A DNA stretch of 38,849 nucleotides from positions 1-38,849 of the forward strand of contig JAPUIP010000901.1 in assembly GCA_027296925.1 (NCBI GenBank), written 5' to 3'. A model generated the notes under the pieces. It did not search any database. It saw only the letters and a list, made by a program, of their open reading frames with translations, and was not told the DNA's origin. The position numbers and the translations under genes were made by a program. This document shows, in pieces, positions 1-38,849 of the stretch. This DNA is from Candidatus Poribacteria bacterium. Its GTDB lineage: Bacteria; Poribacteria; WGA-4E; PCPOR2b. Positions within the stretch are counted from its first letter, which is position 1. Each line of letters begins with the position of its first letter.

Positions 1-112
1 TCGGCGGAGTTTATCCTGAGCTTCGAAGGGCTCAGGACTGAAACGATCGGTATCTGGGCAAATCCCACAACTTTTTTCTTAACTTGATCCGTATGGGGCT
101 CAGGACTACGCA
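1..112 (+). CRISPR. Probable 3' (trailer) end of a CRISPR array: spacer tail (1-8), one intact 36-nt repeat (9-44), a 32-nt spacer (45-76) and a degenerate terminal repeat (77-112)
   Basis: The 36-mer GTTTATCCTGAGCTTCGAAGGGCTCAGGACTGAAAC (9-44) starts GTTT and ends GAAAC. It holds an 8-bp hairpin (TCCTGAGC 14-21 / GCTCAGGA 30-37) followed by a 7-8 nt tail (A)CTGAAAC, the layout of Cas6-processed repeats. The exact 12-mer GGGCTCAGGACT recurs 68 nt later (28-39 and 96-107), matching 36 nt repeat plus 32 nt spacer. The second copy matches about 20/36 positions, as decayed terminal repeats do. Only one intact repeat is inside the window. Confidence 0.45.
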
Positions 113-219
113 CCCTAGGGCAGGCCTCGAAGGATCCTGTAAGGGCGCCCCTACAGCCTTTTGAAAAACTCACACCAAGCGTTGAAGAGAACGAGATTCG
201 ATCTCGAAAGCGTATCATC

Positions 220-1866
220 TTGCTTACCTTTCACGTAATCCGCAGAGCAAAAACTGAATTATCTGCGGATTCGGTGGACGGCCTCACTTTTCCACGTCCC
301 GACGAGGCGTTTCCCGCAGCCCTTCAGCAGTCGGGGATGTTGGTGCCGAAAGATGGGGTTTTGGCGTTAGGCATCTCTGTCGATGCGTTTGCCAAAAGAC
401 CGCTTGTCGCGCAGATTCGCCCCCTGATCCAAGGCTTTGTTCACAACGGCGACTGGCAAGAATTGGAGAAGCAGTCGTGGTATGAAGCGGGTGAATTGTA
501 TGCTAGAGGGCGAGAGGCGCTCATTTTTGCGCTCAGGCGGCTGCCGAGTGACGTCGACGGTTTCTTCATCATCGATGATTTTTCGGACCTGCTTTTTGAC
601 ACAATCGGGAGCGAATTTTCTCTTCACCGGCGGCTGTTCCGCCCGGTGTTCATCTGGAATCGATCACCCAAAGAGGCAGCGAAAGAAGAGGAAAAATGGC
701 GCCAAAATCGCCGACAGGAGTGGCAGGAACTTGAGCGTCCCTGGATTTCCGCGGTACTGGAGACGTGGTTGTACTATCTCGGACTGGTGGAGTTGGGATG
801 GGCGGAAAATAGCACCGCGCCGACGCACTTTCGGTTGAGCGAACTCGGACGCGCAATGTTCTTGCCGGAATCCGCGATTCCGGGGGAGGCGACGGTCCGG
901 GCGCCGCAACATCGCCTCCCCTCACGAAGCGGAGCATGGGTGATTCAACCGAACTTTGATCTGCTGGTTTACCTCGACCGGGCTTCATCCGAACAACTCG
1001 CCTTTTTGGAACGCCATGCCCAGCACGTCGAGGTTCAGCAGCACACTGCCCAGTACCGCTTAACGCGGGAGTCGGTTTATCACGCCCTGGAGAACGGTTC
1101 AACGCTCCAGGAGATTCTGTCAGGATTGGAATCCGGCGCGGCGGTCGAGATGTCGCAGAATGTTGCCACGGAGATTAGGCATTGGGCGGCGTTGCGAGAG
1201 GAGATTGCCCTCCACAGACGCTCGCGGTTGCTCGAATTCCCGGCTGCCCGTTCACGACAAAAGGCACTCGATGGTGGAATCCAGGGCACGCCCGTCGGCG
1301 ACCGATTCTTGTTACTCGCGCCGCAACAGGCGGAAAATCTCTCCCGTCAAAAGAAGTTCGACTATGCACGGTCCTTGCCCAAATGTCTCTCGGTCACCGA
1401 GAAGGGGCGAATCACGGTAACCGACCCGGATGTCGATTTCCTCGTCGAGCCCGTCCTGGATCGATGGGCACAACGGCAGCCGGACGGTCGTTGGCTTTTA
1501 ACCGAGGGCAGTGTCCAGGCGGCCATCGAAGCCAAACACCCGGTCGATGAACTGTTCGACTTTCTCAAGGAGCGATTGACCCATCGACGGCCACTCCTGC
1601 TGGATATTGCTTTGCAATCCTGGAGCGGTCAGCGGTTTCGCGTGGATATGGAGCCGGTGACCGTGTTTCACTGTCCAATTCCAAAGGTGTTTCAAGCGAT
1701 AGCTCGGAGTCGAACGCTCAAGCCGTACTTACGCGGGCAGTTGGCGCTACATCTGTTGGTGGTGGAAACTCGCAAAATCGAGGACCTCCGCGCGCAACTG
1801 CAATGGATGGGATTGGAGATCTCCGACGAATTAATCTTCTCGACCGAAAAACCTGAAATGGGCTGA
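220..1866 (+). CDS. Helicase-associated-domain-like protein with two tandem XPB-N-terminal / Helicase_C_3-like modules; no ATPase motifs
   Basis: 548-aa ORF. TTG 220 is merely the first possible start and has no SD; ATG 337 is an alternative. Two similar modules are present: ...QPNFDLLVYLDR...YRLTRESVYHALENGSTLQEILSGLE...VATEIRHWAAL... and ...VDFLVEPVLDRW...WLLTEGSVQAAIEAKHPVDELFDFLKERL...IALQSWSGQ.... They resemble the domain found in or next to bacterial XPB/ERCC3-type helicases. The family call is from memory. Confidence 0.5.
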   Translation: MLTFHVIRRAKTELSADSVDGLTFPRPDEAFPAALQQSGMLVPKDGVLALGISVDAFAKRPLVAQIRPLIQGFVHNGDWQELEKQSWYEAGELYARGREALIFALRRLPSDVDGFFIIDDFSDLLFDTIGSEFSLHRRLFRPVFIWNRSPKEAAKEEEKWRQNRRQEWQELERPWISAVLETWLYYLGLVELGWAENSTAPTHFRLSELGRAMFLPESAIPGEATVRAPQHRLPSRSGAWVIQPNFDLLVYLDRASSEQLAFLERHAQHVEVQQHTAQYRLTRESVYHALENGSTLQEILSGLESGAAVEMSQNVATEIRHWAALREEIALHRRSRLLEFPAARSRQKALDGGIQGTPVGDRFLLLAPQQAENLSRQKKFDYARSLPKCLSVTEKGRITVTDPDVDFLVEPVLDRWAQRQPDGRWLLTEGSVQAAIEAKHPVDELFDFLKERLTHRRPLLLDIALQSWSGQRFRVDMEPVTVFHCPIPKVFQAIARSRTLKPYLRGQLALHLLVVETRKIEDLRAQLQWMGLEISDELIFSTEKPEMG

Positions 1867-1897
1867 CAGCACATAGGCCCTATTTGTCTAATCGCCT

Positions 1898-3997
1898 TCA
1901 GCGCTTGGTCAGGATCAGGTTGCCGAACTTGTCAACCTGTGCTTGATAGCCGGGGTGGATGACCGTTGTGGAATCGATCTCCTCAACAATCGCCGGTCCT
2001 TCTAAAACGCATCCAACGCCCAAACGATAGCGGTCATATATGGGACAATCAACGTAACCACCGCTCTCGGCAAAGTACACGGAGCGGTTTGCTTTCTGGG
2101 CTTCGGCTGGATCTGTGCTGGTTGGATCGAATTCGCGCAGACGGGGCTTAGCGATTTTGCCGATTGCCGTAAGCCGCAGATTTACGAACTCGACCGGTTC
2201 GTCCGGCGCACTGTAGCCGTAAGCGCGGTCGTGCTCAATATGGAACCGCTCCAACACACGGGCTATCTCGGAGGAGCCGAGCCGACCGTCTGGCAGCAGT
2301 ATCGTCAACTCGTAGCTTTGCCCGATGTAGCGGATGTCCACCTGGCGGAGGAAGGTAATGTCTACCTGGCGCATCCCCTCCCGCTCTAGGCTTGCTCGTC
2401 CCTGCGCTTCCAACTCCCGGTAGGTCGCCTCCACCGCCGTCGTATCCAGTTGATCAACGCGCTGGATGAGCGTTGTGGAGTAGTCGTGTTTGAGATCTGT
2501 CACCAGCAGGCCCATCGCTGAAGTCGTGCCGGGGCTCATGGGGATGACGGTGGTGGGCACCTCGATCTCCGCCGCCAGGCGGTTGGCGTGTACCGGTCCC
2601 GCCCCACCAAATGCCGTTAGGACAAAGTCTCTCGGGTCGTAGCCGCGCTGTACTGAGATCAGGCGAAGGGCGTTCACCATCGCTGCGTTGGCAATCTCAA
2701 CAATGCCGTTGGCGGCCGTCACCACGTCCATGCCCAACGGATCGGCACATTTCTCCTTGATCGCTTGTCGCGCCGCCTCGACATCCAGTTCGATTTCGCC
2801 ACCGAGGAAGTAGCGGGGGTTGAGTCGTCCCAACACCAGATTGGCGTCGGTTATGGTTGGCTCCGTCCCGCCCGCTCCATAGCACGCGGGACCAGGGTCA
2901 GCCCCGGCGCTCTGGGGACCGACGCGCAGAACGCCGCCGGAGTCCACCCAGGCAATCGAACCGCCGCCGGCACCAATCTCCACAAGATCGATAACCGGCG
3001 TGCGGATAGGATAGCCAGCACCACGGGAGGCGCCCACACCGGTTTGAGCCGCTGTTCCTACCTCGTAGTCCTTAGTCACCCGTGGTGTGCCGTTCTGGAT
3101 GAGTCCTGCCTTCGCTGTGGTGCCTCCCATGTCGAAGGAGATGACATCCGGATGCCCCAAAGTCGCCCCCAAATAGGTCGCGGCAATGACGCCCGCCGCC
3201 GGACCGGACTCTACCATGAAGACCGGCTTCTCGCTCGCTGCCGCAAAGGTGAAGACCCCGCCACTGCTCTGCATCACGAGTAATTCTGCCTTGAGACCTT
3301 CTTTCCGTAGCCGCGCCTCAATGCTCTGGAGGTAGCGTCCCACGACGGGACGGATGCTGGCGTTGATGACCGTGGTGCTGGCTCGATAATACTCACGGAA
3401 CTCCGGTGCCACTTCGGACGAAAGGGAGATGATGGCACCGGGAAAGACCTCGCGTAAGATCTCACCTGTCCGTTTTTCATGGCTTGGGTTGATGTACGAG
3501 TGAAGGAAGCAGACAGCAATTGACTCGACACGCTCTTGCTGAAGTTGCTCCGCGACTTGCCTCACTATGCTCTCATCGAGTGGCGTAAGCACGTTCCCCT
3601 GCGCATCCAATCGCTCTGGCACACCGAAGCACAAGTAGCGGGGCGTCAATGGGCGAGGCTTTTCAAATTGCAAGTCGTAGAGTGACGGCCGTATCTGGCG
3701 CTGAATCTCCAGTAGATCACGGAAGCCGTCGGTCGTGATGAAACCGGTACGAGCGACCTTCCCCTCGATGATGGAATTGGTCACCATAGTCGTGCCATGC
3801 ACAACGTATTTGACTTCGCCCGGCGACACGCCCGCTTGGCTCAACAGACGATGAGTCGCTTCCATGAAGCCCTGCGATGGGTCTTGGGGTGTTGAGGGCA
3901 CCTTGCCGACGCGCATCTCGCCCGTGACTTCGTTGATCAGGGTCGCATCGGTGAAAGTCCCTCCAATGTCCACTCCCAAACGGTACCTAACAGTCAT
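1898..3997 (-). CDS. hyuA: Hydantoinase A / 5-oxoprolinase / acetone-carboxylase-beta family protein (HyuA-type ATPase subunit)
   Basis: 699 aa. The N-terminal VDIGGTFTD motif and overall length and layout are typical of the hydantoinase/oxoprolinase family. SD GGAGAGG lies upstream, 13 nt after the preceding aldolase gene, suggesting an operon. Confidence 0.88.
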   Translation of the reverse strand: MTVRYRLGVDIGGTFTDATLINEVTGEMRVGKVPSTPQDPSQGFMEATHRLLSQAGVSPGEVKYVVHGTTMVTNSIIEGKVARTGFITTDGFRDLLEIQRQIRPSLYDLQFEKPRPLTPRYLCFGVPERLDAQGNVLTPLDESIVRQVAEQLQQERVESIAVCFLHSYINPSHEKRTGEILREVFPGAIISLSSEVAPEFREYYRASTTVINASIRPVVGRYLQSIEARLRKEGLKAELLVMQSSGGVFTFAAASEKPVFMVESGPAAGVIAATYLGATLGHPDVISFDMGGTTAKAGLIQNGTPRVTKDYEVGTAAQTGVGASRGAGYPIRTPVIDLVEIGAGGGSIAWVDSGGVLRVGPQSAGADPGPACYGAGGTEPTITDANLVLGRLNPRYFLGGEIELDVEAARQAIKEKCADPLGMDVVTAANGIVEIANAAMVNALRLISVQRGYDPRDFVLTAFGGAGPVHANRLAAEIEVPTTVIPMSPGTTSAMGLLVTDLKHDYSTTLIQRVDQLDTTAVEATYRELEAQGRASLEREGMRQVDITFLRQVDIRYIGQSYELTILLPDGRLGSSEIARVLERFHIEHDRAYGYSAPDEPVEFVNLRLTAIGKIAKPRLREFDPTSTDPAEAQKANRSVYFAESGGYVDCPIYDRYRLGVGCVLEGPAIVEEIDSTTVIHPGYQAQVDKFGNLILTKR

Positions 3998-4010
3998 ATG
4001 ATTACCTCTC

Positions 4011-4952
4011 CTATCTCAGGCATCGGGAAATACACAGATTCGCTTCCCTTAGGTGCTTCCACACGCCATCCATAATCCAATCGGGTAGTGGAGAAATATC
4101 CATGCGACAGTAGGCAGTCCGCAGGATGCCAGCGCGTTGCAAGATTGCCTTGTGAAGCCAAATGGCTGCGTTACCGGCACCACTACCAGCCGATGTTGCC
4201 CGAAGGGTTGGCAGGATAAACCGAATGTATGTTTTCCAGCCACTCGCTGCCTCGCCTGCGGCATACTGTTCACACACCGTTTGGTAAGCGTCAATAATCG
4301 CCGGGAAGGGGATTGTGCCAACAGAACCACGTTCCTGTTCTTCTGGTAGGTAATTCCCGTTTGCGCCGCCGAGCACCGTGACTTCCCGATCTCCATCTCC
4401 TGTCAGCCCACTTTGCCGCAACCCTGAAACAATCTGTCCAATCTTATGAGGCGCGGCGGGCGACTCAATCTTCAAGCTGACGACCTGTGATGCCTCTTGG
4501 GCAGCTTGCAGCAGGATGTCCGCCGAAGCGTTCTGCCCAACATCTTGAATCATCAGCGCCAGATCGACACGGTCGGAGAGGTTGCGAAACAAGCTCACCA
4601 ACTGTGCCCCTTGGCGCGGTGATGGGTTAACCATCGCACAGTCTGCCCCGCATTCGCGGGCGAGGCGTGTGAGCTCGATTGTGACCTCGCGACTCTCATG
4701 TGATGTCGCCGCCACAAGCGGCAATCTTCCATCCAGGTGACGCGCTGCCAACGTCCACACCTGTGTACGCTCGGCATCAGTCAGCATGCCACTCTCACTG
4801 CCGATACCAAAAGCGATTGCCTGTGCCCGCGCTTCTACGCAAAAGTCAATCTCACGACGTAGACTGTCTTCATCAATTGCGCCGTCAGCATCAAATGGCA
4901 TCACCAGCACAGGCACTGCGCCGACGATACGTTTGGATTGTCTTTGGTTCAT
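4011..4952 (-). CDS. DHDPS / N-acetylneuraminate-lyase family class I aldolase (DapA-like; specificity unknown)
   Basis: 313 aa. GIGSESGMLTDAER corresponds to the G-[ST]-TGE..L motif. A candidate Schiff-base lysine sits in VVSLKIES. SD GGAGG lies 7 nt upstream of ATG 4952. Confidence 0.75.
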   Translation of the reverse strand: MNQRQSKRIVGAVPVLVMPFDADGAIDEDSLRREIDFCVEARAQAIAFGIGSESGMLTDAERTQVWTLAARHLDGRLPLVAATSHESREVTIELTRLARECGADCAMVNPSPRQGAQLVSLFRNLSDRVDLALMIQDVGQNASADILLQAAQEASQVVSLKIESPAAPHKIGQIVSGLRQSGLTGDGDREVTVLGGANGNYLPEEQERGSVGTIPFPAIIDAYQTVCEQYAAGEAASGWKTYIRFILPTLRATSAGSGAGNAAIWLHKAILQRAGILRTAYCRMDISPLPDWIMDGVWKHLREANLCISRCLR

Positions 4953-5124
4953 CGGTGAACCTCCGGATTTCTAGGCTAAAAGCCAAGGCTTGGTGCCAAA
5001 AGGGTTATTGGTTTCGAGTGACTTTTATTCCAAATCGAGCGTCTTTACAGACTTCAAGCGGCTTTTCGATATCGTCGTCCGGGTCGTTATTCCGCATCCG
5101 TTACCTGAGTGCACCCGGAGAAAT

Positions 5125-6204
5125 TTATGCCTCCCAAAGCAAGTTAATTGCGCTTGCCTTGATAATAAAATAACAGACCGTCTCTTCCGCGAGGGCCAGT
5201 TGATTGCGGGCATCGCTCGTAAGCTCCACGGAAAACAGGCGTCCTTCGATATCGACAGATAACATTACGCGACCGCCCTGAGCTGCAATGTGGCGAATTG
5301 TGCCACGCAAAATATTTCGAGCGCTAATCAGCAGGTTGGGGTCGATTGCGACGATAATATCTTGGGCTTTGATGGCGATAGGCATCGTCTCCCCGATTCG
5401 GATTTTCGTGTAGGAAACCAGCAGTTTCTGGCTGCCGAGCCCTAATTCTGTGATGCCGCGCTGCTCAGAAGATGCAACCACGGGCAGAGAGAGGATGTTC
5501 TCCACGCCTGCCATCTGGGCAATCGGCAGCGCCGAAGGGGAAGCAAGCAATTCATGCGGTTCTCCGTGCGCGGTGATGCGCCCATCAGAGAGCCAAAAGG
5601 CTTCATCTGCCAGCGCCATTACTTCCGATATGGAGTGGGTCACGTAAAGGATGGGAATGTCAAAAGTCTGTTTGATATGATAGAGGTAAGGCAGGATTCG
5701 GTTTTTCAAGCCGGCATCCAAAGAGGCTAGGGGTTCATCCATAAGCAACAGCCGTGGATGTATCGCTAACGCCCGAGCGACGGCAACCCGTTGACGCTGC
5801 CCTCCGGAAAGCTGATTGGGGTACCGATTCATCAATCCACCAATTTCGAGGATGTCGATGACCACTTCCGTGTCAATTTGGTTCTTATCGGCAAAGCGAC
5901 GCGGACGACCGTAGAATATGTTTTGCTGAACCGTTAGATGCGGAAACAGATGTCCGTCTTGAAAAACATATCCGAAACGCCGCTTCTCTGGAGGGAGCCG
6001 CTTCTTGCTCTGGGAAGAATACAGCGTTTGCCCGACAAATATGATCTCTCCTTTGTCGGGGTGCAAGATGCCGCTGATACAATTGAGCAAGGTGCTTTTG
6101 CCGCTTCCTGACGGGCCCAGAAACGCTGTCACCTTCTCAGTGATGACATGATCCACTTCAAGCTGGAAACTGCCGAGTTGCTTACGAAAACTGAGTGTTA
6201 ACAT
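5125..6204 (-). CDS. modC: Molybdate ABC transporter ATP-binding protein with C-terminal TOBE/Mop-type domain
   Basis: Walker A GPSGSGKST, ABC signature LSGGQRQR, Walker B LLLMDEPL, and a C-terminal ~120-aa TOBE-like extension. It is the last gene of the modA-modB-modC order. Confidence 0.88.
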   Translation of the reverse strand: MLTLSFRKQLGSFQLEVDHVITEKVTAFLGPSGSGKSTLLNCISGILHPDKGEIIFVGQTLYSSQSKKRLPPEKRRFGYVFQDGHLFPHLTVQQNIFYGRPRRFADKNQIDTEVVIDILEIGGLMNRYPNQLSGGQRQRVAVARALAIHPRLLLMDEPLASLDAGLKNRILPYLYHIKQTFDIPILYVTHSISEVMALADEAFWLSDGRITAHGEPHELLASPSALPIAQMAGVENILSLPVVASSEQRGITELGLGSQKLLVSYTKIRIGETMPIAIKAQDIIVAIDPNLLISARNILRGTIRHIAAQGGRVMLSVDIEGRLFSVELTSDARNQLALAEETVCYFIIKASAINLLWEA

Positions 6205-6228
6205 CGTAGGAATTTTGATTGATTCGGC

Positions 6229-6903
6229 TTAGCATGCTAAGCCCTTCAGGTATAACCGTTCCGATAACCACAAGGTGCCGAAGGCGATCACCGTCGAGAG
6301 GAGCACTAAGCGGTACGCGCTTGCATCCTGCCCGATCTGGATGTAATTGAAGATTGCCAGGGGCAAAGTCTGTGTCTTCCCCGGTATATTTCCTGCGACC
6401 ATCATCGTCGCGCCGAATTCGCCGAGGCTCCGCGAAAATCCGAGTATCGCCCCGCCGATAATCCCTCTGTAGGACAATGGAAGTGTTATGGTGAAGAACA
6501 CCTTCAAACGGCGCGCACCGAGCGTTCTTGCCGCGTTCTCCAGTTGCGGGTTCACTCCCTCCATCGCGGTGATAATGCCGCGTACCAGCAACGGAAATGA
6601 AATCACCGAAATTGCCAGCACAACCGCCAGCCACGAAAAGACAATCTCCAGTCCAAGAAGTTGCCAGAGCAGCCGTCCGATTGGTCCGCGCTTGCTGAAG
6701 AGGATCAGCAGAAAATAGCCACTAACGACGGGCGGCAGGACCATCGGCAGCATTACGATAGTATTCAGGAGCGATTTTCCCCGGAATGAAAACTTCGCCA
6801 GCAGCCATCCAATGAAGAGTCCGGGCGGAAGAATGAGGATTAAGCTCAACGAAGCGGCTTTGATAGACAAAACCAGCGCGTCCACTTCTGCTGTTGTCAA
6901 CAT
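6229..6903 (-). CDS. modB: Molybdate ABC transporter permease
   Basis: 224-aa multi-TM protein with a CysTW/ModB-type EAA loop (...ENAARTLGARRLKVFFTITLP...). Its start overlaps the modA stop (TAATG). Confidence 0.88.
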   Translation of the reverse strand: MLTTAEVDALVLSIKAASLSLILILPPGLFIGWLLAKFSFRGKSLLNTIVMLPMVLPPVVSGYFLLILFSKRGPIGRLLWQLLGLEIVFSWLAVVLAISVISFPLLVRGIITAMEGVNPQLENAARTLGARRLKVFFTITLPLSYRGIIGGAILGFSRSLGEFGATMMVAGNIPGKTQTLPLAIFNYIQIGQDASAYRLVLLSTVIAFGTLWLSERLYLKGLAC

Positions 6904-7748
6904 TATGGCACCACGGAGAAACCGTATTTCTCAAAAATTCCCGCAGCTTCTGATGTTTGCAGGTACGTTACAAATGCGCGAGCAAGCGCTTCATGCGCCG
7001 TATCTCTGATCACCGCCGCAGGGTACACGATCGGACTATGGGTCGAATTGGGAAATTGCGCGACGATTTTGACCTTGCGGCTAATTGCAGCATCCGTTCT
7101 ATAGACAATTCCCACATCGACCTCGCCGGACTCGACATACGCGAGGGTTGCTCGAACGTCAGCGCCGGGAACTAATTTGGGTTGCACAACCTCCCAGATG
7201 CCTAAATGCATCAAAGCCTCTTTACCGTAAATACCCGCGGGAACTGAATTCGGCTCACCGATGGCGATCCGTTGAATCGAAGGCTGGGTCAGCGTGCGGA
7301 GGTCGTTAAGAGTCATCGAACTATTAACCGGTACAACCAACACCAACTGATTGTACAAAATTGACCGGCGCGTATCCTCACGAATCCAGCCTCCTTGCTG
7401 TAATGTATCAACCTGCCTGGGGCTGGCGGAAATGAACACATCCGCCGGGGCGCCTTTCTCAATCTGCCGTTGTAAAGTTGTGGAGCCGGCAAAGCTACAA
7501 TAAACCTTCACATTCCGAGCGGCCTCAAAACGCTGGCTAATTTCTGTGAGCGCATCCGTCAAGCTCATCGCGCCAAAGATGAGTAGCTCTGCCTGACGGC
7601 TTTGTGCCTGCGCCTTGCCTGCCAGACGCTCAGTCTCATGTGGTTTCTCACCCGAACATCCAAGGAATAGACAGACCAAACTCAGAATCAGAAGAAGACG
7701 GGCTTTCATCAACTTTATACCTTGCCATTCATCAAACCGTTCTTTCAT
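6903..7748 (-). CDS. modA: Periplasmic molybdate-binding lipoprotein
   Basis: ModA-family pattern (FGAMSLTDAL, FSFAGS-like CSFAGST, ANVRATLAYVESGEVD-like segment). A lipobox LFLGC follows a hydrophobic leader. The true start may be ATG 7709 (MKARLLL...). Confidence 0.85.
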   Translation of the reverse strand: MKERFDEWQGIKLMKARLLLILSLVCLFLGCSGEKPHETERLAGKAQAQSRQAELLIFGAMSLTDALTEISQRFEAARNVKVYCSFAGSTTLQRQIEKGAPADVFISASPRQVDTLQQGGWIREDTRRSILYNQLVLVVPVNSSMTLNDLRTLTQPSIQRIAIGEPNSVPAGIYGKEALMHLGIWEVVQPKLVPGADVRATLAYVESGEVDVGIVYRTDAAISRKVKIVAQFPNSTHSPIVYPAAVIRDTAHEALARAFVTYLQTSEAAGIFEKYGFSVVP

Positions 7749-7782
7749 CCAGGAAAGAACGGTGGCTAAAAAATAACTCGCT

Positions 7783-8124
7783 CTAGAAAGATCTACTGAA
7801 CGATGTAACGTTCTGCGTTAAGGTTCGATTGATTTTTTCCTTTGTATCTTCATACTCCCGGAGAAGGCTCACCCCAGCTTCAGTAAGTCGAGAGCCTTCG
7901 CCATTGACACCGCCGACAGTGGTCAAAAGAATCTTTGCACCGAGGTGCCGCTCAAGCTCACGAATGTACTTCCACGCGCGTTTGTAGGACATATTGACTT
8001 TCTGTGCGGCCCGGTTGATTGAACCCAGTTCGTTAATCGCTAAGAGGAGTTCAGCTTTGCCGTGACAGAAAGCAACCCCCTGCCCGAGATCGAGCCAAAC
8101 TTTAGTTTTGACGCTTCTGTCCAT
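7783..8124 (-). CDS. ModE N-terminal-domain-only winged-helix regulator (no Mop/di-Mop domain)
   Basis: 113 aa. ...LLLAINELGSINRAAQKVNMSYKRAWKYIRELE... matches the HTH part of ModE-type regulators, and the ORF ends before any molybdate-binding Mop domain. SD GAGGG lies 5 nt upstream. It is the first gene of the mod operon. Confidence 0.72.
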   Translation of the reverse strand: MDRSVKTKVWLDLGQGVAFCHGKAELLLAINELGSINRAAQKVNMSYKRAWKYIRELERHLGAKILLTTVGGVNGEGSRLTEAGVSLLREYEDTKEKINRTLTQNVTSFSRSF

Positions 8125-8192
8125 GATCGCCCTCGTTACATTGAAATTTTGTTGAGGCGTTCTTTCTTACAGGAAATAGCGATAGTCGCGTA

Positions 8193-8221
8193 ATTATACC
8201 AGACGCGCAAATCTGTTTCAA
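8193..8221 (-). promoter_or_regulatory. Sigma70-type promoter for the modE-like/modABC operon
   Basis: On the minus strand: TTGAAA (8221-8216), a 17-nt spacer, then TATAAT (8198-8193). An inverted repeat CGCGT (8187-8191) N11 ACGCG (8203-8207) straddles the -10 and is a candidate operator. Confidence 0.5.
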
Positions 8222-8241
8222 GTGCTCTGATGACAAAACGA

Positions 8242-8270
8242 TTGCAATTCCGACGATCATGCAGTATAAT
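8242..8270 (+). promoter_or_regulatory. Sigma70-type promoter for tatA-tatC-Zn-ribbon operon
   Basis: TTGCAA (8242-8247), a 17-nt spacer, then TATAAT (8265-8270), about 80 nt upstream of tatA. SD AGGAGG is at 8336-8341. Confidence 0.55.
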
Positions 8271-8348
8271 ATCACCGTTTTTGGGGGCACAGACGTGGGA
8301 TTCTAAAGGGGTTCAGGTTACAGTTTTCATTTTTTAGGAGGAGTCATA

Positions 8349-8558
8349 ATGGGTCAGTTAGGTGGCTGGGAATTGCTTATTATCCTTTTCATTGTGCTTA
8401 TCATTTTTGGCCCGAAGAAATTACCGGAAATGGGACGCGCCATCGGGAAGGCAATCCGGGAGTTTAAGCACGCTGGCAAAGAGATCCAAAACGACATTGT
8501 CGAATCGATGGAAGAGGATGAACGCGATTCGACCAAATCCGCGAATAAAACGGCTTAG
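8349..8558 (+). CDS. tatA: Twin-arginine translocase subunit TatA/E
   Basis: MGQLGGWELLIILFIVLIIFGPKKLPEMGRAIGKAIREFK is the canonical TM helix, FG(P) hinge and amphipathic helix. Confidence 0.9.
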   Translation: MGQLGGWELLIILFIVLIIFGPKKLPEMGRAIGKAIREFKHAGKEIQNDIVESMEEDERDSTKSANKTA

Positions 8559-8566
8559 TTGTCAGC

Positions 8567-9391
8567 ATGGCATCTGATGCATCGATGGCCTTTTTGGATC
8601 ACCTTGAGGAATTCCGCCGGCGGATCATTGTCTGTGGGGTCACGATCATTTTGTTTATGGTCGTGAGCCTATCTTTTAGCCAGGTGACCATGAGAATCCT
8701 CATGTTCCCGTTAAACATGCCAATCAACACGTTGTTGGCAGCCGTGATTGATCGCACCGTCGGTTCAGAGGGGTCAATCATGGGTTTTTTTTCAATCGCG
8801 CTAAGGGCGAGTGGTTCGAGCATTGACGCTGAAATTATTAAAGGCGGCGTGATTGAAGGGATCATGGCTTACCTGAAAATCAGCATCACCTGCGGTGTTC
8901 TCCTGGCCTCCCCCGTTATTCTGTATCAGGTGTGGGCGTTTGTCTTTCCCGCGTTAACCCAACAGGAGAAAAGGTTCGCGCTTCCGCTGTTTCTGATCAT
9001 CGTATTCTTTTTCCTGGTGGGTGCCATTTTTGCCTACTTCATTGTCATCCCCGTTATTCTGGAATTCTCTGCCAAACTTTTCCCAGACCTGGCGAACCTG
9101 TGGGAATTAGAGAGATACGTGAACTTCCTAACGCGCTTGCTGCTTGGATTTGGTATTGCGTTTGAACTCCCGATTGTCATGGCGTTTCTGTCACGGATTG
9201 GCGTGATTAACGCCCAGGGATTCCGCGAACGACAGAGCTATGCGGTCGTTGGCATCTTTACAATGTCAGCGATGTTAACTCCAGCAGATGTATTGTCCAT
9301 GTTATTGATGGGAATTCCGCTGATGTTGTTATATCAATTGGGAATCTTCTTCGCCTTTCTTGTAGAACAGGAGCCTGAAAGCTATGCCTAA
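8567..9391 (+). CDS. tatC: Twin-arginine translocase subunit TatC (with enlarged first periplasmic loop)
   Basis: N-terminal HLEEFRRR motif, six hydrophobic segments, PVILYQVWAFVFPAL...E and LTPADV motifs typical of TatC. Confidence 0.9.
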   Translation: MASDASMAFLDHLEEFRRRIIVCGVTIILFMVVSLSFSQVTMRILMFPLNMPINTLLAAVIDRTVGSEGSIMGFFSIALRASGSSIDAEIIKGGVIEGIMAYLKISITCGVLLASPVILYQVWAFVFPALTQQEKRFALPLFLIIVFFFLVGAIFAYFIVIPVILEFSAKLFPDLANLWELERYVNFLTRLLLGFGIAFELPIVMAFLSRIGVINAQGFRERQSYAVVGIFTMSAMLTPADVLSMLLMGIPLMLLYQLGIFFAFLVEQEPESYA

Positions 9392-10145
9392 TCTCGACTT
9401 GCCGGAACAACTACGATTGTTGTATGAGTTTCAACAGATTGACATGGAAATCCTGGCGTTGCATCACAAACTGAAGTCCGTTCCACTCAAGATCAAAAAG
9501 TTAGAGAAAGGCTTTCAAATTCATCAACAAAAATTACAGGCAAAGCAAGAGGAACTGGGGGACGCGGAGAAAGAGCAGCGATCCAAAACGGCTCAGCTTG
9601 ACATGCATCAAGAACAGCGCCTGAAGTTCCAGGCACAGTTGCGCGAGGTGAAAACCAATAGAGAATATCAGGCACTCGATAAAGAGATCAGTTTCCTCGA
9701 TGCAAAAGATGCAGAAATAGAAGACGAGATTTTAGCTGTGATGTTGCAGATTGATCAACTCACAGAGGAACTCGATCGTCAACAGGAGGAGCTTGAGGCA
9801 GAGCAAACGAAGAAAAACCAGCAAGAAGCCTTATACCGGCAGGAAACTGAAAATCTCCAAGCACAGATTGTGGCATGGCAAGAAAAACGTCGGGGATTAT
9901 TTCATAGAATCGATCAAGGCTTGATGGTGCAGTATCTAGAGGGGTTCAAACGCAAACGTACGGGAATTATTTCTCTGGTCACCAGCAATATATGTAACAA
10001 TTGTCATCTCACCATTCCGCCTCAAACGTTGAAGGAAGCGCGTAAATATGAGCAATTCATCCGTTGTGGAAGCTGTAAACACATTCTTTACATCCCGCCT
10101 CCCGTTCCTGACGATGTCTCTTCGGCGGACGCCACCTCTGATTAA
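9384..10145 (+). CDS. Coiled-coil protein with C-terminal C4 zinc ribbon (COG1579 / zf-RING_7-like)
   Basis: About 190 aa of heptad-rich coiled coil are followed by CNNC-x20-CGSC. It overlaps the tatC stop by 8 nt. Confidence 0.72.
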   Translation: MPNLDLPEQLRLLYEFQQIDMEILALHHKLKSVPLKIKKLEKGFQIHQQKLQAKQEELGDAEKEQRSKTAQLDMHQEQRLKFQAQLREVKTNREYQALDKEISFLDAKDAEIEDEILAVMLQIDQLTEELDRQQEELEAEQTKKNQQEALYRQETENLQAQIVAWQEKRRGLFHRIDQGLMVQYLEGFKRKRTGIISLVTSNICNNCHLTIPPQTLKEARKYEQFIRCGSCKHILYIPPPVPDDVSSADATSD

Positions 10146-10443
10146 ATCCCGCCTTCAATCTCTACCATCGGTAATCCCAAAATCCTTTTGACCTACCTTT
10201 CGCTAACACGATATTTAGCCCCGCATTTAATTCCAGATCGATGACCTTCTATTACTTCCTCCGCCAGGCACCTCATGAAACCGACTCGAACCTCTTGCGT
10301 TTATCCCGGTATGTGAGGGCCAGTACCGGAATTGTATTGCGTCACTCAGCCTCTGTTCTGAGAGAAATGCTATGCCGCGAACCCGCTAATAGGAGTCCCC
10401 TCACATTTTGGCGTGCAAAACCTGTTTGGCTTGGAGGGAATTG

Positions 10444-11301
10444 ATGTCCGTAAAAAAGCAGAAACTGCTGCTTACTATAATAGTGATGCCGCTCCTATGT
10501 CTATTCAGTGTCGGATTATCAGCCGACGCGCCTGAGCTCGTGCAAGAGGGGCCTGAGATAGAGTCACCATTTCGGCTGAAAACTATCGTGCTCGATGCCG
10601 GACACGGCGGCAGAGACCCCGGCAAAGTGAGTCCGTGGCGTGTAGAGGAAAAGGATATTAACCTCGCGATCGTGTTTAAACTCTCGGCATTAATTCATGA
10701 GAAAACAGAATATGAAGTCTATCTCACCCGATCGACGGATCGCTGGGTTTCATTGGCAGACCGTGCGCGGCTTGCCAATCGGTTTCCGGCAGATCAGACG
10801 CTTTTTATCAGCATCCACTGCAACGCTCATACAGATCGAAGTGTCCACGGATTGGAAAGTTATATTTTCAATCTGAAAGCCACCGATAAACTCGCTGCCC
10901 GGTTAGCCCGCTGGGAAAACGCCGAAGAAATCGCGAATCCCATCGATTTTATTGTCAACAACCTGTATCAAAGAGGTAGCGAAAAATATAGTTGGGCGGC
11001 TGCACGGATTGTGCAATCTGTGCTTGTCTCCGACCTCAAAATCCGAAATCGGAATCAGAATGCGCCCGACAAATTGGTGAGACGTGCCCCTTTTCGCGTC
11101 CTTGTTGATACAAAAATGCCAGCCCTTCTGATCGAGTTGGGATATTTGTCCAACAGAGCGGAACATGAGAAACTCAACTCAGCTGCCTACCAGGACAAGG
11201 TCGCGAAGGCGCTGCTGACATCAATTCAACAGTTCGATCAGTCGATACGCGAAGCTCCGAAGAATGGCAATATGGCGGGTTTGCCTTCACTCGATCGCTG
11301 A
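10444..11301 (+). CDS. N-acetylmuramoyl-L-alanine amidase (Amidase_3, AmiA/B/C type), secreted
   Basis: Signal-peptide-like N-terminus plus LDAGHGGRDPG, ISIHCNA and ALLIELGYLSN motifs. ATG 10444 has SD GGAGGG 5 nt upstream. The ORF-track start 10408 looks like an over-extension. Confidence 0.85.
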   Translation: MSVKKQKLLLTIIVMPLLCLFSVGLSADAPELVQEGPEIESPFRLKTIVLDAGHGGRDPGKVSPWRVEEKDINLAIVFKLSALIHEKTEYEVYLTRSTDRWVSLADRARLANRFPADQTLFISIHCNAHTDRSVHGLESYIFNLKATDKLAARLARWENAEEIANPIDFIVNNLYQRGSEKYSWAAARIVQSVLVSDLKIRNRNQNAPDKLVRRAPFRVLVDTKMPALLIELGYLSNRAEHEKLNSAAYQDKVAKALLTSIQQFDQSIREAPKNGNMAGLPSLDR

Positions 11302-11340
11302 GATTTTATCAGGGGCTGTCTTGTCGTGTTTTTGTAACCG

Positions 11341-12102
11341 ATGATCCGTTATCACGTTGTTGATGCATTTGAGAAGACCGGATTGGTTCAAGCGGTGACA
11401 AGTATTCGCCGAGGTGGCGTGAGTCGCGCGCCTTACCATTCGTTGAACCTTGGTGCGCATGTTGACGATGATTCGGCAGCGGTGAGCGTCAACCGGCAGA
11501 TTTTCTTTCGTCAGATTGGGCTGGATGCACGGCATTTCGTGCACTGCCGCCAAATTCACAGCAACCGCGTGTGGTTCATCGATCCAGCCGCCCCCCTTTT
11601 GCAAGCCTCCCCCGTCGAAGCGGACGCAATAATAACGGCTCATCCCTCCCTCGCACCGGGTGTATTTACCGCGGATTGTGTGCCGATCTTCATTTTGGAT
11701 GCGGCAACCCCCGCAATCGGCATGGTCCATGCCGGCTGGCGTGGCACGTTGACAGAGATCGCCGCGCAGACCATCCGCGCGATGCGAGAACACTTCGGCA
11801 CCGCTCCCTCAGCATGTTTGGCTCATCTCGGTCCCTCAATCCAAAAGTGCTGCTACACGGTGAGCATATCCCTCGCAGACCAATTTGAACAGGCTTTTGG
11901 GCCACGTGTGCGGAGCGACGAATGCACACTTGACCTCCAAACGGCAAACGCAAACCAACTCCTTCAGGCAGGCGTGCCGCCCGATGCGATCTCTGTTTCG
12001 CCATTTTGCACCGCTTGCCGAACCGATCTTTTCTATTCTCATCGAGCAGAGGGCGGACGGACGGGACGGATGCTTTCCTTAATCAGGCTGCATGGAGACT
12101 AG
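11341..12102 (+). CDS. pgeF: YfiH/PgeF family (DUF152, laccase-domain) peptidoglycan-editing / purine nucleoside phosphorylase-type protein
   Basis: Motifs QIHSNRV, EADAIIT, FTADCVPIF, VHAGWRG, CCY, SHR in the characteristic order. Confidence 0.85.
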   Translation: MIRYHVVDAFEKTGLVQAVTSIRRGGVSRAPYHSLNLGAHVDDDSAAVSVNRQIFFRQIGLDARHFVHCRQIHSNRVWFIDPAAPLLQASPVEADAIITAHPSLAPGVFTADCVPIFILDAATPAIGMVHAGWRGTLTEIAAQTIRAMREHFGTAPSACLAHLGPSIQKCCYTVSISLADQFEQAFGPRVRSDECTLDLQTANANQLLQAGVPPDAISVSPFCTACRTDLFYSHRAEGGRTGRMLSLIRLHGD

Positions 12103-12193
12103 GTTTGCTCTTGCAATCGCTTCTCGAAATGTGCTATCATTTAACCGTTTCGTAGACTTCTGCTGACCTGCTATTGCAAAAGGAGAAGGGCAA

Positions 12194-12883
12194 GTGGCTT
12201 CCATTCAGGAAAACCTCTCACGGCTTCAAGATCGAATCGCTAAAGCCGCCGAACGCTCCGGACACGATCCGCATTCAATATGCCTCGTCGCCGTTTCTAA
12301 AACCAAGCCTGCCAGCCTTATTTTGGAAGCGATTGATGCAGGCGTCACAGACATCGGTGAAAACCGCGTTCAGGAGGCGCAGAGCAAGTGGAATCAGATT
12401 GACCGCTCGGTGAGGTGGCATCTCGTCGGGCATTTGCAGCGAAATAAAGTAAAACAAGCATTAGCGATTTTTGACCTCATCCATTCCGTTGATAGCTTGC
12501 GACTCCTTGCCGAGATTGATCGCCGGTCCGCGCAATTGAACCGGCGGACAGATGTATTGATTCAGGTCAACACCTCGGGCGAACCAAGTAAGCACGGTAT
12601 CGAACCGGATCAGACGCTTGACCTGATTGAAAGTGGGCTCGAATACGAGCATGTCCGAATCAACGGCCTCATGACGATCGGTGCGTTTCTGCCCGATCCG
12701 GAAGCTGTTCGTCCATCATTCGTATTGTTGCAGCAACTCCGGGAAAAAATTGTCGGTCAGCAGTTTCCGGAAGTTGACATGGAATACCTGTCGATGGGAA
12801 TGACGAATGATTTTGAGGTTGCGATTGAAGAAGGAGCAAATCTCGTTCGAGTTGGGACGGCAATCTTTGGGGCGCGAGAGTAA
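12194..12883 (+). CDS. yggS: PLP-homeostasis protein YggS/YlmE (PLPBP family)
   Basis: VAVSKTKP (PLP lysine), HLVGHLQRNK, HSVDS, LSMGMTNDFEVAIEEGANLVRVGTAIFG. GTG start with SD AAAGGAG upstream. Confidence 0.9.
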   Translation: MASIQENLSRLQDRIAKAAERSGHDPHSICLVAVSKTKPASLILEAIDAGVTDIGENRVQEAQSKWNQIDRSVRWHLVGHLQRNKVKQALAIFDLIHSVDSLRLLAEIDRRSAQLNRRTDVLIQVNTSGEPSKHGIEPDQTLDLIESGLEYEHVRINGLMTIGAFLPDPEAVRPSFVLLQQLREKIVGQQFPEVDMEYLSMGMTNDFEVAIEEGANLVRVGTAIFGARE

Positions 12884-12890
12884 CCGATAG

Positions 12891-12925
12891 CGAATGTGCA
12901 AACCGGTATTTGATTCGCACATTCG
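12891..12925 (+). other. Intercistronic hairpin between yggS and proC
   Basis: Perfect 9-bp inverted repeat CGAATGTGC (12891-12899) / GCACATTCG (12917-12925) with a 17-nt loop. No T-run follows, and it lies just upstream of the proC SD. Confidence 0.35.
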
Positions 12926-12943
12926 AGGGTAGGAGATAGAATT

Positions 12944-13759
12944 TTGGATACAAAACTTCGAGTGGGTGTTATCGCAGTTGGCAATATGGGAGGCGCAATC
13001 GTTAGAGGCGTGGCGAGCAATCTGCTCCCGCCTGAGCAGGTGTGGATCACGGATATCTACCAGCCCGCCGTCGATCAGTTGTGCAATGAACTCGGCGTGA
13101 ATCGAGCGGAAGACATCCCCCAATTGGTCGAAAATGTAGATTTCCTGTTATATACAGCGAAGCCGAACAATGTACCAGATATTTTCCCAGCAATCGCTGC
13201 TACCATCCAGTCACCGCCGCAGTGGCTGATCTCCATTGCAGCGGGGGTGCCCATCGCGCAATTAGAATCTTACTTCGCTTCTCCTCCTCCGCCAATTATT
13301 CGTGTGATGCCGAACATCGCCGTGTCCGCCAGAGCAGGGATAGCCGCCATCGCTTCAGGCAGTGCAGCGACGCCCGATCATCTTTCGGTGACACAAGCTA
13401 TTTTTAATGCTGTGGGAAAGTCCTTAGTCATGGACGAGAAAAACCTCGACGCTGTCACGGGTTTGAGTGGCAGTGGTCCCGCATTCGTGTGTCTCTTCAT
13501 CGAAGCGCTTGCCGACGCAGGAGTCCAGGTTGGATTGGCTCGCCCAGACGCATATCAGCTTGCGCTACAGACTGTACTGGGAACCAGCAAAATGCTGGAG
13601 CAGACCGGAGAACATCCGGCGGTTCTGAAAAATCGGGTCACCACACCTGGCGGGACAACGGCGGCTGGGTTGCATGAACTGGAACATGGACGCCTGCGGG
13701 CAATTGTTGCGGATGCCGTGATTGCCGCAACGAAACGCGCGGAAGCACTCGCGAATTGA
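12944..13759 (+). CDS. proC: Pyrroline-5-carboxylate reductase
   Basis: N-terminal Rossmann motif VGVIAVGNMGGAI; C-terminal VTTPGGTTAAGLHELE signature. TTG start with SD AGGAG upstream. Confidence 0.9.
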   Translation: MDTKLRVGVIAVGNMGGAIVRGVASNLLPPEQVWITDIYQPAVDQLCNELGVNRAEDIPQLVENVDFLLYTAKPNNVPDIFPAIAATIQSPPQWLISIAAGVPIAQLESYFASPPPPIIRVMPNIAVSARAGIAAIASGSAATPDHLSVTQAIFNAVGKSLVMDEKNLDAVTGLSGSGPAFVCLFIEALADAGVQVGLARPDAYQLALQTVLGTSKMLEQTGEHPAVLKNRVTTPGGTTAAGLHELEHGRLRAIVADAVIAATKRAEALAN

Positions 13760-13783
13760 CCGCTTTGGAAAGGAATTCTAAAT

Positions 13784-14056
13784 ATGACTGGAATACTTGG
13801 CCCAATATTGAGCGAAGCGATTCGCCTCTATACATTCGTTGTGCTTGTTAATGTAATACTATCCTGGTTTGTGCACAGTTCCAAGAATATGACAGTGCGG
13901 AAAATCTATGGGATGACCGGTCAGTTCGTCGATCCGGTTTTGGATCCAATTCGCCGCGTCCTCAGTCCGATGACGCGAGGCTTCGGCATCGATATTTCAC
14001 CCATCGTTTTAATTGTGTTTTTGCAAGTGCTTCAAAAGATGGTGATCGCCCTCTGA
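13784..14056 (+). CDS. yggT: YggT/YlmG family small membrane protein
   Basis: 90 aa with two hydrophobic helices and the YggT-like pattern (...LSWF...DPVLDPIRRVL...ISPIVL...). It sits at the conserved position after proC/yggS. Confidence 0.8.
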   Translation: MTGILGPILSEAIRLYTFVVLVNVILSWFVHSSKNMTVRKIYGMTGQFVDPVLDPIRRVLSPMTRGFGIDISPIVLIVFLQVLQKMVIAL

Positions 14057-14143
14057 TGTAGACGCGCGAAGTCGAGCCCCGATTTTATCAGGACATTTCG
14101 CCATGGGGCAAGCGCATCGTCTGGGTATGGACGGGAACCAAGC

Positions 14144-14668
14144 ATGAAAATCACAGCCGTGGATATTCATAGTCAAGGGTTCAGAAAGCGATTTCGCGGA
14201 TACGATCGAGATGAAGTTGAAAGCTTCCTTGAGGCGATCGCCAAAAGTTTTGAGGAACTGACCAGAGAAAATCACGAGCTTTCTGAACAGATCCAACGCC
14301 TCGAAGATCAGGTTGAAGAACATCGACGCAAGGAGCAGAGCATCTACGAAGCGCTGTTGCAAGCACATCAGTACGGCGAGGAAGCCAAAGGCACCGCTGA
14401 GCGTGAGAGTGAGCTTATCTTGCGAGAAGCCAAATTTGAAGCGGACAACATTATTCGACAGGCGGAAGATAAAGCGGATGGGATTCGCCAAGAGATTATG
14501 ATCTTACAGCATGAGAAGGAACGGTTTATCACTGAATACCGGGCGTTGCTTCATGTACAATTGAAGATGCTAGCGAAAAAGGAACAGCAGACCGCAATTC
14601 AGTACGGCAACACGGAAGTTGCAAAAGGTTTGAATGAGATTACCATTCTGGAAAGTTCTAACGGCTAG
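14144..14668 (+). CDS. divIVA: DivIVA-domain protein
   Basis: N-terminal ITAVDIHSQGFRKRFRGYDRDEVESFLEAI is the DivIVA lipid-binding domain signature, followed by a coiled coil. Confidence 0.85.
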   Translation: MKITAVDIHSQGFRKRFRGYDRDEVESFLEAIAKSFEELTRENHELSEQIQRLEDQVEEHRRKEQSIYEALLQAHQYGEEAKGTAERESELILREAKFEADNIIRQAEDKADGIRQEIMILQHEKERFITEYRALLHVQLKMLAKKEQQTAIQYGNTEVAKGLNEITILESSNG

Positions 14669-14839
14669 ATTGGTTTATGGATTTTGAGAAGACAGTTCGG
14701 GGGTAGATGCAGGAGTAGAGGGACATGTCCGCCTCATTCTTGGGCGAAAGAAGCGGGAGGCCGGGTGCACACTTCACGGAACCTTCCATACAATAATCAT
14801 ACCGCACGAGGAGATTTATTGGCCCACGCCTAACGAACT

Positions 14840-17287
14840 ATGGATAGAGTAACCGCCTTGTCTGGACGCACTTTCTCAGCACTTCACCCGCTCACTGAGG
14901 ATAGGATTGCGGAATGCTGGCAGGAAATCGACATTTACACACAACTTGCTCAGCGAGCCGCAGCCACACATTATATCCTCCGGGAAATGCCCACTCCCAT
15001 TCATCATTTCCGACTGGATACCCTCAAGTGTAAAATCCATCAAGATGTCTTTCTTAAAGTCAACATGATGCAGGGCAAAGGTGTGGCATACACGCCGTAC
15101 TGGAATTATTATACGCCCGTCGTCGAGCGAAGGGAGTTGCATTCAGAACCGGAAGACAGCACCTTCGATTCGCTGCGATTCCGGCGACAGTGCCGGCGTG
15201 AGTTTCAGCATGGGGTAAAGCACCGGCAGCAGCAACTTGAGGCACTTGGCATTTTTGGAGATTGCGAGGGTATCGGCAAAACTCTGGATACTCGCGATGA
15301 AGTGAAGATTATCAATACCTTCAGTCAATTGTGGGAACGGGGTTACTTGATTAAAGATCGTCAATTGAGCTATTGGTGCCAAAAATGTCAGACGACTTTA
15401 GATGCGGATGAGATTGAAATTCGCCCCGCTGAGGCATATTCAGGGTACGTAAAATTTCCTGTGAGCATTGGTTTGGAGGAGTTCGGTGAGGACGTTTACT
15501 TCCTGGTGTGGCTCCAAGATCTCTGGCACCTCGCTGGAAGTGTTGCAATCGGCTTGAAGGAGGATAGTCAATACTTGATTGCTGAGTTTGGTGGTGAAGT
15601 CCTTATTCTCACTGAAGAAGACCTCTCGAATCGACTTCCTGCCGAACGCCAGAACGATGTAAGCGCATTAGAAACGTGCCGGGCTGATGTTCTGACAACG
15701 TGTACGTGCGCACATCCGTTTTTGGGAATAGATCTCCCGGTAGTCGTCGTTCCTGACCTTTCCCAGCACGACCGCAGCTCAAGCGAAGTAGCGATGTTTC
15801 CGCCGCCAACAGGTGTGCGGCATCTTGCTCCGGGACATCACCCCTACGATTATGAAGCCGCTCAAAAGTTGCAACTGGCGATACCCTCCGTTGTTGATGA
15901 TTTGGGTCGTCTCACGGAGGATTCAGACCAGCTTTGCGGACTTGAAATCTCTCAAGCCGAAAAATTCATTACCTTTGAATTGGAGAAGAGAGGATACCTG
16001 GTTTATACAGGATTCGAGGATGTGCCGCAGCCTCATTGCGGAACGTGCGGCACGCTGGCGTTATTCCGTCCGGTTCAACAGTGGATTTTTTCTTTGGACA
16101 GCAACGACTTGAGGCAGCGCGTGCTACGCTCCGATGACTCTTGGGGCCGTTGTCGCCCCCAAGATCGAGTCCAGATACAACAAACCATCGAAGACCTCTC
16201 GGACATATGTGTTTCACGCCATCGGGGTTGGAGCATTCCGATCCCTCTGCTCCAGTGTGATAGGTGTGGGTATCAACTCTCTGATGACCGTATTCTCAAA
16301 GCGACCCGCGATCTGATTTCGCGTCGTGGCACGGAGGTTTGGTTTAAGCTGAATGCTGAATACCTGTTACCGCCGAAGACCCTGTGTCCCAACTGTGAGG
16401 GGAAAGAGTTTCGGAAAGAATCCACGCTCCTGGATGGGCGTTTTGCTGTCCTTCTCAATGCAGTGAATAGATCCAAAGTTAAGAAAAAGAGTCTCGGCCC
16501 TGTCGATGTTTATTTCTTTGCCCCCAATGAATTTGACAAATGGTTTGCCCAGTTTGTCTTAACTTTGGTTGCCCTCCATGATGCTGTTCCCTCGAATATC
16601 GATTTGACAGCCGTTGGTTCGCATGTGCCGTCAATCGAAATAAACGAAAACTGGATTGATGAATACCCAAAGGACGTGCTTCGGCTACTGTGTGTCCAGC
16701 CAGATTCTGAGTCGCTGTCGATAGATAACCGGTTGCAAGCGTGTCAGAATGAATATCACATCGTTCAAACAATATGCGCTGAAATACTAAGTTGCCTCGA
16801 AGACTTTAGCTCAGAGGCACATCAACTCGCTCTGGAAACCTTACTTCCATTGGATGCACTGGCGCTATCGATGACAAACCGGGTTCTGCAAGCCGTAGAT
16901 TTTGCTTATCAGCAACGTGATTTTCATCACGCATGGTGTGTTCTCAAAGATTTTTGCCAATCTGATCTTCAACGATTTTATCTGCCGGTATTGAAGGATC
17001 GGCTCAACGTTCCAGAAACAACACGAGAAAAGCGTTCTGGTCAGACAGCATTGTGGAACATCTTGCATGTGTTAATACAAAGGTTGGCGCCCATTACACC
17101 TTTTCTATCCGAGCAGATTCACGCATTAATCCAGACGAAAAGTACGGTTTTCCCGTCTGCGGATGGAGTTGAAAATGAGAATGGTCCGGCGTTTTCAAGT
17201 GTTTTTTTGAAGGATTGGCGTACCCGGATTGACATACCGTATATTGCGGATGCAGACGCTCGCTGGAGAGAATTATCGGGTGTATAA
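14840..17287 (+). CDS. Isoleucyl-tRNA synthetase homologue (type-1 architecture) with degenerate HIGH, KMSKS and editing motifs; probable non-catalytic paralogue
   Basis: It is colinear with IleRS from the N-terminus (CWQEIDIY ~ W.E.DLY).
- Conserved: CP1 and zinc-knuckle segments (YWCQKCQTTL, HCGTCGTLALFRPVQQWIFSL, QCDRCG, LCPNCEG...LLD) and the anticodon-binding domain (FYLPVLKDR, KRSGQTALWNILHVLIQRLAPITPFLSEQI).
- HDGPPYANGxIHIGH is replaced by REMPTPIHHFRLD.
- WDCHGLPIE is replaced by WNYYTPVVE.
- EGSDQHRGWF is replaced by FAPNEFDKWF.
- The KMSKS loop is replaced and shortened (GSHVPSIEINENWIDEYPKDVLRLL).
- WTTTPWTLPAN is replaced by WLQDLWHLAGS.
- At 815 aa it lacks the C-terminal Zn-finger domain. 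Confidence 0.75.
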   Translation: MDRVTALSGRTFSALHPLTEDRIAECWQEIDIYTQLAQRAAATHYILREMPTPIHHFRLDTLKCKIHQDVFLKVNMMQGKGVAYTPYWNYYTPVVERRELHSEPEDSTFDSLRFRRQCRREFQHGVKHRQQQLEALGIFGDCEGIGKTLDTRDEVKIINTFSQLWERGYLIKDRQLSYWCQKCQTTLDADEIEIRPAEAYSGYVKFPVSIGLEEFGEDVYFLVWLQDLWHLAGSVAIGLKEDSQYLIAEFGGEVLILTEEDLSNRLPAERQNDVSALETCRADVLTTCTCAHPFLGIDLPVVVVPDLSQHDRSSSEVAMFPPPTGVRHLAPGHHPYDYEAAQKLQLAIPSVVDDLGRLTEDSDQLCGLEISQAEKFITFELEKRGYLVYTGFEDVPQPHCGTCGTLALFRPVQQWIFSLDSNDLRQRVLRSDDSWGRCRPQDRVQIQQTIEDLSDICVSRHRGWSIPIPLLQCDRCGYQLSDDRILKATRDLISRRGTEVWFKLNAEYLLPPKTLCPNCEGKEFRKESTLLDGRFAVLLNAVNRSKVKKKSLGPVDVYFFAPNEFDKWFAQFVLTLVALHDAVPSNIDLTAVGSHVPSIEINENWIDEYPKDVLRLLCVQPDSESLSIDNRLQACQNEYHIVQTICAEILSCLEDFSSEAHQLALETLLPLDALALSMTNRVLQAVDFAYQQRDFHHAWCVLKDFCQSDLQRFYLPVLKDRLNVPETTREKRSGQTALWNILHVLIQRLAPITPFLSEQIHALIQTKSTVFPSADGVENENGPAFSSVFLKDWRTRIDIPYIADADARWRELSGV

Positions 17288-17380
17288 GCGAATCAGAGTA
17301 GACCTCCGGTATTCGGTATTTGGGCCGAGCGAACGCCCAACATGCAGTATGTTACATATCACTCATAAGGAAAACTGTCA

Positions 17381-17881
17381 ATGCAGCAAAGCGCTCTCAA
17401 ATCCCTTCCGCTTCTATTCGGTGTTACTTTGCCGGTACTGCTTATAGACCAGCTCACGAAGTGGCTAATCCAACAACACATTCCACCTCATCGTCAACAT
17501 GTCATCATTGAAGGTATATTCAACCTTCGCCACGATACGAATGATGGCGCCGCCTTTGGATTAATGCCCGGACAAAACTTACCGCTCATCATTATTTCAA
17601 TCGCCGCTATTGGGTTTATTCTTTTTTATTACAGGCATTTTTATGAAAGCCTGTGGATGAAGGTTGCGCTCGGCTTTCTACTGGGTGGTGCGCTTGGCAA
17701 CTTTATCGACCGAATGCGCCTGGGTGAGGTCACGGATTTCCTCCAGTTTCGGCTGCCCGGCTTCTGGTGGCCCACCTTTAACGTCGCCGACGTCGCTGTT
17801 TGTATCGGCGCCGGAATGCTGATGCTTCACATGTTCCGTCATCGAGGAGATTACGATGCTGCGAAACAGATTGAAAACTAG
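17381..17881 (+). CDS. lspA: Lipoprotein signal peptidase (signal peptidase II)
   Basis: LIDQLTKW, NDGAAFG, GGALGNFIDR, VTDFL and FNVADVAICIG-like motifs with four hydrophobic segments. Confidence 0.9.
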   Translation: MQQSALKSLPLLFGVTLPVLLIDQLTKWLIQQHIPPHRQHVIIEGIFNLRHDTNDGAAFGLMPGQNLPLIIISIAAIGFILFYYRHFYESLWMKVALGFLLGGALGNFIDRMRLGEVTDFLQFRLPGFWWPTFNVADVAVCIGAGMLMLHMFRHRGDYDAAKQIEN

Positions 17882-18338
17882 GTTAGCCGTCTCTCTGATT
17901 TTAATTGCGGCAATGGCTTCGACCAATGTATTTGCACAATATCAACAAGAATCGGAGGAAACGCCGCGCACTCGCCGTCAGCAAGAAGAAGTATACAGTG
18001 AAAGTGCGTTACGGCGGTTTGAGATTGTTACCCTCGTTTCTCTACCGTTTACGGCGATTCACAGCTTTTTGATGATGCGAGGCATTCAGATGATCCGACA
18101 AAATGAGTTTGCGCCCGAACTCACCGGAAAAAACTTCAGAATTATTGGGGCATCTGCGGTATCGCTTGCGCTATTCATCGGTGTTTGGGATTGGCTCCAC
18201 ACGCACGACAAAGACCCCTCCCAACCACTCATGCCCAATTCGACGCCACCACCTCCACCGCAGCGAGTCGAGCTAAATGATTGGGATGTCGACGACTCGG
18301 ACGGTCTTGTCGTTCCACTGGTTCATTTTCGGTTTTGA
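17856..18338 (+). CDS. Hypothetical secreted/membrane protein (signal peptide, two TM helices, Pro-rich acidic tail ending in Phe)
   Basis: 160-aa ORF overlapping the lspA 3' end by 26 nt. Cleavable-looking leader ...AAMASTNVFAQ, hydrophobic helices at about residues 55-75 and 100-118, PPPPPQ and DWDVDDSD near the C-terminus. I recognise no family. Confidence 0.5.
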   Translation: MLRNRLKTRLAVSLILIAAMASTNVFAQYQQESEETPRTRRQQEEVYSESALRRFEIVTLVSLPFTAIHSFLMMRGIQMIRQNEFAPELTGKNFRIIGASAVSLALFIGVWDWLHTHDKDPSQPLMPNSTPPPPPQRVELNDWDVDDSDGLVVPLVHFRF

Positions 18339-18408
18339 TGGCCGGATAGGCTCATGGGCGAATTGCGTATCAATATCACCTGTCACGTACTTCCTTTATT
18401 TAGATTCT

Positions 18409-18912
18409 ATGGCAACTTTAGAGATTCAAACGGGCGATGCCCCTATTTTGCGAGAAACGGCCGTTCCAATTCCAGAGATTGACGCCGATTTACTTCAACT
18501 CATAGCAGATATGTTTGAGACAATGTACGCTGTGCAGGGGATTGGTCTGGCCGCGCCACAGATTGGGGTATCCAAAAGGTTAATCATCATCGACATCGAG
18601 GAACACCATCCCGAGTATCCTCGGATTGCGTTGATAAATCCGGTCATCACAATGGCTGTGGGTGAAGAGCTTGGCGAGGAAGGTTGTTTGAGCTTGCCGG
18701 GCATTCGGGGAATGGTGCAGCGATCCGCAACCGTAAAGGTGGAAGGCCTGTTGCCGAATGGAGACAAAATTGAGTTTGATGCGAGCGGCTTGATGGCGCG
18801 TGTCTTACAGCATGAGAGAGATCATCTCGACGGCGTCCTCTTTACCGATTTGCTTATTCCTGGGGATCAACAGTTGCTTGAACCTCCGCCAGAAATGGCG
18901 ACTGAGATATGA
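18409..18912 (+). CDS. def: Peptide deformylase
   Basis: GIGLAAPQIG, EGCLSLPG and HERDHLDG motifs. ATG 18409 (MATLEIQ...) gives a normal-length protein, so the track start 18277 is an over-extension. Confidence 0.9.
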   Translation: MATLEIQTGDAPILRETAVPIPEIDADLLQLIADMFETMYAVQGIGLAAPQIGVSKRLIIIDIEEHHPEYPRIALINPVITMAVGEELGEEGCLSLPGIRGMVQRSATVKVEGLLPNGDKIEFDASGLMARVLQHERDHLDGVLFTDLLIPGDQQLLEPPPEMATEI

Positions 18913-19880
18913 AGATTCTTTTCATGGGCACAAGTGAATTTGCCGTGCCGACTTTAGAGAAACTGGTTACAGCGGATTTCGATCTCCTTGGCGTGGTGAC
19001 GCAGCCGGATCGCCCCAGTGGCAGAGGCAAGCGACTCACGCCGCCTCCCGTTAAGGTTGCCGCAAATGCACACAATCTACCGATTTATCAGCCGGAAAAG
19101 GTGAGACGCCGCGATTCCATTCGGGTCCTGAGGAAGCTTGAGCCCGATGTCATCGTTGTTGTCGCGTTTGGTCAGATCCTTCCTAAATCCGTGTTAGAAC
19201 TTCCGCCGTGTGGTTGTCTCAATGTCCATCCTTCTCTCCTCCCCAAATATCGAGGGGCGGCCCCCATCCAATGGGCATTAATTAACGGCGAAACGGAAAC
19301 AGGTGTCACCATCATGCTACTGGATGAGGGAGAAGATACAGGGGATATTATTCTGCAGGAGCGCGTGCCGATTGACGATCAGGATAATGCCGCGACCCTC
19401 TCCGACCGATTGGCGAATCTGGCGCCTTCCCTGTTGATTCAAGCGTTACGGCGTGCCTCTGATGGCCTGCCGCCACACTGCCCCCAAAATCATGCCGCGG
19501 CAACCCACGCCCCTCGCTTGACCAAAGCGGTTGGCCAGATTGATTGGCAGCAGCCCGCCGATCAGATCCGCAATCTAGTGCGCGGCACTTCGATTTGGCC
19601 CGGCGCGTATACCTCCGCTGCCCTTCCGAATGATGACCTCCGTTTGAAGATTATCGCGTGCACGGCAGTCGATTACCCGAATCCAGAGCATCTCCCCGGC
19701 GGTACGGTTCAAATTACATCGGATAAGGAACTCATCGTCTTGAGCGGGAAGGGGGCTTTGCGCTTAGATCGCGTCCAACCTGCAAACAAAAAAGAGATGG
19801 ACGCCGGTGCCTTTCTCAATGGGTATCGGTTGCAAACGGGCGATCGGCTCTTTCGTAAAGAAACATCAACGCATGAGTAG
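18909..19880 (+). CDS. fmt: Methionyl-tRNA formyltransferase
   Basis: MKILFMGT..FAVP, QPDRPSGRGK, NVHPSLLPKYRGAAPIQWALINGE. It has a 4-nt overlap with def. Confidence 0.9.
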   Translation: MKILFMGTSEFAVPTLEKLVTADFDLLGVVTQPDRPSGRGKRLTPPPVKVAANAHNLPIYQPEKVRRRDSIRVLRKLEPDVIVVVAFGQILPKSVLELPPCGCLNVHPSLLPKYRGAAPIQWALINGETETGVTIMLLDEGEDTGDIILQERVPIDDQDNAATLSDRLANLAPSLLIQALRRASDGLPPHCPQNHAAATHAPRLTKAVGQIDWQQPADQIRNLVRGTSIWPGAYTSAALPNDDLRLKIIACTAVDYPNPEHLPGGTVQITSDKELIVLSGKGALRLDRVQPANKKEMDAGAFLNGYRLQTGDRLFRKETSTHE

Positions 19881-20868
19881 GTCGAAGATGAGCCCAAATG
19901 CCGTTTTAATTGCTATCATCAAGGTTGCCGTGCTGTGTCTTGTCGTGATTGGTGGTATCGGCTTAGTGCTCCTCTTTGCGGTCATTCCTCGACAGATTCG
20001 CACCCTAGAAGTGGCTGTGCCAAACCTCGTTGGACAGAGCCATGAGCGAGCTGTTCACCTTATTAATAAGACCGGGTTGCAACCTGATCCAGAAGTTGAG
20101 AGAAAGCCAAGTCCCGACATTCCAGAGGGGGATGTGATGGAACAAGAGCCGCCCGCCAACTTCAAAGTCAAATTGAATAAGCCCATTCGACTGACTTTGA
20201 GCATGGGTACTGAGGCGGTTCCTATACCTGGCGTTGCGGGTAAACTGCTCAATGAGGCGGAGAAGACACTCAAGAACGCTGGCTTTCGGCGTGGGCGTGT
20301 CGCGGCGGTCCATTCAGATCGGTATCCAGAGGTCAACACGGTTATCGCGCAAACGCCCCGATCCGGAACTGCACGTCAGCGAGGCGCGGCCGTTGATCTA
20401 CTCTTAAGCTTGGGCGTCCGTTCGAAAGTGCTTCGAATGCCAGATTTGCGCCGTATGTCCATTGATGAGGTGCGCTCGCTCCTCGAATCACACGGCCTCA
20501 AAATCGGTGAAGAAGTGCCTAAGCCGCATCCGGAGATTAATGAGGGGTTGATTATCGATCATCAGCCGGCTGCGGGTGAACTGGTTCCGGTTGGGCAGGT
20601 GGTCAATCTGGAGGTGAGCGGTTCCCGACGCAGCACAGCAGAAAAGGGACACCTTATTAATGTAGAATATGAGGTTTCTGCAGAAGGGGCACCTTCTAAA
20701 CAGGTGCGGATTGAGATTGAGGATGAGCGAGGAAAGCGAAAAGTCGTTAACGATTCCTATCAGTCAGGTATGCTCATCGAAAAGCCATTCTTCCGAGTGT
20801 TCGGTCAAGCCATAATGCACGTTTATGAAGATAACGTGCTGGTCAAAACGGAGAAGGTCGATTGGTAA
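19873..20868 (+). CDS. Single-pass membrane protein with three PASTA domains and a C-terminal beta-rich domain; no kinase or transpeptidase domain
   Basis: Short N-terminal tail and one TM helix (AVLIAIIKVAVLCLVVIGGIGLVLLFAV). Three PASTA-like repeats follow (VPNLVGQSHERAV..., IPGVAGKLLNEAEKTL..., MPDLRRMSIDEVRSLL...). The start is ATG 19873 or 19888, and it overlaps the fmt stop. Confidence 0.78.
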   Translation: MSRSKMSPNAVLIAIIKVAVLCLVVIGGIGLVLLFAVIPRQIRTLEVAVPNLVGQSHERAVHLINKTGLQPDPEVERKPSPDIPEGDVMEQEPPANFKVKLNKPIRLTLSMGTEAVPIPGVAGKLLNEAEKTLKNAGFRRGRVAAVHSDRYPEVNTVIAQTPRSGTARQRGAAVDLLLSLGVRSKVLRMPDLRRMSIDEVRSLLESHGLKIGEEVPKPHPEINEGLIIDHQPAAGELVPVGQVVNLEVSGSRRSTAEKGHLINVEYEVSAEGAPSKQVRIEIEDERGKRKVVNDSYQSGMLIEKPFFRVFGQAIMHVYEDNVLVKTEKVDW

Positions 20869-21539
20869 AGGAACGAAAAATTCAGATTGCGCCATCAATG
20901 CTCGCCGCCGATTTTAGTCGTCTCGGCGAGGAAGTCCGTCGCGTTACCGAAGCGGGAGCAGATCTCATCCACCTCGATGTGATGGATGGTCACTTTGTCC
21001 CGAACCTGACAATGGGACCACAGCTTGTCAAGGCACTCCGCAGTTATACCGAGCTCCCGTTTGATGTGCATCTGATGCTTACTCACCCGCAAGAGTATAT
21101 CGATACGTTCGTGGATGCGGGAGCGGATCTGATTACGATCCACGTTGAAGTTGATGGTCAACTATCAAAGATGATGGATGGGATCAGAAAACGAGGTGTG
21201 AAGGTGGGGCTCGCCCTGCGCCCGCAGACAGCAACTTCAGAGGTCGAACCCTATCTTGCCGATGTAGACCTCGTGCTACCGATGAGTGTCGAACCCGGTT
21301 TTGGTGGGCAATCTTTCCAAATGAATACGCTTGACAAGATTGATCGGTTGCGGAACCTCATCGACGCCCAGGGCCTGGACGTCGACATTGAGGTCGATGG
21401 CGGAATAAATCAGAAAACCGCCGTGTTAGTTGGACGTTCTGGCGCCACCATTTTGGTGGCGGGTACGGCGATTTTCGGGAGTGATGAGCTCGATCGGGCG
21501 ATAAACACACTACGAGAATTAGCTTCATCAGGTGAATAG
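20862..21539 (+). CDS. rpe: Ribulose-phosphate 3-epimerase
   Basis: IAPSMLAADF, HLDVMDGHFVPN, DVHLM, SVEPGFGGQSF, VDGGIN. TTG start 20862 (SD GGAGA upstream) is needed to include the conserved IAPS strand. Confidence 0.9.
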   Translation: MVKERKIQIAPSMLAADFSRLGEEVRRVTEAGADLIHLDVMDGHFVPNLTMGPQLVKALRSYTELPFDVHLMLTHPQEYIDTFVDAGADLITIHVEVDGQLSKMMDGIRKRGVKVGLALRPQTATSEVEPYLADVDLVLPMSVEPGFGGQSFQMNTLDKIDRLRNLIDAQGLDVDIEVDGGINQKTAVLVGRSGATILVAGTAIFGSDELDRAINTLRELASSGE

Positions 21540-21542
21540 CCA

Positions 21543-22283
21543 ATGCACTGTTGCTACGTTCCTCCCGAACAAGTCTCCCAAGACACGCTCTGCATTGGTG
21601 AATCTGAAGGGCATCATCTGCTTCATGTGTTGTGCCTGAAGTCCGGGGATACGGTTCAAGTTTTTGACGGGAGGGGGAACAGTTATGTCGCTTCCCTCTG
21701 TGATGCGCGTGCCTCCCGGCTACAAGCGAAAATTCTCAAACACCAATTTCACCCGGCCGTTCCACCCTACATCACACTTTTCCAGGGGCTACCGAAGTTC
21801 AACAAAATGGATCTGATTGTCCAGAAGACGACGGAAGTGGGTGTGAATGAGCTCGTTCCGATGGTTTGTGAGCGAGCGATTCCGAAGCGTACGGCGGTTG
21901 CCCAGGACAAGCACACGGCGCGTTGGCAGCGTATTGCCGACGAAGCCGCTAAACAGTGTAAACGCCCCCGATTCGCCACTGTGCTCGCTCCGCAGAAGAT
22001 GGACGCATGTCTTGAATACGCGAAGCATTTAGATCTGTTAATCCTTCTCTGGGAAAATGAGAATCAGCACGGACTCAAAAAGGTATTACAGCACCATCGT
22101 CATGTCCAATCGATTGGACTGTTTGTTGGTCCCGAGGGCGGCTTTTCAGATAAAGAGGTAGATCTCGCGCGTGAAAGCGGATGCATTCCGGTAACGCTCG
22201 GCGGCAATATCTTGCGCACAGAGACCGCGGCAATCGTCGGCACGGCGTTGGTAATGTATGAACTCAGTGAGAATGCGAGTTAA
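21543..22283 (+). CDS. rsmE: 16S rRNA (uracil1498-N3)-methyltransferase RsmE
   Basis: PUA-like N-terminus (HHLLHVLCLKSGDTVQVFDGRG), LFQGLPK..KMDLIVQKTTEVGV, GPEGGFS..E, LGGNILRTETA. Confidence 0.85.
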   Translation: MHCCYVPPEQVSQDTLCIGESEGHHLLHVLCLKSGDTVQVFDGRGNSYVASLCDARASRLQAKILKHQFHPAVPPYITLFQGLPKFNKMDLIVQKTTEVGVNELVPMVCERAIPKRTAVAQDKHTARWQRIADEAAKQCKRPRFATVLAPQKMDACLEYAKHLDLLILLWENENQHGLKKVLQHHRHVQSIGLFVGPEGGFSDKEVDLARESGCIPVTLGGNILRTETAAIVGTALVMYELSENAS

Positions 22284-22285
22284 TA

Positions 22286-22930
22286 ATGAAGAAAATTGGC
22301 GTTTTGCATGTCATCACGGATACTACCCTCCAATCGCGATTTACACACGCACAGTTAGCGGAGATGGCGATTGAGGGTGGAGCAGATACGATCCAGTTTC
22401 GTCAGAAAACGGGAAGTGCACGTGAACTTGTCGAAACCGCACAAGAGGTACAGGACATCTGTGCGCAACATGGTGTACCTCTGATTGTCAATGATCGGGC
22501 AGACGTTGCCCTCGCGGTGGGCGCAGCGGGTGCACACTTTGGGCAGGATGATTTGCCGATTGGAATTTCGCGACGAATCCTCGGGCCAGAGACAATTGTT
22601 GGGGCATCTGCACGGACGGAAGAGAAGATCTTAGCAGCCATTTCCGCAGGCGCGGATTACATCGGATTCGGTCCGATCTATCAGACATCATCTAAGTCGA
22701 ATGCGGAATCGCCGAAAAGTTTAGGCGCGTTGGGGCGGATGTGCAAAATCGCGCGTTGTCCTGTCATCGCAATCGGTGGTATCACAGCTGAAACGGCTTA
22801 TGATGTGATTCGTGCCGGCGCTCATGGCATCGCTGTCATCTCAGCAGTCTGCACGAAAGCGGACCCAGTTGCCGCGAGCCGCGAATTATGTGCCGAAATT
22901 CGGCGCGCAAGTGCTCAGCGGAATATTTAG
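22286..22930 (+). CDS. thiE: Thiamine-phosphate synthase
   Basis: IQFRQK, LIVNDRADVALAVGAAGAHFGQDDLP, IGASA, YIGFGPIY.T.SK, PVIAIGGI. Confidence 0.85.
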   Translation: MKKIGVLHVITDTTLQSRFTHAQLAEMAIEGGADTIQFRQKTGSARELVETAQEVQDICAQHGVPLIVNDRADVALAVGAAGAHFGQDDLPIGISRRILGPETIVGASARTEEKILAAISAGADYIGFGPIYQTSSKSNAESPKSLGALGRMCKIARCPVIAIGGITAETAYDVIRAGAHGIAVISAVCTKADPVAASRELCAEIRRASAQRNI

Positions 22931-23087
22931 GCTCTCGCTCGGCAACGATTGCTCCAGTGGTCAACACATTTCTGCTCAATAAATTCCCACCGTAAACTGA
23001 CCCCTAGTGTGCACCGTTAAGAAAGAATATCTACTCCCGACCTGCTGTGAAATAGGCCTTGACAACATTTGTAAAGGGGAATACGCT

Positions 23088-23714
23088 ATGAGAATTCTGA
23101 TCGCCGAAGACGATGACACATCGCGTCTTCTTCTGAAAGCGATGCTGGACAAATGGGAATATGACGTCACTGTTGCCCACGACGGAGCAGAAGCATGGCA
23201 AGTGCTTCAGCAGGAAGATACCCCTCGGCTTGCCATCCTCGATTGGATGATGCCAAAGATGGACGGTGTCGAAGTCTGTCGAAAAGTGCGCGAAATCAAC
23301 CACGGTCAGCTAATCTATATCCTCCTTCTCACGACCAGGGGACGCACAACGGATATCATCGAAGGACTTGAGGCCGGCGCCGACGACTATTTGACCAAGC
23401 CGTTCAATCAGCGAGAATTGCAGGTGCGTGTCCGCGTCGGCGAGCGTGTTGTAAAATTACAAAGTGATTTGGCGAACCGTGTCAACGAGCTCGAAGACGC
23501 CCTGTCGCAGGTGAAGCAACTTGAGGGACTGTTGCCTATTTGCGCGTACTGCAAGAAAGTGCGTGATGATCATGACTTCTGGCATCAGGTTGAAAATTAC
23601 ATTATGGCGTATTCGGAAGCTCGGTTCAGCCATAGCATCTGTCCCGACTGTTACGAGCAGATTATTGTACCTCAACTTGAAGCGCTGCAGCGCCAGAAAA
23701 AGTCGGCACATTGA
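23088..23714 (+). CDS. Response regulator: receiver domain + coiled-coil linker + C-terminal Cys4 module (LPICAYCKKVRDD...SHSICPDC)
   Basis: MRILIAEDDD, phospho-acceptor in LAILDWMMPKMDG, conserved LTKP. The C-terminal 60 aa carry CxxC...CxxC and no HTH. ATG 23088 is preceded by GGGGA; the track start 23007 is an over-extension. Confidence 0.85.
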   Translation: MRILIAEDDDTSRLLLKAMLDKWEYDVTVAHDGAEAWQVLQQEDTPRLAILDWMMPKMDGVEVCRKVREINHGQLIYILLLTTRGRTTDIIEGLEAGADDYLTKPFNQRELQVRVRVGERVVKLQSDLANRVNELEDALSQVKQLEGLLPICAYCKKVRDDHDFWHQVENYIMAYSEARFSHSICPDCYEQIIVPQLEALQRQKKSAH

Positions 23715-23774
23715 TTTATTCGGATTGCGGCGTGGTCCTTGAAATGCACCACCCGAGACCGAGGAAGGTTTCTT

Positions 23775-24356
23775 ATGGACATAATGGTTGAAGACGAAAT
23801 ATTAGTTGCTCACTTCCAAGCGGGTCGGCAGGATGCGTTCGATGAACTGATGAAGCGATACAAGCAGCGAATCTATGCCTACCTGCTTCGATCCGTCAAA
23901 AATTACGAGGACGCCGAAGAGTTGACCCTTGAAGTCTTTTTCAAGGTCTACCGGGCACTTGAAAATTGGCAACCTCAAGCACGCTTTTCGACCTGGCTCT
24001 ATAAAATTGCCCATAATCTGGCAATCGATTACCACCGCGCAAAATCGCGACGACAGACCTACTCACTTGATGACGAAAATCTATCGCTTGATGAACCAAA
24101 AGCCGTTGATCTGAGCAGTAACCCTGCATGGCAAGCTGAAGAAAGAGATCTGCATCGCATTATCCGGGAGGCGGCAGATCAACTTTCGCCAAACCAAAAA
24201 TCCGTTTTTATGTTGAAGTGCTATGAAGGATTGCAGCTTAAGGAAATAGCAGCAGTGCTCGGCATGGCAGAAGGAACGGTAAAGATTCACTTGCATCGTG
24301 CGATGAGAAAATTGGAAGCGCTCTTACACCCCCTCTGGGAGGAGAACGAAATTTAA
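23775..24356 (+). CDS. ECF (group IV) RNA polymerase sigma factor
   Basis: Region 2 (YAYLLRSVKNYEDAEELTLEVFFKVY, WLYKIAHNLAIDYHR) and region 4 (LQLKEIAAVLGMAEGTVKIHLHRAMRKL). ATG 23775 has SD GAGGAAGG upstream. Confidence 0.85.
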   Translation: MDIMVEDEILVAHFQAGRQDAFDELMKRYKQRIYAYLLRSVKNYEDAEELTLEVFFKVYRALENWQPQARFSTWLYKIAHNLAIDYHRAKSRRQTYSLDDENLSLDEPKAVDLSSNPAWQAEERDLHRIIREAADQLSPNQKSVFMLKCYEGLQLKEIAAVLGMAEGTVKIHLHRAMRKLEALLHPLWEENEI

Positions 24357-24373
24357 CTGAAGGAGTTTGCTTA

Positions 24374-24961
24374 ATGACAACGTGTAAACCATCGGAAACG
24401 TACACCGACTATGTCCATGACCTTCTTGATGAGGAACAGGCCGCTATCGTCGAAGCGCACTTGGGAGATTGCCCCACCTGCGCTGACAAAGTTGAGTCTT
24501 TGCAGCGGGTTCTGAGCTTGGTCAGAGAAGCGGCGGAAGTACCGATTCCAAACGTTATTCTCGATGGCATCGAGATGAAAGTCTACAAGCGTCTTGCTGC
24601 AGAATCTCCACAGCCCAAGCCGGCACGTTTTCTTTCGCGATTATTGGCGGTTTTGCCATTTCCAGCGATGCAAAACCGTTCAACTTGGATCTTACGCGGT
24701 GCGCTGGCAAGCCTTGTGCTAGCGATTGGTATTCCAATCGCCACGATCGTCCTTCATCGAGAGCCGGCGCTGGAGGTTCCCGTTCGTGCGATTTCGGTGC
24801 AAACACCTCCTGACAGAGTTGAGCAGTATAATCAATGGGAAATTCAAATGAGTCAACAGGAGGCGCTTGAGAAGCGGCACCTAAAGGGGGATGACCACGG
24901 TGCAAACCTTCAGTTGCTGATGGTGGCAGAGAAGGTTGCCGTCGCACGGCGGCCGTTTTAA
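24374..24961 (+). CDS. Anti-sigma factor (zf-HC2 type), single-pass membrane protein
   Basis: N-terminal H-x3-C-x2-C (HLGDCPTC) anti-sigma zinc motif and a TM helix (LASLVLAIGIPIATIVL). It lies directly downstream of the ECF sigma gene, with SD AAGGAG. Confidence 0.72.
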   Translation: MTTCKPSETYTDYVHDLLDEEQAAIVEAHLGDCPTCADKVESLQRVLSLVREAAEVPIPNVILDGIEMKVYKRLAAESPQPKPARFLSRLLAVLPFPAMQNRSTWILRGALASLVLAIGIPIATIVLHREPALEVPVRAISVQTPPDRVEQYNQWEIQMSQQEALEKRHLKGDDHGANLQLLMVAEKVAVARRPF

Positions 24962-24979
24962 CTACAAGGAATTGAGAGG

Positions 24980-27043
24980 ATGGTTGATATGGTAGCGATG
25001 CAGGGAACAAGAGGACAGGAAAGGGGACAGAAAGTGGGAAAATGGGGAAACGAGTCGATTGCTCGCGGGGACGATGCGCTATCACATTTTACCTTTGACG
25101 TTGTACGTTTGAAATGGCTTGTTTACGCGATTGCTTTTTGCATGGTTGTTTCGGTCATTTCAGAAACGCAGGCGGATAGTGTCACGGCACTCCTTGAAGC
25201 GGGGAGGTACCACGAAGCAGCACAATTACTTCAGAAACTTGCGAGCGCTACGAAAGACACTGAACAACTTCGTGAAATCTACTATCAGTTGGGGGATATT
25301 TATTACTCCGATATCCATGAATATCCGAAAGCATTAGCGTTTTATGACAAGATTATTCAGCTGAGCGGCAATGGACTTACCGCGGATGATCGGTTTCTTG
25401 GCTATATTAAGAAAGGCGATGTGTACCGTCGGATGGGAAAATATGATGAGGCGATCCAGGCGTATCAGGGCCTTGTCAATCAATTTCCGCACGTACACTT
25501 TGCCCATAAAACCGGGCTACGAAAGATTCGGAGCGTTCAGACCGCGCTTGATGATTTACGCAATCAGCCCCGCGTAATCAAGACTTACAAAGGAACTCCC
25601 CTTGCGGTTGAGGCCAAATTCCATATCGCCGAACTGTATCGCAGTTATCATCAACTGAATCAACCGGAAAAAGCGATTGAGACCTATGAACAAATCCTAG
25701 AACAACACGGAGATACAAAGCTTGCCGCTCAAGCGCAGTGGCGTATTGGGGACCTGCTTGATAAAGCGTTGAATCAGCCGGAACGCGCAATTGAAGCCTA
25801 TGAGAAAGTTGTGGCTGATTATCCCGAAAGTAATTATGCGGCAGAGGGATTGTTTCGGATTGGGCTCATCTACGAAGGACAGAAGCAATACGCATTCGCG
25901 GTGCAGATTTTCGAGGAACTGACGCAAAAGTATCCGGATTTTTGGAACATGCACGCGGTCTTTTATTGGTCGGGCGTCTGTTATGAAAAATTGCAGAACT
26001 ATCGTCTCGCGATTAATGCATTCAAAACCTTCCTCTATGTCTACCTGCCAAATCTAGATCCGATCTATTTGGGCGCAATCGGCAAATACGATCAGAGTCC
26101 CTCCCAAGTTGAGGACGAATTAAATACCAAAATTCAGCAACTTCAGTCAGATCTTCCTAGAGTGGAATGGGAACGTATAACGAAGCTGGCCGCCGGCGAA
26201 AACTATAGCGACGCGCTACCAGCAGTACGACAGTTGATAATGGATGCCCCTGAGAGTCAATACGCACAGGAGGCGCGGGCGCAATTTCGTTCCATTCAAT
26301 TGCATGCCGCAATTCAGCAATTGCGCGGATCAAACGCCGCAAATACCGCATATGCTCAATTCCGAATTGGCCAAATCTATGAGCGGGAGCTCAAGGATTA
26401 CGAACAGGCAATCGCCGCATATAACCAACCAATCAAGACCCATCCCCAATCGTCTTGGGCGGCTGAAGCCCTGTACCGGAAAAGTGTAATCTACGCAGAA
26501 CATCTTGGAAACACAGAAAAGGCGATCCAGCTTTATCAAACCCTGATTCGGGATTATGCTGCCTCCTCGCAAACGATGATGGCGCATTTCCAGCTTGGCG
26601 AAATCTATCGCGTCCTCCATCGATACGATGAGGCATTGAAAGCCTATCAGACAACGATTGCTTACCCGACACAAGACCAATACCTCGCCGATCGATATCA
26701 GGACAGCTTTGCCGATCAGGCGCAGTTTCGGATCGGACGGGTCCACTATGAAGACCAACGTTATAACGACGCCTTCGCTGCCTTTCAGGAGTTCATCGAA
26801 AGCCGAACCCATTCACCCCGTCTTGCGGCTGCCTATATCTATCTCGCCCATATCAGCCAAAAACGCCGGGATGGTGCAGGGGCATTGGAAGCCTATAACG
26901 ATGCAATGAACTTGGTAAGTGGTAGTCCGATCCAGGCAGGAATGGTGGTTGATGAAGCTCATGATCTCGGCTTTCAAGAAAAAGATTCGACGGCTATTAT
27001 TCGACGCATCAATGAACTCAAGAAAAGAGTCCGTGTGAAGTAG
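24980..27043 (+). CDS. Large membrane-anchored tetratricopeptide-repeat (TPR, YbgF-like repeats) protein
   Basis: Signal-anchor (WLVYAIAFCMVVSVISETQA), then many ~34-aa repeats with A..Y..(I/L)...YP......A.... periodicity. The start could be ATG 24989 or 24998 instead of 24980, because the SD GAGAGG abuts 24980. Confidence 0.72.
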   Translation: MVDMVAMQGTRGQERGQKVGKWGNESIARGDDALSHFTFDVVRLKWLVYAIAFCMVVSVISETQADSVTALLEAGRYHEAAQLLQKLASATKDTEQLREIYYQLGDIYYSDIHEYPKALAFYDKIIQLSGNGLTADDRFLGYIKKGDVYRRMGKYDEAIQAYQGLVNQFPHVHFAHKTGLRKIRSVQTALDDLRNQPRVIKTYKGTPLAVEAKFHIAELYRSYHQLNQPEKAIETYEQILEQHGDTKLAAQAQWRIGDLLDKALNQPERAIEAYEKVVADYPESNYAAEGLFRIGLIYEGQKQYAFAVQIFEELTQKYPDFWNMHAVFYWSGVCYEKLQNYRLAINAFKTFLYVYLPNLDPIYLGAIGKYDQSPSQVEDELNTKIQQLQSDLPRVEWERITKLAAGENYSDALPAVRQLIMDAPESQYAQEARAQFRSIQLHAAIQQLRGSNAANTAYAQFRIGQIYERELKDYEQAIAAYNQPIKTHPQSSWAAEALYRKSVIYAEHLGNTEKAIQLYQTLIRDYAASSQTMMAHFQLGEIYRVLHRYDEALKAYQTTIAYPTQDQYLADRYQDSFADQAQFRIGRVHYEDQRYNDAFAAFQEFIESRTHSPRLAAAYIYLAHISQKRRDGAGALEAYNDAMNLVSGSPIQAGMVVDEAHDLGFQEKDSTAIIRRINELKKRVRVK

Positions 27044-27207
27044 GAAAATCAACGAATCGACAAATCTTGCAAAGCGGAGAACGGAAGCGTTTCGGAAGCG
27101 TGGAATCATTGTATTCGATGTACCCCACCTTACCATCTCATCATAAAATAAAGTCATATCCGTTCCATCAACTCAAGTCCTAATTGATAACCATTGATAT
27201 TTTTCCA

Positions 27208-27236
27208 TTGACAGGATCGTTAATTTGTGATTAAAT
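27208..27236 (+). promoter_or_regulatory. Candidate sigma70 promoter (extended -10) for zwf unit
   Basis: TTGACA (27208-27213), a 17-nt spacer, then TTAAAT (27231-27236) preceded by TGa. The -35 is the third of three direct (CC)ATTGA(T/C)A repeats (27183-27213). Confidence 0.4.
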
Positions 27237-27300
27237 GAAAACGGCTTCGCGGCAATCAGTGATGAATCCGAAAAAGATTACAAGCTGAAAGGAGTATGCG

Positions 27301-27426
27301 GTGTTGCTCGATCGCCGAAGGACCTCGCTGAAAGCTCCGCTGATTGGATTGCAGCATATCAGAATCAGGAGTTTCCGGATAGGCACTAAACGCGACGGTT
27401 GCTACGCCGAGATTTCTTATGAGTGA
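27301..27426 (+). CDS. Speculative 41-codon upstream ORF overlapping the zwf start codon
   Basis: GTG 27301 lies 6 nt after AAAGGAG (27288-27294). It reads [41 protein letters not shown] and stops at TGA 27424-27426, 8 nt into zwf. zwf itself has no visible SD. There is no homology evidence. Confidence 0.2.
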   Translation: MLLDRRRTSLKAPLIGLQHIRIRSFRIGTKRDGCYAEISYE

Positions 27427-28945
27427 AACCATCCAAACGAGTACCGCACGGGTCGCTGATCCGTGTGTAATGATCATCTTCGGTGCTTCTGGGGACTTGA
27501 CAAAACGCAAACTGGTGCCAGCGCTATATAACCTGGTGCGTCACGGGCTGTTAAGCAAAAACTTTGCAGTCGTTGGCTTTGCGCGCCGAGAAATAGACCA
27601 CGATGAGTTTCGTCACCGGATGACAGAGGCAATTCAGGAATTCGGCACGACTGAGTTCGATTCGTCACTCTGGGACCAACTCGAGAGCCGAATTTACTAT
27701 CTGCAGGGAAACCTAGATAGTCTACCGGATTACAGCCGGCTTGCAGAATTGCTCAAGCAGGTAGATGAGGAATGCGGCACGCGGGGAAACTACCTCTACT
27801 ATCTCTCTACGCCACCAAGTTTCTTCGATAAGATTTCGAGTAATCTGGGCGCCGTTGGGCTTGCGAAAAGTGAAGCGGACAGCACATGGCGGCGCATTAT
27901 CGTTGAAAAGCCGTTTGGGCACGACCTGGATTCTGCGATTGAATTAAACCATCGATTGCTCACGGCCTTCGATGAGGAGCAGATCTACCGGATCGATCAT
28001 TATCTGGGGAAAGAGACGGTTCAGAACATCTTGGTCTTTCGCTTTGCTAATGGTATCTTTGAACCCATCTGGGACCGGCGCTATATTGATCATGTGCAAA
28101 TTATGGTTGCTGAGAGCATCGGCATCGAAGGACGCGGCGCGTATTACGAAGAGTCGGGAGTACTGCGCGATATGATTCAGAACCACATGTTCCAGGTGCT
28201 GTCATTGGTGGCGATGGAACCGCCGATCTCTTTCGAGGCAGATGCGGTACGAAATGAGAAGGTCAAAGTGTTGAACGCCATTCGCCCGATGCAACCTGAA
28301 GAGATCATCCGTCACACAGTGCGCGGACAGTACGGCGAAGGCTTGGTGAGTGGCGATCGACTTCCTGGATACCGTGGCGAACCGAATGTTTCCCCCACTT
28401 CGACGCGAGAGACTTATGCAGCACTGCGGCTCTTTGTGGAAAACTGGCGGTGGGCGGGTGTTCCATTCTACCTGAGATCCGGCAAGGCGCTGGCCAAGCG
28501 TGATACACAGGTCATGATCCAGTTCCGCCGCGTGCCGCATCTGCTGTTCCGTGGGAGCGCAGCGGAAGAGCTTGAGGCAAATCGGCTCATCATCCATATC
28601 CAACCGGACGAACTGATTACAATCCGTTTTCAGGCGAAAGTACCAGGCCCAGCCGTCCATTTAACCCCGGTGAATATGGAATTTCGATATAAAGACCTCG
28701 CGGAGAGTAGCCCCGCGACTGGATATGAAACCTTACTCTACGACTGCATGAATGGCGATTCCACACAGTTCCATCGGGCGGACATGGTTGAGGCCGCATG
28801 GGAGATTGCGACCCCGATTCTGGATGTCTGGGAAGCCTTACGCCCCCGTGATTTTCCAAACTATGCAGCAGGGACATGGGGGCCTCGCAGTGCTGATGCC
28901 CTGATTGAAGGAGATGGACGTAGCTGGCTTAATCCTAGCCTCTGA
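27419..28945 (+). CDS. zwf: Glucose-6-phosphate 1-dehydrogenase
   Basis: [27 protein letters not shown] and [20 protein letters not shown] signatures. The 508-aa length is typical. Confidence 0.92.
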
Positions 28946-29054
28946 GCCCTCCCCCCAATCGAACAGAGCAAATGATGAAATATGTGCCGTGAAGGCGTAC
29001 TGCGTGGGTGGCAATTTCGTCATTGATCAATCGGAGACCAACGGAAATCTATCT

Positions 29055-31754
29055 ATGTCAAACGAAAAAGAAACACAAGAATCAACGCAGGAACCGCAAG
29101 GCCTACATGAGCCATCCACAGATTCGATGTCACAATGGCGCAAGTGGGGCCCCTACGTCAGTGAGCGATCATGGGGAACTGTGCGGGAGGATTATAGTTC
29201 TGACGGGGCAGCGTGGGATTTTCTGCCGCACGACCTCGCGCGTTCAAAAGCTTACCGCTGGGGCGAGGATGGATTGGCGGGGTGGTGTGATCGCTACCAA
29301 ATTCTTGTCTTTGCGCTTGCCCTTTGGAACGGCCGCGACCCGATCCTGAAAGAGCGCCTGTTCGGACTGACCCCCAATGAAGCCAATCACGGTGAGGATG
29401 TCAAGGAGTATTATTTTTACCTCGATGGGACGCCGGACCACGCCTACATGAAATACCTCTACAAGTATCCGCAGGCTGAATATCCCTACGCCAAACTGAT
29501 CGAGGAGAATCGCCAGCGCGGAGGCACAGACCCAGAATATGAACTACTCGACACCGGGATTTTTGACGAAGACCGTTACTTTGATGTGTTCGTCGAATAT
29601 GCAAAAGCCAATCCCGAAGACACCTGTGTCCGCATTGAGGTGTTCAACCGGGGACCTGAGGACGCCCCCATCCACATCCTGCCGCATCTGTGGTTCCGCA
29701 ATACGTGGGCGTGGGGGCCGGAGCCGAAATCTGAACCGTCCATTTCCGTCGGACCGAGCGACGCCGACTATGTTAGCGTCATGGCCGATGATGCCGACGC
29801 GCCTCCGCTAACCAGTCTGCCATTCGAGTATCGGCTTGGCAAACGCTATCTTTACGGTCAAAGGGGTGCACAGCCGCTTTTCACCAGCAATGAAACCCAT
29901 GCGGAACGTGTATTCGGCCCATCGATGCAGAGTCGCACACCTCATGTGAAGGATGCTTTTCACCGTCACATTATCAACGGCGAGGATTGCGTCAATCCCG
30001 ATCGGGTCGGCACAAAAGCCTGCCTGCATTATGCCAACCTCAACGTACCCGCAGGCGAATCGGTCGTTATTCGCCTGCGCTTGACGGACGCCCTGTCGGA
30101 AGATCCGGTTGCAGAGGTCGATGGAATTGTCGCAAAACAGCGTGCTAAGGCCGATGAATTCTACAAATCGATACATCCCCCCAAAGCAACCGAAGACGAG
30201 TGTCGCATTCAGCGACAAGCATTTGCGGGAATGCTCTGGACTAAGCAGATTTACCTCTTCGACGTGCGCGCTTGGCTTGAGGGCGACAACGAGAATTGGC
30301 CCCCGCCGGAGTCACACAGTACCATCCGTAATGTTCACTGGCGTCACCTCAACTCGATGCGCATCCTCTCGATGCCTGATAAATGGGAGTACCCGTGGTT
30401 TGCGGCGTGGGATCTCGCATTTCATGCCATCACGCTGGTGCTGATCGATCCGGAGTTTGCCAAGCAGCAACTCTGGCTGATGCTATTTGAGCAATTCCAG
30501 CATCCAAGCGGACAGATTCCGGCTTACGAATGGGAGTTTTCCGATCTCAATCCACCGGTGCATGCGTGGGCAGTCTGGCGCGTTTACAACATGGATCGTG
30601 TTCGCTCCGGCAAAGCGGATCGGCTGTTTCTGGAGCGTTGCTTTCACAAATTGCTTATCAACTTTACGTGGTGGGTCAATAAAGTGGACAGCGAGGGAAA
30701 CAACGTCTTTGAGGGAGGATTTCTTGGCCTGGACAATATTACTGTGATTGACCGAAGCCACGAGATACCGGGCGGCGCGACGTTGGAACAGTCTGATGCG
30801 ACCGGGTGGATGGGGATGTTTTGCCAAAACATGATGCGCATCGCACTTGAACTGGCAAAAGAGAATCCCGCCTATGAATCACTCGCTACGAAGTTCCTGG
30901 AACACTATGTCTACATCGGTGCTGCGATGAAGCAGATGGGAGACCGCAACTATCAACTGTGGGACGAAGCCGACGGCTTCTTCTACGATGTCCTGCGATA
31001 CCCAAATGGCGACTTCCACAAGTTTCGGGTGCGCTCTCTGGTTGGGCTGATCCCGCTCTACGCAATTGAACGACTGGAGGAGAACTGGATTGAGCCCTTT
31101 GAAGTGTTCCGCGCCGATTTGCACTGGCTCCTTGATAATCGACAAGATCTCGTCCAGCAGGGCGTAACTACCCTTGAACATGACAATGAAATCGTACACG
31201 TCCTCGCTATCATAAATCCGGAACAGATGCATGGGCTACTCAACTACCTGTGGGATACGAATGAATTCCGCTCCGACTATGGATTGCGCAGCCTGTCAAA
31301 ATATCATGAGAAGCAGCCATTCGTCTTTGGCGATAATGTCGTGCGCTACGAACCCGCAGAATCTTTCGAAATGCTTAAGGGTGGTAATTCCAACTGGCGC
31401 GGCCCTGTGTGGTTCCCCACGAGCTTTCTGATGATTGAATCGATTCGCAAATTGGGCAAAGCCTATGGCAGTGCCTTTACTATTGAAGGCGCCGCGGATG
31501 GTGGAAAGCCAGTATCACTTGACGAACTGGCGCGAGGCTTTGCAAATTCCCTCATTCGCCTATTTACCCGCGATGCTTCGGGTAGACGTCCAATCTACGG
31601 GGACATTCAGAAATTTCAAGAAGATCCGCATTGGCGTGATTATATCCTCTTTTATGAATATTTTCATGGCGATACCGGCAAAGGACTTGGTGCATCGCAT
31701 CAGACCGGCTGGACGGGATTGGTCGCCAATCTCATTGACGAGTGGCGGCGCTGA
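29055..31754 (+). CDS. Large GH63-like (MGH1-like) glucosidase family protein
   Basis: [76 protein letters not shown] and C-terminal (alpha/alpha)6-type segments ([36 protein letters not shown]). These match the ~900-aa bacterial protein usually annotated as 'glucosidase'. The start is taken as ATG 29055 rather than the in-zwf extension at 28905. Confidence 0.8.
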
Positions 31755-31911
31755 TAGCCCAGACGATTGCCGTTTCGTTTATCGCTATCAGTAAAAGTGT
31801 GAATGAAAGGAAACGAGTCCATGACTTCATCAGGTATTCATTGGCTTACAAGCAGGCACGACGCATTCTGTTTCATTCACAAATTCCTAATGCACCCAAA
31901 GGAGAAAATTC

Positions 31912-32625
31912 ATGGCAACAACTAAAAAAAAGACCGCTGCCAAAACCTTGACAGTTGACATCGGAGGCAGTGGCGTTAAGGTAATGGTCTTGGACGAAAA
32001 AGGAAATTCCGTGACAGAGCGTGCGCGTGTTCCAACGCCGCAGCCTGCGAAGCCAGACGCTGTTCTCGCGGCAATCGTCAAGTTAGCCAAAGGGCAGGGG
32101 GATTTTGACCGCGTATCGGTGGGCTTTCCTGGCGTGGTACGCCGAGGCGTAACGGAAACAGCGGCGAACCTGAATGCCGATTGGATCGGTTTTGATCTGG
32201 CAAAAGCCTTGTCCCAAAGCCTCGGCAAGCCGGTGCGTGTTGCCAATGATGCTGACATCCAGGGGTTCGGTGCGATTTCTGGCCGCGGTGTCGAATTGGT
32301 TGTCACACTCGGTACCGGCTTCGGATCGGCACTGTTTGTCGATGGCAGACTGGTGCCAAACCTAGAAGCCGCCCACCATCAATTCCGTCGCAACCAGACC
32401 TACGAACAGCGGTTGGGGCGTGCCGCTCTGGATAAAGCCGGAAAAAAGAAGTGGAATCGGCGTCTGACAAAGGCGATTGCGGCGCTGCAGTACCTGTTCA
32501 ACTACGATACGCTTTACATCGGCGGCGGCAATGCCAAGAAGATTAACATCGATCTTCCGCCCAACGTCAAAACCGTTCCCAACGTGGCCGGCTTATTGGG
32601 CGGCATTGCTCTGTGGCGCGATTAG
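31912..32625 (+). CDS. ppgK: Polyphosphate/ATP glucokinase (ROK family, PpgK-like)
   Basis: VDIGGSGVK, PTPQPAKP, FPGVVRRGVTETAANL...WIG, ANDADIQG and TLGTGFGSAL align closely, from memory, with mycobacterial PpgK. SD AAAGGAG upstream. Confidence 0.82.
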   Translation: MATTKKKTAAKTLTVDIGGSGVKVMVLDEKGNSVTERARVPTPQPAKPDAVLAAIVKLAKGQGDFDRVSVGFPGVVRRGVTETAANLNADWIGFDLAKALSQSLGKPVRVANDADIQGFGAISGRGVELVVTLGTGFGSALFVDGRLVPNLEAAHHQFRRNQTYEQRLGRAALDKAGKKKWNRRLTKAIAALQYLFNYDTLYIGGGNAKKINIDLPPNVKTVPNVAGLLGGIALWRD

Positions 32626-32800
32626 GACTGTATAAGGAATAGGGTTCGGCTGTAGCACCTTTGACACGGTCTTGTGCCACCGTTGCTACATGTGACCCGG
32701 TGTCATTTTCCCTGTTCCTATCAGATTCGGGTTATTTCGTGGATTAATTCCGGCATCTAAATTGCGATGAACATCGTTATCTACTTAATGTAATTAAGAA

Positions 32801-32828
32801 TGGCAAGATTACTGCAACATGATAAAAT
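32801..32828 (+). promoter_or_regulatory. Candidate extended -10 promoter for the small ORF 32862-33098
   Basis: TGaTAAAAT (32820-32828) with a weak -35 TGGCAA (32801-32806) in an AT-rich gap. Confidence 0.3.
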
Positions 32829-32861
32829 CGATAATTTCCATTCCTTATAGGAGGCATAACG

Positions 32862-33098
32862 ATGTGTCGTTTTCAATTATACCAAAAAACGCTCGCCGGC
32901 AAATCCCCGAATTATCGAGAAGATCTGATTAAAACGCTTCGAGGGTGCCGTCACGATAATTCTCTCTCTCGACTGGAAGCAGCCAGATCTACGCTGTTCA
33001 ACTTGAAAACAAAATTAGACCACGAACAGGTGCCGGATCTCCGTGCCGCGATTAAACAAGCCATTGATCAATTGGAAGCGACACCGAAGTTATCCTAG
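32862..33098 (+). CDS. Small (78 aa) predicted helical protein, unknown function
   Basis: Strong SD TAGGAGG lies 7 nt upstream of the ATG, and a good intrinsic terminator lies 19 nt after the stop. I recognise no family. Confidence 0.45.
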   Translation: MCRFQLYQKTLAGKSPNYREDLIKTLRGCRHDNSLSRLEAARSTLFNLKTKLDHEQVPDLRAAIKQAIDQLEATPKLS

Positions 33099-33116
33099 AC
33101 ATCAGATTCACTTGAA

Positions 33117-33147
33117 GGCATCACACATTATCGTGTGGTGCCTTTTT
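33117..33147 (+). terminator. Rho-independent terminator
   Basis: GGCATCACAC (33117-33126) pairs with GTGTGGTGCC (33133-33142). This gives 10 bp with one G-U, a 6-nt loop, then TTTTT (33143-33147). Confidence 0.62.
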
Positions 33148-33245
33148 GGGGTTCCTCCGCTTAACATTGGCCATTTCAATGTGGCAGGATTGTCCCGAGC
33201 GGAAGCGGGGGTGGGCCAGTCCCCAAACTCAGAAAGGAGATCAGA

Positions 33246-33656
33246 ATGGCTATTTTTTTACATACGCGCGTTCGAGTCAGTGATCTGGATCGATCAGTCA
33301 AATGGTATTGCGATCATTTAGGCTTTGTAGTAAAAAGTCGAAGCGATCGATCTCCGGCAGGCAACCAGATTGTCCATCTGGAACTGCCAGGGAACGTCAC
33401 TACGCTAGAGTTGACCTACTCGCCCGACTACGAGCTGGATGTTCCTGAAGATCTGATGCACTTCGCCATTGGCGTGACAGATCTCGTCGCTTGCTGCGAC
33501 AAACTGGAGAAAGCGGGACTTGAAATCTGGCCCGACGGCTGGCGAGAGCAATTCACATCGGGCGGCATGAAGATGGCTTTCATTACCGATCCAGATGGCT
33601 ACGAAGTGGAATTGCTGGAAGATATTGACGAGATTCTGAAGGGGCTGAGCGCATAA
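33246..33656 (+). CDS. VOC-superfamily protein (glyoxalase I / lactoylglutathione lyase-like)
   Basis: LHTRVRVSDLDRSVKWY...LGF, LELTY, HFAIGV and AFITDPDGYEVELLE are the typical paired beta-alpha-beta-beta-beta glyoxalase pattern. SD AAAGGAG. Confidence 0.78.
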   Translation: MAIFLHTRVRVSDLDRSVKWYCDHLGFVVKSRSDRSPAGNQIVHLELPGNVTTLELTYSPDYELDVPEDLMHFAIGVTDLVACCDKLEKAGLEIWPDGWREQFTSGGMKMAFITDPDGYEVELLEDIDEILKGLSA

Positions 33657-33665
33657 GCCCATCAT

Positions 33666-34691
33666 TTACTTCAGAATGAAGTCCTCCATCCGCAGGGAGT
33701 ACCCGCGAATCTGGCCATTGGGCGCGTCATCGACGATGTAGTTGACGATATAGATCTCGCCATCCTCGAACTGCACCCAGCCGGAGTAGCCGAGGTCGCT
33801 CACCGGAGAGCGGTCGAAGTCGATAGGCAAGATGCGCGTCTGAGCGTCTTGGTAGCTGCCAGCCAACGTCGAATCCCTATCCGTAAGGGCCGCGAAGAAA
33901 TTCTGCGTGCGGGTTCCCCATCCCCCTTTGCCGCCCTGAATGAAGCGATAGGTAATCAGGATGTGTCCGTCCTGCAGAAATCCAGAAACGGGCCGGTGGC
34001 AACCGGGTAGTGGAAACGGAATCAGATCGCCCCAGCTTTCGCCGCAATCGGAAGAAATCGCTTTGTAGCACGGCCAGCCCATCCCCGAGTTTTCGCGAAA
34101 GAAGGCGACCAACTTCGCCTCAACCGGTAGGATCGAGACCTCGCAGAGATTTAACCCTTCCTTTTTGCCGACGATCACCGGATCACTCCAGGTCGCACCT
34201 TGATCATCCGAGTACCATAGCCGCTGCACGAGGTAGCCAAATCCTTCCCCCTTCTCATGACACGATACTATCCACCGGTCATTGTCGAGTTCGAGCAGTT
34301 TATCAGGGACGATACCCTGCGCAGGTGTCTCAACCGGACGCCCCCATGTCATGCCTTCGTCTTCACTGAAAAATAGATAGTTACGACCACCACGTTCTCC
34401 CTTGCCAAAGATTCTGTCAGCGATTGCGGCCAGCCGCCCGTCCTTGAGCATCATGATGCGGGCAGAGTTCCAATACGGCAACCCTTTTGTCCCTTCAGTC
34501 AAGGGACGCTTCTTGCTCCACGTCCGACCTCGGTCAATGGAATCGGTCAACATGATACGCGTGTACGAGCGATCCCCGTGGTGGGTACACTCAGAGAAGA
34601 TGCAGATCAGCTTGCCGGATGGCGTCAGAGTCACGTCCGGCCAGGCTTCGTAAATATTGTCGTCACGGCTAACAGTGAATTTCTCGATCAT
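33666..34691 (-). CDS. BNR/Asp-box repeat beta-propeller protein (sialidase-like fold), no signal peptide
   Basis: Four Asp-boxes: SIDRGRTW, SEDEGMTW, SDDQGATW, SSDCGESW. ATG 34691 is preceded by AAGGGAG; the track start 34739 is an extension. Confidence 0.78.
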   Translation of the reverse strand: MIEKFTVSRDDNIYEAWPDVTLTPSGKLICIFSECTHHGDRSYTRIMLTDSIDRGRTWSKKRPLTEGTKGLPYWNSARIMMLKDGRLAAIADRIFGKGERGGRNYLFFSEDEGMTWGRPVETPAQGIVPDKLLELDNDRWIVSCHEKGEGFGYLVQRLWYSDDQGATWSDPVIVGKKEGLNLCEVSILPVEAKLVAFFRENSGMGWPCYKAISSDCGESWGDLIPFPLPGCHRPVSGFLQDGHILITYRFIQGGKGGWGTRTQNFFAALTDRDSTLAGSYQDAQTRILPIDFDRSPVSDLGYSGWVQFEDGEIYIVNYIVDDAPNGQIRGYSLRMEDFILK

Positions 34692-34732
34692 TATTCGACT
34701 CCCTTTCTGTGTGGAACTGATTCGTTCCCATG

Positions 34733-34744
34733 TTGACATGTCAA
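34733..34744. promoter_or_regulatory. Perfect 12-bp palindrome TTGACATGTCAA in a divergent promoter region (candidate operator)
   Basis: Palindrome at 34733-34744. The half-site-containing 10-mer CATGTCAAGA recurs at 34819-34828. Confidence 0.3.
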
Positions 34745-35021
34745 GAACTTCAACTATTTTTCTGTTGCACGAAGATTCAATACAGGTTAAAATAAGCCGC
34801 CGATGGTTTCAAAAACGGAATAGCGGAGCATGTCAAGACCTCATGTCGCCCGGTGCTGACATATTAGGCAAAGAAATTGAGAATTGAAAATTGAAGATTC
34901 ATTCAATCGTCAATAGAAAATATTCAATGCTCCTTGAGCGTCTCCCACGATGTGAATCGGTGAGATTGGATTCGGATGACAGCGACTTGCTACCGGCGCC
35001 TTGTTCAGAGGTGTTCTATCC

Positions 35022-35957
35022 ATGATAAAGCTGATACTCCTGTTTATACTGTTGGTTGCGGTATTTGCGACCTTACTCTCCCTGACGGGACGCCAGCCAG
35101 TAACCCCACCCGCTGCATCACAGATTGTGCGTTATTCGCCCTCTGCAATCCCCGCACGACCAGCGAATCGCGCAGAGCGTTTCGACTTCATTGCTTATGG
35201 AGATACACGCGATGGGCATGATATCCATCGAACGCTCATTAAACACATGATTGCCCTGAATCCGGATCTTGTGATTCACACCGGCGATCTTGTGAGCAAA
35301 GGGCGGAAAGATGATGAATGGGATACGTTTTTTGAAGTGATTGATCCTTTAGCGCAGAAGGTGCCATACTACACAATCCGCGGCAATCATGATCGGGGGC
35401 GGCACAATTATGAGAAACGCTTTGCCCCTCCGAACGATTCGGGGACCGATCGCTACTACGCCTTCGATCACAAGAATGTCCATTTTATCGCGCTGGACAC
35501 AAATCAGTCAATTGGAAAAATGAGTCCGCAACGGTATTGGCTTGAGAAGAATCTCTCATCGACAGATAAACCACATGTTGTCGCCTTTTTTCATCATCCC
35601 CCTTTTGGGGTTACGAAGGGGCGGGGTGATAACAAACGGGTTAAGAACGCTTTCCACGATCTGTTTGTTAGGCACAGTGTCAACCTTGTGGTCTCGGGAC
35701 ACGACCACTTATATTATCGCACACAACGGAATGGTATTACGTACATCACAACAGGCGGCGGCGGTGCACCACTCTATGATGTGGATAATATGCTGCCCCA
35801 ACTTCCCAGTGATACCTGGGGCAAATATCACCATGTTGTCCATTTCACTGTAACCGGTGGGTTGATCAAAGGAACCGTGATTGACATTGATGGCAAGGTC
35901 AAGGATTCTTTTACAGTCACGACACGTAGAGGTGCGAAGCTTGGTCCACGAAATTGA
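35022..35957 (+). CDS. Calcineurin-like metallophosphoesterase, secreted or membrane-anchored
   Basis: N-terminal hydrophobic helix plus motifs GDTRD, GDLVSKG, RGNHD, FFHHP and SGHDH in canonical order. The start is uncertain between ATG 35022 and TTG 35001. Confidence 0.8.
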   Translation: MIKLILLFILLVAVFATLLSLTGRQPVTPPAASQIVRYSPSAIPARPANRAERFDFIAYGDTRDGHDIHRTLIKHMIALNPDLVIHTGDLVSKGRKDDEWDTFFEVIDPLAQKVPYYTIRGNHDRGRHNYEKRFAPPNDSGTDRYYAFDHKNVHFIALDTNQSIGKMSPQRYWLEKNLSSTDKPHVVAFFHHPPFGVTKGRGDNKRVKNAFHDLFVRHSVNLVVSGHDHLYYRTQRNGITYITTGGGGAPLYDVDNMLPQLPSDTWGKYHHVVHFTVTGGLIKGTVIDIDGKVKDSFTVTTRRGAKLGPRN

Positions 35958-36168
35958 GTATTCCGGTCGCATCCCTGTGGCGTTGGCTGACGAAGAAAGC
36001 ACCGGATTGCCCTCGCTTGCGGAAAATGGTGGTATCAGTCGCGAGTGTGGGAGGTCTTCGGCGTTTGAACGACGATTTCCGTAAATGGCGAATATCTTGC
36101 AATATGCTCTTACCGTCAAGTGATGGGGAGCCGTCATACGAAATTGGAAACGAGACGGGAGGATAACG

Positions 36169-37590
36169 ATGTTTGGGTCTACGGTCCGAGAGAGAATAAA
36201 AATGAGTGTCATTCTCAAAAAAGCAGTATGGACATGTAGCATTCTGCTTTTCGCCTCATCTTTAGCAGGATTTCCTGCGGATACATCTGAAAAAGTTGAT
36301 ATAGAGAAGATTATACGAGAGCGCGTCGATAATGGCTGGAGTGTTGGAACCGTTGTTGGTCTTATTGATTCAAATGGCCCAAGGTTTTACAGCTACGGTA
36401 AATTATCACACGGCGGTGATCAGCCGGTTGATGAAAATACGATTTATGAGATTGGATCTGTAACGAAGGTATTTACCTCTTTGCTATTGGCAGATATGGT
36501 CGAAAAAGGGGAACTGCGTTTAGATGATCCGATTGAAAAGTTCCTTCCTGATACGGTCAAGGTTCCAATGTACGATGGCAAAAAAATCACCCTTGAACAC
36601 CTGGCGACGCACACTTCGGGCTTACCGCGCATGCCAGACAACTTAACGCCCAAGAATGCAAGGAACCCATACGCGGACTATACCGTTGAGCAGATGTACG
36701 ATTTTCTTTCCAACTATACCCTTGAGATAGATATTGGCAGCATAACCGAATATTCCAATTTTGGCGCAGGCTTGCTCGGGCATATTCTCGCGAGAAAGGC
36801 GGGTATGAGCTATGAGCAGCTTGTTGTGGATGGGATCTGTAATGAACTCAAAATGGACGATACACGGATAACGCTGTCGCCTGCACAAGAAAAGCGTTTC
36901 GCTAAAGGGCACATGGGAGAAGCTGAGATGCCCAACTGGGATTTTCTCGCCCTTGCCGGAGCAGGTGCATTGCGTTCCTCAGCCCAGGATATGCTTAAAT
37001 TCTTAGCCGCCAATCTGGGGCTCAACAAAACAGAATTGTACCCGGCGATGCAAAATACCCACAAAGCGCGTCATGAAGCGGAATCCCCCGACATGAAAAT
37101 CGCGCTCGGTTGGCATGTTTCTACCAAGTATGATACAGAAATTATATGGCACAATGGCGGAACGGGTGGCTACAAGAGTTTTATCGGGTTTCACCCAAAG
37201 AAAAAGATCGGTGTCGTTGTGCTATCTAATTCCACACAAAGCATCGATGATATTGGTTACCATTTACTGGATGGGCGGTATGAACTTGAAGCGGTTAGGA
37301 AGACGGCTAAAATCGCGCCCGAAATCTTTGAAAAGTATGTTGGCAAATATGAACTTCAACCCGGCGTGATCTTTTATGTGACGATGGAAGATGATAAATT
37401 AATGGTCCAACTCACAGGTCAAGAGAAGATTCAGGTCTTTCCGGAATCTGAAGATAAATTCTTCTCTAAAATCGTCGATGCGCAGATTACTTTCCTCAAA
37501 GATAACAATGGAAACGTCGATCGGCTCATGTTGCATCAGGGCGGCAGAGAGCTTATCGCCCACAAGATGGGCTTTCTCGGTGATTATTAA
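36169..37590 (+). CDS. Beta-lactamase-fold serine hydrolase (class C / esterase / DD-peptidase family) with extra C-terminal domain
   Basis: Signal peptide; SxxK motif in YEIGSVTKVFTSLL; a YSN-type second motif (EYSNFG); a late GGTGG/HNGGTGGY motif. SD GGGAGG lies 6 nt upstream of ATG 36169. Confidence 0.82.
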   Translation: MFGSTVRERIKMSVILKKAVWTCSILLFASSLAGFPADTSEKVDIEKIIRERVDNGWSVGTVVGLIDSNGPRFYSYGKLSHGGDQPVDENTIYEIGSVTKVFTSLLLADMVEKGELRLDDPIEKFLPDTVKVPMYDGKKITLEHLATHTSGLPRMPDNLTPKNARNPYADYTVEQMYDFLSNYTLEIDIGSITEYSNFGAGLLGHILARKAGMSYEQLVVDGICNELKMDDTRITLSPAQEKRFAKGHMGEAEMPNWDFLALAGAGALRSSAQDMLKFLAANLGLNKTELYPAMQNTHKARHEAESPDMKIALGWHVSTKYDTEIIWHNGGTGGYKSFIGFHPKKKIGVVVLSNSTQSIDDIGYHLLDGRYELEAVRKTAKIAPEIFEKYVGKYELQPGVIFYVTMEDDKLMVQLTGQEKIQVFPESEDKFFSKIVDAQITFLKDNNGNVDRLMLHQGGRELIAHKMGFLGDY

Positions 37591-37713
37591 CATCAATCGG
37601 ATTGATGAGATACTCAGGGGGGAACGAAGCTGAAGAAGCTCGAACAAGAAGGAGGAATACCGCACTTGCACAATAACCTGTTTCAAAGGGACCTTGTCGT
37701 GTGCGGCAAATTT

Positions 37714-38849
37714 ATGCCGAATCAACCTGTAGTCACGATTGAGAAATGGTTCACTGATGGGTGGAAACTGTACAAGAAGAATCCATTTACTTTTTTCTTT
37801 GCAAGCGTTCTGGCAGCTTTGATCTGTATTCCACCGCTGTTTATCTTTTTCGCCCCTCCACTCTACGCCGGTCTGTATTACATGGCGTTAAAGTCAATGC
37901 GCCGCGAAGACCCACGCATTCGTGACATCTTCAAGGGATTTGGTCGGTATTGGGGCGCATTCTTTTTATGGCTGATATTTGCTCTGTCGATCTTTCTGCT
38001 TGCCGCAACCGGAGTTGGAATTCTGTTCGTTCCGCTAGTTTGGGCGGTTTCAATGTTGGCATTTCCACTATTAATCGACGAAGAACAGACTTTCGGCGCC
38101 GCCTTTGGAGCAGCGTTCAAAACTGTGTTTAGGTTTACATGGAAAGACTGGTGGGGGTCATTGAAGAATTGGGGACGGTTTTGGCTGTATGGATTGACGT
38201 TGACCCTCATCTCGTTCCTGGGCATCGTTGGATGCTTCATCGGTATATTTATCACCCTTCCACTTACAGTCTGTGTTCAAGTGATCGCCTATCGCGAAAT
38301 CTTCAAGCCGGAAGAGGCGTTTCAATTAGAAACCGCCGAACCGTGGCAAAGATCTCCTTTCAAACTCAAAACCAAATACATCGGCCCCATCTCGCGCGTC
38401 CGTGAACTCCGGGATCGAATCTTTGAAGCGATCGAATCGGCGAACGAAAATGTCAGAACGCTGATGGAAAGTTCCATCGAACACATCGATAGCGTTTTTG
38501 CAAAAGCTGCCAACCTCATTTACCGCCTGCAACAGATCGATGACTATTTGCAGACGACCGATTTGCAAAAGCTGCATGCCGAAAAAACAGACATCACCCG
38601 GAAGCTGGCCGAAGCGCCGAACACAGCCGTGTATTCTCAATATAGCGAAGCGCTGGCAACCCTTGAGGAGCGGATTGAGAACCATGAGCGGATCGAGGAA
38701 TTGGCGGCACAGATTAATGCACAGTTGACGACGATCCGAGTATCGCTGGATAACACCTACGCCAAGATCATTCGCATCAAAACAGCCGAGATCAGCAATG
38801 CGCGCTTTGCCAGCGATGATGTCTCGAAAGAATTGCGAAATCTACAGAT
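37714..38849 (+). CDS. Partial CDS (3' end beyond window): polytopic membrane domain (at least 4 TM helices) fused to a long alpha-helical/coiled-coil region
   Basis: Hand translation of frame 1 from ATG 37714 gives 378 codons with no stop up to the window edge (MPNQPVVTIEKWFTDGWKLYKKNPFTFFFASVLAAL...AYREIFKPEE...IYRLQQIDDYLQTTDLQKLHAEK...). It is absent from the ORF track because it has no stop. An alternative start is TTG 37666, 10 nt after AAGGAGG. The membrane part resembles DUF975/GPDPase_memb-type proteins, a weak call. Confidence 0.62.
   Translation, partial: MPNQPVVTIEKWFTDGWKLYKKNPFTFFFASVLAALICIPPLFIFFAPPLYAGLYYMALKSMRREDPRIRDIFKGFGRYWGAFFLWLIFALSIFLLAATGVGILFVPLVWAVSMLAFPLLIDEEQTFGAAFGAAFKTVFRFTWKDWWGSLKNWGRFWLYGLTLTLISFLGIVGCFIGIFITLPLTVCVQVIAYREIFKPEEAFQLETAEPWQRSPFKLKTKYIGPISRVRELRDRIFEAIESANENVRTLMESSIEHIDSVFAKAANLIYRLQQIDDYLQTTDLQKLHAEKTDITRKLAEAPNTAVYSQYSEALATLEERIENHERIEELAAQINAQLTTIRVSLDNTYAKIIRIKTAEISNARFASDDVSKELRNLQ

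Follow-up and report, generated by a model that had tools for sequence, protein, structure and literature searches.

The 815-aa open reading frame (ORF) examined in the 38,849-nt stretch of Poribacteria DNA analysed here (the window) encodes a full-length, colinear homologue of type-1 isoleucyl-tRNA synthetase (IleRS1), which has kept the IleRS1 fold and lost the catalytic signatures. The family of pseudo-synthetases to which it belongs was confirmed to be real. Poribacteria is a sponge-associated phylum, and the ORF is very probably the direct descendant (orthologue) of its ancestral type-1 ileS, turned into a pseudo-synthetase, perhaps with a binding or regulatory, non-catalytic role. The ORF starts with ATG, with an in-frame stop codon 6 nt upstream, and matched the Pfam models tRNA-synt_1 (85.8 bits) and Anticodon_1 (PF08264; 55.1 bits, cut-off 25.1). 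The NCBIfam model TIGR00392 (ileS) scored 280.9 bits, below its equivalog cut-off of 621.4; elsewhere in the clade, it scored 276.3, 204.3, and 613.7 bits on P0025, P0058, and P0064 of groups A, B, and C, respectively. In phmmer searches against PDB, the closest solved structures were type-1 IleRS aligning end to end (8c9e, E = 3e-64; also 1ffy), residues 17-762 of the window protein pairing with 21-768 of 8c9e. The AF2 model (pLDDT 81.4, pTM 0.77) found only IleRS among its best Foldseek matches (8c9f and 8c9e, TM 0.68-0.69). The type-1 homology and colinearity proposed in the initial annotation were thus supported by profiles, structure searches, and the predicted fold alike, and the positions given there were right within a few bases. 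Like canonical IleRS1 (TIGR00392; 8C9E, 1FFY/1QU2, and 8WNF), the protein has a Rossmann domain split by CP1, two Cys4 zinc sites, the stem-contact (SC) fold, and anticodon helices, matches that fold at TM 0.69, and is encoded upstream of lspA; unlike canonical IleRS1, it has neither HIGH nor KMSKS, carries replacements in the other motifs, has no C-terminal zinc domain, being about 110 aa short at that end, and is much more acidic.

Table 1. Coordinates of the pseudo-IleRS gene, its motifs, and its neighbours in the window
Feature	Residues	Position	Strand	Basis or remark
yggT		13784..14056	+	Pfam YGGT; conserved upstream operon neighbour
divIVA		14144..14668	+	Pfam DivIVA; absent from most orthologous loci
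pseudo-IleRS ORF (type-1 IleRS-derived)	815 aa	14840..17287	+	ORF, Pfam/NCBIfam, PDB match, AF2/Foldseek, orthologues
HIGH region, HDGPPYANGxIHxGH to REMPTPIHHFRLD	48-60	14981..15019	+	family consensus REMPTATHHLKLD
Amino-acid-pocket motif, WDCHGLPIE to WNYYTPVVE	88-96	15101..15127	+	alignments
Zinc site 1, first CxxC	C180, C183	15377..15388	+	pairs with C400/C403
Acidic motif GLEEFGEDVY in CP1 domain		15470..15499	+	clade-specific, conserved
Editing Thr-rich motif, WTTTPWTLPAN to WLQDLWHLAGS	224-234	15509..15541	+	alignments
Editing motif, GHGxxD to GHHPYDY		15833..15853	+	His333 and Asp337 retained
Zinc site 1, second CxxC	C400, C403	16037..16048	+	invariant
Zinc site 2 and segment between its pairs	C473, C476 ... 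C516, C519	16256..16396	+	Cys invariant; dN/dS 0.14
EGSDQHRGWF to FAPNEFDKWF	560-569	16517..16546	+	alignments
KMSKS loop region		16616..16690	+	10 aa shorter (gaps 6 + 4 aa); remnant GSHVPS
Stem-contact motif, YRxIRNTxRF to YHIVQTICAE		16754..16783	+	alignments
Anticodon-binding helical domain (Anticodon_1)	673-771	16835..17149	+	includes FYLPVLKDR and KRSGQTALW...SEQI; dN/dS 0.24
lspA		17381..17881	+	Pfam Peptidase_A8; conserved downstream operon neighbour

Motif states were read in the phmmer alignment to PDB IleRS and in two MAFFT tables, one of 100 and one of 153 sequences (Table 1). The initial annotation held that every hallmark of class I catalysis is missing, and the alignments agreed, with HIGH, WDCHGLPIE, GxDQxRGWF, KMSKS, and the editing Thr cluster all replaced. 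The aligned state of the HIGH region in the window protein was REMPTPIH-HFRLD, with R58-L59-D60-T61 in place of H-x-G-H. From the pocket motifs WDCHGLPIE and GxDQxRGWF, only W88, E96, W568, and F569 were retained, along with Q564 in most family members; the old isoleucine pocket was partly lost (W518 to R534, E to F, G to Y, and D to N), with P51, D/N89, Q/E564, and W568 remaining. The predicted shortening of the KMSKS loop by about 10 aa was reproduced, and so was the loss of the C-terminal Zn-finger, the window protein stopping at residue 815 and giving no Pfam match to the zinc-binding domain PF06827. All four editing Thr were gone in groups A and B and present in group C. The second editing motif, listed as missing, was found to be degenerate but to retain its His and Asp. 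Neither alignment nor a regex scan of the whole ORF recovered any string like H-x-G-H or K-M-S-K-S, and the same scan over 68 family members gave two matches, both due to chance. Group A, to which the window protein belongs, retained 77 (35%) of the 217 columns whose conservation across canonical IleRS1 is 90% or more. The degeneration of the ATP-binding, pocket, and editing (Thr cluster) signatures, without cryptic copies, was thus confirmed.

One explanation to be weighed against these losses is that the protein is still the housekeeping IleRS of Poribacteria, and their sole one, with an active site rebuilt to work by itself or together with a partner protein. The gene occurs throughout the phylum, lies in the ileS slot, and is under purifying selection, and nothing but the slot gene was seen as an IleRS within 10 kb on either side in the 27 loci. 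However, both ATP-binding signatures are absent, a conserved Asp stands in place of the HIGH Gly, and the KMSKS loop has been deleted. Also absent is the C-terminal domain, which E. coli IleRS requires for aminoacylation. Furthermore, motif remnants decay differently among groups A, B, and C (in the KMSKS region, for example, KIRKS in P0060 versus SESRD in P0064), suggesting relaxed selection on catalysis rather than a new catalytic solution, and amino-acid identity between species is 55-60%, compared to 72-82% for neighbouring housekeeping genes. We therefore regard a housekeeping function as highly improbable. With the catalytic signatures lost, isoleucine charging would have to fall to another, unlinked IleRS, as the initial annotation supposed. 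No further IleRS gene was present in the window, or in the 10 kb flanking the gene at any of the 27 loci, and the type-2 IleRS candidates checked, P0096 and P0095, were not from Poribacteria. Because the regions examined were linked ones, the term non-catalytic rests on motif logic and the universal need for an IleRS.

The median dN/dS of the pseudo-IleRS was about 0.19 (24 group-A loci, 185 pairs), and that of eight neighbouring genes 0.08-0.15. A value about twice that of most neighbours indicates constraint relaxed relative to a housekeeping enzyme. The lowest dN/dS in the protein (0.13) was found in the remodelled N-terminal Rossmann half, which contains the former HIGH region, followed by zinc site 2 (0.14), CP1 (0.18), the KMSKS-region and anticodon domains (0.24-0.28), and the tail (0.52). 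At the former active-site positions, the replacement residues were 87-100% conserved within group A (87-98% in the HIGH region). The two CxxC...CxxC sites and the anticodon helices reported as retained in the initial annotation are present. The eight zinc-site Cys were invariant across 59 family members; zinc site 1 is ancestral in most IleRS1, and zinc site 2 in roughly two of every three IleRS1 representatives. In addition, G211, E213, and G216 of the acidic motif GLEEFGEDVY, which is not found in canonical IleRS1, were invariant through groups A, B, and C.

These data also bear on whether the ORF is a functionless relic or an assembly artefact, kept open by accident or because expression of lspA depends on its translation. 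The relaxed dN/dS would fit a relic, as would the tight coupling to lspA, seen in gaps of about 29 nt and, in locus L003, an overlap. However, orthologous ORFs of 780-930 aa were intact in 27 independent assemblies, including long-read complete chromosomes, which speaks against an artefact or frameshift; each domain has a dN/dS well below 1; and the zinc ligands are invariant, new motifs conserved, and the AF2 fold confident, whereas coupling of translation would not by itself preserve the protein sequence. A pseudogene was ruled out by the intact frames together with the dN/dS, and a relic or artefact of any kind is barely credible. The gene is not decaying; its fold and both structural zinc sites are kept under purifying selection, in line with the earlier proposal that selection has held the frame open. 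That selection has kept a gene devoid of catalytic signatures in the same slot phylum-wide points to a role other than tRNA charging.

Each of the 27 Poribacteria loci, of which 16 lie on complete chromosomes, carries an intact orthologue in the slot between yggT and lspA. The distance from the end of yggT to the start of the pseudo-IleRS gene was 35-107 nt in most Poribacteria, and that from its stop to lspA about 29-94 nt in most loci. The initial annotation was right to place the gene in the ancestral ileS slot, but the order divIVA-ileS-lspA that it took as conserved was not, divIVA adjoining the gene only in the window and locus L002. The usual order in Poribacteria is yggS-proC-yggT-X-lspA, where X is the pseudo-IleRS gene, and the slot common to groups A, B, and C is proC-yggT-X-lspA-def-fmt-PASTA-rpe-rsmE.

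The degenerate forms of groups A, B, and C made up one clade in a neighbour-joining tree, in which long-branch effects are possible. Group C retains the editing Thr motif, the stem-contact RNTxR, and the C-terminal zinc domain, all missing from groups A and B, whereas the editing His and Asp of GHGxxD are retained in group A and lost in most of group C. The degeneration is thus phylum-wide, monophyletic, and graded, and no one-off. An exhaustive profile search found no orthologue with intact motifs nearer than the 50-59% identity to other phyla. In the scenario that we consider, the ATP-binding HIGH and KMSKS signatures would have been lost first, in the stem lineage of Poribacteria, and the editing-site threonines, RNTxR, and the C-terminal zinc domain would have followed later, in the lineage of group A. 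The acquisition of a type-2 enzyme (IleRS2) is the likely event that freed the Poribacteria IleRS1 from catalytic constraint.

Alternatively, the protein could be a non-charging one that binds tRNA(Ile), and senses, sequesters, or chaperones tRNA-Ile or Ile-tRNA-Ile through its retained anticodon helical domain and body. The initial annotation had suggested such binding or sensing; its premise of retained anticodon helices holds, but RNTxR and the C-terminal zinc domain are lost and group A is acidic. On the favourable side, Anticodon_1 scored above its cut-off, FYLPVLKDR and the RSxQT...APIxPF helix are retained in the window protein, and basal group C has RNTxR, the C-terminal zinc domain, the editing Thr motif, and an anticodon domain with a net charge of +3.7, so that tRNA binding is plausible early in the history of the clade. 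In groups A and B, however, RNTxR and the C-terminal anticodon-contacting domain are gone, as is KDRxY in most group-A members. The pI of group A is 4.8, compared to 6.2 for canonical IleRS1, and its net charges are -22 versus -8 in CP1 (the editing insert) and -7.7 versus -1.2 in the SC-fold; the anticodon domain is also less constrained (dN/dS 0.24) than the Rossmann half (0.13). This acidity and the loss of tRNA-contact motifs weaken the idea for group A, in which tRNA binding is less likely, though FYLPVLKDR and the near-neutral anticodon domain of the window protein (+1) make some RNA binding conceivable. As a general account of the protein, tRNA binding is unlikely.

The strongly conserved new residues at the former active-site positions, in the part of the protein with the lowest dN/dS, could instead reflect a new enzyme on the IleRS scaffold, such as a transferase dependent on aminoacyl-tRNA, a trans-acting deacylase, or another activity of the Rossmann or CP1 pocket. 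The editing His and Asp kept in group A would suit such an enzyme, and a precedent exists in SbzA, a Streptomyces Ile-tRNA-dependent aminoacyl transferase and IleRS homologue in a non-translational role, which takes Ile from Ile-tRNA and attaches it to altemicidin (PMC6331615). However, SbzA resembles the Thermus (type-2-like) IleRS more closely, has near-canonical HIGH and KMSKS with weak charging, and belongs to a biosynthetic cluster (PMC6331615), whereas the pseudo-IleRS has neither these motifs nor biosynthetic genes nearby in the loci examined, where its neighbours are those of the ancestral ileS. A transferase of the SbzA type was rejected on the absence of HIGH and KMSKS and on the neighbours yggT, divIVA, lspA, def, and fmt. 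With the editing Thr gone in group A and the His and Asp in most of group C, no set of editing residues is shared clade-wide, and tRNA-contact elements are lost; a new enzyme is therefore rather improbable, more so than tRNA binding.

Considering these results, we tentatively favour, as the most likely mechanism, a non-catalytic binding or regulatory module that, by analogy with HisZ, would bind a small ligand, a protein partner, or both. The remodelled pocket, devoid of an ATP site and still holding P51, D/N89, Q/E564, and W568, would contribute to ligand or partner binding together with the very acidic CP1 domain and its GLEEFGEDVY motif. The gene context, consisting of ancestral ileS neighbours, points to no partner or ligand. 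HisZ, a dead HisRS paralogue that regulates HisG, appears to be the best functional parallel to a pseudo-synthetase that senses a ligand or regulates a partner, having likewise lost aminoacylation as a folded protein under selection (PMC9437257); it differs in being a class II, duplicated paralogue with HisG as its partner, whereas the pseudo-IleRS is class I and the original orthologue in place. The LeuRS-I of Sulfolobaceae, a second LeuRS with inefficient aminoacylation, and the trypanosomatid TyrRS pseudo-dimer are also class I copies retained though charging is lost or crippled (PMC9437257). Unlike the Poribacteria protein, LeuRS-I still forms leucyl-adenylate with an intact ATP site, and the TyrRS copy is an internal duplicate inside one polypeptide.

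IleRS is considered among the evolutionarily most stable synthetases (PMC5388404), and its documented paralogues are only active resistance enzymes and SbzA (PMC9437257). The match of the window protein to the models for MupA and MupB was weak, at 77-95 bits where the cut-off is 1900, and IleRS2, MupA, and MupB, the mupirocin-resistant second IleRS, differ from it in being active, with signature motifs intact or permuted. To our knowledge, they are the sole widely documented cause of two IleRS-type genes in a bacterium. No paper on a dead IleRS was found in the literature. A dead, selected, phylum-wide IleRS1 would thus be an IleRS-derived addition to the few synthetase pseudoenzymes and, if it is a regulator, the first such pseudoenzyme derived from IleRS, belonging to a broader, hitherto undescribed group of dead IleRS1 relics. 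The graded stages C, B, and A would then show the dismantling and repurposing of a multi-domain enzyme after its replacement.

Degenerate IleRS1-like proteins also turned up in Armatimonadota, Wallbacteria, and one Bacillota metagenome-assembled genome in the exhaustive profile search. An Armatimonadota relic scores above the TIGR00392 cut-off without KMSKS, and the Poribacteria proteins are named 'isoleucyl-tRNA synthetase' by JGI and, for group C, 'isoleucine--tRNA ligase' by NCBI; marker-gene and metabolic-completeness pipelines can thus score a dead gene as ileS. Some of the degenerate proteins outside Poribacteria are fused to Glu/Leu/Phe/Val dehydrogenase domains, a hint of a link to branched-chain amino-acid sensing.

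The ORF encoding the pseudo-IleRS runs through its codons without interruption, matches the Pfam families tRNA-synt_1 and Anticodon_1, and is flanked by the genes for YggT, DivIVA and LspA. In a phmmer search against all PDB sequences, residues 17-762 of the deduced protein aligned end to end with type-1 IleRS (IleRS1), the top matches being the enzymes of Priestia megaterium (8c9e; E 3e-64) and S. aureus (1ffy), and the score against the NCBIfam ileS equivalog TIGR00392 was 280.9 bits (cut-off 621.4). The phmmer-PDB alignment, together with MAFFT alignments that included 100 and 153 relatives, showed that HIGH is replaced by R-L-D-T, inside REMPTPIHHFRLD, WDCHGLPIE by WNYYTPVVE, WTTTPWTLPAN by WLQDLWHLAGS, GHGxxD by GHHPYD, and EGSDQHRGWF by FAPNEFDKWF, and that the KMSKS loop has been lost (gaps of 6 and 4 residues). 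Every catalytic signature named in the initial annotation was thus replaced as described there, at accurate coordinates, and pattern scans of the whole ORF revealed no displaced HxGH or KMSKS. The C-terminal end of the protein lies about 110 residues short of the IleRS1 C-terminal zinc domain. As had been noted, the protein keeps the zinc CxxC pairs, which form two Cys4 sites, along with the helices of the anticodon domain.

Coordinates of the pseudo-IleRS gene and of other features discussed in the text
Feature	Sequence	Position	Strand	Remark
divIVA	window	14144-14668		between yggT and the pseudo-IleRS gene
Pseudo-IleRS ORF	window	14840-17287	+	815 codons
ORF directly after lspA	window	17856-18338	+	160 aa; 26-nt overlap with lspA
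Peptide deformylase ORF as listed	window	18277-18912	+	~40-aa N-terminal extension overlaps the preceding ORF
Gene of P0064 (group C)	locus L002	6001-8787
Histidine-phosphatase gene (PF00300) and type-2-like ileS	locus L086 (Logan DRR433233)	9426-12742		phosphatase gene overlaps start of ileS by 4 nt

An AlphaFold2 model of the protein, built from a 59-sequence family alignment, had a mean pLDDT of 81.4 and a pTM of 0.77. Its best PDB matches were all IleRS, with type 1 ranking first (8c9f, 8c9e, 8wng and 1qu2; TM 0.68-0.70), and the structural match spanned the Rossmann, CP1 (editing insert) and helical domains, so that the IleRS1 fold is retained in the predicted structure. The eight zinc-ligand Cys were invariant in 59/59 family members, and both zinc sites are ancestral to most IleRS1.

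When 5.8 billion proteins were searched, the matches included group A, to which the protein belongs (53 clusters, 49-67% identity, 777-852 aa), group B (32-35% identity, 875-932 aa) and group C (27-29% identity, 918-949 aa). Where the source gives a name, group A members are called 'class I tRNA ligase family protein [Candidatus Poribacteria bacterium]', and one protein of group C carries the name 'isoleucine--tRNA ligase [Candidatus Poribacteria bacterium]'. Representatives of the three groups share the gene order proC-yggT-X-lspA-def-fmt-PASTA-rpe-rsmE and are thus orthologues in a single ancestral ileS slot. With one genome scanned per GTDB species, the gene was present in about 24 Poribacteria genomes, 16 of them complete chromosomes. 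In one complete chromosome, OZ220744.1 (L028, L030), the gene crosses the start/end of the deposited circular record and was therefore seen as two partial matches, not as a broken gene.

The ORF was intact in 27/27 Poribacteria loci examined. The initial annotation had called for evidence of purifying selection on the orthologues, and the median pairwise dN/dS across 24 group A loci was 0.19 (Nei-Gojobori; 185 pairs, kept at 0.05 < dS < 1.5); eight neighbouring genes of the same loci gave 0.08-0.15. By segment, dN/dS was 0.13 for the N-terminal Rossmann half, which contains the former HIGH region, 0.14 for the zinc site 2 segment, 0.18 for CP1, 0.24-0.28 for the KMSKS-region and anticodon domains, and 0.52 for the C-terminal tail; all folded domains are under constraint. 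A functionless relic is a rival reading, and an artefact or pseudogene was ruled out by the intact loci, the median dN/dS and the constrained folded domains. The interspecies amino-acid identity of the pseudo-IleRS was 55-60%, versus 72-82% for lspA, fmt, proC and yggS, so that the constraint is real, yet weaker than that on a housekeeping synthetase. The protein is thus an IleRS1 orthologue without ATP-binding signatures, with conserved fold and zinc sites, under purifying selection. Motif loss, intact ORFs and dN/dS support the earlier reading of a pseudo-synthetase under selection, and the gene is likely a selected, non-aminoacylating derivative of IleRS1.

The neighbour-joining tree, a simple method with long branches here, placed groups A, B and C in a single clade with C basal. 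HIGH, KMSKS, WDCHG and GxDQxRGWF were absent from all three groups; the editing motif WTNTPWTLPAN, the stem-contact motif YxxIRNTxRF and the C-terminal CxxC...CxxC domain were kept in group C and lost in A and B. The TIGR00392 scores tracked this gradient (group C 614, A 276-281, B 204 bits). Remnants varied from member to member (KIRKS in P0060, SESRD in P0064), as relaxed selection on catalysis predicts. Group A retained 77 of the 217 columns with conservation of 90% or more in 24 canonical IleRS1 sequences, and at many replaced positions the new residues were 87-100% conserved within the group (for example, R48, E49, M50, K58, D60, Y90, Y91, T92, R534, F559, K567 and Q571). New enzymatic activity is a rival explanation to be weighed beside these replacements. 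A clade-specific acidic GLEE(F/L)GEDVY sits ahead of the former Thr motif in CP1.

Judged from its motifs, the protein would be unable to activate isoleucine. These genomes of 5-7 Mb would then need another IleRS, and we infer that a separate enzyme is encoded elsewhere in them, as the initial annotation had proposed; residual IleRS activity of the pseudo-IleRS is the rival reading. In tblastn searches with IleRS1, IleRS2 and 'type-3' queries, covering the window as well as 27 Poribacteria loci with 10 kb on each side, only the central gene matched. An exhaustive HMMER search covering 1.84 billion representatives yielded no Poribacteria-clade member with intact motifs. The nearest canonical IleRS1 proteins came from Syntrophales, Acidobacteria, Desulfovibrionaceae and Actinomycetes; those of the first protein search were rejected as Poribacteria paralogues on their Syntrophales and Acidobacteria sources. 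The type-2 matches P0096 and P0095 were likewise rejected as a second Poribacteria IleRS, their contigs being non-Poribacteria.

Considering these results, we propose, with modest confidence, that the pseudo-IleRS may be a module with a binding or regulatory role and no catalysis. Part of the old isoleucine site (P51, D/N89, Q/E564 and W568) is kept in the rebuilt pocket, and a small ligand and/or a protein partner would bind to the acidic CP1 surface, with HisZ as the analogue. The tRNA binding suggested by the initial annotation is weakened for group A. Though the protein itself retains FYLPVLKDR, most group A members have lost KDRxY, and neither RNTxR nor the C-terminal domain is left in this subgroup. 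Furthermore, group A is strikingly acidic compared to canonical IleRS1, with a median pI of 4.8 versus 6.2 and net charges of -22 versus -8 in CP1 and -7.7 versus -1.2 in the stem-contact fold, and it is the remodelled Rossmann half rather than the anticodon domain that is most strongly constrained. A trans-editing factor was rejected because no full editing site is conserved clade-wide: group C keeps the Thr motif, mostly without His/Asp, and group A keeps His/Asp with all Thr lost. Mupirocin-type inhibitors bind the HIGH/KMSKS pocket, and a decoy for them is considered unlikely, since that pocket is gone in the protein.

Among the 150 best representatives of the exhaustive search, about 20 belonged to the Poribacteria-type degenerate clade and were highly diverse (28-46% identity to the Poribacteria loci examined). 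At least 12 IleRS1-like representatives from other lineages lacked HIGH and/or KMSKS; among them, P0171, P0187, P0229, P0179, P0188, P0193, P0206, P0213, P0247, P0270, P0292 and P0295 mostly kept the C-terminal zinc finger. Named sources of degenerate forms were Armatimonadota (P0187, P0229), a Bacillota MAG (P0171) and Candidatus Wallbacteria (P0268). Dead or dying IleRS1 thus seems to be a recurrent, undescribed phenomenon, and IleRS1 catalysis seems to have been lost several times. Three clusters (P0183; P0269; P0268 with its cluster-mate P0306) carried C-terminal Glu/Leu/Phe/Val dehydrogenase domains (1266-1469 aa; PF02812 in 4/4, PF00208 in 3/4). P0183 and P0269 kept the amino-acid-pocket motifs WDCHGLPIE and EGxDQHRGWF with degraded ATP motifs (HIGH to HVGI; KMSKS to RMARA or TMSKL). 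These fusions may, as a 'Rosetta stone', connect dead IleRS modules to the metabolism of branched-chain amino acids, and hint weakly and indirectly at an amino-acid-sensing role for some degenerate IleRS1. In a separate case, P0099 (1128 aa) combines histidine-phosphatase and type-2-like IleRS domains in one protein, and the two genes overlap on L086, a contig that looks CPR-like by gene content.

TIGR00392 is a marker gene in common use, and degenerate forms carry a risk of misannotation. P0064, without HIGH and KMSKS, bears the NCBI name isoleucine--tRNA ligase and scored 613.7 bits against the cut-off of 621.4; P0187, without KMSKS, exceeded it at 724.9 bits. The JGI name for groups A, B and C is isoleucyl-tRNA synthetase.

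Literature searches on Poribacteria IleRS or tRNA synthetases and on inactive forms of IleRS (paralogues, pseudoenzymes) turned up no account of such a protein, and no paper treating a catalytically dead IleRS or the IleRS of Poribacteria. In a survey spanning over 2500 genomes, IleRS was among the most stable synthetases, and only mupA and mupB were discussed (PMC5388404); a review of synthetase duplications gave only IleRS2 and SbzA for IleRS (PMC9437257). SbzA has near-canonical HIGH and KMSKS and lies in a biosynthetic cluster (PMC6331615), whereas the Poribacteria protein has neither motif. The latter falls outside functional IleRS1 and fits with synthetase-derived pseudoenzymes as a general class.

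Rfam searches, of the whole window at the gathering threshold and of the upstream region at E up to 1, detected no T-box or other RNA leader. The window held no tRNA genes and no PADLOC match to defence systems, and the scan for promoters and terminators gave no signal over shuffled expectation. Compared with L001-L029, divIVA occupied its position only in the window and L002; L001 had a DDE transposase there. In most Poribacteria, 35-107 nt separate yggT from the pseudo-IleRS start, and about 29 nt its stop from lspA. The ORF after lspA, without a Pfam or PADLOC match, was conserved in 26 Poribacteria loci at 43-66% identity and is an operon member specific to the phylum. The N-terminal extension of the deformylase was not shared in most inspected loci, where orthologue alignments began at query residues 13-45, and translation probably begins downstream of 18277.
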